A stretch of DNA of 64,000 bases from Candidatus Hadarchaeum sp. (GTDB lineage Archaea > Hadarchaeota > Hadarchaeia > Hadarchaeales > Hadarchaeaceae). The stretch covers positions 64,001 to 128,000 of the forward strand of contig NZ_JAVZIN010000002.1 of NCBI RefSeq assembly GCF_038871235.1, in the 5' to 3' direction. Each line of letters begins with the position of its first letter. Position 1 is the first letter of the stretch. The notes beneath the pieces are model-generated. The model worked only from the letters and a program-made list of their open reading frames with translations, did no database searches and was not told the origin of the DNA. Below are positions 1-64,000 of this stretch, one piece after another. The position numbers were made by a program, and so were the translations under genes.

Positions 1-5
1 CCAAT

Positions 6-911
6 CTACATCTGCCTGAGTACCCTAATCCGCTCGGAAAGAGGTGGGTGTGTGGCAAAAAGATCGTCTAGAGGGCTTCTCTTCGGATCGGTAAAGAAGA
101 GATGCGAAATCGCCTCGGTTACCTCCATCTTGCCGGCGTTCTTTTTCATAATCTTTTCAAGAGCGGAAGCAAGTCCTTCTGGATAACGGGTGAGTTCCAC
201 TGCGCTGGCATCGGCCAAAAATTCCCTCCGCCTTGATATCATCGCCTGCACGAGCCTCGTAGCTATGGGAGCAACTACGGCCAGAATTAACCCCGCCAGT
301 ATCAAAATTGCCGCTAAACCACCACCGCGCTCACCTTGTCTTCTCGAACCTCCGGCAAAAAAGGCCCCCCTCAATAGCAGATAGCTCAAAATGGCGGCGA
401 ATCCAACAAAAACCGCTATCATCGTCATGAAGCGTACATCGTAATTTCTTATGTGCGAGATTTCGTGGGCGACAACCCCTTCCAGCTCGATACGATTGAG
501 ACTCTCCAGTGCTCCGGTAGTTACCCCAACTGCGGCATGCTGCGGGTCGCGGCCAACCGCGAAAGCGTTTATCTCCTCGTTTTCAATGATGTAAACTTTT
601 GGCGCAGGTATGCCCGCGGCCAAGCTGAGGCCCTCCACGGTGTTTATCAGGTAGATGTGTTTCACGGGATCAGCGGGTTTGGCCCTCATGACGCTGAGCA
701 CCGCCTGATCTCCGTATCGGTAAGAAACAATTGCTTGTACAGCCATCCAGATGATTCCAAAAATAAGAATTAAAACCACAAAATCGGGAGCAAAAATATA
801 TCCTATAGCAAAAAGCAGGCAAAGAACTATCGCAGTGATGGGGAAGATCAGCAACATCGAGTTTCTTTTATTTCTATTGATCTGGTCGTAAAAGCTAATT
901 CGCGGCATCAA
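6..911 (-). CDS. htpX: M48-family zinc metalloprotease HtpX
   Basis: HEISH zinc motif, NAFA, SRRREFLAD and THPP motifs, TM helices; coupled to lemA. Confidence 0.93.
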   Translation of the reverse strand: MMPRISFYDQINRNKRNSMLLIFPITAIVLCLLFAIGYIFAPDFVVLILIFGIIWMAVQAIVSYRYGDQAVLSVMRAKPADPVKHIYLINTVEGLSLAAGIPAPKVYIIENEEINAFAVGRDPQHAAVGVTTGALESLNRIELEGVVAHEISHIRNYDVRFMTMIAVFVGFAAILSYLLLRGAFFAGGSRRQGERGGGLAAILILAGLILAVVAPIATRLVQAMISRRREFLADASAVELTRYPEGLASALEKIMKKNAGKMEVTEAISHLFFTDPKRSPLDDLFATHPPLSERIRVLRQM

Positions 912-1471
912 AAGGTCACTTTAGGAACCGCTCGCTCTTTCTCCGTAATCTCAAAATAGGGCTTCTGCTCGGTCCTGCCCATCCTCTGAGCAAACCATCG
1001 CCCGGGGAAAGTCGTAATTGCGTTGTTATAAGCAAGCACTGAGTCGTTATAGAATTGTCTGGCGTAGGCAATTTTGCTCTCGATACCGTCGAGCTGCTCT
1101 TGGAGTAATTTAAAGTTCTCGCTGGCCTTGAGGTTTGGGTAGTTCTCAGCCAAGGCAAAAATAGTCTTCATCGCTGCCGCTAACTCAACTCCTGCATCCA
1201 TCTTATCCTTAACCGTCTGGGCCCCCATCATCCTTTCCCGAGCCTTGGTCACCATTTCAATGGCTTTTTTCTCGTGCGCCATGTAACCCTTAACAGTTTC
1301 CACAAGGTTGGGTACCAAATCAGCTCTTTTCTTGAGTTGTACGTCTATCTGTGCCCACGCATTATCAATTCTGTTTGACAGGGAGATTATCCGATTGTAA
1401 TAGTTGAAAAACAGGGCGACTATCACCAGCAAAACTATTACAACAATAATGATTAGAATCCATTCCCACAC
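908..1471 (-). CDS. lemA: LemA family protein
   Basis: N-terminal TM; IDVQLKKRADLVPNLVETVKGY and AENYPNLKAS signatures. Confidence 0.95.
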   Translation of the reverse strand: MWEWILIIIVVIVLLVIVALFFNYYNRIISLSNRIDNAWAQIDVQLKKRADLVPNLVETVKGYMAHEKKAIEMVTKARERMMGAQTVKDKMDAGVELAAAMKTIFALAENYPNLKASENFKLLQEQLDGIESKIAYARQFYNDSVLAYNNAITTFPGRWFAQRMGRTEQKPYFEITEKERAVPKVTF

Positions 1472-1505
1472 TTTCTCGCCTACTGCTTTTTATGGCTCCT
1501 GACAT

Positions 1506-2267
1506 TTAAACATATCCAAACAACCTAATCATAAACTGCCAATAAATATCGCCGAAAAATACCGTTACGAAAACACCTGCGGCTAGTGCTGGCGCAAACG
1601 GCATTCCCTTTTTGATCCTTAATTCATCCTTAATTCTGCCCTCTCTGACCAGCCTCTTGAGAACTCCAACTTGATAACGGGTTAATCCTGCCGCCCTACG
1701 GGGGTTCGTGTATGTTTTATCCCAATCGCTTTTCAGGTAAAACCAAGAAGAAGTCCGATATATTTTGCCTCCTTTTTCATAAATTAGTTCAGCCGGAATC
1801 ATGCCCTCTTTCAGCTCGGTGATCTTAACTGTCGCATAAAAAGCGCTCCCCCCTCGTGCACGTAAAAAAACGAAGTAAACCAGCATAAAAGGCAGAATGA
1901 TCAAAATGCTGTTAAAAAGGATGGTCAGGGGTACGGGGTAAATCGGGTTTTCTGTGGGCATTTTATATCCGTAGAGCAAGGCCCCAAGCGCGGTGAACAG
2001 TTTAACGTCTCCACCTGCCCACCCCCCCGTCCGCCAGAGAAGATAACCAATGGCGAAAGAGATTGCAGCACCGAGAACTCCGGATATCATGACGAAAAAA
2101 TCAAGCGAAAAAATTCCAAGAAGAATATAGTAAATTATGCCGAAGAAAATCATGGTAAAATTCAGTTCGTTAGGTATTATGCGTTTGCGCAGATCAGTAT
2201 ATACTGCAATGATTGAACCAACCACTGCAATAACAGTGGGTATAAAATCAAAACCCATCAAGCTCAT
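1506..2267 (-). CDS. A24-family prepilin peptidase
   Basis: TDLRKRIIPN and GGDVK aspartate motifs, C-terminal PFAP; lies downstream of the pilin. Confidence 0.88.
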   Translation of the reverse strand: MSLMGFDFIPTVIAVVGSIIAVYTDLRKRIIPNELNFTMIFFGIIYYILLGIFSLDFFVMISGVLGAAISFAIGYLLWRTGGWAGGDVKLFTALGALLYGYKMPTENPIYPVPLTILFNSILIILPFMLVYFVFLRARGGSAFYATVKITELKEGMIPAELIYEKGGKIYRTSSWFYLKSDWDKTYTNPRRAAGLTRYQVGVLKRLVREGRIKDELRIKKGMPFAPALAAGVFVTVFFGDIYWQFMIRLFGYV

Positions 2268-2430
2268 ACACTCAGTTTTATTATAATTTGGAAATGGTTT
2301 TAGCTATTGTGTTCTTAAATTTTTATTTCACAAACTTCATCTAACTCAAGCCTTCTCTAACCAAAAACCAACAAATAAAAAAGATTAAAAAATTTGCTGA
2401 TTTTAATTAGTTAGTAGCAAAACTATTTCT

Positions 2431-2805
2431 CTAGCTCACGGTAGCCGCATCATATACGTTGCCCTTATATCGTATCTTCAGCAAATCTCCGGTTTGACAA
2501 CCCGAAGCGGACAGAGCTACTGGGATTCCTCTCTCTAAATCGAACGAAACAGTTTGCCAGCTTGATATAGCTGTAGCACCCCGATACACAGCATATTCCC
2601 ATTCTCCTGCGTTTATCTTGGATGGAACCATTGTACTCGATGGTGTAAAATTAATGTTGTCACCGTTCTTTACGGCAGTTCCTGTTATAATCGCCGATGG
2701 CCCTGTGCTTGTAACGTAGTATACGGCTATGGCAACTATGACCAAAACTGCTGCCAACATGAGTAAGTATTCAGTTGCTCCTTGACCCCTCTTATCAAAC
2801 CTCAT
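2431..2805 (-). CDS. Type IV pilin with class III signal peptide
   Basis: KRG|QGATEY followed by a hydrophobic helix (Q+1, E+5). Confidence 0.88.
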   Translation of the reverse strand: MRFDKRGQGATEYLLMLAAVLVIVAIAVYYVTSTGPSAIITGTAVKNGDNINFTPSSTMVPSKINAGEWEYAVYRGATAISSWQTVSFDLERGIPVALSASGCQTGDLLKIRYKGNVYDAATVS

Positions 2806-2839
2806 TTTATCCCTCCGGTTCTAACTCCGCGAAAAATTT

Positions 2840-2894
2840 GATTTAAGAACTTCTTTACGAAGTTCGAAAGTTTAAGTTTCTAAATCTGAAACTT
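2840..2894 (-). promoter_or_regulatory. Pilin promoter with two inverted repeats
   Basis: Minus-strand TTAAAT near 2841-2846; GAACTTC-N5-GAAGTTC (2847-2865) and AAGTTTC-N7-GAAACTT (2874-2894). Confidence 0.5.
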
Positions 2895-2922
2895 GCCGCG
2901 ACAAAATTACCGGCCCAAGCGC

Positions 2923-3849
2923 TCAAATTGATTTAGGCACCAAAAAATTTATCACATATCCTGCCAAAACAAAAACCACGGTTGCTACTATCATAAACGG
3001 AATGGTGTATGTGAGTCCTTTTGATATCTTTCCATATCTTAGGAGACCGACGACTAGGCTGCAAATAAAGGCCTGTAGTGCGTTATAAACCATCGCAATG
3101 ATGGCCATCTCTGAAGATATACCAATATTGGTTCCACCTACCCTGATGCCGCTGACACCAACCGTCAGCCCCACTATAAACGGGGCCGCAAATAAGGTCA
3201 CCGCATACAGAAACATTATCTGTTGCGTGGTCGCGGCTTTCCGTTCCCGCTGTATGGCCTGAATTTCACGAATATCGCTTGCAACTGAATCCAAAACATT
3301 GGCCAAAGCTGCACCGCGCTCAATTCCTTCTGCAATCAGTTGAAATGCTCTCTGAAACAAGGATGAACAAGATCTTCGGGACAGGGCCAAAAGCGCATTA
3401 ATGAGCGGCCTTCCTTTATTGACCTCAGTTATCACTCTCTCAAACTCTAACGAAAGTTCTCCGTAATTAGATCTAGCAATATCCTCCAGCGCTGAATCTA
3501 TACCCACTCCCGCCCTAAGTGTGCTCGCCATCTGATGAAGTGCATCCGGCAACGCCCGTTCAAGTTCAGCCGCTCTTCGCTGGGCCAGTAACGCCAACAA
3601 TCCTTGCGATATACTCACAAAGGAAACAATGGCAGCCAAAGGAGCCAGAAAAATTAACAACCATCCAAAGAAAAATGATATCGTCACTATTGCTAATGTC
3701 ACCCCGACTGAAAATACCACAGATATCCCCAAAAACTGCTCCGCGGATAGCCTCAGCTTAGTTGACTCCAACTTTCGGCCAATTTTATATCTAAATTTTT
3801 CTGAAAAAACCCGCCTCGCCAAGTCCGTTAACCACCGCGAGAACACCAT
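2923..3849 (-). CDS. Type II secretion F-family (TadC-like) pilus platform protein
   Basis: LPDALHQMASTLRAG and YGELSLEF motifs, multiple TMs. Confidence 0.88.
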   Translation of the reverse strand: MVFSRWLTDLARRVFSEKFRYKIGRKLESTKLRLSAEQFLGISVVFSVGVTLAIVTISFFFGWLLIFLAPLAAIVSFVSISQGLLALLAQRRAAELERALPDALHQMASTLRAGVGIDSALEDIARSNYGELSLEFERVITEVNKGRPLINALLALSRRSCSSLFQRAFQLIAEGIERGAALANVLDSVASDIREIQAIQRERKAATTQQIMFLYAVTLFAAPFIVGLTVGVSGIRVGGTNIGISSEMAIIAMVYNALQAFICSLVVGLLRYGKISKGLTYTIPFMIVATVVFVLAGYVINFLVPKSI

Positions 3850-3850
3850 C

Positions 3851-4894
3851 TCATAACCTCGGTTCTAGTTTCTTTATCATAATTACGAAATAAAACAACA
3901 GAAAGGGGAGCAAAATTAGATAGATAACACCAGCGGCCTGAGTTGATATCCCCGCCCGCCCCATTCCTGAGGAAATGTTTACCGTTATCATCAGCATTGC
4001 CGGTATTACCGCGGAAACAAACATGTAGATCATTGTAATCATATTCAGAGACTGAGTGTAATCGCGCAACTTCATGCGCATCTCAAAGGCGGCCTCATCC
4101 GCCAACACGCTCAAAACCTTGGCTAGGTCCCCACCGGTTCTCAAGGCCCTTCTTATCTGGCGTGTGGTCTTTCGAAGGGGCTCCGAAGGCACCCGACCAT
4201 CTAGGCGTGCTAATGCTTCCTCAAAACTAACACCTTTATTCATGTCCGAGATAACCCTGCTGAATTCCTCGGAGAGTGCCCCGTAATCGGCTCGACTTAT
4301 TGAGGTAATCGTCTCCGGTAGGCCTATTCCTGACGAAAGTTGGGTACTCATGTGTCGCAGAGCATACGGGAGAACTCTATTCACCTCCGCAACTCTTGAG
4401 TTTAACTTGCGCTTGGGATATGTCCTAACAAAATACACTGTAAATAAAAAAGATAATGCCCCGCCAATACCTAGGAACAAAAATGGAACGACAAAATAGA
4501 ACAACAAGACTGATGTAAAGGCCGCCATAAGAAAGCCGCTGACAATTGTTTTCACCGCGCGTCTCTTAGAAGGAGTCTCTGTACTGAGTTGAAAGGAGTC
4601 GGTGCTTACTCTCTTGAAGAACTTAGCAAGTGAAAATTTTTCTGATTCTTTATCAAATGAATCTAGACTTGTCGCACCACCCCATAGCTGACTGTTTGAA
4701 TTTTCCTCAAAATCCGAAACTGGCTCCTCGACTCGAAATACGCTGGAACTCTTAATTTGTTTTTTAGCTACTGATGTTGACTGGCGCATTGAACCCCGAA
4801 TCTTTTGGACCGACTCACCCACGCTAAAGACCTTATTTCCAACCGCCAAAAAGATCTTTACCAAACCTTTCTTTCCGGCCCTTCTTTTTGACAT
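3851..4894 (-). CDS. Type II secretion F-family (TadB/TadC-like) platform protein with N-terminal extension
   Basis: LPYALRHMSTQLSSG, YGALSEEF and TGGDLA motifs. Confidence 0.88.
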   Translation of the reverse strand: MSKRRAGKKGLVKIFLAVGNKVFSVGESVQKIRGSMRQSTSVAKKQIKSSSVFRVEEPVSDFEENSNSQLWGGATSLDSFDKESEKFSLAKFFKRVSTDSFQLSTETPSKRRAVKTIVSGFLMAAFTSVLLFYFVVPFLFLGIGGALSFLFTVYFVRTYPKRKLNSRVAEVNRVLPYALRHMSTQLSSGIGLPETITSISRADYGALSEEFSRVISDMNKGVSFEEALARLDGRVPSEPLRKTTRQIRRALRTGGDLAKVLSVLADEAAFEMRMKLRDYTQSLNMITMIYMFVSAVIPAMLMITVNISSGMGRAGISTQAAGVIYLILLPFLLFYFVIMIKKLEPRL

Positions 4895-4910
4895 GGCACC
4901 ACGGTCGGCC

Positions 4911-6599
4911 TCAAGATTTTTTTAATCCAGCTTTATTCAACACCGCAGCAGGGTTTCGATAATATTCTTGGACCAATTTACCCACCTCAAAGATATTCCG
5001 AAGGCCCTCGCGCTTCATCCAACTGAGAAGCTTTTCTCTTCTCCTCAACTCAACTTCTATCTCATCCCCGCTGACACCGCTGAACTCAGCAATCATCCTT
5101 TTTATTTTTATTGGCACTCCTGTGGGCTCAACTGTGTCGGTTTTAGGATTCCATCTGAAGATCCGGCTTAGCTGTGGCTTTCCTCCCTCAAATCCAGTAA
5201 TTTCGGCCACCTCAGTAACTCGGCGAATCTGCCCCATCTGCCTATGATAAATGCGCTGTTGCATGATGACAACATCCAGAGCGGTGATCATCATATGGGG
5301 GACACTCATTGGTGGCTCCGTCAATCTGGTGATGGTCTCCATTGCACTGTTAGCATGCACGGTACCCATACACCCATCGTGTCCAGTATTCATGGCGGTG
5401 AACATAGTCCTCGCTTCAGGCCCCCTCACCTCACCGACGATCATCCTGTCCGGCCTCATCCTCAGTGCATTCTTGACCAAATCATCCATCGTTATCTCTC
5501 CGCGCCCCTCAACGTTCGGTGGTCTGGTCTCCAGTCTTATCCAGTGTTTATGCGGGAGCTGAAGCTCGGCCGTGTCCTCGATGGAGATTATCCTCTCCCT
5601 CTCCGGGATAAAAGTTGTAGCACAGTTTAACGTCGTGGTTTTTCCTGAGCCAGTCCCTCCTGCTATCAAAATATTGGCCGGCTTTACTCCCAACCCGTCC
5701 ACGATCAACCAGAGAAAGGCGGCAAAATTTAACGACATGGTACCATAATCGAGGATATCCAAAATAGTCAACGGGTCCCTTCTAAATTTCCTTACCGATA
5801 TGGTTGGGCCATCAATAGAAACTGGTGGTATCGTCGCATTGACCCTGCTACCGTCCGGCAGTCTCGCGTCTAGCAAGGGAGATTGCTGGTCTATGCGCCT
5901 ACCTACAACCCGGGCCATTTTGTCTATTAAATACTTTATAGACCTCACATCTCGGAAAACTATGTTTGTAAAACACATCCCATATTTGCGGTGATAAACG
6001 TAAACGGGCTTGTTAACGCCAATGACCATGATGTCCTCAAGTCTGTCATCCGCTATGAGCGGGTCAAGCATTCCATACCCTAGCATGTCCCTAACGGCAA
6101 GTTCTCCAAGCTGGTGAAAGCGGTCTGCAGGAATTTTAACTCCTCTGCTCTCCCGCGCTATTATCTTTAAAACTTCTTGGGTGAACGTACGCTGCCGTTT
6201 CGCTGGGTCTGATATCCCTTCTGGGTTTATTTTTATCTCTTCGGCGGCGATGTCCTTAACTATTTCAAGAAGTCGTTGTTCTTCCTCCGTGATCTCGGGC
6301 ATTTTCACCCTGTAAAAAATTAAGGGTTGCCCTTCTTCCGATATTATTTCTACCTGTCCGTAACTTTCAAGTATTTTTTCTCGAACACGAGTTTCTTTGA
6401 CCTGAAAAACAGAGGAACTAGCCGACTTTTTTTTACCTTTTATGTCTGTCCTAGGCTTAGTTAATTTGTCTGGAGGAGGGGACTCTTTTGCATCTGAGAA
6501 GAGGTAACTGGACGAAGCTACTTTTACAGAATGATTCATCATTTTTTTCGAAATAGCCCGGCTAATACCCCGAATCAAATTTTTGGGCGCTTTTGACAC
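4911..6599 (-). CDS. CpaF/TadA/VirB11-family pilus assembly ATPase
   Basis: Walker A GGTGSGKTT, IEDTAEL, LRMRPDRMIVGEVRG and TGHDG motifs. Confidence 0.95.
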   Translation of the reverse strand: MSKAPKNLIRGISRAISKKMMNHSVKVASSSYLFSDAKESPPPDKLTKPRTDIKGKKKSASSSVFQVKETRVREKILESYGQVEIISEEGQPLIFYRVKMPEITEEEQRLLEIVKDIAAEEIKINPEGISDPAKRQRTFTQEVLKIIARESRGVKIPADRFHQLGELAVRDMLGYGMLDPLIADDRLEDIMVIGVNKPVYVYHRKYGMCFTNIVFRDVRSIKYLIDKMARVVGRRIDQQSPLLDARLPDGSRVNATIPPVSIDGPTISVRKFRRDPLTILDILDYGTMSLNFAAFLWLIVDGLGVKPANILIAGGTGSGKTTTLNCATTFIPERERIISIEDTAELQLPHKHWIRLETRPPNVEGRGEITMDDLVKNALRMRPDRMIVGEVRGPEARTMFTAMNTGHDGCMGTVHANSAMETITRLTEPPMSVPHMMITALDVVIMQQRIYHRQMGQIRRVTEVAEITGFEGGKPQLSRIFRWNPKTDTVEPTGVPIKIKRMIAEFSGVSGDEIEVELRRREKLLSWMKREGLRNIFEVGKLVQEYYRNPAAVLNKAGLKKS

Positions 6600-6707
6600 G
6601 GGCAGACCATCTTACGTAAGTTATAAATGCGTTAAAAGGATTATTTATCAAATACTGAAAGTAAAGTTTAAATCTGAAAACAATGGTAAAAATAGGAGGG
6701 CGATATT
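6600..6707. promoter_or_regulatory. Divergent promoter region for the pilus ATPase and thermosome
   Basis: Minus-strand TTTATAA (6621-6627), plus-strand TTTAAAT (6667-6673), palindrome CTTACGTAAG (6611-6620), GGAGG before the thermosome ATG. Confidence 0.55.
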
Positions 6708-8351
6708 ATGAGTGCGCTAGGAGGTAGGCCGGTACTCGTGCTGCCAGAAGGTACCCGAAGACTGATCGGGCGTGATGCCCAAAGAATGAATATTCTTGCG
6801 GCCCGGGTTATCGGCGAAGCCGTTAGAACTACCCTGGGTCCGCGTGGTATGGACAAAATGTTAGTTGACAGCTTGGGCGACGTCGTAATAACTAACGACG
6901 GCGTCACCATATTAAAAGAAATGGAAGTGGAGCACCCTGCAGCGAAGATGATGGTGGAGGTCGCCAAGACGCAAGACGAACAAGTGGGCGATGGAACTAC
7001 AACCGCCGTCGTCATCGCAGGGGAGCTGCTGCACGAAGCTGAACGCCTTTTAGACCAGTCGATTCACCCGACTGTCATCGCTGGCGGATACCGGCTCGCC
7101 GCTGAAAAGGCCCAGCAGATTCTGGACAGCATCGCTGAACCGCTGAAAATCAGTGATGACGAGATACTGAAGAAGATAGCTATGACGGCGATGAGCGGCA
7201 AAAAAGCCGAAGGATCAAGAGAAAAATTGGCTGACCTTGTTGTCAAAGCGGTAAAACAGATAGTTGATAAAACCGATGGGGGCTACATTGCAGACATTGA
7301 TTACATCGGTGTGGAGAAAAAGCCAGGAGAAAGCACCGATGACTCTCAGCTGATCCAAGGTGTAATTTTGGACAAAGAGAGGGTTCACCCAGGAATGCCC
7401 AAGAGAGTTAAAAACGCAAAGATAGCCCTACTCGACTGTGCCTTAGAGATAGAGAAGACCGAAACCGACGCCGAAATCAGGATAACAAGTCCAGACCAGC
7501 TCAAGGCTTTCATGAACGAGGAGGAATCCATACTCAAGGGCATGGTTGACAAGATCGTTGCCACCGGAGCTAACGTCGTCATCTGCCAGAAAGGTATAGA
7601 CGACTTGGCCCAGCACTACCTTGCCAAGGCAGGAATTTACGCAGTGAGGCGGGCGAAAAAGTCCGATATGGAAAAGCTGGCCCGCGCGACCGGAGGAAAA
7701 GTGGTCACCAACCTTGATGACCTCACGGCAAATGATTTGGGCAAGGCCAGCTTGGTGGAAGAAAGAAAAATCGGCGACGACAAGATGACCTTCGTTGAAG
7801 GCTGCAAAGACCCCAAGGCTGTTAGCCTGCTCATTAGGGGAGGAACGGAGCACGTTGTTGATGAGGTAGAAAGAGCCGTTCACGACGCCATCTGTGTTGT
7901 TGGTGCCGCAATTGAAGATGGAAAATATGTGGTTGGTGGCGGTGCACCCGAAGTCGAGTTGGCCAAGCGACTGAGAGAATATTCTGAAACTGTCGGCGGC
8001 AGGGAGGCTCTAGCCATCAACGCCTTCGCCAATGCCGTCGAATCCATACCTAGAACCTTAGCTGAAAACGCCGGAATCGACAGCATAGATATCTTGGTTG
8101 AACTGCGGGCCAAACATGAAAAGCCAGATGGTAAATATTATGGTATTGACGCCTACAAGGGAAAAGTAGTTGACATGAACAAAGAAGGAATCCTTGAACC
8201 ACTCAGATCAAAAACGCAGGCGATCAAATCGGCCAGCGAAGCTGCAATAATGATACTGAGAATTGATGATGTCATCGCTGCCTCCAAGCGTGAGATCTCT
8301 CCGCCTAAGGGCCCAAGCAAAGAAGGCGAGGAAGAAATCGGCGAGGATTAA
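6708..8351 (+). CDS. ths: Thermosome subunit (group II chaperonin)
   Basis: [21 protein letters not shown] and LRIDDVI motifs. Confidence 0.98.
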
Positions 8352-8353
8352 GT

Positions 8354-8815
8354 CTATCTGATGAAGACAACGGCGGCTAAGGCGGCACCGTGTTGCTCGA
8401 CAACGTGACCCGCTGAAACTGAAGTGACCTTGGTGGGTTCAAGTCCCCTCCTTTCCATCATGTATCTAACCATGTCCTCAGCCGTCCTTGCCGCCATCTT
8501 TTGAGTTATGCCGATATCGTGGTACTCAGAGACCATCCCGTGAGAGGTTTCACTGATTGCTATCCCTACTGCTGCGGCTATCTTCTGCCCTGGTGTTGAA
8601 CTACATATCTTGGAGATAACGAGGGGTACTATTGTCCCTGGTTCCATCTTCCTCCATTTGACTATCTTACAACCAATGGGCCAAATGCTGGACACTGGTA
8701 CTAGATTAAGTTCGGCAATGCCTGCCTTTCTAAGCGCATTGTCAAAGGCGACTAATTCAAATGGTCCATCGGCGTCGCCTGCTACCAACGCTGCTTCTTT
8801 GGGTACTTCCCACAT
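8354..8815 (-). CDS. pdaD: Pyruvoyl-dependent arginine decarboxylase
   Basis: AFDNALRKAGIAELNLVPVSSI with the Ser-Ser self-cleavage site. Confidence 0.88.
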   Translation of the reverse strand: MWEVPKEAALVAGDADGPFELVAFDNALRKAGIAELNLVPVSSIWPIGCKIVKWRKMEPGTIVPLVISKICSSTPGQKIAAAVGIAISETSHGMVSEYHDIGITQKMAARTAEDMVRYMMERRGLEPTKVTSVSAGHVVEQHGAALAAVVFIR

Positions 8816-8819
8816 ACTA

Positions 8820-10397
8820 TCACACTATCCTAGGTCGGTGTGTTATTTTCTCCAGTAACATTCCCTCGATCTTGAGAGGGAACTTACGTCTCGCGACTTC
8901 CAGAGCTTCATCGAGTTTTGACTCATGTTCTGCATAAATTTCAAAAAGCGGCTCTCCCTTATCAACTTTTCCCTCCTTTTTCCGCAACAACACAATGCCA
9001 GCGCCTTTGTCCCTCGGAGCACCTGCAGTCCGTGCTATCTCGTTGACATTCTGGTTGTATATTTGAGTCACGTAGCCGGAATATGGGGCCACTACTACTT
9101 CTTTTTTATCGCCGATGGGGATATCCTCTGGTTTGATGTCAGGATTTCCTCCTTGAGCAGCAATTATCTCACGCATTTTTTGATATGCCTTCCCCGACCT
9201 TAAAATTTCAATTGCCATCTCCTTACCTAATCCTGGAGGAGCCGCACCACCTAACTCAAGCATGATTGCAGCAAGGCTGGTTGATTTCTCAATTAGGCTT
9301 CCGGGACCTTTCCCAAGGAGCGCCTCTAGCGCCTCTTTTGCCTCAAGGGCAGGGCCCACATTATGTCCAATAGGCTGGCCTCCGTATGTTACTGCCACTT
9401 CCACTTGAACTTTCAAACGATGCCCAAGCTCGATAAAATCGTGAGCAAAACTGCGCGCCTCCTCAATGTTCTCAACTTTCGCTCCCGGTCCGGTTGGTAT
9501 ATCGATCAAGATGCTGTCGACTCCTTCAGCTAATTTCTTCGACATCACGCTGGCCAGTAGCTGGCATCTCGGATCAATACCCAACTGACGCTCTATGCTA
9601 ATTATTATATCGTCGGCCGGGGCTAAATTAACAGCCCCTCCCCAAGCCAAAACGCCACCTACCTTATTAGCGATCTTTTTTATTTCATCTATACTAAGGG
9701 TCACATTCGCAAGTACTTCCATAACGTCGGCAGTTCCCGCTGCGCTAGTAATGGATCTGCTGCTGGTTTTAGGAACTATTATTCCTGTTGCCGCTACTAT
9801 GGGCACCGTTATCAGAGCATACTTGTTTCCTGGAACACCTCCTATGCTATGAACATCTAGCACATGTTCCCGATCAAACTCAATTCTATCACCAGTGTCC
9901 AACATGTGTTGAGTTAGCGCAACTATCTCATCCAAATCCATATCTCTGATGAACTCGGAAACGACAAAAGCCGTCATTTCGGTGGTGCTCAAGTTACCAG
10001 CAACGATATCCCGAATAATGGCACCGATCTCATCGTGGGTCAACTTCCCGCCGGACATCTTCTTTTTAATCGAAGCAACTGACTGGGGGCGCGGCGCGAT
10101 CTCAACGCTCACCACATCACCGGATTTCAGGGCTAGGGCCTCTGTGACCTCGCGAAAAGCACCAAGTTCTCCAGGCTTAACCAGTTTATTGGTCTCATTA
10201 GCAATCGCCACGATCGTCTTATTTTCCGTGATCAATTTCACTCTATCACCGGGAAAATGGCCGATCTCTTGGGAATCTCTCTCATGTATCACAACAATGT
10301 TGCGTCCGGTTTCCATGTCAAGCGGCTTAGTTCGGAGAGTAAGTTTTTTCATGATATCAGAATTTTTTATGTCATTAAAAGACTTAAACGTTTTCAA
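8820..10397 (-). CDS. AMP phosphorylase (thymidine phosphorylase family); true start may be 10352
   Basis: DVHSIGGVPGNK, KTSSRSITSAAGTAD and AGAPRDKGAG motifs, N-terminal beta-barrel extension. Confidence 0.93.
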   Translation of the reverse strand: MKTFKSFNDIKNSDIMKKLTLRTKPLDMETGRNIVVIHERDSQEIGHFPGDRVKLITENKTIVAIANETNKLVKPGELGAFREVTEALALKSGDVVSVEIAPRPQSVASIKKKMSGGKLTHDEIGAIIRDIVAGNLSTTEMTAFVVSEFIRDMDLDEIVALTQHMLDTGDRIEFDREHVLDVHSIGGVPGNKYALITVPIVAATGIIVPKTSSRSITSAAGTADVMEVLANVTLSIDEIKKIANKVGGVLAWGGAVNLAPADDIIISIERQLGIDPRCQLLASVMSKKLAEGVDSILIDIPTGPGAKVENIEEARSFAHDFIELGHRLKVQVEVAVTYGGQPIGHNVGPALEAKEALEALLGKGPGSLIEKSTSLAAIMLELGGAAPPGLGKEMAIEILRSGKAYQKMREIIAAQGGNPDIKPEDIPIGDKKEVVVAPYSGYVTQIYNQNVNEIARTAGAPRDKGAGIVLLRKKEGKVDKGEPLFEIYAEHESKLDEALEVARRKFPLKIEGMLLEKITHRPRIV

Positions 10398-10408
10398 ACA
10401 AATGATGA

Positions 10409-10708
10409 ATGGATTGGATGATAAAAATCGAAGAGTTAAACGTGGAAAACAAGAAAATTTGTGGATTAGTAGCTGATCTCCCTAAGGCTCCACTGGTAGC
10501 AATAATCGCACCCAAGGGATACATCATGTGCGGTTATTTGAACCTAGAAACTGCGGAAAATTTGGGCCAAGCAGCCGCAATCGTGAGAGGCGTTGCTAGT
10601 GTTGAGGATATGCTAAATAAAAAAATTTCAGCAGTTACCTCACAAGCCAAGATTCTTGGGATTAATGAAGGTACTCCCGTTAAGGAAGCTATTAAAAAAT
10701 TGATCTGA
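10409..10708 (+). CDS. YunC/DUF1805 family protein
   Basis: KGYIMCGYLN and AAAIVRGV signatures. Confidence 0.85.
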   Translation: MDWMIKIEELNVENKKICGLVADLPKAPLVAIIAPKGYIMCGYLNLETAENLGQAAAIVRGVASVEDMLNKKISAVTSQAKILGINEGTPVKEAIKKLI

Positions 10709-11507
10709 TTTTTGTTGCCGTTTTCAGTTTCCTGCTGATGGATCCGATTCTCTGCAACATTATCTTTCTATTTCTTAAATTTTCTTCAATAACTTTAACC
10801 AAAGCGCTGCCCACAATCGCGCCATCAGCACCTGCCTCGATAATGCTCAGGATATGCCTTGGCTCAGAAACTCCGAATCCAACCACAACTGGGACTTTGC
10901 AGTAGCCCTTGGCCTTAAATACGAGGGAGCTAAGCAATGGTGAAAGATTCTTTCGGACGCCTGTGACTCCTAGCAGACTAACCAAGTAAAGGAAACCGCT
11001 TGTTGCGCTTACGATCTTCTTAAATCTTTCCTCAGTAGTAACAGGTGTGGCAAGGAAGATCATATCCAAACCGCGTTTCTTGGACTCCTCCATCACCTCC
11101 CGCGCCTCCTCAACGGGAAGATCCGGGATTATCAACCCATCAACTCCACTAAGGGCACAATCGGTAATGAAACGGGATATGCCGCTCTTGAGAATGGGAT
11201 TAAAATAGCTCAAGCAAATTAGCGGCACTTCTACTTTCTCTCTGATTTTTTTCATTAAGGCAAAATAAATATCTGTGTTCATACCAGATTGAAGGGCTCT
11301 TGCAGCTGAGGCTTGAATTGTGGAGCCATCAGCAACCGGGTCGGAAAAAGGGAGGCCCAGTTCTATCATGTCCACACCTGAGTCTTCAAGTATTTCAGCC
11401 ATCTTCAATGTCAAATGCGGTGTGGGATCTCCTGCCACTAAAAAAGTCACTAATGCACCTTCTTTCTTGAAACTGAGCTCCTCAAACTTTGCTGCGATTC
11501 TGCTCAC
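10692..11507 (-). CDS. trpA: Tryptophan synthase alpha subunit
   Basis: [22 protein letters not shown] and IVGSA motifs. Confidence 0.97.
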
Positions 11508-12711
11508 AATCCAACCCCCTTACCTTTGCAGCTACTTCTGCGTCTTTGTCACCTCGCCCGGAAAGATTCACTACGATTACTCCGCCTCTAAACTTCTTCG
11601 GCATTTTTTTGAGATAGGCAACGGCATGCGCTGATTCGAGCGCAGGAATTATCCCTTCCGACTGTGAAAGAAGTTTAAATGCCTCCATGGCCTCGCTATC
11701 AGTAACGTGATCGTATTTTGCCCGACCCGCTCTCTTTAGAAAAGCGTGCTCCGGTCCCACTCCGGGATAATCCAGACCTGCGGCGATGCTGTGGGTCTGA
11801 CTTATTTGTCCAAACTTGTCCTGCAAAACATACGTAAAGCAACCATGGATCACCCCCTCGGTACCGGCACATAGTGAGGCGGCATGTTGGCCTGTTTCAA
11901 TCCCTTTGCCTCCGGCTTCTACTCCATAAAGGGCTACGGGATCATCAAGAAATTCGTAGAAAATACCAATGGCGTTGCTACCTCCTCCCACGCAGGCAAG
12001 AATCGCATCTGGCAATCTTCCCTCCAGATCAACTATCTGTTTTCTTGTCTCTTTCCCAATAACACGCTGAAAATCTCGTACTATCATGGGATAAGGATGG
12101 GGGCCCACAACCGAGCCAAGTAAATAATGAGTATCTTCTACATTAGCCGACCAGTCACGAAGGGCCTCATTTATCGCATCCTTGAGCGTCCCTGACCCAC
12201 TTTTCACAGGAATCACTTTTGCGCCGAGCATTCGCATTCGAAAGACGTTAAGCCTCTGGCGCTTGACGTCCAACGAACCCATATAGATTTCACATCGAAG
12301 CCCCAGCATGGCCGCGGCCGTGGCCGTGGCAACTCCATGCTGGCCGGCTCCGGTTTCTGCGATGAGTCTGGTTTTACCCATGTATCTGGCAAGAAGCGCT
12401 TGCCCCAGCGTGTTGTTAAGTTTATGCGCTCCAGTACCGAGCAAATCCTCCCTCTTCAGATAAACGTTAAATCCATATATCTGACTCAGTTTTCTAGCAG
12501 GGAAAAGAGGAGTGGGCCGGCCCCCATACTTTTTTAGAAGATCGTGAAGTTCTTGCTGAAAATTTTTATTTTTCTTAATCTTCAGGTAGTACCTCTCGAG
12601 TTCTTCAAGAGCTGGCATCAGCGTCTCCGGTACAAACCTTCCCCCATATGGGCCGAAATATCCATGCTTATCAGGATATCTACCAACGAACTTCATTCTG
12701 ATTACCCGCAC
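11482..12711 (-). CDS. trpB: Tryptophan synthase beta subunit (start possibly 12696)
   Basis: GAHKLNN PLP lysine, [17 protein letters not shown] and LSGRGDKD motifs. Confidence 0.98.
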
Positions 12712-12752
12712 GTAAGAATAAACTGAAAATTACGTGGTTACCCAGCGTGTTC

Positions 12753-13409
12753 TCAGCTCCGTTCGGCTTTCCTCACCGCTTCTAAAAACTCCTGCATGAG
12801 CTTGGGATCCTTTCGTCTTGGACTCGACTCCACTCCTGTAGCTACGTCGACCCCATACGGCCTAACTATTTTTATCGCCTGTGCTACGTTGGTGGGGGTA
12901 AGACCGCCAGCGAGAAAAACTGGCCTTTTCACAACTTTTCTTATGCTGGCGCTCAGGTTCCAGTTGTGAGGGAGGCCAGTTCCCCCTCCAGAGGGCCCTT
13001 CAGTATCTATTAATAGAAAATCGGCGCCTTCTGAGAACAACAAGGCTTTATGGATAATTTCCTCGAAGTTCCCAATCTTTTGAGGAACCGAAACAACCGT
13101 CATCACCCGAGCATCAAGTTCTTTCCTTAATTTAAGAAGTTCTTCTGTTGAGAAAGTAAGTTGGAACTGGAGAATATCCGGTCTTAATTTTTCATAAATA
13201 TTTTTTACATCATCGGCACATCGAGGCAAAAAAACCGCCACTCTCGCGACACCTTGATCGACTTTGTCAAAAATCTTGGAGGCTTGGTCAATATTCACGT
13301 GACGCGAGGATTGTGGGATGAGAATAACTCCCACCATATCAACGCCCAGCCTGCACGCGATTTTTACATCCCCAACTCGAGTGAACCCACAAATTTTAAT
13401 TTTTGTCAT
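12753..13409 (-). CDS. trpF: Phosphoribosylanthranilate isomerase
   Basis: KIKICG, GGTG, LAGGL and GVDVATGVE motifs. Confidence 0.96.
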   Translation of the reverse strand: MTKIKICGFTRVGDVKIACRLGVDMVGVILIPQSSRHVNIDQASKIFDKVDQGVARVAVFLPRCADDVKNIYEKLRPDILQFQLTFSTEELLKLRKELDARVMTVVSVPQKIGNFEEIIHKALLFSEGADFLLIDTEGPSGGGTGLPHNWNLSASIRKVVKRPVFLAGGLTPTNVAQAIKIVRPYGVDVATGVESSPRRKDPKLMQEFLEAVRKAERS

Positions 13410-13412
13410 GTT

Positions 13413-14183
13413 TTACCTCGCGTTCACCAATGATCTAACCTTCTGCTCAATATTTCTAGATGTCATCAACGCTGTGCCCACCAGAACCGCATCCGCTCCA
13501 GCATCAAGCATACTTCTCACGTCAGCTGCTGTGAATATTCCACTCTCGCTCACCAGGGTTACATCTTCAGGTATATCAGGTGCAAGGTCAACTGTACGCT
13601 GCAAATTTACCTTTAAAGTTTCTAAGTCTCTATTATTTATCCCAATTAACTGAGCCCCAGCTAAAACCGCCAACTTGATCTCTCTCTTGTTCGTGACTTC
13701 AACCAAACTTTCCATTCCAAGCTCTTCAGCCAAGAGCATAAAATCGCGCAGGCGGGGGCCAAGCAACTTGACTATTAGCAGTACTACGTCCGCCCCTAGC
13801 CTTGCTGCCTCTAAAATCTGATACTCATCAACGATGAAATTCTTATAGATTAAGGGGACATCAACTTTATTTCGCAACTCACCAAGAAAGATTGGGTCAC
13901 CTTTAAAATATTTGGACTCGGTAATAACGGAAAGCGACACAGCTCCACCACGAACCATTGCATACGCCACCTCGATTACATTTGCTTCCAGTCTGATGTC
14001 TCCTACAGATGGCGAGGCACGTTTTATCTCGGCAATTATTGGTACTCTCTCTGCCTCCTCTATAGCTCCTATCAAGCTTAATCTCTTGACTTTTGGAATT
14101 TTTGAACATAGAATTTGATTGACACGAGCCCTACGCTGCACCTCTTTCCGAACCTCCTGAACTATGTTTGTTAAAAAGTTCAT
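13413..14183 (-). CDS. trpC: Indole-3-glycerol phosphate synthase
   Basis: IAEIKRASPS, GINNRDL, SESGI and LVGTALM motifs. Confidence 0.96.
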   Translation of the reverse strand: MNFLTNIVQEVRKEVQRRARVNQILCSKIPKVKRLSLIGAIEEAERVPIIAEIKRASPSVGDIRLEANVIEVAYAMVRGGAVSLSVITESKYFKGDPIFLGELRNKVDVPLIYKNFIVDEYQILEAARLGADVVLLIVKLLGPRLRDFMLLAEELGMESLVEVTNKREIKLAVLAGAQLIGINNRDLETLKVNLQRTVDLAPDIPEDVTLVSESGIFTAADVRSMLDAGADAVLVGTALMTSRNIEQKVRSLVNAR

Positions 14184-15235
14184 TAAACAGCCTCCAATCT
14201 TTCTAACTTTTGAAGATCGCCTCCAGTTGCTTTTATTAATTGCAACATCTTTTCATAGGCTCGTCCGGAATCAATGGAGTCTTCGGCGATGGCCACCGCT
14301 TCACGTAAGTTATCAGCTTTACCTGCAACCACTATTGCCGCAGCCGCGTTCAAAAGCACGATTTCTCTCTTTGGCCCTCGTTCTCCTTTTAGAACCTCCA
14401 ATAAGATACGCGCGTTTTTCTCAACGTCGCCACCAACTATTGAATCTGGATCTACGCGAGGTATTCCAAATTGTTCTGGATAAACCGTGTAAGTCGCAAT
14501 TTCGCCATCGATAAGTTCTGATATTTGCGTTCCACCCAATATCGATATTTCATCTAAACCATCAAGCCCATGAACAACCATCGCCCGTTTGCATCCAAGC
14601 TTTTCGAGTATGCATGCCATTTTTTCCGTTAAAACCGCATCAAAAGTTCCAACAACTTGTGCTTGAGCGCCAGCGGGATTTGTCAGTGGACCCAAAAGGT
14701 TAAAAACAGTCGGGATTTTTATCTCCCTTCTAGGTCTCATCACATGCTTCATCGCTCTATGGAAACTTGGAGCAAACATGAAACCTAAGCCTATTCTCTC
14801 GATACAGCGCTCAACCTCCTGAGGCGGTAAATCTATTTTCACACCGATCGACTCAATTACATCCGCACTTCCCGATTTGCTTGTCTGTGACCTGTTACCG
14901 TGTTTTGCTATAACCACGCCTGCCCCTGCAGCGACAAACATTGCGACGGTGCTAACATTGAACGTTTTTATCTTATCTCCTCCAGTTCCGCAGATATCGA
15001 CCAGCAACCCATTGACTCTCGGATTTATCCTTATAGCAAATCGACGCATCGCGCTCGCAAAAGCGGCAATCTCCTCCGCAGTTTCTCCCTTCATTCTGAG
15101 CGCTGTGAGAACGGACCCTATCTGTGCCTCAGTTGCCTCGCCAAACATTATTTCTTTCATTGCTTCCTCTGCTTCATGCCAAGTAAGATCTCTATATTGA
15201 ACCAGCTTTTTAATCGCATCTTGAACCGAGTTCAA
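14183..15235 (-). CDS. trpD: Anthranilate phosphoribosyltransferase
   Basis: DICGTGGD, KHGNRS, NLLGPLTNP and GLDE motifs. Confidence 0.97.
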   Translation of the reverse strand: MNSVQDAIKKLVQYRDLTWHEAEEAMKEIMFGEATEAQIGSVLTALRMKGETAEEIAAFASAMRRFAIRINPRVNGLLVDICGTGGDKIKTFNVSTVAMFVAAGAGVVIAKHGNRSQTSKSGSADVIESIGVKIDLPPQEVERCIERIGLGFMFAPSFHRAMKHVMRPRREIKIPTVFNLLGPLTNPAGAQAQVVGTFDAVLTEKMACILEKLGCKRAMVVHGLDGLDEISILGGTQISELIDGEIATYTVYPEQFGIPRVDPDSIVGGDVEKNARILLEVLKGERGPKREIVLLNAAAAIVVAGKADNLREAVAIAEDSIDSGRAYEKMLQLIKATGGDLQKLERLEAV

Positions 15236-15807
15236 AACAGTCCCTCCGTAAAATTTTTAATCAACGTTTTGCCATGCTTTGTGAGAATAGATTCTGGATG
15301 AAATTGAACCCCAAAGATCGGCAATTTCCGGTGCTGAAGCCCCATTATTTCTTTATCTTGGTCAAGCGTCACCGCGGTCACGCGCAAACAACTTGGCAAA
15401 CTTGCTTGATTAACTGCAAGTGAGTGATAACGAGTTGCTTCGAAAGGGCTTGGAATGCCCCGAAAAAGTACGCTTCCATTATGTATGATTTGAGACACTT
15501 TACCATGCATAAGCATTTTCGCGTGCACTACTCGCCCACCGAAAGCACAGGCAATCGCTTGATGCCCTAAGCAGACGCCCAAAATAGGAACTTTTTCCCC
15601 AAATCTTTTAATAACCTCAATCGAGATGCCTGCATCCTTTGGTTTACCCGGCCCAGGGGAGATAATAATTCTCTCCGGATCAACGTCGGCAATTCTCTCA
15701 AGTGATACATCGTTCAAGAATACAACTGGCTCTGCACCTAGCTCACCTATATAATGAACTAAGTTGTAGGTGAAGCTATCATAATTATCAATAACTACAA
15801 CTTTCAT
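15232..15807 (-). CDS. trpG: Anthranilate synthase component II (glutamine amidotransferase)
   Basis: IDNYDSFTYN, SPGPG, GVCLGHQ and QFHPES motifs. Confidence 0.97.
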   Translation of the reverse strand: MKVVVIDNYDSFTYNLVHYIGELGAEPVVFLNDVSLERIADVDPERIIISPGPGKPKDAGISIEVIKRFGEKVPILGVCLGHQAIACAFGGRVVHAKMLMHGKVSQIIHNGSVLFRGIPSPFEATRYHSLAVNQASLPSCLRVTAVTLDQDKEIMGLQHRKLPIFGVQFHPESILTKHGKTLIKNFTEGLF

Positions 15808-15824
15808 CCTAACCTCACCTCGTT

Positions 15825-17306
15825 TTAACCACTTCTCAGCCCAGCCGCCATAAGCAACGCCCGCGCCTTATTTTCTGTCTCATAATACTCCTTCCACGGT
15901 ACAGAGTCAGCGACTATCCCTGCGCCGACCTGCACGTAAGCTTTTGACTTCTCACACACCAATGTCCGTATAGTTATCGCAAAATCTGCATCTCCTATGT
16001 AGCTGAAAGTTCCGATTGCTCCTGCGTAAATACCTCTTCTCACTGGCTCAAGTTCCTCTATTATCTCCATTGCTCTCAATTTCGGTGCTCCAGTCACCGT
16101 GCCCGCAGGAAAAGCCGCCCGGAAAGCATCTAGCGCATCGGCATCTTCCCGTAGTTCCCCCTCTATATTTGACACCAGATGCTGAACCTGACTATATTTC
16201 TCCACTTTCATGAAACTCGTTACTTTAATTGAACCAAACTTAGAGACCCGACCCAAATCGTTTCTGCCAAGATCAACCAACATGGTGTGCTCCGCTCGCT
16301 CTTTTTCATCAGCGCACAGGTCCTGTTCCATAGCATCATCGTCTTCTCTATCCGTCCCCCGTCGCCTAGTACCAGCGATGGGGCGGGTTATCACCTTGCG
16401 GCCACATACTCTTAACAAGATCTCTGGGCTGGAACCAACGATACAACGCTCGGGAAAATCTAAGAAAAACATATAGGGCGATGGGTTGATTTTTCTTAAA
16501 TTGAGAAAGAAATGCTCTAAAGGCGGTGGAGAATTAAACTCAATTCTTCTTGAAAGAACTACCTGAATTATGTCTCCACTGCGGATATACTCCTTCGCGC
16601 GATTAACTTGTCTTTCATATTCTTCCCGAGTGAAATTTGATCTGATCGAAATGGGGCCAAGATTTTCAATTTTAGGGTCGTTTTCTTTTATTGTAACTAA
16701 ATCCTCCAACTTTGACTTGGCTCGCGCAAATGCTAACTGCGGATCCGATGTATCTGACAACGCCAACAAGGAACAATAGTGGGTTTTATGTGCGAAATGA
16801 TCGATTATCACCATTCGCTCCGGCAACATGAGTTCAAGTTGAGGTTGTTTCAAATCATCCGCCGCGTTCATTCCTACGTTAAACATAGTTCTAACATAAT
16901 CATAGCTAATGTACCCAACTATCCCCAACATATACCGCGAAGCGCCCTTCGGAAATCTCATTTTTTTCAGCAACATTATCCGCTCAAAAATTTTCAGAGG
17001 ATCTTCATTCTCACGTATTGGAAAGCGCCTCACCATATCAACAAAATCCTGCCGGCCCAAAATCTGACATTTGCCCGTCTTGACCTTTAGATAAAGCAAT
17101 GGATCGCACCCTAACACGGAATAACGTGATATCTCGCCTTGTCCTCTTGCCGACTCCAACAAATAGGAAAGTGATGACCTGCGTCTCAGGCCAAAGTAAA
17201 GCTTTGCCGGGTCAGGGCATTTATCGGCTGTGTACACTAATGGAAGCAGACCAGGCCGATCAATTTCTTCCGCCAGTTTCAACCCATTTCGGTAGTTAAT
17301 CTCCAA
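15825..17306 (-). CDS. trpE: Anthranilate synthase component I
   Basis: LLES, NPSPYM, PIAGT, HTMLVDLGRND and GAPK motifs. Confidence 0.96.
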   Translation of the reverse strand: MEINYRNGLKLAEEIDRPGLLPLVYTADKCPDPAKLYFGLRRRSSLSYLLESARGQGEISRYSVLGCDPLLYLKVKTGKCQILGRQDFVDMVRRFPIRENEDPLKIFERIMLLKKMRFPKGASRYMLGIVGYISYDYVRTMFNVGMNAADDLKQPQLELMLPERMVIIDHFAHKTHYCSLLALSDTSDPQLAFARAKSKLEDLVTIKENDPKIENLGPISIRSNFTREEYERQVNRAKEYIRSGDIIQVVLSRRIEFNSPPPLEHFFLNLRKINPSPYMFFLDFPERCIVGSSPEILLRVCGRKVITRPIAGTRRRGTDREDDDAMEQDLCADEKERAEHTMLVDLGRNDLGRVSKFGSIKVTSFMKVEKYSQVQHLVSNIEGELREDADALDAFRAAFPAGTVTGAPKLRAMEIIEELEPVRRGIYAGAIGTFSYIGDADFAITIRTLVCEKSKAYVQVGAGIVADSVPWKEYYETENKARALLMAAGLRSG

Positions 17307-17332
17307 TTTCTCAACCGCGTTTTTTTCTATTT

Positions 17333-17368
17333 TGTACTATTTAAGACTTTAGTGTACAATTTTGTTCA
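17333..17368 (-). promoter_or_regulatory. trp promoter with TRP-box-like operators
   Basis: TGTACT (17333), TGTACA (17353) and TGTTCA (17363) flanking a minus-strand CTTAAATA TATA box (17338-17345). Confidence 0.6.
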
Positions 17369-17428
17369 AAATACAAAAGAATGATTTTTCTTATATAAAA
17401 AGGTTGCCCCCAACAATCAGCTGAAAAC

Positions 17429-17728
17429 TTGGGGGGTGAAAATATAGCAAAAAATTTTGGAAAAATGGAACCAACTAAGGAAATTTCAACACTGAGGATC
17501 GTGGCCAAGCGTGAAGACAGAGAACCCTATACAGTGAATATTCCGGTCAAGGGGGACGTTTTCTCCTTAGTATTACCGAGCGGCTATATAAACTGGCCTG
17601 AAGGTAAGCCCTATCCTGACTCAATTAAAATAGCTATCGACGACGACCGGAGCCTTTGGGTTAACTTCGGCGTTTCCAAGGAATATGGTTTTTACACATC
17701 GCTGAGAATTGGAAAAGCCAGCGAGTAA
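17429..17728 (+). CDS. Small hypothetical protein
   Basis: ORF fills the gap between trpE and leuA; TTATATAA upstream; no family recognised. Confidence 0.6.
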   Translation: MGGENIAKNFGKMEPTKEISTLRIVAKREDREPYTVNIPVKGDVFSLVLPSGYINWPEGKPYPDSIKIAIDDDRSLWVNFGVSKEYGFYTSLRIGKASE

Positions 17729-17762
17729 AAATACAGACACCATTTGATTTCAAGACCAACCG

Positions 17763-19313
17763 CTATTTCCTGCCGGCAAAATATCTGTTGATACCATTGA
17801 CCATGGCCTCGACACTGGCTAACACAACATCCTCACGAACACCCTTTGCTCTGTAGAGATTACCCTGTTCATCTTCAAGCTCAACCGTCACCTCGGCAAG
17901 TGCATCGCTTCCGCCGGTTATCGCGTCAAGATGGTACTTCTTTAACCTGAGCTTTGAAATTTCACCCATCGCTGCCCTAATTGCCGCTATCGCTGCATCG
18001 ACTGGGCCCACCCCGATCGCAGAACTTACCCTATCCTCACCACGAATGCTCAAACGTACCGAAGCTGTTGGGGTGATGGTGCTGCCTGTCGTGACCGTGA
18101 CCTCCTTTAACTCAACTATTTTCTCTTCCTTTGGCAACGCACCGATTACGCTTTCGGCAATTACCCGCAGATCGGCATCAGTAACCTGCTTACCCTTATC
18201 TCCCAGTGCCTTGACCTGACGCGTGATCTCAATGAGCTGCCGTTTGTTGGCCTTTACTCCTATGCTACGCAGTTGCTTTTCAACGGAATGTCTGCCTGTG
18301 AGCTTGCCGAGTTCCAAACGGCGGTGGTGACCGACCAGTTCTGGAGAGAAAGGCTCATAGGTACCCGGGAACTCTATGACTCCGTGAGCGTGAATTCCAG
18401 AAACGTGCGCAAAGGCATTATCGCCAACGATGGCCTTATTGGGCGGCACAGAGATGCCCGTGATACGTTCAACTAAATCTGAGGTCTCTGTGAGCAACTC
18501 TGTTTTAATGCGCAATTTTATGCCGTATAGCGTCTTGAGTGCCATAACGATTTCCTCCAACGAAGCGTTGCCAGCCCGCTCGCCTAAACCATTCACTGTC
18601 ACCTGAACCTGTTGGGCCCCTGCTTCCACAGCAGCAAGGGAATTAGCCACCGCCAATCCAAGATCATCATGGCAGTGTACACTTATTGGCACATTTATGT
18701 GCGGCTTGAGTTGTGATATAAGATAATACATGGCGCGAGGAGTTATCGCGCCGATAGTGTCCGGTACATTAATTCTGTCCGCGCCCGCCTCAATGACGGC
18801 TTTATAAGTCTCCCTCAGAAATTCTAGATCCGTCCGAGTAGCGTCCATCGCCGAAAATTCAACTTTGACTCCATGATCCTTAGCATATTCTACAAACTTC
18901 ACCGCCTGTCTCACCACTTGTTCGCGCGACATCTTTAGCGCGTGTTTGAGGTGAAGATCCGATGTGCTGATGAAAATGTGGACGCAGTCAACGCCGCAGT
19001 TGATTGCGGCGTCAACGTCCTCCTTGAGCGGCCGCGCCAGCGCACATATCTCCGCCTTTAGCCCCGCCTTAGCTATTGCAGCAACTGCCTTACGTTCCCC
19101 ATCTGAAGAAACCGGTGTTCCGGCCTCAATCGTGTCAACGCCGAGCCGATCCAGCTGACGGGCGATGAGCATTTTTTGATCGGGAGTAAAGGAAACACCC
19201 GGGGTCTGATCACCATCCCTAAGTGTGGTATCGAAAATCCTGACCTTCTTGGGCAACCTGATCTCGCGATTGACCAGTCTCGCGTAGTCACTTATGAAAA
19301 CGTTTTTCTGCAT
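17763..19313 (-). CDS. leuA: 2-isopropylmalate synthase-like protein (LeuA)
   Basis: DTTLRDG, INVPDT...PRAMYYLI and GLGERAGN motifs, C-terminal regulatory domain; ATG at 19313 follows GGTGG. Confidence 0.8.
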   Translation of the reverse strand: MQKNVFISDYARLVNREIRLPKKVRIFDTTLRDGDQTPGVSFTPDQKMLIARQLDRLGVDTIEAGTPVSSDGERKAVAAIAKAGLKAEICALARPLKEDVDAAINCGVDCVHIFISTSDLHLKHALKMSREQVVRQAVKFVEYAKDHGVKVEFSAMDATRTDLEFLRETYKAVIEAGADRINVPDTIGAITPRAMYYLISQLKPHINVPISVHCHDDLGLAVANSLAAVEAGAQQVQVTVNGLGERAGNASLEEIVMALKTLYGIKLRIKTELLTETSDLVERITGISVPPNKAIVGDNAFAHVSGIHAHGVIEFPGTYEPFSPELVGHHRRLELGKLTGRHSVEKQLRSIGVKANKRQLIEITRQVKALGDKGKQVTDADLRVIAESVIGALPKEEKIVELKEVTVTTGSTITPTASVRLSIRGEDRVSSAIGVGPVDAAIAAIRAAMGEISKLRLKKYHLDAITGGSDALAEVTVELEDEQGNLYRAKGVREDVVLASVEAMVNGINRYFAGRK

Positions 19314-19381
19314 TTGAACCACCATCAATTACTTTAGCCATTAATATAATGTTCACCTATATAGCAAAAGGGGACCCCGAT

Positions 19382-20884
19382 ATGGCGAGGCGCAGGATAA
19401 AGGTACTGGATACAACCCTGAGGGACGGAGAACAAACGCCAGGAGTAGCGCTGACTCCAGAACAAAAATTAGAAATAGCAAGAGCCCTCGATGATCTGGG
19501 CGTGGACATCTTGGAAGCTGGAGCTGCAATATCATCAGAAGGAGAAAGAAAAGCCATAAAGATGATTTCAAGGGCGGGATTAAATGCTGAAATATGCAGC
19601 TTCGTCAGGGCCGCCAAGGAAGATATCGACGCTGCGCTTGCCTGCGACGTCGACAGCGTCCACATGGTTGTCCCAACCTCTGACATTCATCTGAAATACA
19701 AGTTAAAGAAAACGAAAAAAGAAGTCAAGGAAATGGCCCTAAATGCAGCCCGGTACGCGCTTGACCATGGATTGATAGTTGAATTCTCTTCCGAGGACGC
19801 GAGCAGAACTGAACCATCGTTTTTGTTGGATATTCTCTCTGCGGCGGTTGAGGAGGGGGTCCAGAGGGTCTGCATATGCGACACGGTTGGAGTTTTAACT
19901 TATGAAAAATCACGAGAACTTTTTTCGAACCTAACTGCAAAACTGAAGGTGCCTGTTTCCGCCCATTGCCACAATGACTTTGGCATGGCCACGGCGAATA
20001 CCGTGGCCGCTGTAATGGGTGGGGCCAGCGAAGTTCACGTAACCATCAATGGCTTGGGCGAAAGAGGTGGAAACGCGGCGTTGGAAGAAGTAGTTCTCGC
20101 CCTTTCACAATTCTACGATATCTCTACTGGAATCAAGCTGAAACTACTCTACAGTGTTTCCAATTTGGTCGAAAAAATCACCGGTATGCCGGTCTCGCCG
20201 ACAAAACCGATTGTAGGTGAAAATGCGTTTACCCATGGGGCCGGAATCCACACCCATGGTGTACTTGCCGAACCATCAACATACGAACCGATACCGCCAG
20301 AGCTGGTGGGCCAACATCGCAGGCTGGTCTTCGGAAAGCTATCCGGATCTCACGCGATTGAAAGCGAGCTGAAGAAGATGGGTCTTAAGCCCACTAAAAA
20401 ACAGATCGAAGAGATATTCAACCAAGTGAAACAGCTAGGTGATCGTGGCAAAATAGTCACCGACACCGAACTTCGGGCCATTGTAGACTCGGTCCTAGGA
20501 CGAGGATTCAAGGAAACCCTCAAGCTCGAAGAACTTACTGTGGTGAGCGGAAACCGCGTCACTCCCACCTCCTCCGTCAGAATAAAGTTTGGCGATAAGG
20601 AGTTCGTCGAATCGGGGGTGGGTATTGGACCAGTGGACGCAGCCATGAACGCCATTAGGAAAGTGGTGGAGGGAACTGCCAATGTGAGGCTGGTGGAGTA
20701 TCACGTCGATGCCATCTCCGGAGGCACCGACGCCATGGTAAGTGTAGTGGTAAAGCTAACGGACGGTAAGAGGATGGTCACCGCGAGAGGTACTAGTGGG
20801 GACATCATCATGGCTAGCGTTCAAGCTATGCTTAATGGCGTCAACCGCCTATTATGGGACAAGCAGCTGAGGGTGAAAGAATGA
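19382..20884 (+). CDS. cimA: (R)-citramalate synthase-like protein (CimA)
   Basis: [27 protein letters not shown] and RVCICDTVG, as in methanogen CimA. Confidence 0.8.
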
Positions 20885-21177
20885 CGACTCAACCGAACAA
20901 CGAAGAACTTGAACGAGTGAGAATGCCGAGAACCGGCGAAGTCCTTGGTGTGGTGGAGCAGATGTATGGATTTGACCGCCTTCGGGTACGTTGCCGGGAC
21001 GGCTTCACGAGGAACTGCAGAATCCCTGGGAGAATCCGCAAACGCCTGTGGGTCCGAGAAGGTGATGTCGTCATCGTCCGCCCGTGGGCCGTCCAAGGGA
21101 AAGAAAAAGGTGACATCATTCACCGCTATACTGCCGCTCAGCTTGACGCCTTGAGAAGAAAAGGTCTTTGGGAATAG
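20881..21177 (+). CDS. eif1a: Translation initiation factor aIF-1A
   Basis: [24 protein letters not shown] fold; ATG overlaps the cimA stop. Confidence 0.96.
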
Positions 21178-21186
21178 GCTGGTAAT

Positions 21187-21951
21187 TTGGAAGAGGATTT
21201 TGAGTCCATTCTATCCAAACTCGATCGAAAAAAGATTGAGCGACTGGAAAAAGACTCAGAAATATACAAGATAATGGCCCGTGTCTTTGACACGTCGACC
21301 TTGCTCACCCTTTACCGCCTCATCAATCGTGGAGTCTTCGATGTCTTTTATGGGAACATCTCCGCTGGAAAGGAGGCAAACATTTACTGCGCGCTGGATA
21401 AAAATGGAAACTACGTAGCCGCCAAGATCTACCGTATTGCAACATCGGATTTCAAAAACATGCACCGCTATTTGGTAGGAGACACCCGTTTCAAGCGCGT
21501 TCCTGAGGACCGCCGTGGGATAATCTACACTTGGACCTCCCGGGAGTTCAAAAACTTGCAGCAGGCCTACGCTGCTGGAGTTCCTGTCCCCCGACCAATT
21601 GACCATGAAAAAAACGTGCTAGCAATGGAATTTATCGGTGAAGATGGGGTCCCCTATCCGCTCTTGAAAGACGTGAAACCAAAAAACCCAAAAAAAACTT
21701 TCGAGATATTGGTTGATTCGGTGAAAAAACTTTATCAAGAGGCGGAAATCGTCCACTCTGATCTTAGCGAATACAATGTTATGTTAACGCCCGACCCTGT
21801 TCTGATAGATTTTTCCATGGGCACCGATATTAAAAACCCCATGGCCGAGCAGCTGCTGATGCGCGACATCCAAAACTTGGTCAGATATTTTAGAAAGCTC
21901 GGCATGAAAACTCCCGAGCCATCCGGCATCTTTGCTGAAATTGTTAAATGA
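21187..21951 (+). CDS. rio1: RIO1-family serine kinase
   Basis: SAGKEANIY, AKIYR, HSDLSEYN and IDF motifs. Confidence 0.95.
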   Translation: MEEDFESILSKLDRKKIERLEKDSEIYKIMARVFDTSTLLTLYRLINRGVFDVFYGNISAGKEANIYCALDKNGNYVAAKIYRIATSDFKNMHRYLVGDTRFKRVPEDRRGIIYTWTSREFKNLQQAYAAGVPVPRPIDHEKNVLAMEFIGEDGVPYPLLKDVKPKNPKKTFEILVDSVKKLYQEAEIVHSDLSEYNVMLTPDPVLIDFSMGTDIKNPMAEQLLMRDIQNLVRYFRKLGMKTPEPSGIFAEIVK

Positions 21952-21963
21952 ATGTGTTTTCGA

Positions 21964-22272
21964 TCAGGTTTTTAGCTCTATAGCTATAGAGACTTCCTCA
22001 GGCACCTGAACCCTCATGATCTGACGCAAGGCACGCTCATCAGCTTGCATGTCAATCAATCGTTTGTGGATCCGGAGTTCCCACCGGTCCCAAGTAATGG
22101 TCCCCTCACCGTCCGGTGCTTTTTTGGTTGGAATCACTATTCTACGTGTGGGTAATGGTACTGGACCTGAGATTTTAACGCCGACCCTCTCAGCTATACC
22201 CAATATCTGCTTGCACACTTCCTCCAGCTTCTTAGGATCCACGCTGGCCAGCCTTATGCGTGCCTTCTGCAA
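21964..22272 (-). CDS. rps10: 30S ribosomal protein S10 (uS10)
   Basis: SGPVPLPT and [11 protein letters not shown] motifs. Confidence 0.98.
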
Positions 22273-22320
22273 ACTGACCCCTCTACCCTAAAAGACGCAG
22301 GAGCCTATAAAAGATTTGGT

Positions 22321-23583
22321 CTACTTGGCTTTCACCAGATCCACACATACGCCCGCTGCAATTGTCATACCCATGTCACGAATAGCAAAGCGGCTGAGCT
22401 GCGGTATTTCGGAAGCCTTCTCCAGCACCATCGGTTTTGTCGGTACCACCTTAATCGTGGCCATGTCTCCTTTCTTTATGAACTCTGGCTTTTCTTGAAC
22501 GACCGCGCCTGTCTTGGGATCTATTTTTTGAGTAATCTCAGTAATGGTGCAGGCAACTTGAGCCGTGTGCGCGTGAAAGACTGGTGTGTAGCCAGCGGCT
22601 ATCGCTGTTGGGTGTTGCAACACCGCAATTCTCGCGGTGAACTCCTTGACCACTGTTGGTGGTGATTTGGTGTGTCCGGCCACATCTCCCCGTTTAATCG
22701 CTGTCTTTTCAATACCACGAACGTTAAAACCTATGTTATCTCCTGGCTCTGCCTGGGGAATTGACTCATGGTGCATCTCAATCGATTTCACTTCACCGCT
22801 TACTCCTGCGGGCTCGAAAACGATGGTATCCCCGACCTTCATCACTCCGGTCTCCACTCTTCCCACAGGGACCGTGCCCACGCCAGTTATCGAATAAACA
22901 TCCTGTACAGGGATCCTGAGCGGTTTCTCGATTGGCTTGGGGGGAACCACGAAGGTGTCAAGCGCTTCATAGAAAACCGGTCCGGTATACCACTTCATAT
23001 TTTCGCTGCGTTTAACCACATTTTCCCCATGGAAGGATGCTGTGGGAACGAAGACGAACTTTTCAGGGTTTCTGTAGCCAACCGTTCTCAGCAGCTCTAT
23101 TATCTCGGCCTTTAACTTGTTGTAAACTTCCTCCTTATAGTTCACCAAGTCCATTTTGTTTATAACCACTACGAGCTGCCCGACACCAAGAGTAAAAGCA
23201 AGTGCCGCATGCTCACGGGTCTGCGGCATAATCCCATCATCAGCGGCCACAACCAGCACTGCCGCGTCGGCTTGGCTCGCGCCCGTGATCATGTTTTTGA
23301 CGAAGTCGCGGTGGCCCGGGGCGTCGATTATGGTAAAGTAGTATTTGTCCGTCTCAAACTTCTTGTGCGCGAGGTCGATAGTCAACCCTCTCTCACGTTC
23401 TTCCTTAAGGGCATCCAACACCCAAGCGAACTTGAACGTCTTACCCTTGTCACCCATCGCTTCAAATTTTTTTATGTCCTCTTCCCTAACCAAGCCTTTA
23501 TCAAAAAACAATCTGCCAAGCGTCGTTGACTTGCCGTGGTCAACATGCCCTATTGTTATCAGATTCAAATGCGGTTTCGCCAT
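22321..23583 (-). CDS. tuf: Elongation factor 1-alpha
   Basis: [21 protein letters not shown] and RFAIRDMG motifs. Confidence 0.99.
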
Positions 23584-23637
23584 ATTATAACCTCCTTTAA
23601 CTATTTCCTTTTAACCTATTTATTTAATAAGCTTTAC

Positions 23638-24243
23638 TCACCTCGCGCCCTTGGCGATCCTCTCCATCTCCTCCTTTCTGGCCACGGCAAAACTCTTAGT
23701 ATCATTGTTGGCTGCGAGTATCAACTCCTCAGCCAAACAGTCGACTATGTTCTTTTTCCCAGTAAAGGCTGCGGCGAAAGCCCCTGCAGCCAAATTTTTC
23801 AGGGCAATGTCCAGCCTCCTTTGTGGGGAAGAATCTACCGCAATATAATAGGTAATGCCTCCATAGCTGATACGTGTGGTCTCCTCTCGTGGAGCTGCAT
23901 TCTGAATGGCATCAACCAAGACCTGCACGGGATTCTTATTGGTCCTCTGCGCAATTATCTTAAAGGCATCTCGAACAATGTTGTAGGCCTTATGTTTTTT
24001 GCCTGTCGCCCCAGCTCCCCGTATGGTCCTGCCACCAAGCTTCCGGGCCCCAGGACCAGATCTCATTATCTTGTTGATCAAACGTTCTACAACTGAAACG
24101 TTAGCTTTTCCAAACTGCTTGCTGGCGTGCCTCCCCCCAGTGTGAAGAACGAAAGGAGCTTCCAAACGTAGATATTGCTTTATTCCCGGATCCTTAACCT
24201 CAATATTTTCGATGTCCCATTCTCCGAAATATTTGAAGCCCAA
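23638..24243 (-). CDS. rps7: 30S ribosomal protein S7 (uS7)
   Basis: NPVQVLVDAIQNAAPREE and AVDSSPQRR motifs. Confidence 0.98.
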   Translation of the reverse strand: MGFKYFGEWDIENIEVKDPGIKQYLRLEAPFVLHTGGRHASKQFGKANVSVVERLINKIMRSGPGARKLGGRTIRGAGATGKKHKAYNIVRDAFKIIAQRTNKNPVQVLVDAIQNAAPREETTRISYGGITYYIAVDSSPQRRLDIALKNLAAGAFAAAFTGKKNIVDCLAEELILAANNDTKSFAVARKEEMERIAKGAR

Positions 24244-24247
24244 AAGA

Positions 24248-24682
24248 TCACCTAGTTGGTTTTTCCTTGCGTCCTTTAACTAGCTCTTTGAGAGAAATTC
24301 CATTTACCTTAACGACCTTATAACGAACCCCCGGAATATCACCGTAGGCTCCCCCCTTAGCCCCACCTATCCCTTCGACAATGACCTCATCATGCTCATC
24401 GATAAAACCAATAGCGCCGTCTCCGGGTGCAAAGGCGGTTATCTGTCTGCCATTTTTAATCAGCTGGACCCTAACACATTTCCTGATGGCTGAGTTGGGC
24501 TGTTTGGCCTCAATTCCAACTTTCTCCAAGACGATGCCCCTGGCTTGGGGAGCTCCCTCTAACGGGTCGGCTTTTTCATCTAACTTCAGCACGCGACGTT
24601 TATACTGAGCACTCTTCCACCTAAAATGCTGCCTAGTGTCACGCAGCTTCCTTGCCGCAAACTCCCCTCTGGGCGCTTTCAT
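24248..24682 (-). CDS. rps12: 30S ribosomal protein S12 (uS12)
   Basis: [17 protein letters not shown] and GDIPGVRY motifs. Confidence 0.99.
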
Positions 24683-24725
24683 ATTTCATCACTTATATCA
24701 GTAGTTAGTGTTGAGGTTTTATAAA

Positions 24726-25150
24726 TCATATAAGTATTACGTCGCTGATGCCGTGATGTCTTTCAGCAAGTTTTTTCGCTATTTGAATTTTTTTGCCACC
24801 GCGTCCTACGGCTAACCCTTTATCCTGCAACTCCACACTGACCAAAGCTACTTTCTTTTCCCCTTTCTCTACTATCTTAACGCTCTGTACTCTCGCCGGC
24901 AATAACGCGTTTTTCAAGAACTCCACCGGATCTTCCGAGTACTCGATCACTTCAATGCCCCTCCCAATCAAACGTCTTGCCCTTTTAACTTTGTCTCCGC
25001 CTCGCCCAACTGCCATTCCAAAATCTCCTTTATTAACGACAAACGTCACGTTTCCGCCGAAATCGTTTATGATGCAATCGCGCACCCGTGCCCCGGTCAA
25101 GCCTTCAAAACTTGCTATGTAGCGCATCTCCTCCGCTGTGAATTTTATGG

Positions 25151-25154
<4 letters not shown>
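24726..25154 (-). CDS. nusA: Archaeal NusA (KH domains)
   Basis: Two G.AVGRGG KH motifs; conserved position. Confidence 0.95.
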
Positions 25155-29262
<4,108 letters not shown>

Positions 29263-32200
29263 CTAGGCTCTGTCCCTCAGCCTTATTCTCGGCGACATAC
29301 AGAGGGATTTCAGTTCGTCCATCATGAGCTTGAATGCATACGATATCTGAACTCCGTAAATCTCCGAATCCTCGTCACAGAGGGGGCAATAGGCCCTGTC
29401 GCTGCGACGATCGTATACGGCGAATGATCCACATTTTCCGCAGATTAATCCCGTATACCTGTCAGATGCATCGAGAAGACGTTCATTAAGTAACATCGCT
29501 GCTCCGTGGCCGATCAAACAATCCCGCTCCATCTCACCAAAGCGCAACCCACCTTCCCTCGCCCTGCCCTCAGTGGGTTGATGGGTTAACACCTGAACTG
29601 GACCTCGCGAACGCGCGTGAATCTTATCTGCGACCATGTGGTGGAGCTTCTGATAGTAACAGACCCCAACAAAAATATCGACCGGTATCATCTCACCAGT
29701 GATTCCATTGTACAGGACTTCCTTGCCTGTGTGTTTGAAGCCAAAGGACTTCATCGCTTCCCGGATTTCTTTTTCAGACATCCCGGAAAAGGCCGTTCCA
29801 TCTATTCTTCGCCCCATACATGCTCCGACCTTGCCAGCAATCATTTCAAGAAGCTGCCCCACCGACATACGAGAAGGAATAGCATGTGGATTAATTATGA
29901 TATCGGGAGTTATTCCATCCTCGGTGAAGGGCATATCGGCTCCAGCCATGGTAATCCCGATGACTCCCTTCTGACCGTGCCTTGACGCTAGCTTGTCACC
30001 AATTTCTGGTATCCTGAGATCCCTGACTCGGACTCTGACAAACTTATTGCCCTCTGAGGTCATGCTCACCAGCACCAGATCAACAATTCCCTCTTCGCTG
30101 GGTCTTACTCTGATGGAGCTTTCTCGACGGCCGTGTTCAACCGCCAGCCCGAACTCATCTATTTCCTCCAAAAATCTAGGCGGACTGGTGCGCCCGATCA
30201 AAACATCCTCGCCTCTGACTACTGACTCAACCTCAGTTATACCGTCTTCACCCAAATTTCGGTAGAGGCTCGCGTCCGCATAGCCCCTAATCTCCTCGCT
30301 TGGTATCTCAAATTTGTCCTCCTGACCACCCGGATATCGCGCCTCCTCAGCCTCATATATCCGATAAAAGGTTGTCCGCCCCATCCCGCGATCAATGGAA
30401 GCGCTATTAACTATTAGCGCGTCCTCCATGTTGTAGCCGCCGTAAGTGGCTATGGCAACAACAAGATTCTGCCCTGCCGGCCTCCGGTCAAAACCGACGG
30501 CATCCATGACTCTGGTCTTAACCAAGGGGACCTGCGGGTAGTGCAAGAAATGACCGCGTGTGTCCACCCGTTTATGTATGGAGGTCGTTGTCAGTCCCAG
30601 CGCCTGTTTGGCCATGTTAGCACCATAGGTATTCCGCGGCGATTGGTTGTGTTCTGCGTAGGGAACCAGCGCCGCACTTATGCCAAGTATCGCCAACGGA
30701 TGCAATTCAAGATGGGTGTGCTCAGGCGTCAACTGATTCTCATAGACCGCGATGTAAACGTTTTCTTCTTCCTCGGCATCAAGGTACTCTACAATGCCTG
30801 CTTGGACCAGATCCCGCCAAGTCATTTTACCTTCTTTAACCATCTCTATGACTTCCGGTGTTAGCTTGGATTTCCCTCCTTCCACTACAACAACGGGCCG
30901 ACGCACCCTCCCCGCGTCGGTATTAATCCTGACCTCATTAGTATCCTCCCTGAAAGCCACATTAACCTGTTCATCCAAGTTCCCTTGCCGGCGATGTCGC
31001 TTCAGCTCATCAACGAGAGTTTTACCGTTTTCAGTTGTGCCGACCAATCTGCCGTTTATATAAACAGCCGCCTTTCCCTTCCTCTCGCTACCTTTAGTTA
31101 TTCTATTTACACCCAACTTGAAGACCAGACGCTCCACCTTACTTTCATCGGTGCCCGTTGAAATCTCTGCCATTAGCGCGAGGTTTTTAACCAATCCGCA
31201 GTTTGGCCCTTCTGGCGTTTCACAGGGGCAGATCCTCCCCCAATGGGTTGGATGCAGATCACGGGCCTCAAAGTGAGGCTGGCTCCTGCTCAGAGGAGAA
31301 ACCACGCGCCTGAGGTGGGATATCGCCGCAATGTAGTTAGTTCTATCCAGAAGCTGACTGACCCCGGTTCTCCCCCCCGGCCAGTTGCCAGTGGCCAAAG
31401 CATGTCTTATTCTCTCAGTCAGAACATCCGCACGGGCGGCAGTTCTGAGGTTCATCTCACGGCCCCTGGCGTAGGCCCGCTCCAATTGATACTTTATATC
31501 CCTGGTCAGGTTGAGAAACGCCAGTCTGAAGACATTTTCTAACAGGTCGCCGGCAAGCTTCAACCTTTTATTTCCATAGTGGTCCTTATCATCCACGTCC
31601 CTTCGACCCAGCGCCAGTTCGATAACCTGCTCGGCCATGCTGCCCAAGTAGTAGCCCTTAGCTATTCGATCCTCGGGCCTCGAGCCTATGTGCGGCAACA
31701 GGTACTTGTCAAGAACTTCCTGAGCCCGTTGCAATCGATACTCCCGGGTTTGTCCAATAGCAACCCTTTTGCCAATGATGTCCAGAGCATCCTCTTTAGT
31801 CTTTACATCAATCGCTTCCTGTAGGTTTTCAAAAAGTTCCCTGATAATCTCGGGATCCTCGGAAACAGCGCTGACAATTTCCTTGTCGCTCTCAATCCCG
31901 AGGGCGCGCATGATTACTACTAGCGGGACTTGACCAGGTACTGCGGGAAATGCCACGCGCAGGAGGCCGTCACGCTTTCTCTCGACCACCACCAAAGACC
32001 GGAAGCCACGGTGTGTGGAAAAAACCTTGGCGACTTCTGTGCCCATATGCTCGTCACGTTCAACTAAAATTGCATTTGAAGCTAGATCTTCCTGAGTGAC
32101 GATAACGCGCTCTGAGCCATTAATGATGAAATAACCACCGGGATCCAAGGGATCCTCGCCGACGCTTATGAGCTGCTGCTCATCCAGTCCGTAAAGCCTG

Positions 32201-32565
32201 CAAATTTTTGACTTCAGCATCACAGGCAGCTCACCGATATAGACCTCCTCCGGAGCTTGCTCCCTTCCATTTTTAACCAGCTTCATCTCAAGTTTGATGG
32301 GGGCAGTATAGCTCAGATTTCTCAGTCTTGCCTCGCTAGGGAACATGGGGGGGCGGGAACCGTCAGTTTCCTTTGTGGACGGCGGATCGAGATGTATTTT
32401 ACCAAACTTTACCTTCACTCCCTCGATGTCAAGATCTATGCCGCCTATCTCATCAATAACCTGTTGCAATCCACGATCAATAAAATCGTTATAGGAATCT
32501 AGATGTTGTCTGACCAATCCTTTTTCTTTGAAAAATGCTTCAACAAGCGGCCAAGTGTCCTGCAA
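29263..32565 (-). CDS. rpoB: RNA polymerase subunit Rpo2 (B, unsplit)
   Basis: [23 protein letters not shown]-terminal zinc ribbon; single 1100-aa ORF. Confidence 0.99.
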
Positions 32566-32573
32566 CCAATCAC

Positions 32574-32816
32574 CTATCCCTCGACCACATACCTATACGC
32601 AACCGCCTTTCCAGCAGTTGGGCTATTTCTAATAATCTTGATCACATCCCCTGGCTTACCACCTATCTCCCTTACCGCCGGGTCTGAACTTTTTATTAGA
32701 GGTAGTTGATGAAGGGTTATCTTGTAACGATCGAGTAACTCTTCTACTTTATCCTTGGGCAGAATTTCATGCTTTGGCACCAGCACGTGCCTTCCAACTT
32801 GGAACTCTTCCGGCAT
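32574..32816 (-). CDS. rpoH: RNA polymerase subunit Rpo5 (H)
   Basis: [16 protein letters not shown] and SPTAG..YRYV motifs; ATG at 32816 follows GGTGA. Confidence 0.97.
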
Positions 32817-32840
32817 TTTTTCACCAACCGCATTCACAGG

Positions 32841-32915
32841 CGGGCCCGGAGGGATTCGAACCCTCGACTGCCGGCTTAAAAGGCCGGTACGCTAACCAGA
32901 CTGCGCTACGGGCCC
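32841..32915 (-). tRNA. tRNA-Lys(UUU)
   Basis: GGGCCCG acceptor stem, CCGGC-CTTTTAA-GCCGG anticodon arm, GGTTCGAATCC T-arm; CCA not fully encoded. Confidence 0.95.
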
Positions 32916-32959
32916 CAGAAAGCGGTTAGAATCCTATTTATCCATTTCGCCATTAAAGT

Positions 32960-33682
32960 TCATCTCATTTCCTTTTTAAGGTTTTCGAGTCTCGGTTCGG
33001 ATCCCAACCTTTCACTCCCAACTGCTTTTTTGACACTCCTTCTGAGAAGCCTGATGTTTCTAGCTATTTCACCTTTACCGTAAACCGAATACCCCGCTAC
33101 CAAGATGTTCGCCCCAGCCTCAACAACCAGAGGAACGTTCTCCTCATTCAGACCACCATCAACCTCTATTTCAGTACCCAAGCCGTGGCTCTCCACCATC
33201 TCCTTGGCTTTTCTTATCTTGGGCAGTATGGAAGGAAGAAACCTCTGGCCCCCGAACCCTGGATTGACCGACATGATCAATATAAAATCGAGTTCATCCA
33301 AGACAAACTCAACCATGTTTAAAGGTGTGGCAGGATTAAGTGCCACCCCGGCCTTAGCACCCAAGTCCTTAACATGATGAATGGTGCGCTGTAGATGAAC
33401 GCATGTCTCAGCGTGCACCGATAGCATGTTCGCCCCGGCCTCAACGAAGGCCTCCAAAAAATTATCTGGTTTTTCAATCATGAGATGAACATCGAAGGGT
33501 AACTTGGTCATTTCTCTCAGCTTTTTGACCACCGGCGGCCCGAAAGTAATGTTCGGCACGAAATGTCCGTCCATTATATCCCAGTGGATGAGATCTGCTC
33601 CTGCCTTCTCCGTCTTTTTTATCTCCGAACCCAGCTGGCTGAAGTCAGCTGAGAGCAAGGAGGGGGCAATTTTTATCTTCAT
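32960..33682 (-). CDS. rpe: Ribulose-phosphate 3-epimerase
   Basis: IAPSLLSADF, DIMDGHFVPN, MSVNPGFGGQ and EVDGG motifs. Confidence 0.97.
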   Translation of the reverse strand: MKIKIAPSLLSADFSQLGSEIKKTEKAGADLIHWDIMDGHFVPNITFGPPVVKKLREMTKLPFDVHLMIEKPDNFLEAFVEAGANMLSVHAETCVHLQRTIHHVKDLGAKAGVALNPATPLNMVEFVLDELDFILIMSVNPGFGGQRFLPSILPKIRKAKEMVESHGLGTEIEVDGGLNEENVPLVVEAGANILVAGYSVYGKGEIARNIRLLRRSVKKAVGSERLGSEPRLENLKKEMR

Positions 33683-34647
33683 CTGCCTTTCCTCTCCAAG
33701 ACTTTTTCTGCAGCTTTAACTATATCAGAACTTGTCAGCCCATATTTGGCAAAAAGTTCTCTCCATGATCCCGACTCAGCATAGGTGTCATTTATGCCCA
33801 CCCTGACCATAGGCACGGGATTCTCCTCAACAAGAACCTCAGCTACAGCACCGCCTAACCCGCCGAGGACATTGTGCTCCTCCGCTGTTACGATGGCAGC
33901 GGTACTCGATGCTGCACGCAAGATCGCCTCTTTATCAAGTGGTTTAATAGTGTGAAAGTTTATGACCTCGGCTTGGATGCCCCTTTTCGCCAATTCCTGC
34001 GCCGCCAGCAAAGACTCAGCAACCATAACTCCAGTGGCGATGATAGTGACGTCTTTTCCCTCCCTCAGCGTGATGCTCTTGCCTATTTCAAACTTCAGCT
34101 CCTCGCCTTGGAATCTGTAACCCTCCGCATAAATCAAGGGGGTTTTGGGACGGCTCAATCTCATGTAAACAGGGCCAAATTTCTCAGCTATGGCTCTGGT
34201 AGCAGCTCTTGTCTCGGCCGCGTCCGCGGGAATAATAACCGTTACATTAGGCAAAGCCCGCATAACGGCTATGTCTTCTATACAGAAGTGAGATGATCCA
34301 TCCTCGCCCACACTTATGCCGCCATGCGTAGTTACTAGCTTAACGTTCAAGTTTGGATATGCCACCGATTGCTTGAACTGATTCAGTCCTTTCTCCACAC
34401 CGAAGACAGAAAAAGTGCTAGCAAAGGCAATCTTGCCCGCTGAGGCCAATCCTGCCGCCATGGAAATTAAGTTCGCCTCAGCCACGCCCACATCAAAAAA
34501 TCTCTCCGGAAATTCTTGGGCAAATAGGATCGTCCTTGTGGAAGGTGAGAGATCTGCGTCCAAAACCACTATATTTTTGTTCACTCGGCCTAGCTCAACA
34601 AGAGTTTCACCGTACGCATCTCGAGTTCCTGCCAACTTTTCAAACAT
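33679..34647 (-). CDS. Transketolase, C-terminal subunit
   Basis: LDADL, GVAEAN, GEDGSSH, KPLD and EEH..GGLG motifs. Confidence 0.95.
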   Translation of the reverse strand: MFEKLAGTRDAYGETLVELGRVNKNIVVLDADLSPSTRTILFAQEFPERFFDVGVAEANLISMAAGLASAGKIAFASTFSVFGVEKGLNQFKQSVAYPNLNVKLVTTHGGISVGEDGSSHFCIEDIAVMRALPNVTVIIPADAAETRAATRAIAEKFGPVYMRLSRPKTPLIYAEGYRFQGEELKFEIGKSITLREGKDVTIIATGVMVAESLLAAQELAKRGIQAEVINFHTIKPLDKEAILRAASSTAAIVTAEEHNVLGGLGGAVAEVLVEENPVPMVRVGINDTYAESGSWRELFAKYGLTSSDIVKAAEKVLERKGR

Positions 34648-35506
34648 ACAATTCCTCCAGCGCCTTGGTCAGCTCCGCCTCGCTCAGCGGAGTGCCATGA
34701 TACTTACAATCACCAGCAAGGAATGATTTTTCCAACATTGGGACCCCCTTGCCCTTTACCGTGTAGGCTATGATAACGGTTGGCTTTCCTCTTACCAGCT
34801 CCGCCTCATCCAAGGCATCCAAAATCTGCTTTATGTCGTGGCCATTAATCTTGATGACGTGCCAACCAAAAGCAACCCACTTCTCAGCAATCGGTTCAAG
34901 GCTCATTATTCTCTCGGTACATCCGCTGAGTTGCTGACGATTATAATCAACTATTGCGGTCAGATTATCTATTTTGTAGTGTGAGGCCGACATCGCTGCC
35001 TCCCAGACCTGTCCTTCATCCAGTTCCCCATCGCCCAACAAAACGAAGACCCGGCTCGATTTTTTATCCAACCTGAAAGCCAAGGCCATTCCGATACCTA
35101 TCGACAGACCCTGCCCCAGTGTCCCGGTAGAAGCGTCCACGCCAGGGGTCTTTCTCATGTCCGGATGCCCTTGCAGGATGCTGCCAATCTTTCTCAGCTT
35201 CCAAAGCTCCTCAACAGGAAAAAAACCTGCCATGGCTAAGGCTGCATAAAGGGCTGGAGCCGCATGTCCCTTGGATAGAATGAATCTGTCTCGTTCCTCC
35301 CAATCTGGCCTTTGGGGATCATACCGCAACTGATGAAAATAGATGGCGGAAAGGATGTCAGCGCAAGAGAGAGAGCCTCCGGGGTGCCCCGAACCAGACT
35401 TTGTGGTCATTATCAGAGAATGTCTCCTGATTATCAGCGCTATTTCGGAAAGCCTCTTTATCAGTTCTGAGTCATGTGGAGCCATCTTTTTGTTAAACGG
35501 TGCCAT
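34640..35506 (-). CDS. Transketolase, N-terminal subunit
   Basis: SGHPGGSLS, LSKGH, GDGELDEG TPP motif, KGKG. Confidence 0.96.
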   Translation of the reverse strand: MAPFNKKMAPHDSELIKRLSEIALIIRRHSLIMTTKSGSGHPGGSLSCADILSAIYFHQLRYDPQRPDWEERDRFILSKGHAAPALYAALAMAGFFPVEELWKLRKIGSILQGHPDMRKTPGVDASTGTLGQGLSIGIGMALAFRLDKKSSRVFVLLGDGELDEGQVWEAAMSASHYKIDNLTAIVDYNRQQLSGCTERIMSLEPIAEKWVAFGWHVIKINGHDIKQILDALDEAELVRGKPTVIIAYTVKGKGVPMLEKSFLAGDCKYHGTPLSEAELTKALEELYV

Positions 35507-35738
35507 TTTATAGCCACGCCCATCTCTGATTGTTCAAGACTAATTTCGCCTTTAATTTAACATTTTTGGTGTAAAACAACAATTTTGACGATATGATCTA
35601 ACTACTGTCGCCTGTTGCTTTTCCTTAAAATATCATCTGGACAAAGCGAATAATTTGGCGTTCTCAAAAATTTAGGCTCATCCAAAAACAACACAAAAGT
35701 CATTTTAATTCGTTAATTGATTAGTAGATGGATTCGGT

Positions 35739-36656
35739 ATGAAGATATTTATTGATACTGCGAAACTATGCGAAATTAAAGAAGCCATCTCGTGGGGAAT
35801 AATCGATGGTGTCACGACTAATCCCAGCTTGATCTGGGAAGCTGTGGAGGAAGAAAAGGAAAAAGGAAGGGATATCGATCTTACCAGCTACATTGAAGAA
35901 ATCTGCCGCACTGCTGGAGAAGAAAGGCCCGTTAGTCTTGAGGTGATAAGCCAAGAGGCCGACAGGATGGTGAAAGAAGCCAAGTTCCTATATCAGAAAT
36001 TTAATCCCATTGCTAACAATGTCGTTGTGAAAATTCCAATCACCACCTACACTGAAGAAAAGGGCGCCGACTACGAGGGGCTAATCGCCATCAACAAGTT
36101 GGAAAAAGAAGGCATCCCCACCAATGTCACTTTAGTCATGACGCCTGAACAAGCACTTTTGGCGGCGAAGGCGGGAGCCACCTATGTTAGTCCCTTCGCT
36201 GGAAGAATCGATGACCATATCAGAAAAAATCTAGGTATCAAATTTAACAAGAATGACTACTTTGACTCTGAGCTGATACAAGAGATCTTTAGGTGTAGAT
36301 TGGGTGAACAATTGAAAATGACCACCGAAGAAAAAATTTCCGACCTTTACCATGACAGCAGGATAAAACATCTGCGGGGCAATGGAAATGATCACGGAAT
36401 AACGAGTGGTGTTGAATGCGTTAGAAAAATTGTGCACATGTTTAAAAAATATAACATGCCTACAAAGATTATCGCCGCCAGCGTCAGAAACGCAAGACAG
36501 GTGCGAGAACTGGCCGAAACTGGGTGTGACATTTGCACGGCACCGATTTCGGTCATCAGGGAGATGCTAAGACATCCAAAAACTGAAGAAGGCGTTAAGC
36601 GGTTTTATTCCGACGCCGTTAACGCGGGATATGCCGAGCTGTTCAAATCGCTATGA
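35739..36656 (+). CDS. tal: Transaldolase (TalC-type, with insertion)
   Basis: FIDTA, GVTTNPS, SLEV, VVKIP Schiff-base Lys, YVSPFAGR (Phe, transaldolase-type rather than FSA). Confidence 0.9.
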   Translation: MKIFIDTAKLCEIKEAISWGIIDGVTTNPSLIWEAVEEEKEKGRDIDLTSYIEEICRTAGEERPVSLEVISQEADRMVKEAKFLYQKFNPIANNVVVKIPITTYTEEKGADYEGLIAINKLEKEGIPTNVTLVMTPEQALLAAKAGATYVSPFAGRIDDHIRKNLGIKFNKNDYFDSELIQEIFRCRLGEQLKMTTEEKISDLYHDSRIKHLRGNGNDHGITSGVECVRKIVHMFKKYNMPTKIIAASVRNARQVRELAETGCDICTAPISVIREMLRHPKTEEGVKRFYSDAVNAGYAELFKSL

Positions 36657-36712
36657 AAACTTCTGGTATTTTTGGTACTGGCTAGCAACTCGTTAACCGT
36701 ATTGAACCCAGT

Positions 36713-37102
36713 TTACACGCGCCGTCCGCGGCGTCCTCCTTTCTTACGACAGCCATCATGGGGGACCGGTGTGGCATCCTCTATGCGGCCTATCTTGAGT
36801 CCGGCTCTGGCGAGGGCCCTGATCGCTGCCTGCGCCCCTGGTCCTGGGCTTTTTGGACCGCTGCCCCCAGGCGCTCGAACCTTAATGTGAACTCCAACGA
36901 ACCCTTTCTCCATAGCTTCCTCTGCTGCACGAGTCGCCGCTTGCATGGCGGCATAAGGTGAAGATTCTTCCCTATCAGCCTTCACTATCATGCCACCAGA
37001 GTACCTAGCAACCGTTTCAGCTCCAGTCAAATCAGTTATGTGAATTATTGTGTTGTTAAAAGAGGAGTAGATGTGGGCTATGCCCCATTTTCCTTCCGTC
37101 AA
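36713..37102 (-). CDS. rps11: 30S ribosomal protein S11 (uS11)
   Basis: [18 protein letters not shown] and GGRRGRRV motifs. Confidence 0.98.
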
Positions 37103-37686
37103 TTTTCTCCCTCCCCGGTCGGTTCGTTTGCCCCATTTCTCTCTGGTGCTGCTCCTGTCTCTTCAGGCGCCTTCACAGGCTCGGATGGCTCTGGACTTCC
37201 CACCTTGCTCCCGGCAAAGGTCTTACCAGATACATAACCAATTAGAGGTTCTTCCTTAACTGGAACAAGATAACTGGGAACGTTAACACATCTGCCAGCT
37301 ATGGCTATATGACCATGGACAATCAACTGCCTAGCTTGCAACATAGACTGCGCCAGCCCCTTTCTATGAACTATTGACTGAAGGCGTCTCTCCAGAATCT
37401 TGTCAACGGTCAGGCCCAAGACATCGTCCAGGGTGGCATTTTCACCAACTAGACCCAAACACTGTAATCTGCTGATAAGTTGTCTTGTCTCCCTCTCGGC
37501 TTGGGGCCCCGAAGCTGCTAAAAGATTTCTGGCCTGACTGCGGAAATTTCTCAATAAAGTCTGTGCCCGCCATATCTCTTCCTTTCTCCGCAATCCAAAC
37601 TTTGACAGCATTGCGTCTTCGGCATCCATGCGACTCTTTTCCCAGGGATGTGAGGGCCTGAGATACTTCTTTCTCTGGCGTTTCAT
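37099..37686 (-). CDS. rps4: 30S ribosomal protein S4 (uS4)
   Basis: LERRLQS and [10 protein letters not shown] motifs. Confidence 0.97.
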
Positions 37687-37701
37687 TTTGCATCACCGAG
37701 C

Positions 37702-38259
37702 TTAGGCTTTCTTAGCTCCTGCTTTTTCCGCTGGCGCGGCTTCGGCCTTTTCCTTCTTCGCTTTGGCTGGCTTGGCAGCTTCCTCCCGCATCCTAGCTTC
37801 CTTTCTCTTTACTCCTACTGTCAGACCTTTCCTACCGGTGGTTCTCGTACGCTGGCCCCGGACAGGTAAACCGAGCTCATGCCTTATTCCGCGCCGGCTA
37901 CGGATGCGACGCTCCCTACCTATATCTGAACGAACGGCCATGTCAAAATCCGGACCGATCAGGTGGATATCCTTGCCTGTATCATAATCCTTTCTTCTGT
38001 TTAGCATCCAACTGGGAAAACCGTACTGGGTGGGGTTCTTGATGATACTCTCCAGCTGCTCCACTTGGTCTTTGGTAAGATCACCAAGCTTCATCGACGG
38101 GTCAATGCCTGCCACTAGCGCTGCTGCTCTAGCATAGGCAAAGCTGACGCCCTTGATGTCGGTCAGCGCCAGCTGGACCTTTTTTTCGCCAGACAGGTCC
38201 TTCCCTGCCATCCGCACTATGTGCTTGAACTCAGGCATTTTTCCCACGCCTTTTGCCAT
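37702..38259 (-). CDS. rps13: 30S ribosomal protein S13 (uS13); start 38259 or 38238
   Basis: WMLNRRKD and GLPVRGQRTRT motifs. Confidence 0.97.
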   Translation of the reverse strand: MAKGVGKMPEFKHIVRMAGKDLSGEKKVQLALTDIKGVSFAYARAAALVAGIDPSMKLGDLTKDQVEQLESIIKNPTQYGFPSWMLNRRKDYDTGKDIHLIGPDFDMAVRSDIGRERRIRSRRGIRHELGLPVRGQRTRTTGRKGLTVGVKRKEARMREEAAKPAKAKKEKAEAAPAEKAGAKKA

Positions 38260-38359
38260 AGACCTTTCGCACAACTGCCTATTTAATTATTGATAACAGC
38301 AGTTTTTAGCTGTTCAGTTACTATAGTCAACTTTTGGTTAAAAGCCTTAGGTTTGGGTT

Positions 38360-38460
38360 TGGCGCCGGGGAGGGGATTTGAACCCCTGCGGCCCGTGAGG
38401 ACCACGAGCTATCCATCATCGGCTCCAGGCTCGCGCGTTACCTGGCTACGCTACCCCGGC
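38360..38460 (-). tRNA. tRNA-Ser(GGA) with a 12-nt intron (38411-38422), CCA encoded
   Basis: GCCGGGG acceptor, CGAGC/GCTCG stem around a 19-nt loop starting CTGGAG, long variable arm, GGTTCAAATCC. Confidence 0.92.
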
Positions 38461-38535
38461 ACCCAATGAAAATGTGTTTTTGGCTTTAAATGTCATTCAA
38501 CCACGTCTTCAATAATGGCAACAGATGGGGAGAAC

Positions 38536-39528
38536 TCATTTCCACTTTTTAGGATAGGTCCCGGGACTCATCACTATTCTTTCAGGTTTAGCCACAATTC
38601 CGTGATCGGTCTCGTAAATTTCCTTTGACCCCATCGTCGCGTGCGCCAGACCTATTAGTTCTCCTTTTAAGGTCAAAATAGCGACCAGATCTCCAGCCGA
38701 TATTCCTGTCTCCACTGAAATTACTCCTGGCGCTGCTAAACTGGCCCCATGACATATGGCGTCGACAGCTCCGTCCCGCACCACTATCTTCGGCAAATGC
38801 TGCACTGAAATTTCCACGGGCAATATCGCACTGCGTAAGGGCTCCTCCCGGCCCTCCTCCTGCCAGAACGCGTAGGCATCAGAAAGATCATGTAACTTAA
38901 TTGAATCCTTCTCCATGAAAGGACCTGTCCTAGTTCGTCTCAGCTCACTCATGTGTGCTCCGCATCCCAAAGCCTCCCCTATGTCTGACATCAGCTTACG
39001 CATATATGTCCCAGCTTCGCAGCCCACTCGCATAAGAACCTCCCTACCATCTCGCTCAAGAAGCTCAATATAATAGACATTTCTGACGCGAAGTTGCCGC
39101 TTAACCGCTGCTCGCATGGGTGGACGTTGATATATCTCTCCCTGAAAATCCAACAAAACCTGCTCTAGCCGGTGTTGCGGCACTTCATCATGAAGGTGCA
39201 TTACTCCCACGTATTCTTTCCCTGAAAGCAACAGCGTCCGAGTCACCTTAGTGGCATCCTCTAAAGCCACCGGTAGGACCCCGCTAACTCCTGGATCTAG
39301 AGTTCCACCGTGGCCTGCTCTCTGCAGATGGAGCAAGAGCTTGACCCAAGCCACGACCTCGTGGGAGGTAGGTCCCCTTGGCTTATCTAGATTAATCATG
39401 CCCAACCTGATGTGCTCCTGAATCGGCCTCTTGAACGGGTCACAACCGTACTCCGGATCGGTAGTGTCATGAGCCTTGACGAGTGTCTCACGTTTGATAT
39501 CTCCAAGCAACTTTCCCAAGTGGAACAC
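38536..39528 (-). CDS. cbf5: H/ACA pseudouridine synthase Cbf5/TruB
   Basis: DKPRGPTSHEV, GHGGTLDP, C-terminal PUA domain. Confidence 0.97.
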   Translation of the reverse strand: MFHLGKLLGDIKRETLVKAHDTTDPEYGCDPFKRPIQEHIRLGMINLDKPRGPTSHEVVAWVKLLLHLQRAGHGGTLDPGVSGVLPVALEDATKVTRTLLLSGKEYVGVMHLHDEVPQHRLEQVLLDFQGEIYQRPPMRAAVKRQLRVRNVYYIELLERDGREVLMRVGCEAGTYMRKLMSDIGEALGCGAHMSELRRTRTGPFMEKDSIKLHDLSDAYAFWQEEGREEPLRSAILPVEISVQHLPKIVVRDGAVDAICHGASLAAPGVISVETGISAGDLVAILTLKGELIGLAHATMGSKEIYETDHGIVAKPERIVMSPGTYPKKWK

Positions 39529-39762
39529 CTAAGATAACCCTGCCGCCTCCAAGGCCCGCTTTACCTCTTCGTCGGAGGCACCCTTTTGAATCTCAAGCTT
39601 TTTATCGGTGGGTTCAAGATGAGCAAGGTTACAACGCCTGCGCTTGACTCCCGCACCAGTCACCACGACAAAGGTATCGTCCAGCTTCTCCACGATCACG
39701 CAAAGCCTTCCAGCTTCGTGACCTGCAATCTTTACACAGACCCGTCCTACTTCCATCACCAC
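39529..39762 (-). CDS. rpl14e: 50S ribosomal protein L14e
   Basis: EVGRVCVKIAG and RRRCNLAHLEPT motifs. Confidence 0.95.
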   Translation of the reverse strand: MVMEVGRVCVKIAGHEAGRLCVIVEKLDDTFVVVTGAGVKRRRCNLAHLEPTDKKLEIQKGASDEEVKRALEAAGLS

Positions 39763-39764
39763 TT

Positions 39765-40304
39765 CTAACGCCTCCTCTTCATGACCGCCTCAATTGCCGC
39801 GGCAAGTATCTTGGTCGTCTCCGCGATCGACAACCTCTCCGTGTTCACCACGATGTCAAAAATTGAATAATCGTTAATATCAATGTTGTACAGTTTTTTA
39901 AATCTTTTTGCCTCACTTTTTTCCCTTTTGACCGTCTCATCGTAAACATCGCGATATCTTCGTCCTTCTCTTTGAGCAATCCTTTTCACCCTCACTTTTA
40001 TCGGGGCTGTGAGGAATATTTTGAGGTCCGCTTTTTTAGCCATCCACCCGGCCAACCTTGCATCTATCAGAACCTTGCCACCTCTTGCAGCATCGGCAAT
40101 CTTCCTGTCGATCATTTGGTCAATAGAAGGGTGACGCTCAGCATACCTCTGACCTTCTTTCAAGGTCATGCCCTTTTCCTTGATCAGCTCTCTGAAGATA
40201 TCTCCGGCGCAGAGATATCGCAGGCTTCGAAACCTCTTTGCCAGAGCTTTAGCCGTTGTTGATTTCCCGGCACCGTGTAGGCCGCTGATGGCAACGGCTA
40301 CCAT
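39765..40304 (-). CDS. cmk: Archaeal cytidylate kinase
   Basis: SGLHGAGKST, AGDIFR and ARLAGW motifs; conserved position. Confidence 0.93.
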   Translation of the reverse strand: MVAVAISGLHGAGKSTTAKALAKRFRSLRYLCAGDIFRELIKEKGMTLKEGQRYAERHPSIDQMIDRKIADAARGGKVLIDARLAGWMAKKADLKIFLTAPIKVRVKRIAQREGRRYRDVYDETVKREKSEAKRFKKLYNIDINDYSIFDIVVNTERLSIAETTKILAAAIEAVMKRRR

Positions 40305-40308
40305 ACTC

Positions 40309-40575
40309 TCAGGTCCTAGCTTTTTCTATCAGTGCTCTTCGGGAACAGGCAACACATAGATAACCGCCGAAGGCCCGGTTCGGCATCCTCAGACTGCGAG
40401 GAAGACTCCTCAGTATGCCCCCCTGTATCCTAGGTACGCCACTAAGTGGTCGGCCACAGGAAGCGCATTTTGCGGCGGCTTTTCTCTTCTCCCGGTAGTG
40501 TTTCGACACTCTTCCTCCTGGTGTGCGAACCTGTCTCTTTTTGTAGGTATTAGATCTGTGTCTCCGCGCGGGCAA
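40309..40575 (-). CDS. rpl34e: 50S ribosomal protein L34e
   Basis: VRTPGG, CASC and RAFGGYLC..C motifs. Confidence 0.95.
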   Translation of the reverse strand: MPARRHRSNTYKKRQVRTPGGRVSKHYREKRKAAAKCASCGRPLSGVPRIQGGILRSLPRSLRMPNRAFGGYLCVACSRRALIEKART

Positions 40576-41394
40576 CTAATCACCTATCATAATTTTTCTA
40601 AATATCTGGGAAAATCCGAGGTAGGTAATGAAATACCACCAACCCACCCCGAAAACGACCAGCGGGCCAATAAAGGGAAGGTCTATTCTGATAAACGGCA
40701 ACCAAGCCACCACCCATCCTTTAAAGTAACCGCTCAGCGTGATCCACAGGATAAAAAGCGGGATCATATAGATGATGGACGGCTTCAAGGTTTGCGACGT
40801 GTTCTGCATCATCAGCTTGTTTATCTCGGGCTGCTGCAATTGAAGTTTGTGCACCAGTTTCATGTCCCTCTTCTTCATCGCCTCACGGTATTCCTTCTGG
40901 AAAGCAGCTATTTTCTCTTTGTTCTGCTTCACCAACTCCCAGTTCACCATTTTCTTAGTTATTATATTCACAATAAATGATGCCACAACACTGATGCCCA
41001 GAATTATAAAGAGAGAATATTCAAAAATTGGCGACAGATGAACCCCCACCAGCGAAGCCGCTCTGGAGATATCTGATCGCAAAGAGAGGATATCGGTTTC
41101 AGTTGGTGTCTGAGAAACTGCTGCGAACTTGACCTTAATTTGCTCGTCAAGGGAGGAATCTGCTCCCGCCACGCTGGAGCTGAAACTAAACAGATAGCCC
41201 TCATAGGCCTGCGCAAGATGGCTTTTGGCCGAGTCGCTGTCGCCCCGGCGCAAGGATGCCGCTGAGGTGTCTAAGTTATTAATGATGCTGAAAAGATCGT
41301 CGCTATTTCCTTGCCCTTGGGCCCGAGCTAATCCTGAAAGAATTATAGCAGATGTCAGCACCAGAGCCAGCAGAATCGGCATCTTTCTTGGCAT
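40576..41394 (-). CDS. Oxa1-superfamily (EMC3/TMCO1/DUF106) membrane insertase with extra N-terminal secreted domain
   Basis: TM, cytoplasmic coiled coil, KP..Y.IP, C-terminal GWWYF...F.QIFRK; usual position after secY. Confidence 0.88.
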   Translation of the reverse strand: MPRKMPILLALVLTSAIILSGLARAQGQGNSDDLFSIINNLDTSAASLRRGDSDSAKSHLAQAYEGYLFSFSSSVAGADSSLDEQIKVKFAAVSQTPTETDILSLRSDISRAASLVGVHLSPIFEYSLFIILGISVVASFIVNIITKKMVNWELVKQNKEKIAAFQKEYREAMKKRDMKLVHKLQLQQPEINKLMMQNTSQTLKPSIIYMIPLFILWITLSGYFKGWVVAWLPFIRIDLPFIGPLVVFGVGWWYFITYLGFSQIFRKIMIGD

Positions 41395-41600
41395 AAATTC
41401 ACCTTAGCGCTGAGACTATATTATCCACTGCTTTTTAAACCCTTTATCAATATTCTGAAAACAAACCGAAGCCCTGAAACTGGTGGACAGAAAATCCCAA
41501 CATCGCAATCCGGCTGCTGGCGTTTCGATAGCCCAACTAGCTTGCTCAAACTATGCATAGTTGCCTCACTGACCAGTCTTTCTGCAACTCGATCGTGTTC

Positions 41601-43079
41601 TCACTCGCCAAAGAGTTTCCTAACGGCTGGGAACATTTCCGCCACTTGTTCTTTGGCTATCTCCTGATACAAGCTGTACATGATACCAACAGTCAACAGG
41701 ATGCCTGTCCCGCTACCTAGTGCGCCCAAAAAGTCCGCCCCGGCCGAGAGGAACCCTACAAAGGCACCACCGAGTAGAGCCGCGGTTATGATGTAACGAC
41801 TCAGTACCCACTCCATGACTCTCACATCACGCCTAAATCCTGGAATCAACATGCCGGACTCATCCAGTTGTCTCGCCACATCTCCTGGGCCCATCCCAGT
41901 CATGTGCACCCAGAGGTAAGCGAAGCCCATGCTGGCGAGAACTAATATCGCCATATAGATGACGGCCCGAATTGGATCGGCGGCTACTTGGGCCAGTCCA
42001 TTTGGGGCATCTGTGAAGTAGGAAAGCCACGGCGCATGAAGAAGGGCGGCAAATATCTTCAGATTGGCAAAAACCGTCATGGCCAAGATGACCGGAATAT
42101 TTGAAGTGTAGAGGAACCTTATCGGGTAGCGTCCCCTGACCCCGCCAAACCGACCGTATGCCAGCGGAATCTCTATTCTCATGCTTTCGGCATAAACTAC
42201 TATGAAAAATATAAGAATTGTCGCTATCAGTCCCATCATATTAGGCAAATGGGGTCTGAAGAACTCACTGATGACATCACCGCTGCTGAGTACCGTGCCT
42301 ATCAAATTAGGGATGACGCCGGTGGCTGGGTTTAGGGCCTCCCAGACCACCGTCATGGCAACACCGCCAGCTATAAACAAACTGACCCCGCTACCGAAGC
42401 CGTATTTTGAGACCACTTCATCCAGATAGATCACCACGATGGCCCCTAGGGTTAGTTGCAGAACAAGCAGAATTCCCGCTGGGCTCAACAACCCCACACT
42501 CTTGCCATAGTTACCTGCCAGTACCAGCATCGCGCCCTCAAAAACAGCCATAATGATTGCTAAAAATTTCTGAATCCCGGTGAAGAGGGCACGGTCTTCA
42601 CTCTCCGACAAATTTAAACCTATTATCTTGCTGCCCACCAAGAGCTGCATTACTATTCCCGCCGTAACAATTGGGCCAATACCTAACTCCATCAAACTGC
42701 CGGCATGACTTGCCAGAACGTATCTAAGCTGACCGAAGAAATTTTGGGCCCCGGCATCCCAGACGCCGTTATGATTCAAATCAGTATAAGGTTCTAAAGC
42801 GGTTTCACCAGGGTCCATCACCCCGTTACCATTGGCATCAATAAAGTCAAAGACTCCGTTACCGTTAGTGTCCACGAACGGCTCCCGCTGGGCTATGCCG
42901 TAGAGCGGAATCTGAGACATCAAGAAGAAAACAATCAGGGCCACTCCAGTCCAGATGAACCTCTCCTTAAAAGGAACCCTTCTTTTGGGAACTGCAACTT
43001 CGGGCAAACGACGAACAATTGAATCTAATGCATAAAGCTTCGAGCGCGGCTTCTCCATTTCCCCATCCATCGCTTTCAC
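41601..43079 (-). CDS. secY: Preprotein translocase SecY/Sec61alpha with insertion
   Basis: GSLMELGIGPIVTAGIVMQLL, GSGVSLFIA, YPIRFLYTSNIP and GTGILL motifs. Confidence 0.98.
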   Translation of the reverse strand: MKAMDGEMEKPRSKLYALDSIVRRLPEVAVPKRRVPFKERFIWTGVALIVFFLMSQIPLYGIAQREPFVDTNGNGVFDFIDANGNGVMDPGETALEPYTDLNHNGVWDAGAQNFFGQLRYVLASHAGSLMELGIGPIVTAGIVMQLLVGSKIIGLNLSESEDRALFTGIQKFLAIIMAVFEGAMLVLAGNYGKSVGLLSPAGILLVLQLTLGAIVVIYLDEVVSKYGFGSGVSLFIAGGVAMTVVWEALNPATGVIPNLIGTVLSSGDVISEFFRPHLPNMMGLIATILIFFIVVYAESMRIEIPLAYGRFGGVRGRYPIRFLYTSNIPVILAMTVFANLKIFAALLHAPWLSYFTDAPNGLAQVAADPIRAVIYMAILVLASMGFAYLWVHMTGMGPGDVARQLDESGMLIPGFRRDVRVMEWVLSRYIITAALLGGAFVGFLSAGADFLGALGSGTGILLTVGIMYSLYQEIAKEQVAEMFPAVRKLFGE

Positions 43080-43516
43080 CCAGCGATAGCCTTGCCACCA
43101 GCTTCCTCAAGCTTTCGTTTAGCCGATTCAACAAATGATTTTGCCACAACCTCAAGCGGACGAGTCACGCGGCCACCGCCTAGGACCTTGTCGACTCCGA
43201 GCTTGTTCAAATCCACCAGAAATCTATCCCCCTCCTTCTTGGCCACTCCCATCCCAACTAACCTATCCAAATTTTCGTCGATTTCACCGACGTTGATGGC
43301 GGTTACCCCCCGACGCACAGCCTCCGGTCGTGTGAAGCCGTGTTTGCCGAAATAATCAGGCATGTATCTAATGATGTACGACCACTTGTGTTTGTGTCCA
43401 CCGCTCATTCCCGTGCCGCCACGCTCGCCACTACCCCTTCCTCTCTTAGAGCATCCACGGCCATAGGTGCGCCTACCTCGCTGTTTTCTAACCTTTCTAC
43501 CCCTGCGAACGGTCAT
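43076..43516 (-). CDS. rpl15: 50S ribosomal protein L15 (uL15)
   Basis: RGRRTYG, YFGKHGF and KVLGGG motifs. Confidence 0.96.
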   Translation of the reverse strand: MTVRRGRKVRKQRGRRTYGRGCSKRGRGSGERGGTGMSGGHKHKWSYIIRYMPDYFGKHGFTRPEAVRRGVTAINVGEIDENLDRLVGMGVAKKEGDRFLVDLNKLGVDKVLGGGRVTRPLEVVAKSFVESAKRKLEEAGGKAIAG

Positions 43517-43521
43517 AGATC

Positions 43522-43986
43522 TCACATCATCCGCATAATCAACTCGTTAATCTTTTCACCGCGGTAGCCCAAATCTCCGAGGTCCCTCACCGGGCGTTTA
43601 GTCGATTTGTAACCCCCTGAAGGCGGGTGGAGTCTGAAAACCTTTTTGATGCCAATCTCATCCAATTTCACGCTACCGTTTGTAATCGCCGCCGCCAGAT
43701 CCGCCAAGCTCTGAAAGTTTAGTCTGTTCTTAATCACCTCATCGGTCAATTTCTTGTTGCCGATGAGCCTGCCTCTCTTTGCCAACAATTGTTCTACAAC
43801 ATCGGCTCTTACTTCACCCCACGTAACATAGTCCTTAACTTTTCTTACCATCCCTAAGATAGATTCATTATCATCAACTAGGACGCAATGATTGACCCGA
43901 GTCAGTCCCAACATCTTTAATGTATCCTTGACCTCCCGTCTAGCGTTGATATCGCTCCTGATCTTGATCACCGCAAGTTTAGCCAC
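43522..43986 (-). CDS. rpl30: 50S ribosomal protein L30 (uL30)
   Basis: KVKDYVTWGE, FRLHPP and GYRGEKINEL motifs. Confidence 0.96.
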   Translation of the reverse strand: MAKLAVIKIRSDINARREVKDTLKMLGLTRVNHCVLVDDNESILGMVRKVKDYVTWGEVRADVVEQLLAKRGRLIGNKKLTDEVIKNRLNFQSLADLAAAITNGSVKLDEIGIKKVFRLHPPSGGYKSTKRPVRDLGDLGYRGEKINELIMRMM

Positions 43987-44665
43987 TCACGACACCCGCC
44001 TTGCCTAGAACCACGCGCTCTCGGTATCGGTCGCTCATGACCACTTTGGTCGTTTGCTTCAAAGCCTCCATCACCGCCATTGAGAGATTGAGCGTCGTGC
44101 GTGTCTCCCCCTCGGTCCTCGTCCAAGCATCAAGTATTCCTGCCATGCGAAGAATGGTTTTTGGAATCTCAGCTGACGCCAGCCCGAGCCCACGCGGTGC
44201 CGGCTTTATAAAAACTTTGACGCTGCCGCTCTTCCCGGAAACTTCAAATGGAACGGAGTGACTTCGCCCGCAACCGCACTCCCAGCTACCACAGCCCCTA
44301 GCCACTTCAATGACATTTAACTTTGCCACGTTAACGGCTTTTTTAATGGAGGAACCTATGTCCCTAGCGCTGGCGTGACCAACTCCAACGATGCCATCCC
44401 TGTTCCCGACCACGGCCACTACCCTGTATTTCACCCTGCGACCTGACTTGTGCATTCTTTGAACCAGCGTAACTTCGAGAATCTCCTCTTGGATGTTCGG
44501 GACTAAGGCGTCAACTATTTCGCTTTCCTTGATCGGCTTTCCAGCCCGCAGTATCTGCGAAATATCGGTGATTTTTCCCTCCTTGACCTGTCTGCCCAAG
44601 CTGGTGCGCGGCTGCCAATGCTCGATGTTAAATTCCTCTGCTCTTTGTCTTCTCATCTTAACCAC
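43979..44665 (-). CDS. rps5: 30S ribosomal protein S5 (uS5)
   Basis: RGCGSWEC and PAPRGLGL motifs. Confidence 0.97.
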   Translation of the reverse strand: MVKMRRQRAEEFNIEHWQPRTSLGRQVKEGKITDISQILRAGKPIKESEIVDALVPNIQEEILEVTLVQRMHKSGRRVKYRVVAVVGNRDGIVGVGHASARDIGSSIKKAVNVAKLNVIEVARGCGSWECGCGRSHSVPFEVSGKSGSVKVFIKPAPRGLGLASAEIPKTILRMAGILDAWTRTEGETRTTLNLSMAVMEALKQTTKVVMSDRYRERVVLGKAGVVSG

Positions 44666-45254
44666 CGAACTGCCTGACTATCTCTTGCTTTACTGAATTA
44701 AAGTGATCAGGTATTTGTTCAGGAAGCAACCCCTTTGATAAATAACTTGAGAACCTCGCCATGTATGTTCTTTCATCCTCTTTTTTCAAACTCTCCGCAT
44801 ACGCCGATATATCTTCGCCGCTTATCCTTTCATCCGACGGTAAAATCTCTTCTTGATGTGGTATCTGCAGACCTGCGTCCAAGGCTCCCTTCAGCACGGC
44901 GAAAACTTTAGCACCCTTGGTGGGGTGTCTCATACCAATATCAAGTACCGCTTCCTTCACCCCAGCTTTTACGGCGCGATATCCGCAAAGTAAACCAACA
45001 AGGTAAGCTGCTGGTAGGTTGGATGTCCCGTCCTTCCAGCCAAACTTCTCCAGCTGTTTAGAATGAGCGGAGACCAAGACCAAATCTCCGGTGGGGGAAA
45101 ATTTCATAATCTGGGCTGAAATATGCCTCAGCGAAACTCTGACGACTAGCCTCAGCTTTCTGGACCTCAACAGCTTGAGCCTGTACCTGTAATCCGTCCT
45201 TCCCTCCCTCTTTCGCCTGAACTCAACCTTGAACCGTGGACCAGATGTCTTCAT
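44658..45254 (-). CDS. rpl18: 50S ribosomal protein L18 (uL18)
   Basis: RRKREGRTDY, NLPAAYLVG and KGALDAGL motifs. Confidence 0.97.
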   Translation of the reverse strand: MKTSGPRFKVEFRRKREGRTDYRYRLKLLRSRKLRLVVRVSLRHISAQIMKFSPTGDLVLVSAHSKQLEKFGWKDGTSNLPAAYLVGLLCGYRAVKAGVKEAVLDIGMRHPTKGAKVFAVLKGALDAGLQIPHQEEILPSDERISGEDISAYAESLKKEDERTYMARFSSYLSKGLLPEQIPDHFNSVKQEIVRQFGG

Positions 45255-45260
45255 TTTAAA

Positions 45261-45707
45261 TCACTTCAAGATACCTCTTTCCTTCAGGTAAAGATTCAAG
45301 TGCGCCTTGCTCCGGAAATAGCCGCCTTTTACCATCCTGTAGAGCTTCCGATATTCTCCGTGGTCAATCAAACCTTCCTTTCTCAGTTCCCTCAGCCTAA
45401 CCCGTAAAGGCCGAACCGTCTTTACCCAGTTGGCCTTTCTGGGCGCCCTCGCGCCGCTTGCACCCTTCCTTGACCCCATCCCGCGGCGTCTGCCTGCCCT
45501 GCGCTTTAACCTCCTCGTCCTCAGCCTGCCCCGGCTGATCCCCGTCTCTGGCTTTGCCCTGATAGCGCCCTGTTTGATAAGCCGTTTAATATCATCACGA
45601 GTGATGGCGGCAGAAACATCCGCTATGCGACTAGGATCTATCCAGACCCTGTTCACACCAACCTTGAGGATATCAGCTGCCAGTCTTTTCTTCATGTCCA
45701 GCTTCAT
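45261..45707 (-). CDS. rpl19e: 50S ribosomal protein L19e
   Basis: KRLAADIL.VG..RVWIDP and YRKLYRMVKGG motifs. Confidence 0.97.
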   Translation of the reverse strand: MKLDMKKRLAADILKVGVNRVWIDPSRIADVSAAITRDDIKRLIKQGAIRAKPETGISRGRLRTRRLKRRAGRRRGMGSRKGASGARAPRKANWVKTVRPLRVRLRELRKEGLIDHGEYRKLYRMVKGGYFRSKAHLNLYLKERGILK

Positions 45708-46056
45708 CCTTCCTCACCCCCAGATTAAGCACCTTTATCTTCAGCTCTTCAGCTCTTTTCAAGATCTGTTCCCTTTTTTTCCTTCCCACATTTGCAGCTA
45801 TTCTGATCGCCTGTCTGGCCGCGTCAATTTTCTCAAGATCGGATAAGTTCTTTACCAGCACCTCAGTAAAGCCAGAGGGATGAAGATCCCTAACTGTCTT
45901 AGGAACCCGATAACCAATAGAAACTAGGTGCCCCTTACCGCTAACCCTAAGGCGAAGCTTACTGTCCCGTCCTCTGGGCTTACGCCATTTCTCCCCAAGC
46001 CTCTTGAACCTGAACCATTCCTGACGTCTGAACTTTGGTAGTCGTTTCTTCTCCAT
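45673..46056 (-). CDS. rpl32e: 50S ribosomal protein L32e
   Basis: FRRQEW, WRKPRG.DSK and LHPSG motifs. Confidence 0.96.
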   Translation of the reverse strand: MEKKRLPKFRRQEWFRFKRLGEKWRKPRGRDSKLRLRVSGKGHLVSIGYRVPKTVRDLHPSGFTEVLVKNLSDLEKIDAARQAIRIAANVGRKKREQILKRAEELKIKVLNLGVRKDEAGHEEKTGS

Positions 46057-46061
46057 CGAAA

Positions 46062-46592
46062 TCACGACCTTTCAACGATGTAACAACCGTCTTGGAAAAT
46101 CCTGCGATCCCTGTACTTCACAGAAGTTGCCTGCTCGATGTTAAAAGCTGTTTGTCCTACATCATCTTTGTTTATCCCCCTGACGATAATTTCATCACCA
46201 TTGACCTCCACCGAGACGTCGCCGACTATCTCCGCGACCCGAGGCGATTTCTCACCCAAAAAGTTATGAATAGTCACGCGTTTTCCCTCGACCTTCACCG
46301 TAATTGGAAAATGTGAATATACGGTGCGAAGTTTATAGACAAAACCTTCGGTGACCCCTTTGATCATGTTCATTAAATGTGCTTTAAAAACTCCAAGCGC
46401 GGCCTTGTCCCTGCGGCGCAAAGAGGAGATCGTCCCGATGATAACGCGGCCCTGAATCTTTATCTCTAGGCCTGGAAAATCAAATTCACGTGAGAGAGCT
46501 CCCTTTTTCCCGCTCACCTCGACTCTCTTGCCCTCGACCTTGACTTCCACGCCATCTGGTAATTCTATTTTCTCTTCCATTATCCGCGACAT
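46062..46592 (-). CDS. rpl6: 50S ribosomal protein L6 (uL6); start reassigned to 46592
   Basis: YSHFPI, NFLGEK and DRRIFQDG motifs; the longer track ORF overlaps rps8. Confidence 0.96.
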   Translation of the reverse strand: MSRIMEEKIELPDGVEVKVEGKRVEVSGKKGALSREFDFPGLEIKIQGRVIIGTISSLRRRDKAALGVFKAHLMNMIKGVTEGFVYKLRTVYSHFPITVKVEGKRVTIHNFLGEKSPRVAEIVGDVSVEVNGDEIIVRGINKDDVGQTAFNIEQATSVKYRDRRIFQDGCYIVERS

Positions 46593-46663
46593 ACTCAACC
46601 CTTTTTTTGTCCCGTCTACTCTCCGTTTTTCTCCATTAAAAGCGTGAGGTCGGCCCTGCGGGA

Positions 46664-47059
46664 TCAATAAACGTAGGCAATCAGCCTTCCGCCCAAACCC
46701 AGCTCCTTCGCCTTGGTATGGGCCATCACTCCCTTTGGTGTTGAAACAATAAGCAGCCCAAAACCGGCGGCTAAAAGATAGCGCTTTTCCCACTTCTCGT
46801 ACTCGGTCACCTTTGTCGCGAACCTCGGCTTTATCGCCCCGCACCTATTAATCTTCCCTTTCAACTCAACCCTAAACTTTCCAGACTTTCCATCATCGAT
46901 GAACTCAAAGGCGCCGATATAACCCTCATCCTGCATTATCTGGAAGACCTCCCGGATCAGTTTGGAAGCTGGGGCAATGACAACCTCTTTCTTTCTAGCC
47001 CGCTCATAATTGTTGACCTTTGAAAGGGCATTAGCTAATGGATCCAACAACATAAACAT
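46664..47059 (-). CDS. rps8: 30S ribosomal protein S8 (uS8)
   Basis: DPLANAL, GYIG.FEFIDDG and GGRLIAYVY motifs. Confidence 0.97.
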
Positions 47060-47062
47060 GCC

Positions 47063-47209
47063 TCAGCTGTATTTGGTAAAACCGATCTTAGGAGCCAGCT
47101 CCCTGAAGCATCTCCGGCAGAGCCTTAGCCCATGTTGTTGATAAACATGACCATAGCTACCGCAGTGCATACACCTGTGAGCTCCCTTTCCAAACTTTTT
47201 CTTCGTCAT
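47063..47209 (-). CDS. rps14: 30S ribosomal protein S14 (uS14, zinc type), not in the ORF track
   Basis: Hand translation [48 protein letters not shown]; lies between rpl5 and rps8. Confidence 0.95.
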
Positions 47210-47715
47210 TGTAACACCTCAACCCCAAAATTGGTAATCATGAAATTTATCGCTTCCTCCCTGGTGACTCGGTGACCTCTTGGAACGGGTCTCCGAAGTA
47301 GGTTTCTCCTTTTTATCCGGTATCCCGGTCGTTCCAGAGCTATCGAAACGTCCATGCCAAACATTCCGATCTCAGGGTCGTATGAAATCCCTGGAATATC
47401 GATGTGCTCCTTGATGCCGAAGGAAACATTACCGTTCTCATCAAATGAAGTTGCCTTAATCTTATTGTCCACCGCTTCGAGGAGCTTTTTTAATACCTTA
47501 ATGGCTCTCTCTCCACGCAGAGTAACCTTACAGCCTATTGGCTCCCCCTTCTTTATCCTCCAATCCCGCACCGACTTCCTAGCGTGGGTCCTCGCCGGCC
47601 TTTGGCCTGCAATCATCTCCAGCACCTTTTCTGCCTTGGCAAGCCTATCACCGCCCTCGCCGACACCGATGTTCAACACTACCTTTTCCACGCGGATCTG
47701 TCGCATTGGGTTCAT
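47206..47715 (-). CDS. rpl5: 50S ribosomal protein L5 (uL5)
   Basis: [14 protein letters not shown] and [11 protein letters not shown] motifs. Confidence 0.98.
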
Positions 47716-48440
47716 CCACTCACCTGCAAACTAATAGCGGGCTTTTCCTTGCCCAACACAAAAATGTAGTGCTCTGGAGCTTGGAAGGTCAAACCACCAT
47801 CTTCCAGAGTAACTATATTCGGCTGAGTTCCGATGATTGTCTTTATTTCAGTAATTTTGCCAACCCTGCCCACGTTGCTACCAGCAGTAACCATCGCAAT
47901 GCTGCCAACTTCAAAAGGAAGCCGTTCTAAAATACTCTGCTCCGGCAATGATATTTTCACAACGTCCCCTGGTTTATAATCCAAGAAATCTCCCACCACA
48001 TTTCTGCCATCATGGAGGGTGAGCTGTATCTTTTTACCCCTCACATATTGCTTTCTGATGATTTTACATAATTTAAACGAGGCCTCGGATGAAAGCGTTT
48101 TAACGGGCACCAGCCGGCCCAAATGATCGAGCAAAATCCTGTAGTTGGTGTCAAGTGCTGGCAATCTAACTACATCCATAAAACCAACGGGAAAATCAGG
48201 AGAACGCCTGACCTTTCCATCGACAAATACTTCTCCCCTATTTATCACCCCGTCGGCCTCCCGCGCGGTTCTAGCTATCGAGAGATAATCCCGCAATAAA
48301 ATTCGAAGTGGTATCGCTCTATCCGCCGGATGCGGTCCGGGAGATGGCTTCATCGTCCAGACCACAGACTTACGAGGCAACTTCAATGACCGCGGTGCCG
48401 CGTAACGCTTTAAGTGCCTGCTGCTGCCTTTTTTAGCCAC
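47712..48440 (-). CDS. rps4e: 30S ribosomal protein S4e
   Basis: HLKRYAAP, PSPGPH, FPVGFMDV and LHDGRN motifs. Confidence 0.97.
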   Translation of the reverse strand: MAKKGSSRHLKRYAAPRSLKLPRKSVVWTMKPSPGPHPADRAIPLRILLRDYLSIARTAREADGVINRGEVFVDGKVRRSPDFPVGFMDVVRLPALDTNYRILLDHLGRLVPVKTLSSEASFKLCKIIRKQYVRGKKIQLTLHDGRNVVGDFLDYKPGDVVKISLPEQSILERLPFEVGSIAMVTAGSNVGRVGKITEIKTIIGTQPNIVTLEDGGLTFQAPEHYIFVLGKEKPAISLQVSG

Positions 48441-48795
48441 TCTCTGACCTCCCCGTTAACTTTCCTATGCGTTCTTTATCCTCAACTAGTTTCAACAGCA
48501 TAACGTTGGAGGGGTGGATTGGTCGGTTGACCTGCGAGCCATCGCTCTTAGTTATGGTAGCTCCCTGCACAGTAATCGTCTGCTTTTTGGGGTTTACCTC
48601 TAAGACCTCCCCTTCCAGTTTCTTAAAATCCCCTCGCAAAATCTTCACCCGGTCACCCTTTCTCACCGGAAGTGATTTGATTTTATATTTTTCACGCAAT
48701 TCTTTGCTGAGCCTCGCAGACATCAACTTGTTCCTCCTGTGTACCGGTGTTGAGTAAAGCCTCGCTCGTTGCTTTCTCGGCTGACGCGACACCAT
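48433..48795 (-). CDS. rpl24: 50S ribosomal protein L24 (uL24)
   Basis: SRQPRKQR, KOW motif, PIHPSNV. Confidence 0.97.
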   Translation of the reverse strand: MVSRQPRKQRARLYSTPVHRRNKLMSARLSKELREKYKIKSLPVRKGDRVKILRGDFKKLEGEVLEVNPKKQTITVQGATITKSDGSQVNRPIHPSNVMLLKLVEDKERIGKLTGRSESG

Positions 48796-48798
48796 AGC

Positions 48799-49224
48799 TC
48801 ACACCACTATTGAGGCTATTCCTGCTACTTTCGGCCATCTCTCGGCAGCTTCTCTAGCAATCGGCCCTTTAATCTCCGACCCTCTGGGTGCAGCCTCGGG
48901 AGTTATCAAGACTGCAGCGTTGTCCTCAAACATTACCCGCATACCATCAAGACGCCGGTACTCCTTTCTCTGCCGCACCACCACCGCTTGGACCAATTGC
49001 TTTCTGAGTTCCGGCGTGCCTCTTTTCACCGAGGCCACTATCCTATCACCTACGCCGGCTTTACCCATCGCCCGGCGCCTTCCCTTGTACCCCATGACAC
49101 TTACTATCTGGATCTCCCGAGCCCCAGTGTTGTCGGTGACTACCAGTCTAGCCCCAACTGGAAGCACGCGAACCGGAGTAACCGCGCTCACGCCTATTGC
49201 TGTTCCCGCTCCCTTCTTTCCCAT
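48799..49224 (-). CDS. rpl14: 50S ribosomal protein L14 (uL14)
   Basis: DNTGA, FEDNAAV and [10 protein letters not shown] motifs. Confidence 0.97.
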
Positions 49225-49228
49225 GACA

Positions 49229-49552
49229 TCACCCTAACTTCTGAACGACCACAAAGGCCTTCGTCTTACTTAGTCTTCTGCACTCCATTATCTTTACCCT
49301 GTCCCCCAACTTCGCTGAGATGCAAGGTGGATTGTGGGCATGATATTTTGAGGTCCTCCTTTCATATCTTTCATACTTAGCTATTCTATGCATGCGTTCA
49401 AGCTCAACCGTAACCGTCCGGGTCATCTTATCGCTGACGACGATTCCCTCCAGTGCCTTTCCTCTGACCGAAAGTTTGCCATGAAAAGGACACTTAGGGT
49501 CAGAACACTTCTCCTTGGGTGGTTCAATTCCCATTCCAACCATCAGTATCAC
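49229..49552 (-). CDS. rps17: 30S ribosomal protein S17 (uS17)
   Basis: [17 protein letters not shown] and ECRRLSKTK motifs. Confidence 0.97.
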
Positions 49553-49821
49553 CTCTTCCGCCTAACTCTTTCCTCGGGCCGCCCGACCAGCCTCCTACCT
49601 TCTATTACCACAGTCTGACCATCAGGCAGTTTTATCTCGAATGATGAGCCAGATTTTGGCACTATTTTCGCGGCTGACATGTGTTCAATCACCAGCATAT
49701 CCCGTGTTTCATCCAGAATCTTGCCGTAGACGCCCAAAAGATTAGGATCAGAACTGCTCACGACCTGCGCCTCGAGCCCAATAAGCTCGTGCTGCAATAT
49801 GTTTCTTTTAGTCAACGGCAT
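49549..49821 (-). CDS. rnp1: Ribonuclease P protein component 1 (Rpp29/Pop4); start reassigned to 49821
   Basis: HELIGL, G.ILDETR.ML and LVGRPEER motifs. Confidence 0.94.
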
Positions 49822-49829
49822 AACGCCAC

Positions 49830-50138
49830 CTATCTCATGTTTATCATCTCGGGGGTGAACCCAAGACTCACGAGCACTTCCTTTACTCGCTGTTCGTGGT
49901 GCCCCTGTAGCTCTATGCGCCCATCCTTCCAAGTTCCACCGCAGGCAAGCTCGGATTTCAGTTTCTTAGTCAGGTCTTTGATGCTGACTTGTTTGTCATC
50001 GAGACCTTCTATGACCGTGACGACCTTGCCGAACTTTCGCTTGATGACATATACGTTTATCCGTTGCTGCTCTCGAGCTATCTCTTCGCAGACGCAGAGT
50101 TCCTTGGGCAGACCACAAACTTTACATATCTCTTGCAG
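49830..50138 (-). CDS. Translation initiation factor aIF1 (SUI1/YciH) with apparent CUG start, not in the ORF track
   Basis: Hand translation (L/M)QEICKVCGLPKELCVCEEIAREQQ...KRKFGKVVTVIEG...LKSELACGGT...IELQGHH; 102 aa; usual position between rpl29 and rnp1. Confidence 0.92.
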   Translation of the reverse strand: MQEICKVCGLPKELCVCEEIAREQQRINVYVIKRKFGKVVTVIEGLDDKQVSIKDLTKKLKSELACGGTWKDGRIELQGHHEQRVKEVLVSLGFTPEMINMR

Positions 50139-50141
50139 TGC

Positions 50142-50351
50142 TCATCCACCTCCTCGCTGTTTTTCCCTTATAATAGTGAGTATTCTGGCTATCGCCCGCT
50201 TGAGTTCCCGGATTTTCGCCGGATTTTCCAGCGAGCCGCCCGCAGCCGCTGTAGCCCTAGCTCTGGCCAGCTCTGATCTCAGCTCCTTCAATTTCTGCAC
50301 CATCTCATCAAAATTCATTGACCTTATTTCCTCAGGCCTGAGCGTCGCCAT
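50142..50351 (-). CDS. rpl29: 50S ribosomal protein L29 (uL29)
   Basis: LRPEEIR and NPAKIRELKRAIARILT motifs. Confidence 0.96.
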   Translation of the reverse strand: MATLRPEEIRSMNFDEMVQKLKELRSELARARATAAAGGSLENPAKIRELKRAIARILTIIREKQRGGG

Positions 50352-51027
50352 CGCCAACACCCTCCTCAGGGGCCTTCTTGACCTTAGTTTCCTCGACCTT
50401 TTCACCAGCTGGCTGTTTTTCGGTCCCGGTCGTTTCTTCCGCGATCTTTATCTCTCCCGGCAAGGGGACATCCGGGGGCATTATGCTCACCTTTATACCC
50501 ACGATGCCGGGCTTCAATTTTGCCACCGCTTTTCCGTGGCTGACCAGTTTCTGAGCCGGCTCTCCAGCCTTGCTCAAATATCCCTCATAAAATCGCATGC
50601 TCCTCGACCGCTCTCCGGCAATCCTGCCGGAAATCACTATCTCCACTCCTCTGGCTCCAGCTCCCATTATCGTCCTAACCATGCTCTGACCGACTCTACG
50701 AACGCTCAAGCCACGCTCCAAAGCGAAGGCGATGTGCTTGGCCATAATCGGTCCCGACAGCTCTGGCTTAGGTATTTCCACAACCTCAACCTGTGGTTTT
50801 TCGAGGCCGAACTTTTGTTCCAAATCGTCGGTCAGCTGCTTGATGCTCTTACCCTTCTTGCCGATCACCATTCCCGGCCTCTCTACATAAATAGTAACTC
50901 TGGTACCCGTGAGAACTCTTTTTATATCCACGCCGCCGTATCCGGCCTTCGAAAGCTCGTTCTGAAGATAGGTTTCTAGCTGAACTCGTTTGATTCCCTG
51001 CTTGATGAAGTGTTTTTCTACTGGCAT
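50332..51027 (-). CDS. rps3: 30S ribosomal protein S3 (uS3)
   Basis: RPGMVIGKKG KH motif, GARGVEIVISG. Confidence 0.97.
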   Translation of the reverse strand: MPVEKHFIKQGIKRVQLETYLQNELSKAGYGGVDIKRVLTGTRVTIYVERPGMVIGKKGKSIKQLTDDLEQKFGLEKPQVEVVEIPKPELSGPIMAKHIAFALERGLSVRRVGQSMVRTIMGAGARGVEIVISGRIAGERSRSMRFYEGYLSKAGEPAQKLVSHGKAVAKLKPGIVGIKVSIMPPDVPLPGEIKIAEETTGTEKQPAGEKVEETKVKKAPEEGVGDGDAQA

Positions 51028-51031
51028 TTCC

Positions 51032-51475
51032 TCACCCTTTCAGAATTATTTCAATGTTTGTCAGTGGTGATATCGCCGGTGATGAGCGGCCAAAAGCACG
51101 CGGCAAGAAACCGGGAATAGCTGTCCCCTTGTAGGCAGCGGCGTGAACCACTTTAAGTTTTTCCACATCCAGTCCCTTGTAAATCGCGTTGGCCTCCGCG
51201 TTCTTCAGCACCTTCAGGATCTCTCTCGCCGCTTTCACCGGATACTGACCGCTGCCCTTGGGACCACGATGGGCAACCTTTTTTCTGTGCCGCAAAATAG
51301 GCACTGCTTTTTTCTTCTGCTGAACGGCTTCAAGATATTCTTTGGCGGCGCTCAGACTCATCCCCCTTATAGCTCTGCAGACCTCCATGGCCTGCTTGGG
51401 AGAGATCCTCCTCTCCTTACCCAAAGCCCTTGCCACTGGTTCCTCAATTTCAGCAGAGTAACCGAACTTAGGCAT
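51032..51475 (-). CDS. rpl22: 50S ribosomal protein L22 (uL22)
   Basis: ISPKQAMEVC, YPVKAA, NAEANA and PRAFGR motifs. Confidence 0.97.
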   Translation of the reverse strand: MPKFGYSAEIEEPVARALGKERRISPKQAMEVCRAIRGMSLSAAKEYLEAVQQKKKAVPILRHRKKVAHRGPKGSGQYPVKAAREILKVLKNAEANAIYKGLDVEKLKVVHAAAYKGTAIPGFLPRAFGRSSPAISPLTNIEIILKG

Positions 51476-51480
51476 TACCA

Positions 51481-51876
51481 TCACTTCAGCGGGACGTACA
51501 TGGAGCTTCTGGTAGCGCCGATACCAGGAGTTCCATGAATGACTCTCTTTCTCGTTAGCGCAAATTCCCCAAGACGGTGGCCAATCATCTCCGGCTTAAT
51601 TTCTACTACTAAAAACTCCTTACCATTATGAACTGCAAACTTTAGCCCTACCATCTCCGGAATTATCACCATATCTCGACAGTGTGTCCTGATGGGGGCA
51701 TCATTACCTGAAGCCCTAGCTTTCCTGATTTTTTCTATTAATTTTTTCTGTTTCGGTGTGAACCCTCTCAACAATGATCTCCGCTGACGAGACGGTAAAA
51801 GCATGGCAAAATCATCTAAAGGTAACTTCTGGAGTTCTTCTAACGTATAACCACGATAAGTGAATTTCTTCGGCAT
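51481..51876 (-). CDS. rps19: 30S ribosomal protein S19 (uS19)
   Basis: RTHCRDM, GHRLGEF and GATRSS motifs. Confidence 0.98.
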
Positions 51877-51880
51877 GCCC

Positions 51881-52588
51881 TCACCTCTTGCCTGTTCTCC
51901 TAGCCGCTATTAACCCTACTTTCTGACCAGGCGGAGCTCCACGTGCCACCGTTTTCGGTCTTCCGGCATTTTTACCCCTTCCACCACCGAAGGGGTGATC
52001 TACCACGTTCATAGCCACCGCACGAGTCCGTGGATAATGCTTGCCCTTTGCGATCATGATGTGATGCCGTTTGCCTGCTTTAACTAACGGTTTTTCCAAG
52101 CGTCCTCCGCCCGCCACCACTCCCACCGTTGCACGACACCTAGGATCCATTTCCTTTATCTCCCCCGAGGGAAGTTGAACGCTAACACGATCTCCCTCGT
52201 GTCCGATCACCACCGCGTAAGAACCTGCCGCCCTTACTAATTTTCCACCATCTCCTGGTTTGGTCTCTATATTGAAGACAGGCGTGCCTTCTGGTATTTC
52301 AGATAAAGTTAGAACATTTCCCGGCTTTGCTTCACCAGCAGTTCCGATCATAATTCGGTCACCAACTTTGAGTCCTTCGGGAGCCAGCATCAGATGTTCT
52401 TGCCCATCCTCACATCTAATCATCGCTACAGGCGCATTTCTGCCACGATCGTGAAGTATATCCACTACCACTGCTTCGCCTGTTTTCTGTGGAGAAGGTA
52501 GCTCTATCTTTCCCAGCCTCCTCCAACTCTTTGCCCGGTAGGTCGGAGAACCGTCGCCTATCCTTTGTGCTCTTAAGCGCTTACCCAT
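51881..52588 (-). CDS. rpl2: 50S ribosomal protein L2 (uL2)
   Basis: [23 protein letters not shown] and GLIAARRTG motifs. Confidence 0.98.
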
Positions 52589-52851
52589 CAGATCATCCCC
52601 AGCTTAGCTGCTATTTCATCAGCCATAAACTCAGGAGCTAGCTTTACATAAGCACGCTTTTTCCCGTCAGGGGTTATTTCGGTTGATACTTTTTTCACTT
52701 TGACTTCAAAAAGCGTCTCTACAGCTCTTTTGATATCTGCCTTGCTTGCGGCATTATCAACTACGAAAATCAACTTATTTTCGGACTCCATCATTTTCAC
52801 CGATTTCTCGGTGGCGAGGGGATAGAGAATTACTGAGTGCGGATCTTTCAT
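52588..52851 (-). CDS. rpl23: 50S ribosomal protein L23 (uL23); start reassigned to 52851
   Basis: P..TEK, NKLIFVV and GKKRAYVKL motifs. Confidence 0.96.
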
Positions 52852-53630
52852 GAGTACAATCCCTCCGCAAGTTTCTGAATGGCAGAGGTACTCCAAACAG
52901 ATACTCTGCCCGGTACCCCTCCCGGTGCTAGAACCTCGGCATTCAGTTCGTTGACTTTGGCCACGCTCACCCCAGGGAGATTTCTGGCCCCCAACTTTAT
53001 CCCTTTGTCTTGAGCTATCACTATTAAAGGTCCGACTGCTTTCTTATACCTCCGGCCTCTCATCTTACCAACGCCTGCTCGGATGCGTATTCCCTTAGAG
53101 GTTCTTTCTAGCTCCTTATCCAACCCTAACTTCACCAAAGTTGCCCTTATATCTGCAGTTTTTCTCAGACTTTCTATCTCATCGGTAACGACAATAGGAA
53201 GTGCTGGAACATTTTCAATCAAATGGCCCCTTGCAGCGGCTAATTTCTTATCCTTTAACGCGGCAATAGCTGATCTTATGGCCAACCGTCGTTCCTTTTT
53301 ATTTATTCTCTCTAAAATTATCTTCTCGACCTTAGGAGGATGAGCTCTCCTACCGCCGACCGCATGTGGCGCAAAAGCACCCATTCCTGCTGCTGGATGC
53401 TTGGTGCCTTTGACTCTTCTAATTCTAGAAACACCAAATCCCTTCCCCCATGTTTCGGCCGATGTTCTCTTCCCCGCCATAGGATCCGATCCCCACGGTT
53501 GAATTCTGGCCGACTGTGCAGCCAGCACGGCCCGTCTTATCACGTCTGGCCGGATCTCAGTCTCAAAGATTTCCGGAAGTTCTATTTCCTCTACTGGCTT
53601 AGCATCAAGGGAAAAAACAGGAACCTTCAT
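52848..53630 (-). CDS. rpl4: 50S ribosomal protein L4 (uL4)
   Basis: [18 protein letters not shown] and [11 protein letters not shown] motifs. Confidence 0.97.
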
Positions 53631-53632
53631 AA

Positions 53633-54643
53633 TCACGCCCCCTGTTGGGAAGCGGTGCTTATATAGGTAATAGAGGGCACCGTAGTCGCGACTTTATGAT
53701 GTAATCTTATCGGGCGTCTCAATTGAATTAATCGTTTGGTAGGTCCAGGAACCGAACCGGCAAGGACGATATAATCTCCTCTGATCGGTCCATAACGGAG
53801 GAAGCCCCCACTCGGCGTGACCTCCTTACCATCGTTTCCTATCTTCAAAATTCTCTTGTTGAACTCGGTGCGCTGGTGGTATCCCATCTGGCCTGCCGCT
53901 GGAACTGTCCACAGAATTCTGGGCGGAGACCATGGGCCGAGGGTACCGACCTGTCTTCGTCCCTCCTCGCTCTTTCGTGGCAAAATCTTGACGCCCCATC
54001 TTTTAACCGGACCTTGGAACCCTTTGCCCTTTGTGATCGCCAGAACATCGACGAACTCGCCCTCCTTAAAAACATCCGTCGGGCGAACCTGTTTGCCCAG
54101 TAAACCCTTGGCATAGTTCCAGCGCTCCTCAATGGAGCTGCCGCTGACACGGATCTCCACTAAATCCGGCTTTTTCTTTGGCACACCGGTGACTCTGGGT
54201 TGGGTACAGGCTAAAACGCGGATCTCATTAACTTTACCAGCCTTAACCAATGCCTCGGCCTCTGCAAGGTCTTTTTGAACATCGTATTTTTTGGGCTTTC
54301 GAATCAGGCGATAGAGGTCCTTAGGAACCTCACCTGACCAGACTTCATCCACAGCCTTTAGTCCCTTAGAGCCTTCTCGATAGAGCCTAATCGCACAGAC
54401 AATCATCGGCGGTGCCTCGATCACGGTGGCCGGAACACAAATCTCCTGTCCCTTAGTCATGGACCCCTTGTGATCATCGATCATGAAGAGGCTTACCATC
54501 CCGGCCTTATAACCTGCAAATCCCTGTAAACCCAACCTAGCTTCCGCTGGCCAAGCCCTCACATGAGCCACGGGGCTCTTGGCCCTTACCCTTGGCATAT
54601 AGGCCAATGATCCCCGTCTAGGATGATGTGCCCGCTTTCCCAT
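53633..54643 (-). CDS. rpl3: 50S ribosomal protein L3 (uL3)
   Basis: HPRRGSL, FAGYKAGM, TKGKGFQG and GQMGYHQRTE motifs. Confidence 0.98.
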   Translation of the reverse strand: MGKRAHHPRRGSLAYMPRVRAKSPVAHVRAWPAEARLGLQGFAGYKAGMVSLFMIDDHKGSMTKGQEICVPATVIEAPPMIVCAIRLYREGSKGLKAVDEVWSGEVPKDLYRLIRKPKKYDVQKDLAEAEALVKAGKVNEIRVLACTQPRVTGVPKKKPDLVEIRVSGSSIEERWNYAKGLLGKQVRPTDVFKEGEFVDVLAITKGKGFQGPVKRWGVKILPRKSEEGRRQVGTLGPWSPPRILWTVPAAGQMGYHQRTEFNKRILKIGNDGKEVTPSGGFLRYGPIRGDYIVLAGSVPGPTKRLIQLRRPIRLHHKVATTVPSITYISTASQQGA

Positions 54644-54646
54644 TTT

Positions 54647-55498
54647 CTATCCCTCTATGAGCGCATTCAGCAGCGAGAGCGTGGCGATGAGTGCCTCCTC
54701 GGTCCGAACCGTGGCCGTGCCTTGGTTTGGTACTGCGTTCACAATGACGTCGAACAGAGCCGAGGCTTCGACGCCCTGTCGCCGGCATATCTCGAAGAGC
54801 CCAGCATAAGGCCCCCCGAAAGCCACCGCCATACTGCGAGGTTTGCTACTCTTTATCGCCTGCACGGTCTCATATAAATTTTGCCCTCGCCTCGATGTAC
54901 CAATGTAGTAATCGGATTTAACTGCTTTTAAGCCCTCCGCGAGGCTTTTGGCGCGTGAAATTTTGAAACCCCAATACTCATGAATCTCCTCACGAGGGAC
55001 CGGTGTCACTTGGACGAAATCCCCCTCTCGATTACCAAGTCTCACCGTCAACCGCTGCTTCAGGGGCAACTCTCCATGGTAGATTCCCTTCATCGGCAGA
55101 CCTATTTCCAAAACGCTTTTTTTTCCCGACTCAATGACGACTCCATCGCGATAGTCTCCCTTTTGATTCCTCTCACCCTGGAGCGGATGATTCGGTGTTC
55201 GCAGCGGAGAAAGCAAACCGGCATATCTAAGTTCACCAGTATGGGGGAAAAGGAGCTTGCGCAAATACTGCGGAGTTTCAAGATAACTCAATAAGGTCTC
55301 AATCGTCTTGGCTTGGATCTCTTGGTCACGGACATTGGGATCATCGTCATTGTAGATACATACCCTGACAACGCGGAAGATTGCCAGTGCCCGCCCCACT
55401 ATGCCTACTTTAAAAGTCACCTGTTGAAGGTCTGAGGAATCAGCCACCAAAGAAGCTGGTAATAAGACTGAAATTTCTGGGTTAGAAAGCATTATCAA
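54647..55498 (-). CDS. SPOUT-class RNA methyltransferase (DUF171/SPOUT1-like)
   Basis: YLETPQYLRK, AGLLSPL.TP.H and PNQGTATVRTEEA motifs; usual position before rpl3. Confidence 0.92.
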   Translation of the reverse strand: MIMLSNPEISVLLPASLVADSSDLQQVTFKVGIVGRALAIFRVVRVCIYNDDDPNVRDQEIQAKTIETLLSYLETPQYLRKLLFPHTGELRYAGLLSPLRTPNHPLQGERNQKGDYRDGVVIESGKKSVLEIGLPMKGIYHGELPLKQRLTVRLGNREGDFVQVTPVPREEIHEYWGFKISRAKSLAEGLKAVKSDYYIGTSRRGQNLYETVQAIKSSKPRSMAVAFGGPYAGLFEICRRQGVEASALFDVIVNAVPNQGTATVRTEEALIATLSLLNALIEG

Positions 55499-56980
55499 TC
55501 AGCCTTTGGCGACTCCTATTGGCACCAGCCTTGCAACTTTCTTAGCTATGCCGGCTCGGTGGGTTATGTCAACCACCCTATCGATGTCCTTGTAGGCTTC
55601 CGGTGCCTCCTCAGCGATTACCGAAATCTTGGCGGCCCTGACGACCTTTCCCTCTGACTCTAGCTTGCGCTTGATGTCCTCTCCCCTGAAGTGCTTCAGC
55701 GCTGCGGTTCGGCTCATGTGCCGTCCAGCGCCGTGGGCAGTGGAGCCGAAGGTCTCCCTGTAACCCTGTTGGGTACCGACCATCACATAGGAAGCCGTTC
55801 CCATATCCCCTGGAATCAGCACCGGCTGGCCCACATCACGGTATATTGGTGGCACTTCAGGATGTCCAGCAGGGAAGGCCCTTGTGGCGCCCTTTCTGTG
55901 AACGCAAAGTTTTTTCTTTTCACCGTTCACCTCATGCTCCTCGATCTTGGCAATGTTGTGCGCAACATCATAGACAATGTGCAGGCCCAACGATTCGGCG
56001 TCCTTCTTCATGACCTCCTCAAATGACTGCCTCACCCAGTGGACTATCATTTGTCGGTTAGCCCAGGCGAAATTGGCGGCGCATCTCATCGCCGAAAGAT
56101 ATGCCTGCCCCTCGGGAGAGTTTACGGGAACGTTCACCAGTTCACGGTCGGGCAGGAAGATGTTATACCTTTTCACGGCACGCTCCATGGTGCGGAGGTA
56201 ATCGGAGCAAACCTGGTGCCCCAGACCTCGGGAACCGGTGTGGATCATCACCGTTACTTGGCCCTCGTGGTCTATGCCGAACCTCCGGGCTACCTCAGGG
56301 TCAAATATCTTATCAACCGTCTGAACTTCGAGAAAGTGATTTCCGCTGCCCAAGCTGCCGAGCTGGGGATAACCCCGCCTCTTGGCCTCGGTGCTAACAT
56401 CCTTGGCAGAAGCCCCGGGCATCCCGCCCCTTTCCTCAAGCCGATCTAGGTCCTCTTCCCAACCATATCCATTCTCCACGGCCCATCTCGCTCCCATCTC
56501 CAGAACTTGGTCGAGCTGAGACTGAGTCACCTTAACTTTGCCCTCACTACCCAACCCTGAGGGAACGTTCCTAAACAGTGAATCCACGAGCTCTCGAAGT
56601 TTTGGTATTACATCATCTTTGTCGAGTCCCGTGCGCAGAAGACGAACGCCACAGTTGATATCATAGCCTACGCCTCCTGGGCTGATAACGCCGGTCCCAA
56701 CATCCGTAGCGGCCACTCCTCCAATTGGAAAGCCGTAGCCCTGATGACCGTCAGGAAGTGTTATCGAGTAGCGGCAGATCCCCTGAAGTGAGGAAACGTT
56801 GGCGGCCTGTTCCAGCGTGAGGTCCCGCCTCATCTCGTTGAGCATCTCCTCGTCTGCATAGATTCTGGCGGGAACGCGCATCCAGTGCTTGTAATCTTTA
56901 GGTATCTCCCATCTCAACTCATCTATCTTCCTTATCGTCCCCTTCCACGGACCCGCGGCTGAAACAGCGCCTTCTTCCAC
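55499..56980 (-). CDS. rtcB: RNA/tRNA-splicing ligase RtcB
   Basis: [33 protein letters not shown] and HGAGR motifs; no intein. Confidence 0.98.
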
Positions 56981-57041
56981 AATTACACCCAGTAGACATA
57001 GCTGAAGCCGTTAAATTAACTTTTGCTTTAAAATGGCCCGA

Positions 57042-57467
57042 TCAGATATCAACCACGGCTTGGACATAGGTGCCATCTTTCCCCTGCCCCACTTCCATCA
57101 GGTGATAGGTGACCGCTTTCACTGCCGTCCGCTCCGGATGCTTGGCTGGATCAAATTTCTCACCCCAGACCTGGGCCGAAAGCTTGAGTTCTCTCCGCGT
57201 TTTTTCTATCCCCGCCGTGAACCTTGAAAAGACCAAATTTTCCGAGTCATGAAAATAGATTAATCTGTCCAGCCAGTCATAAAGGAGCGCCAGCTCATCT
57301 TCCGCCGCCAGCTCCACATCCCGTCTTTCCTTGGGATCGACCTTGCTGGTGTCGACCATGATTTCGAAAAGTGCCAGTGCCGCGTTCTCGAAGGCCTCGG
57401 CTAGATCGCGGCCGTATGCCCTGAAGCCTATGTCGCTGGGATGTTCTATCCAATCGAATTTTTTCAT
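57042..57467 (-). CDS. Archease
   Basis: EHPSDIG, LAEAFENAA, VKAVTYH and C-terminal VDI. Confidence 0.95.
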   Translation of the reverse strand: MKKFDWIEHPSDIGFRAYGRDLAEAFENAALALFEIMVDTSKVDPKERRDVELAAEDELALLYDWLDRLIYFHDSENLVFSRFTAGIEKTRRELKLSAQVWGEKFDPAKHPERTAVKAVTYHLMEVGQGKDGTYVQAVVDI

Positions 57468-57523
57468 CAGACGCACCAACCCAAGACTGATTGGAAGAGC
57501 TCACAAATAACTGGGTGCCTTCG

Positions 57524-60079
57524 TTAAATATCCTTTTTAATAGCGTCGGGTTTCAGTGCCTTAAAGACCTCAAACCACACCACGCTCACCAAACCCGCTA
57601 CCAAACAGAGGAGCAGTTCAACGGGCTGAATGGTAGCGAGCTTGAAAACTGCCTGAAGCGCCGGGACATAAAGCAGAAACAGGATGAAAATGGAGGTGCC
57701 GCCCAAAATCAGCCAGAGTGGAAGGTTCCTCTTACCGATGGAGCCGAACATGCTCCTCGACCAAGAAAGGTTAGTCAGGATAAGACAAACATTAGCTATG
57801 ATGAGAGTGATGAAGGTAAGCGCCCGCGCCTTTTCCACTCCCATTCCGCTGTAGTGGGAAAACAAGAAGACGGAAAGGACAACGAGGAGTACCACTAGTC
57901 CCTGAAGGATGCCGAGGCCAAGTGTTCTTCTGGTAAACAGCTTCACCTTTGGATCTCTAGGGGGGCGCCTCATGACGTCTGGTTCTTCAGGTTGTGCCTC
58001 GAAGACCACCGAACAAGCAGGGTCGATTATCAGCTCGAGAAGGGCGACATGGACGGGCAGAAGGACCAAGGGCAGATTCAGCAGGACTGGTATTAAAGTG
58101 ATCCCGGCTATCGGGACGTGGATGGTAAAGATGTAGACCATTGCCTTCTTAATGTTGTCATAAATCCTCCGGCCGAGTCTTACGGCCTGAACTATGGAAG
58201 AAAAATTATCATCGGTTAGGACGAGCGAGGCAGCTTCTCGAGCGACATCGGTTCCCCTCTCTCCCATGGCCACACCTATGTTCGCTGCCTTCAGAGCTGG
58301 CGCGTCGTTGACCCCATCCCCAGTCATGGCCACCACCTCGCCATTGGCCTTGAGAGCCCTCACTATCCTCAGCTTCTGCTCGGGCGTCACCCTAGCATAA
58401 ACGTTTGAACTTCTCACGCACTCACCGAGCTCCTCGTCGCTCATTTTTTCCAAGTCGTTACCCGTCACAATCCCTCCATCGCATTTCAATCCGACTTCCT
58501 TGGCCACATGTAACGCCGTTCCGGGATAATCTCCAGTGATCATCACGACCCTGATTCCGGCGCTGTAACACTCCTCTATCGCCTCCTTGACCTCAAGCCT
58601 CGGGGGGTCCTTAAATCCCAACAGGCCGATGAAGTCGAACCTGAAATCATGCTGCTCGACCGGAAGGTCTATCTTCTTGAAATATGCCTTGGCAACCCCG
58701 ATCACACGCAACCCCTCGTCGGCCATCCTCGCCACAGCCTTCGAGATCTCCTCCGATCTCTCCTCGATGAGGTGACAGAGGTCGAAAACGGCCTCGGGAG
58801 CTCCCTTGGCCGCGATCACGTATTCTTCACCATCAGGGGAGCTCCAGACCTGTGACATGGCCAGCAGCTCCCTTGATAGCAGGTATTCCCTGACCAGCGT
58901 CCAGTCGCCGTGCACATGCTCGGTGTTCGCGATGTGTCTCTCGGACAATTGGCTTATCGCCCTCTCTATCGGGTCAACGGCGTCTCTTCTGCTGGCGAGA
59001 ACGGCGAACTCCAGCAGTCCGTGAAACTTTTCCGGCAGCGGTCTACTTTCATCGACATCATAGAACTCGCCGTCAACGAACATCTTCTTAAGCGTCATCC
59101 GGTTCTGGGTTAAAGTTCCAGTCTTATCGACACAGAGCACCGTTGCCGCACCCAGCGTTTCCAAAGCCGCGACCCGACGCGTAAGCACCCTCTGTTTAGA
59201 TATCCGCCAAGCACCGAGGGCTAGGAAGACCGTCAAGATAACTGGGAACTCTTCCGGGATGATCGCCATCGCAAGAGTAAGACCGGCCAGTATTCCATGA
59301 AACCAATCCAACCTAGTAATACTGTAAACTAGGATGACAATGATGCTGAGAAGAAGTCCGAGAAGTGCGATGTTTCGGACGAGCCTCCTGGTCTCCCTCT
59401 GCAGGGAGGTATCCTCGGGCTTGAGACCCTCCAGCGACCTGCCTATCTTCCCCATCTCGGTGTTTAAACCGGTGGTGACGACCCTAGCATATCCGTAACC
59501 TTGGACCACCAAAGTACCCGAGTAAACGAACGGCTGATCATCCCCTCCCGGTCTTCCGATCCTAGCAACCCCATCCCATGCCTTTTTCCTCACCGGGGCT
59601 GATTCTCCCGTCAGCAGCGACTCATCAACGAGAAGGTGCATCGAGTCTAGGACAATGGCGTCGGCGGGCACTCGATCGCCCTCCCTAAGCAAGAGCAAGT
59701 CCTCCCGAACCACCTCCCGACCTGGAATCCTGACCAGCTCTCTGCCTCGGATGACTAGGGCACGCGGACTGGAGAGGTTCCTCAAAGTCTCAAGCGCGCT
59801 TTCCGTCTTCCTCTCCTGATAAATGGTTATACCGATGATCACGAAAACGAAGCTCATCAGGACAAATGCTTCCTCCAAATCCCCTAGGATCATGTAGAGC
59901 GTTCCGATGGTGATCAGAAGAAGAAACATCGGCTCCTTGAGAACTCCGATAATTATCCTCAGGGCACCTCTCTTCTCGCCGCGTGGCAGCTCGTTGTATC
60001 CTTCTTCTCTAAGCCTTCTAGCGGCCTCCTCTTCAGACAATCCTTGGAGGCCAGCCAAATGGTTAAAATTATTTCCCAT
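57524..60079 (-). CDS. Type II P-type cation-transporting ATPase (Ca2+/Mg2+-like)
   Basis: TGES, IPEEFP, DKTGTLT, KGAPE, TGD and GDGVNDAP motifs. Confidence 0.93.
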   Translation of the reverse strand: MGNNFNHLAGLQGLSEEEAARRLREEGYNELPRGEKRGALRIIIGVLKEPMFLLLITIGTLYMILGDLEEAFVLMSFVFVIIGITIYQERKTESALETLRNLSSPRALVIRGRELVRIPGREVVREDLLLLREGDRVPADAIVLDSMHLLVDESLLTGESAPVRKKAWDGVARIGRPGGDDQPFVYSGTLVVQGYGYARVVTTGLNTEMGKIGRSLEGLKPEDTSLQRETRRLVRNIALLGLLLSIIVILVYSITRLDWFHGILAGLTLAMAIIPEEFPVILTVFLALGAWRISKQRVLTRRVAALETLGAATVLCVDKTGTLTQNRMTLKKMFVDGEFYDVDESRPLPEKFHGLLEFAVLASRRDAVDPIERAISQLSERHIANTEHVHGDWTLVREYLLSRELLAMSQVWSSPDGEEYVIAAKGAPEAVFDLCHLIEERSEEISKAVARMADEGLRVIGVAKAYFKKIDLPVEQHDFRFDFIGLLGFKDPPRLEVKEAIEECYSAGIRVVMITGDYPGTALHVAKEVGLKCDGGIVTGNDLEKMSDEELGECVRSSNVYARVTPEQKLRIVRALKANGEVVAMTGDGVNDAPALKAANIGVAMGERGTDVAREAASLVLTDDNFSSIVQAVRLGRRIYDNIKKAMVYIFTIHVPIAGITLIPVLLNLPLVLLPVHVALLELIIDPACSVVFEAQPEEPDVMRRPPRDPKVKLFTRRTLGLGILQGLVVLLVVLSVFLFSHYSGMGVEKARALTFITLIIANVCLILTNLSWSRSMFGSIGKRNLPLWLILGGTSIFILFLLYVPALQAVFKLATIQPVELLLCLVAGLVSVVWFEVFKALKPDAIKKDI

Positions 60080-60211
60080 TTCTTGATAGTAGTGCGCTGT
60101 TTGCTTTTAAGGATATTGAAACCTTCAGCGTGGTTTTGAATCATCGAGCACTACCTAATTGGGGAAAACTGTTGTCAAAGTGGAGTTTTGTTCCGATTCA
60201 TTAGCTCAAGG

Positions 60212-60296
60212 CGCCGGGGAGGGGATTTGAACCCCTGCGGCCCGATGGGCCATACGCTCTCAAGGCGTACGCCTTACCTGGCTTGGCTACCCCGGC
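60212..60296 (-). tRNA. tRNA-Ser(UGA)
   Basis: GCCGGGG acceptor, TACGC-CTTGAGA-GCGTA arm, long variable arm, GGTTCAAATCC. Confidence 0.95.
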
Positions 60297-60350
60297 CCAC
60301 TAACTACTGAAAATATCTTGGATAAATTCTTACCTGAGCCGAGGCCCGTT

Positions 60351-60941
60351 TCACTTCGTCTTTATCGAGAAAAAGGCCGCCGTCAGAAGGATAAATGAAA
60401 TCCAGATGAGCAGAAAGCCGACCACCACTATGGTCAAGATAGCACCTATCAACATGATCGTCCCGGCGGTGGCGAACAGCTGGACATTCGTCTTGTCGCT
60501 CAAGATATTCAGCGTCCTTCTGAAATATATCACGGCAATAAGGAAGCAGACGAAGATCACGGCCAGCGCGGCCACGATACCGGCTAAGAAGGGCCAAAAG
60601 CCGGGAGTTAACACGCCCATAAACATGCGGCCCATTCCAGTCCAATTGGGATTGAGGATATCAATTCCAACTTGAGAGAAGAACCGCAGCGCCGTCAAAA
60701 TCACGATGACCAGCGCGACCACCACACCCACGACGGCAATCACAAACCCGTAAAGCGCATTGCTGAATATTTTCTTCTCCCTAAAATCCCTCGCCATGCC
60801 ACTCAGGGCAATGAGTAACAGCACTAGTCCTACCAGTCCAAGCACCCCTGCTGCCGCACCCATCGCTATGGGGGACAAAACTACCAACAGGGCCCCCACG
60901 CCGCCCAAGTTCTTGTGAGATTCAAGCGTCATCACTGCCAA
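60351..60941 (-). CDS. DUF996-like membrane protein
   Basis: K.LGGVGALL start, F.TAG....GAILTIV.VGF, AFFS end; 5-6 TMs. Confidence 0.8.
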   Translation of the reverse strand: MAVMTLESHKNLGGVGALLVVLSPIAMGAAAGVLGLVGLVLLLIALSGMARDFREKKIFSNALYGFVIAVVGVVVALVIVILTALRFFSQVGIDILNPNWTGMGRMFMGVLTPGFWPFLAGIVAALAVIFVCFLIAVIYFRRTLNILSDKTNVQLFATAGTIMLIGAILTIVVVGFLLIWISFILLTAAFFSIKTK

Positions 60942-61075
60942 CTTAGTTTACCTGAAAATAAAGGTTTCCACGACCAAAAGATTTTTGACTTGGATGAGGA
61001 AAAGTGATTCTGAAAAAAGCGCCGAGGTTAAATGCCGGTGGACAAACTCCTTTACTTTGTTGATTGGACTAGCTG

Positions 61076-61615
61076 GTGTGGGAGATGTATATCCGAATAC
61101 CTGTAGATAGAATTGGGGCCGCCATCGGGCCTAATGGCGAGATAAAGAAGGAAATCGAGCGCCGCACCTCCGCCAAGCTAACCTTCGACAGCGAGTCGGG
61201 CTGCGTGAAAATTGAGGCCGGGAATGATCCGTTAGGCGCATTAAAAGCCGAGAACGTCCTCAAGGCGATTGCCCGAGGGTTCAGCTCGCAGCGGGCTTTC
61301 AGGCTGTTCGATGACGATCAGCTCCTAGAGATTGTGGACATCACCGATTTCGCCGGGGACTCGGAACGCGCCATCGCCCGGTTGAAAGGCAGGGTCATTG
61401 GCGAAAAGGGAAAGACCCGAGAGACTATTGAGCGCCTGACCGACACTTACATTTCAATTTACGGAAAAACAGTTGCCGCCATCGGGAACGCCGAACAGGT
61501 GGCGGTGGCTCGAGAGGCCATTGAGATGCTGCTGAGCGGGAGGGAACACGCAACCGTCTACAGATTCCTGGAGAAAAAACGTCGAAAGAACCAGAGGGGA
61601 CCGCCGCAGTTCTGA
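61076..61615 (+). CDS. KH-domain rRNA-processing protein Dim2/PNO1
   Basis: RIGAAIGPNG, AIARGFS, GRVIGEKGK and H.TVY.FL motifs. Confidence 0.94.
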   Translation: MWEMYIRIPVDRIGAAIGPNGEIKKEIERRTSAKLTFDSESGCVKIEAGNDPLGALKAENVLKAIARGFSSQRAFRLFDDDQLLEIVDITDFAGDSERAIARLKGRVIGEKGKTRETIERLTDTYISIYGKTVAAIGNAEQVAVAREAIEMLLSGREHATVYRFLEKKRRKNQRGPPQF

Positions 61616-61663
61616 GGCCCGAGTCTGGGATAACACTTTTATAGTAACTTTAACAACTTTACT

Positions 61664-61825
61664 ATGATGAGTAAAGATACTAAAAACACTAAAGTTACTC
61701 TCAAGGTGGACGACGACACGCACCGAAAGCTGCTCGAGGTGGTCTCGAAGCTTCAGATCAAGAAGGGCAGAAGGGTCACCATGGACGAGGCGATTAAGGA
61801 GCTGATAAACCATGCTGGATATTAG
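61664..61825 (+). CDS. Small ribbon-helix-helix-like protein (53 aa), not in the ORF track
   Basis: Hand translation MMSKDTKNTKVTLKVDDDTHRKLLEVVSKLQIKKGRRVTMDEAIKELINHAGY; TTTTATA about 25 nt upstream. Confidence 0.7.
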   Translation: MMSKDTKNTKVTLKVDDDTHRKLLEVVSKLQIKKGRRVTMDEAIKELINHAGY

Positions 61826-61936
61826 GTTGTGCTGCGGGGAGCGAACACGGGCTTCATGGTGGAGAATAGTTTCAGCGCCCCCACGCCCAAACTCGTTTAT
61901 ACAGGGCGGGGAAAATGGGGCTCCGGTGGCGGATCC

Positions 61937-63505
61937 ATGAAGAGCCTTGCCGACGAACTTTTCGCCGATTTCAGGGAGCACAGCGTCAGCGAATTTTTCC
62001 GCAGAAACGCTGCCATGCTCGGCTATACCGGCAAGATTCGCTCGCTGACGACGATCGTCCACGAAGGCGTGACCAACGCAATCGATGCGGCTGAAGAGGC
62101 CGGAATTTTGCCCAAAGTGACTGTTATGATAAAAAGGGTGAACGATGAACCTGAACATTTCAGGATCGTCATCGAGGACAACGCCTCAGGCATCCCGGAA
62201 CAATATATTCCCGACGTTTTCGGCAAGATGCTCGCCGGAACCAAGCTGCACCGAGCCATGCAGCAGCGCGGACAGCAGGGCATAGGTATTTCCGGCTGCG
62301 TGATGTTCGGACAGATAACCTCAGGCAAGCCGGCGACGGTTGTCACCTCCACCGGCAATGGCGAGGTCGTTCGTGCGGATGTCATGATCGACGTCGACAG
62401 GAACCAAGGTAAGATCATCAACAAGGAGAAGTTCAAGGAGAAGTGGCGGGGCACTAGAGTTGAGATCGAGGCGAAAGAAGTGGCTTACATGCGCTCCCGC
62501 TACGGTCCCTTCAACTACCTGCGCATGACCGCTATCGCCAATCCTCACGTGAGGATAACCTTCATTGAACCCGACGGCACCCTCACCATCTTCGAAAATG
62601 CCACCGACAAGATCCCGGAGCGACCCAAGCCCATGCCCCTGCACCCTTGGGGGATAATGTCCGACGATCTGCTGGTGCTGGCCAAGCGCACCAAGGCCCG
62701 AACCGTATCCGGACTTCTCTCCACGGAACTCTCCCGGGTGAGCAAGCAGAAGGCGGACGAGGTTTGCCGGCTCGCCAACGTCTCACCTGAAAAGAAGCCA
62801 TCAGAACTGACCTGGGAGGAGGCCGAGAGAATCGTCTCCGCCTTCAAACAGGTTAAACTTCTGGCCCCGCCGACTTCCGGGCTCAGGCCGATAGGCGCGG
62901 CCGAGCTGGAGAACGGCATGCGCCAGATATTGAACCCCGAGTTCGTCTACACGCTCACCCGACCGCCGAAGGTGTACCGGGGTGGCCTGCCCTTCATCGT
63001 CGAAGTCGGAATCGCCTACGGCGGCAATGCCGGGAAGTCGCTCGAGAGCAAGGGCGACAATGAAAGCACCGAGGGAGAGGTGGGGATGGACCTCATCAGG
63101 TTTGCCAACCGGGCTCCGCTCATCTTTGACCAGGGGGGTTGCGCCATCACGGCCGCCGCCCGGAGCATCGACTGGCGCCGCTACGGTGTGGATATTACCA
63201 ATGCCCCGCTGACGCTCTTCGTCAACATCTCCTCGGCCTATGTCCCCTACACCTCGGCGGGTAAACAATCCATCGCTGACGAGCCCGAAATCGTGAACGA
63301 GATCAGGACGGCGGTAATGGAGGCCGCCCGCGAGCTGAAAAAATTCCTCTACCGAAGGCTCAAGGCCAAGGAGAGGCAGGAGCGGGCGGGCATCTTCGAA
63401 AGGTTCCTACCGGTGGTCGCCCGAAAGGCCGCGAGGCTGGCCAGTGTGGAGGAGCCCGACATCAAACCCCTGCTGAAGAAAATCGCGGGTGTTGACCATG
63501 ACTAA
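61937..63505 (+). CDS. top6B: DNA topoisomerase VI subunit B (start reassigned to 61937)
   Basis: SVSEFF, E...NAIDA, DNASGI, QRGQQGIG and RFANRAPL motifs. Confidence 0.97.
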   Translation: MKSLADELFADFREHSVSEFFRRNAAMLGYTGKIRSLTTIVHEGVTNAIDAAEEAGILPKVTVMIKRVNDEPEHFRIVIEDNASGIPEQYIPDVFGKMLAGTKLHRAMQQRGQQGIGISGCVMFGQITSGKPATVVTSTGNGEVVRADVMIDVDRNQGKIINKEKFKEKWRGTRVEIEAKEVAYMRSRYGPFNYLRMTAIANPHVRITFIEPDGTLTIFENATDKIPERPKPMPLHPWGIMSDDLLVLAKRTKARTVSGLLSTELSRVSKQKADEVCRLANVSPEKKPSELTWEEAERIVSAFKQVKLLAPPTSGLRPIGAAELENGMRQILNPEFVYTLTRPPKVYRGGLPFIVEVGIAYGGNAGKSLESKGDNESTEGEVGMDLIRFANRAPLIFDQGGCAITAAARSIDWRRYGVDITNAPLTLFVNISSAYVPYTSAGKQSIADEPEIVNEIRTAVMEAARELKKFLYRRLKAKERQERAGIFERFLPVVARKAARLASVEEPDIKPLLKKIAGVDHD

Positions 63506-64000
63506 AGACGCCACCTCCCTGGAGCCAAAACACCGCAAGAAGGCGCTGCAGGCCCTAGCCGAGCTGGGCCGGAAAATTGTCGAGGATATCAGAAATGTCC
63601 AACCGCCGAAGCTGAAGATTCCATCCAGGAGCACCTCAAACATCATCTACGACAAGAAGAACCGCTATTTTGTCCTCGGGCCCAGATATGGGATCAGGTC
63701 GGCGGGAAGCATGAAGCAAATCAAGAAGGTGGCGCAGCTCCTCTGCACGGCCGACTTCGCCCGGGAACTCATCGAGAGCGGCAAGTTCGCCACGCTCCGG
63801 GAGATGTACTACACGGCCGAGGGATGGGAGGCCGGCCCCTTCCACGACCAGAGCGAGTCTGATGCTATCATCGAAGACCTTGAGGCGACGTTCGGATTGA
63901 AGAGGGAGAGCCTTGGACTGATGCCGGAGGAAGATGGTGCCGCCGTTTACGGCCAGATCGTCTTTCGCGAGGGTGATGTGACCATTGACGCCACCAAGGC
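63498..64000 (+). CDS. top6A: DNA topoisomerase VI subunit A (truncated by the window end)
   Basis: Hand translation contains IPSRSTSNI, TLREMYY (catalytic Tyr) and QSESDAIIEDLE. Confidence 0.93.
   Translation, partial: MTKDATSLEPKHRKKALQALAELGRKIVEDIRNVQPPKLKIPSRSTSNIIYDKKNRYFVLGPRYGIRSAGSMKQIKKVAQLLCTADFARELIESGKFATLREMYYTAEGWEAGPFHDQSESDAIIEDLEATFGLKRESLGLMPEEDGAAVYGQIVFREGDVTIDATK

Follow-up and report, generated by a model that had tools for sequence, protein, structure and literature searches.

A putative calcium-binding loop array between TM1 and the plug of SecY in Hadarchaeota

SecY/Sec61 is a universal channel with a highly conserved plug region. What, then, are three loops rich in Asp and Asn doing between the first transmembrane helix (TM1) and the plug of an archaeal SecY? 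The question is raised by a secY gene in a stretch of 64,000 nucleotides of archaeal DNA, which we call the window. A reading of this DNA from its sequence alone (hereafter the sequence-only reading) had claimed three DxNxNG-type loops ahead of the plug. Alignments to the SecY structures 3mp7 and 1rhz and a motif scan of the window bore this out. We describe below where the insert lies, to which repeat its loops belong and how it is distributed and conserved, and we weigh what it may do.

The insert and its place in SecY

The product of the reading frame is a full-length archaeal SecY. It scored 235.6 bits against the Pfam SecY model (PF00344; cut-off, 32.2), 383.1 bits against the NCBIfam archaeal SecY equivalog NF006341 (cut-off, 300) and 308.6 bits against TIGR00967 (cut-off, 253.6). 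Its AlphaFold2 model (mean pLDDT 83.3, pTM 0.82) has the ten-helix channel fold with a plug, and a Foldseek search with this model returned 67 PDB matches (E ≤ 0.001), among which the 50 matches listed were all Sec61/SecY-family chains, with TM scores of 0.64 to 0.84 (0.70/0.79 for 1rhz). The gene follows a row of ribosomal protein genes (L18, S5, L30 and L15, assigned with Pfam), as is typical of secY, and on its 3′ side lie genes for an EMC3/TMCO1-like membrane protein, a cytidylate kinase and a Cbf5-type pseudouridine synthase; this neighborhood is the usual archaeal arrangement. The window itself is assigned by its sequence to a relative of Candidatus Hadarchaeum, the nearest genomic loci being those of Candidatus Hadarchaeum and other Hadarchaeota assemblies, with that of Candidatus Hadarchaeum yellowstonense YNP_45 93% identical. 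In fold and ribosomal-operon context, the protein is like the archaeal SecY/Sec61-alpha proteins of known structure (1rhz and 3mp7), but it differs from them by 46 added residues between TM1 and the plug (Table 1).

Table 1. Coordinates in the window of secY and of the segments around the insert
Feature	Coordinates	Strand	Description
secY CDS	41601..43079	minus	492 aa; GTG start overlapping the end of the L15 gene
TM1	42912..42971	minus	residues 37-56; AlphaFold2 helix; aligns with the N-terminal helix region of 3mp7 and 1rhz
Insert	42747..42884	minus	46 residues (66-111), three repeat units; absent from 3mp7 and 1rhz
Loop 1 core	42846..42872	minus	D70 to D78; motif match at 42872
Loop 2	42804..42839	minus	D81 to E92; motif match at 42839
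Loop 3 core	42756..42782	minus	D100 to D108; motif match at 42782
Plug segment	42690..42746	minus	residues 112-130, directly after the insert; aligns with 3mp7 from 56 and 1rhz from 52
TM2b	42633..42677	minus	residues 135-149; AlphaFold2 helix H135-149

The limits of the insert were set by phmmer alignment. Against Pyrococcus furiosus SecY (3mp7), residue 65 pairs with residue 54 and residue 112 with residue 56, and the alignment to Methanocaldococcus jannaschii SecY (1rhz) breaks at the same residues and likewise resumes at 112. Because the break spans 65 to 112 while 3mp7 passes from 54 to 56, residues 66 to 111 are without a counterpart, and the alignments place them exactly in the connector between TM1 and the plug. 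The sequence-only reading had put the feature at 42748..42884; the high end stands, and the low end was off by one base. It had also stated that the normal plug sequence resumes after the insert, which agrees with the alignment of residue 112 onward to both structures and with a short plug-segment helix at residues 118 to 122 of the AlphaFold2 model. Of the 35 positions of the Pfam Plug_translocon model, only 1 to 16 were matched, at residues 49 to 64, as the model is split by the insert. In the topology that the 1rhz structure (van den Berg et al. 2004) reportedly established, the connector faces outward. The insert itself was modeled as irregular turns with isolated bridges, in which neither helix nor strand was found, with block means of pLDDT between 75 and 87 over residues 61 to 120; no helix is present in the model between residues 57 and 117. 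Its sequence holds no cysteine and no N-x-S/T sequon, and N-glycosylation is not indicated since the sequon is missing.

The three loops and the repeat to which they belong

The insert consists of three loops, which begin at residues 70, 81 and 100 and share the pattern D-x-N-x-N-G-x-hydrophobic-D. Loop 2 has Glu at position 12 and so is complete as an EF-type loop of 12 residues, the residue at position 12 of loop 1 (D81) doubles as position 1 of loop 2, and loop 3 has Ala at position 12. A scan of every stop-to-stop frame in the window with 100 aa or more (31,409 residues) gave only three matches to the motif D.[DN].[DN]G, each of them in the insert. Judged by sequence, all three loops fit the pattern of Dx[DN]xDG-type sites, with potential oxygen ligands at positions 1, 3 and 5 (position 5 being Asn), Gly at position 6, a hydrophobic residue at position 8 and acidic or polar residues at positions 9 and 12, apart from the Ala of loop 3. 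The predicted ligand pattern of the loops is that of EF hands.

No curated family accounted for the insert. When searched alone, it reached no Pfam threshold: GEVED scored 20.4 bits (cut-off, 24.4), DUF7151 18.6 bits and SdrD_B 12.3 bits (cut-off, 29.7), while NCBIfam returned only a far sub-threshold match to CglD. A canonical EF hand was rejected, as EF-hand_1, EF-hand_5 and EF-hand_6 scored 12.5 to 14.3 bits against cut-offs of 25 to 25.9 (14.3 against 25 for EF-hand_6) and the model has no helix-loop-helix flanks. A SdrD B-like domain (PF17210) was rejected as well, the match covering only profile positions 6 to 24 of 112 and the model showing no strands, and so was a thrombospondin type-3 repeat, as TSP_3 was not listed at E ≤ 10.

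Direct similarity was found instead to a repeat of surface proteins. A phmmer search with the first 140 residues of SecY matched 831 proteins of a representative library at E ≤ 0.001, a count that includes SecY N-termini matched via the flanks of the insert. Among the best 150 of these matches, 67 were proteins of 336 to 4,813 aa with 5 to 52 copies of the motif, matched through residues ~65 to 113; the other 83 had no motif copy, and all those checked were SecY or Sec61-alpha (4 by Pfam, 16 by alignment). Matches of the insert region to repeat arrays reached E values down to 5.6e-31, and the insert region of one related SecY (P0020) matched the pure-repeat protein P0137 at E = 1.2e-36. The repeat, which may be written EPFxDxNGNGxWDxG, has a unit of ~16 residues (15 to 16 in the pure-repeat proteins P0122, P0137 and P0171), made up of an acidic residue, Pro, Phe or Tyr and a variable residue, followed by the 12-residue loop; the insert shares its unit length. 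Some of the repeat-bearing matches are SdrD_B, GEVED, PilY1 or cadherin-like proteins by Pfam. A TonB-dependent receptor carries a short array of the repeat in one of its loops, a lipoprotein (L011) has one between Ig-like domains, and short arrays were also seen in S41 proteases, pilin-like proteins and others. Because of this direct similarity, we assign the insert to the repeat: on the alignments, it amounts to two or three units of a widespread extracytoplasmic repeat, which is promiscuous in its hosts and unnamed in both Pfam and NCBIfam. As in TonB-dependent receptors, a short array has been inserted in a loop of the SecY of the window. The other hosts, in which up to 52 units were counted, are bacterial proteins of the surface, the pilus or the outer membrane, whereas the host of the insert is an archaeal translocon.

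P0122, P0137 and P0171 matched no Pfam or NCBIfam model, and the pure-repeat proteins had no match to Pfam TSP_3 or bacterial TSP3 at E ≤ 0.001. The sequence of P0137, the one pure-repeat protein searched in this way, gave no PDB match at E ≤ 1. Its AlphaFold2 model (alignment A2) had a mean pLDDT of 51.9, with values of 60 to 81 in the first 120 residues; with this model Foldseek found no structural analogue at E ≤ 0.001, and the ESM Atlas returned unnamed clusters only, with scores of 0.77 to 0.79.

The loops were then set beside known calcium-binding elements. Thrombospondin type-3 repeats are strings of helix-less Ca2+ loops. Their architecture is like that of the insert (consecutive Asp/Asn-rich loops with no regular secondary structure), but the insert has no cysteines and no match to TSP_3. 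Rigden et al. 2011 (PMC3123361) describe Dx[DN]xDG loops as binding Ca2+ in many unrelated contexts and folds, with homologues that often differ in having a short loop or a longer, motif-bearing one. Asn is frequent at position 3 of these loops and is tolerated, though more rarely, at position 5. The loops of the insert share with this motif the ligand spacing, the Gly at position 6 and the hydrophobic residue at position 8; however, where the motif has Asp at position 5, loops 1 and 3 have Asn in 49 of 50 cells, and unlike the motif as described they are arrayed in tandem within a membrane-protein loop.

A solved precedent is offered by the B domains of SdrD and SdrG, with which the loops have the pattern D-x-N-x-N-G-x-x-[DE]-x-x-E in common. 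The D-T-N-K-N-G loops of the Staphylococcus aureus SdrD chain in the PDB align with the same loop in the repeat-bearing SdrD_B proteins. According to a preprint (bioRxiv 10.64898/2026.05.01.722179), the A-B loop of these B domains is an EF-hand-like Ca2+ site without helices in crystals, and PMC6232131 shows that B-domain stability is governed by Ca2+ coordination. On the alignment, the crystallographic A-B-loop site would correspond to the D-T-N-K-N-G loop. The B domains have a beta-sandwich body, whereas the loops of the insert stand alone without one. Eukaryotic Sec61 also has Ca2+-binding elements associated with the translocon, that of TRAP-alpha being on the non-cytosolic side: according to PMC7276530, TRAP-alpha and Sec62 (an EF-hand protein) are Ca2+-linked partners of Sec61, and a Ca2+-binding motif with a suggested role in the interaction with Sec61 is proposed for the luminal N-terminal part of TRAP-alpha. 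TRAP-alpha and Sec62 are separate proteins with no sequence relationship to the insert, whereas the element of the window is built into SecY.

Distribution and conservation of the insert

The connector was compared in 130 Hadarchaeota SecY rows, made up of the window, 119 of 120 listed proteins (the fragment P0077 was dropped) and 10 genomic loci. It was long in 29 rows, 20 of them with three loops and 9 with two, and short in the other 101. The insert was present in 21 of the 120 rows formed by the window and the 119 protein clusters, and in 8 of the 10 loci, a figure that is biased because the loci were partly chosen by a pattern inside the insert. It was found in eight independent genome assemblies. 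Alignment of the three-loop and two-loop forms showed that the latter is without the middle unit (loop 2). A panel of 16 diverse SecY/Sec61-alpha representatives, archaeal and eukaryote-like, had short connectors without the insertion in all 16 cases, and two region-restricted searches (7 and 17 SecYs, all previously listed) found no insert-bearing SecY outside the Hadarchaeota group.

Within the Hadarchaeota, presence and absence of the insert were found side by side in closely related proteins. Outside the insert, P0018 (with two loops) is 94.8% identical to P0029, which is without it; the corresponding values are 90.6% for P0017 (with) and P0027 (without) and 83% for P0026 (with) and P0039 (without). 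A SecY tree was built from 70 rows with a quick LG+G4 run, insert columns excluded. On this tree P0026 is nested among insert-less sequences, the three insert states need nine changes, and starred branches force at least six changes for the no-insert state. A single clade of the 21 insert-bearing rows was rejected at a cost of 443.6 log-likelihood units (AU p = 5e-59), in a test that was run after inspection of the tree and on a group defined by the trait. One short connector type, x-G-[QH]-[QE]-V-[ST]-E, recurs in the insert-less member of four of the six with/without pairs; it looks like a shared allele and not like the product of independent deletions. Simple deletion seems to account for P0014, P0015 and P0019, so that lineages appear to have changed by different routes. 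Synonymous divergence between the secY genes of the window and of locus L001 is mosaic, at 0.00 to 0.15 in some 46-codon segments and 0.65 over the insert, with p = 4e-4 for the insert against the rest (one pair, uncorrected); in the other six pairs, the synonymous divergence of the insert did not differ significantly from that of the rest (p 0.12 to 0.6). The mosaic fits homologous recombination within secY. As some very close relatives do without it, the channel does not require the insert, which is an accessory.

Where present, the insert is well conserved. Among 25 distinct inserts, loop 1 had D1, N3, N5 and D9 in 25/25 and G6 in 24/25, and the last loop had D1 and N3 in 25/25, N5, W8 and D9 in 24/25 and G6 in 23/25; the variable places were position 2, with 4 to 7 residue types, and position 7, with 6 to 9. 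Conservation of the Asp and Asn positions in relatives, the lack of which the sequence-only reading had named as one refutation, was therefore what the alignment gave. The middle loop, counted by eye, had D1, N5, G6, D9 and E12 in 11/11 and N3 in 10/11 of the sequences of the window's own subgroup; in a second subgroup of five sequences, D1 and E12 were kept, position 6 was variable and position 9 was Gln in 4/5 and Asp in 1/5. At the codon level, L001 and L004 differ over the 46 codons of the insert by 25 synonymous and no non-synonymous changes, and in the pairs that allowed an estimate dN/dS of the insert was 0.01 to 0.08. In non-synonymous divergence, the insert (0.03 to 0.15) was similar to the rest of SecY (0.015 to 0.12). 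Because synonymous changes dominate and dN/dS is low, the insert peptide is under purifying selection. No SecY residue outside the immediate flanks changed consistently with the presence of the insert in six with/without pairs, so no docking site shows up elsewhere in the protein.

What the insert may do

The reading that we think probably right is that the insert is a Ca2+-loop array at the plug tether. It would comprise three (in some relatives two) tandem helix-less EF-hand-type Ca2+ loops, each unit offering D1, N3, N5, G6, a backbone ligand at position 7, a hydrophobic residue at position 8, D9 and an acidic residue at position 12. Outside the cell, in a medium that contains Ca2+, each loop would most likely wrap one Ca2+ ion; such binding is suggested by the ligand pattern, by its conservation and by the precedents described above. 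The Ca2+-bound 46 residues would then form a rigid knob, small in size and tethered directly to the plug, where the channel opens to the outside, and the most likely consequence would be a stiffer, more stable plug tether that favors the closed, sealed state. Both the folded knob and its effect on the plug are what we infer from this arrangement, and that the insert alters plug behavior to a measurable degree is a possibility we would not count on. Its role would be modulatory and not essential, given that close relatives are without it, and any effect on the channel is dispensable since relatives 94.8% identical elsewhere do without it.

Several other explanations were weighed against the Ca2+-loop array. 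That the insert is an artefact of assembly or gene calling is refuted for practical purposes: the reading frame is continuous, the three loop copies are only 67 to 76% identical in DNA over 21 nt, eight separate assemblies and 21 of the 120 rows carry the insert, and its GC content is that of the gene (0.507 versus 0.506), a composition that gives no signal of foreign origin either. The divergence of the DNA copies and the eight assemblies also uphold the earlier statement of the sequence-only reading that this is no assembly duplication. A tolerated, functionless expansion, in which repeat DNA happened to land in a permissive outer loop, would be easy to reconcile with a connector that is short and variable in other SecYs, with close relatives that are without the insert and with a repeat promiscuous enough to occur in many unrelated proteins. 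We nevertheless consider it very unlikely, as it sits badly with the strong purifying selection (synonymous changes are saturated and non-synonymous ones few) and with ligand positions that are invariant, or almost, across 25 distinct sequences, the lineages of which reach down to ~65% SecY identity.

It is also conceivable that the proposed fold is right but that its main use is as a surface for docking or recognition, for instance by the envelope, an extracytoplasmic chaperone or a virus, with the partner driving gain and loss. Presence and absence among near-identical SecYs, the rejection of a single clade and the recombination-like mosaic between the window and L001 would all suit such a role, as would the occurrence of the same repeats on pilin-like and adhesin-like proteins. 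We know of no partner protein for the insert. A parallel is the proposed Ca2+-binding motif of TRAP-alpha, for which PMC7276530 suggests a role in the interaction with Sec61. Against docking, the sequence inside the insert is conserved and not diversifying, and consistent co-changes elsewhere in SecY were not found, which leaves this explanation improbable. Little credence is due, finally, to loops whose ligand is not Ca2+ but, for example, a different cation or a glycan, or to loops that are pure Asn/Asp-rich turns. Asn is strictly kept at positions 3 and 5 of loops 1 and 3, where a generic oxygen-ligand site would tolerate Asp, and no threshold of a curated Ca2+ family was reached; however, D-x-N-x-N-G with acidic residues at positions 9 and 12 stands at the place that aligns with the SdrD B-domain loop, and the preprint (bioRxiv 10.64898/2026.05.01.722179) reports an EF-hand-like Ca2+ site in the A-B loop.

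The feature is real and conserved, and apparently undescribed: no description of a Ca2+-loop insert in SecY was found by title or abstract, and the literature searches on SecY gave none of a Ca2+ link built into the channel. To our knowledge, eukaryotic links between Ca2+ and Sec61 run only through separate factors. A selectively maintained array of predicted metal loops on the plug tether would be a natural experiment on how the channel is sealed and opened, with relatives that are 80 to 95% identical elsewhere and without the insert as natural matched controls. If the repeat family were defined, many surface proteins would gain an annotation, and a minimal Ca2+-binding module free of helices could come of it. 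In a more speculative and rather improbable version, the insert would be a Ca2+-operated latch of the plug, rigid and tightly sealing with Ca2+ and relaxed without it, and its presence and absence alleles would be kept across Hadarchaeota species by recombination and by selection that depends on habitat or viruses. Were this true, a gene that is among the most conserved in all of life would harbor a long-lived polymorphism.

Asparagine in the SecY loops and a bacterial tandem repeat

Among the D-x-N-x-N-G loops inserted between TM1 and the plug of SecY, we found Asn at positions 3 and 5 of the first and last loops in 99 of 100 cells, and never Asp, across the insert in the window and its relatives (25 distinct Hadarchaeota SecY inserts). 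Loops of this kind usually have Asp as the ligand, and Asn-Gly pairs are prone to deamidation.

A very abundant tandem repeat was found in extracytoplasmic bacterial proteins. Its unit, roughly 16 residues long, opens with acidic-Pro-Phe/Tyr-x and continues into a D-x-N-x-N-G-x-W-D-x-x-E loop, and one protein can contain as many as 52 copies. Its carriers include P0122, P0137, P0171, P0146 and P0121, as well as the Ig-domain lipoprotein at locus L011; short arrays also occur inside TonB-dependent receptor loops and in pilin-like proteins. The pure-repeat members tested (P0122, P0137 and P0171) matched no family in Pfam or NCBIfam, and a sequence search with P0137 returned no solved relative.

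Genes near secY

Features and their coordinates
Feature	Location	Strand	Evidence
tRNA, 98 nt	window 38363-38460	-	Rfam, 50.3 bits
EMC3/TMCO1-like (DUF106-type) membrane protein gene, next after secY	window 40576-41394	-	family match
secY	window 41601-43079	-	
SecY insert	window 42747-42884	-	
secY of close relative	L001 903-2378		
~16-residue repeat carrier	L011 991-3678		

The EMC3/TMCO1-like protein (272 aa) matches its family over residues 129-269 only; its first ~128 residues, which gave no family match, look like a signal peptide and an extra outer domain. The tRNA was not reported by ARAGORN and may be an intron-containing archaeal tRNA.

Divergence within SecY genes

Two SecY/Sec61-like representatives from the sequence search, P0173 (731 aa) and P0202 (481 aa), each contain two Plug_translocon matches, with three SecY stretches in P0173, and may represent gene models that have been fused or duplicated.

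The secY genes of the window and of L001, the locus holding the insert-bearing secY of a close relative, are 96% identical. Their synonymous divergence forms a mosaic, ranging from 0.00 to 0.65 across 46-codon windows, a sequence pattern suggesting homologous recombination within secY between close Hadarchaeum lineages.

Follow-up and report, generated by a model that had tools for sequence, protein, structure and literature searches.

The window analysed here, a stretch of 64,000 nucleotides from the genome of Candidatus Hadarchaeum sp., carries on its minus strand a cluster of genes that Pfam matches identify, in order, as S3, L29, aIF1, RNase P p29, S17 and L14. The gene for ribosomal protein L29 (positions 50142–50351; PF00831, 70.1 bits) consists of 69 codons and a TGA stop at 50144–50142. 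It is followed by the gene for the initiation factor aIF1 (SUI1; 49830–50138; PF01253, 72 bits), with 102 codons and a TAG stop at 49832–49830, and then by the gene for the RNase P protein component p29 (49549–49821; PF01868, 81.9 bits), the next in the operon. The p29 gene has an ordinary ATG start, preceded at a distance of 5 nt by an AGGTG overlapping the stop of aIF1. Further out, the L29 start lies 20 nt inside the end of S3 (50332–50351) and the GTG start of S17 overlaps the p29 stop by 4 nt (49549–49552), which is classical operon packing. An open frame of 432 codons on the plus strand (49681–50979) runs antisense to S3, L29 and aIF1. This frame is almost certainly spurious, is long enough to compete in gene calling based on ORF length and entered the greedy gene set made for the genome scan described below.

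At the junction between L29 and aIF1 the minus strand contains, in order, the Shine–Dalgarno (SD) heptamer GGAGGTG (50147–50153), one base, the L29 TGA, the triplet GCA and a CTG (50138–50136). The heptamer occupies the last three glycine codons of L29 and is complementary to the 3′ end of the 16S rRNA of the same genome. The CTG, which is the putative initiation codon (CUG) of aIF1, is situated 3 nt after the L29 stop and in frame with it. The aIF1 frame is closed one codon upstream of the CTG and the next in-frame ATG, GTG or TTG is 87 codons downstream, so that the gene has no canonical start. A second potential start, an ATG at 50145–50143, is formed by the final A of the last L29 codon and the TG of the TGA stop; it overlaps the L29 stop out of frame with aIF1 and opens a mini-ORF, MSTARDM*, that ends at 50122. 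The original prediction, made from the letters of the window, had described these elements (an SD core GGTG, TGA at 50144–50142, CTG at 50138 and the mini-ORF to 50122) as well as the lack of a canonical start, and every one of these sequence statements is correct.

Read from the CTG, the product begins L/M-Q-E-I-C-K-V-C-G-L-P-K-E-L-C-V-C, with cysteines at residues 5, 8, 15 and 17 that make up the archaeal C-x2-C … C-x-C motif, which we take to be a zinc knuckle. The N-terminus M-x-E-[IV]-C is common to the window protein and to other archaeal and metagenome loci, in agreement with the earlier view that M-Q-E-I-C-x-x-C is the usual beginning of aIF1. Residues 23–94 match positions 1–76 of the 77 positions of the SUI1 profile at 72 bits, compared with a curated cut-off of 25.5, and this is the sole SUI1 match in the 1.2 Mb, 16-contig genome, making aIF1 a single-copy gene. 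The dN/dS values of aIF1 against its relatives are 0.01–0.12, indicating a functional gene under purifying selection. Between genera, comparison with the window gives saturated dS, which indicates repeated turnover at the silent sites. No clade-specific changes in the protein that would hint at relaxed fidelity were seen in the group consensus sequences, a result that argues neither way.

The insertion or loss of a single letter during sequencing or assembly would be a trivial source of the missing ATG. Positions 50136–50156 are covered by contigs from four hot-spring metagenome runs belonging to two studies (X1 and X2 of study P1, X3 and X4 of study P2), of which X1 is possibly the source of the window DNA. 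No letter has been gained or lost in any of these contigs, and all are free of substitutions between 50122 and 50156. The identical junction type occurs in seven species-level genomes of the genus of the window. A sequencing or assembly indel, which the original prediction had named as the first thing to check, is excluded as the cause of the missing ATG.

The comparison was extended to the order Hadarchaeales, represented by 65 species genomes. An aIF1 match is present in 64 of these, the remaining genome being 56% complete, and the L29–aIF1 junction was inspected in all 64, with that of G064 being unreadable at a contig edge. Among the 45 genomes of the family of the window, the Hadarchaeaceae of hot springs, 34 from ten genera have CTG at the position aligned with the initiator methionine (7/8 in g1, 3/3 in g2, 2/2 in g5, 13/13 in g8, 1/6 in g9, 4/4 in g10 and one genome each in g3, g4, g6 and g7). 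The other 11 have GTG (three), an in-frame ATG (five), ATA (two) or no clear start (one). In the four sister families (f2–f5), each of the 18 readable genomes has ATG at the aligned codon. Beyond the order, 65 loci from other archaea, including Woesearchaeota, Nanoarchaeota, Methanomassiliicoccales, Thermoplasmata and Thermococci, have ATG either at the aligned codon (62) or one codon later (three). A set of 80 metagenome loci gave ATG in 65, CTG in nine, GTG in two, TCG in two and an ATG one codon away in two. Eight of the nine metagenome CTG loci are relatives of the CTG type, and in six of these the CTG is preceded by two stops; in the ninth (L199) the following codon is ATG. The two TCG loci correspond to the ATA type (L161) and to the G024 type (L159) discussed below. 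Alignment of the junctions, which the original prediction had proposed as a check, gives a conserved non-AUG codon in 34 of the 45 family genomes. Because it is found in one family only and the other archaea sampled start with ATG, the CUG-start trait is, as far as these sequences indicate, confined to that family and not a general archaeal mechanism.

The 34 CTG-type loci separate the candidate start codon clearly from its surroundings. It is CTG in all 34, compared with 68 of the 282 other leucine codons of the same genes, and the leucine nine codons after the start is encoded by CTG in 12 genomes, TTG in 11, CTA in five, CTC in three, CTT in two and TTA in one. In none of these loci has the start CTG become TTG, a canonical start that is one step away. 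The triplet preceding it is variable, with ten different triplets observed. Two codons before the CTG there is a stop in 32 of the 34 loci (TGA in 24 and TAA in eight), and in the other two (G016 and G023) the upstream frame is open and contains no ATG, GTG or TTG. A start at codon 4 is not possible in 12 of the 34 genomes, where this codon is GTA or GTC.

The SD heptamer lies exactly 8 nt before the CTG in all 34 loci (GGAGGTG in 30, GGGGGTG in three and GGAGGGG in one) and matches the 3′ end of the 16S rRNA, ...GATCACCTCCT, which was located on contig C2. Spacings between SD and start in the window genome peak at 5–6 nt (58 and 33 sites), with eight sites at 8 nt and a single site at 1 nt; therefore the CTG falls in the usable tail of the distribution and the out-of-frame ATG does not. 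The 8 nt given for the CTG by the original prediction is accurate. No conserved RNA structure was detected around the start (consensus energy −1.72 kcal/mol; z = +1.92 for the window, that is, less folded than shuffled sequences), and an unstructured junction is what an initiation region looks like. The invariance of the CTG and its fixed distance from the SD, at saturated synonymous sites and with other leucine codons free to vary, together with ATG at the same position in the outgroups, argue that the CTG is the start codon and is kept by selection. The CUG at 50138 is thus very probably the real start of aIF1, as first proposed from the window, and this holds for the 34 genomes of ten genera.

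The in-frame position of the L29 stop in 32 of the 34 CTG-type loci could also suggest that L29 and aIF1 are produced as a single fusion protein by stop read-through. The stops are, however, of two kinds, two of them occur in a row in G009 and in six metagenome contigs, G016 and G023 have L29 in a different frame, and the in-frame spacing is also found in outgroups that have an ATG. Equally, the notion that the junction is an assembly artefact or part of a dying gene is at odds with the intact contigs of four runs, the low dN/dS and the presence of no other SUI1 gene in the genome. Explanations of this type are considered extremely improbable.

The original prediction further supposed that ribosomes might be diverted into the mini-ORF, and this part of the proposal is not supported. 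The ATG of the mini-ORF is present in 20 of the 34 CTG-type loci and absent from 14, it is positioned 1 nt after the SD, and the open frames that follow it have lengths of 7, 24, 33, 45 or 72 codons and encode no conserved peptide. With an ATG in 20 of 34 loci only, frames ranging from 7 to 72 codons and a start 1 nt behind the SD, the mini-ORF looks like an incidental by-product of the end of L29. A related possibility is that translation starts at the out-of-frame ATG (50145) and reaches aIF1 by a programmed +1 frameshift, or that the mini-ORF acts as a regulator by drawing ribosomes away. The occurrence of the ATG in 20 loci and its use as an in-frame start in relatives with a junction 1 nt shorter (G041–G044 and G017) would be compatible with either version. 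Against both, neither the upstream ATG nor the ORF that it opens is conserved across the loci, the 1 nt spacing is used once among the sites counted, and the CTG is the invariant element; a frameshift or a regulatory mini-ORF is thus very improbable. Upstream ORFs with weak starts of the type described for eIF5 (PMC3326321) resemble the mini-ORF idea, and a mechanism of this kind was ruled out for aIF1 since the mini-ORF is not conserved.

The family members without CTG show several other arrangements. In G041–G044 (L118 and L122–L124) and G017 (L020) the junction is one base shorter, which places the ATG of an ATGA overlap in frame; aIF1 then begins two residues earlier, as M-S-A-Q-E or M-N-S-Q-E, from an ATG 1 nt after the SD. 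In G005 (L010), G015 (L144) and the metagenome contig L161 the overlap ATG is replaced by ATA (an ATAA overlap with a TAA stop). The open upstream frame of these three loci contains no canonical start, and ATA is a possible AUA start of aIF1. G024 (L023) and L159, which are independent assemblies, have the ATG out of frame by −1, and their sole in-frame canonical codon is a GTG inside the SD. In genus g12 (L012, L112 and L113) and in L150 a GTG occupies the aligned position, 9 nt after GGAGGTG, with an L29 stop that lies 4 nt before it in another frame. The one-base-shorter junctions (those of genus g9 apart from G022, together with those of G017 and G005) can be read as cases of a `captured' start that is again badly placed with respect to the SD.

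Across the family, then, the start of aIF1 itself is non-optimal and conserved as such, being CTG in 34 of the 45 genomes and another weak or odd start in 11, five of which have an ATG 1 nt after the SD. In prokaryotes, purifying selection on AUG starts is reported to be strong, and switches from AUG to CUG account for 2 of 61,358 (PMC5622118). Given that nearly every family member has some poor start and that such switches are rare, the weakness of the CUG start has probably been selected.

Comparison with the sister families suggests how the different states are related. Families f3 and f4 read stop-(nnn)-CTA-ATG-CCN-GAA and f5 and part of f2 have CTG-ATG, compared with stop-nnn-CTG-CCN-GAA in the family of the window (f1); the start states therefore differ by a 3 nt indel that removes or creates the ATG. 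The SD spacing is 11 nt in the ATG state and 8 nt in the CTG state. A maximum-likelihood tree of S3, L29, aIF1, p29, S17 and L14 (64 loci, 739 columns, quick search, root chosen on f2 and f5) nests the ATG families f3 and f4 inside the CTG clade, beside the GTG genus, with SH-aLRT supports of 97–100, and on this six-protein tree the start type changes at least nine times. The nesting disagrees with the GTDB family labels and an AU test does not reject monophyly of f1 (p = 0.097), so that both gain and loss of the CTG are compatible with these results. As f3 and f4 are nested in the CTG clade and the start type has changed at least nine times, the start could be evolutionarily labile rather than tightly selected.

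Such lability would also fit a tolerated accident, in which a 3 nt indel removed the ATG, coupling to L29 and a perfect SD maintained expression and the change drifted to fixation. The 3 nt relation between the CTA-ATG of f3 and f4, or the CTG-ATG of other outgroups, and the CTG of f1 is consistent with this explanation, as are the intergenic distance of +3 nt, which is within the re-initiation range given in PMC10666635, and the start-type changes in the order, which include returns to ATG or GTG. An accident is nevertheless improbable: the CTG has remained invariant where synonymous sites are saturated, it has never taken the single step to TTG, and the selection on AUG starts and the rarity of CUG switches cited above (PMC5622118) would both oppose it.

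The use of CUG appears to be particular to aIF1. In the same genome, aIF1A and aIF2-β have an ATG 4–5 nt after an SD. Genome-wide scans combining codon scores with SD matches, which are crude and blind to non-canonical starts less than about 15–25 codons before a canonical one, did not show SD with CTG to be enriched; the test set consisted of CTG codons heading start-less open frames, of which six of 217 had an SD, compared with 1.7% of all codons. The other candidates that were inspected were rejected, as they either had antisense-like translations or arose where two ordinary genes on contig C11 overlap in different frames. From their translations these two overlapping genes presumably correspond to dapA and dapB. 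CUG initiation is thus apparently not general in this organism and no second convincing gene with SD and CTG was found.

The genome-wide count of SD spacings also yielded 30 in-frame ATGs directly after GGAGGTG-like words (GGTG-ATG, spacing 0) within the first 80 codons of long open frames. These may be an artefact, with the AT of the ATG extending the SD match, or else a real class of SD-adjacent starts like the ATG at 50145. As to the tRNAs, the tRNA-Leu(CAG) is an ordinary long-arm tRNA and one intron-bearing tRNA-Met was found; a clear initiator tRNA was not found in the 95%-complete MAG with aragorn (introns allowed) and three motif patterns. Without the intron option aragorn returned only 22 tRNAs, and many tRNA genes therefore seem to bear introns.

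Textbook examples of a fidelity factor controlled by a poor start in its own message are IF3 with AUU in bacteria and eIF1 with a weak context in eukaryotes. Autoregulation of both kinds is described in PMC3326321. In archaea, aIF1 is reported to let Sulfolobus 30S complexes form on AUG and not on AUU (PMC4705826, citing its ref. 41), and a fidelity role, the proofreading of initiation complexes, is reported as confirmed in Pyrococcus abyssi (PMC6237735), so that the evidence for discrimination comes from AUU in Sulfolobus and from P. abyssi, that is, from another codon and other organisms than those considered here. Because complexes formed at non-AUG codons are destabilized by aIF1, high levels of the factor should repress initiation at its CUG start.

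A mechanism can be proposed on this basis. The perfect SD in the last codons of L29, 8 nt before the CUG, would position the small ribosomal subunit, and the CUG would presumably be read by the initiator Met-tRNA, as methionine. Ribosomes terminating at the L29 stop, 3 nt upstream, may also re-initiate at the CUG: coupling of termination to re-initiation is described for intergenic distances of −8 to +10 nt in Haloferax and Escherichia coli (PMC10666635), and the distance here is +3 nt in 32 of the 34 CTG-type loci. Pairing of the CUG with the initiator anticodon would be imperfect, making the start weak in this organism and holding aIF1 production far lower than production of the ribosomal proteins encoded in the operon. 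The CUG may perhaps be less weak than assumed here if re-initiation after L29 tolerates near-cognate codons. Synthesis of aIF1 would fall when the factor is abundant and rise when it is scarce, a negative feedback.

An alternative to this last step is that the CUG is a real start that acts as a fixed attenuator, setting a low ratio of aIF1 to ribosomal proteins without sensing the level of aIF1. The position of the gene between L29 and RNase P p29, S17 and L14 would favour such a device, since translation has to be lower for a factor required in smaller quantity, and the varied weak starts of the family are as compatible with simple down-tuning as with feedback. However, the attenuated gene encodes the very factor that rejects near-cognate starts, and its expression could hardly be wholly independent of the level of that factor (PMC4705826; PMC6237735). 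In addition, the CUG device was seen in no other gene of the genome. A fixed attenuator without sensing is for these reasons regarded as rather unlikely. The best explanation of the locus is a weak CUG start, positioned by the SD and coupled to L29, with negative feedback by aIF1, to which a probability of about 0.5 is assigned. Feedback of aIF1 on its own CUG start, taken as a separate step, is put at slightly less than an even chance. More tentatively still, the Hadarchaeaceae may have independently invented the third known thermostat of start-codon fidelity, with GUG, AUG or AUA 1 nt behind the SD representing alternative set-points of the loop.

The proposed arrangement closely resembles that of bacterial infC (IF3, AUU). 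There too, a fidelity factor is encoded by a gene with a near-cognate start that the factor itself selects against, a whole clade shares the start codon and an SD leads initiation (PMC3326321). It differs from infC in that IF3 and aIF1 are unrelated proteins, the codon is CUG rather than AUU, the trait belongs to one archaeal family and the aIF1 start follows the stop of a ribosomal protein gene at a distance of 3 nt; in addition, feedback has been shown for infC, whereas for aIF1 it is proposed by analogy. Work by Butler (1987) and Sacerdot (1996) is said to have dealt with the AUU start of infC. Similarity to eukaryotic eIF1 lies in the homologous SUI1 protein, the same rejection of poor starts and a deliberately poor start of its own (PMC3326321). 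Unlike aIF1, eIF1 keeps an AUG and relies on Kozak context and scanning, whereas the aIF1 codon is near-cognate, SD-positioned and part of a polycistronic message.

With its distance of +3 nt and an SD in the end of the upstream gene, the junction is also similar to stop/start-coupled termination–reinitiation pairs (Huber et al., 2019; PMC10666635), and relatives of the window show the classical ATGA overlap of such pairs. The classical pairs differ in overlapping by 4 or 1 nt and in using ATG, GTG or TTG, and a CUG re-initiation site is not described for them in the portion of PMC10666635 that was consulted. A 2020 review of archaeal initiation (PMC7531240) names AUG, GUG and UUG as start codons, and a term search of it found no mention of CUG or of words beginning with `autoregulat'. 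A literature search, with supplements and most subscription journals outside its range, found no description of a non-AUG start or of autoregulation of an archaeal aIF1 gene.

The CUG start of aIF1 with feedback, a plausible though analogy-based step, would be an archaeal variant of a known regulatory theme. If it is true, autoregulation of a fidelity factor through a poor start arose convergently in all three domains. An aIF1 CUG start conserved across a family at the nucleotide level provides a concrete archaeal case that can be probed in Pyrococcus or Sulfolobus in vitro systems.

The start also matters in practice: public annotations of the aIF1 gene are inconsistent (102, 99 or 93 amino acids). 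The expectation that standard gene callers would miss the gene was partly wrong. Proteins of 102 amino acids that begin M-Q-E-I-C or M-P-E-V-C, with the CTG read as M, are present in the protein collection, both for the genome of the window and for several NCBI MAGs, and the CUG start is thus already implicit in public annotation. Elsewhere the same gene is called with 99 amino acids (from GTG or ATA at codon 4) or with 93 (from TTG at codon 10), the 93-residue call dropping nine residues that include two of the four N-terminal cysteines; the inconsistency is seen between proteins P0009, P0024, P0055 and P0058 and proteins P0001, P0002, P0023 and P0070. The annotated names vary in a similar way, with `translation initiation factor' given for some of the proteins and `stress response translation initiation inhibitor YciH' for others.
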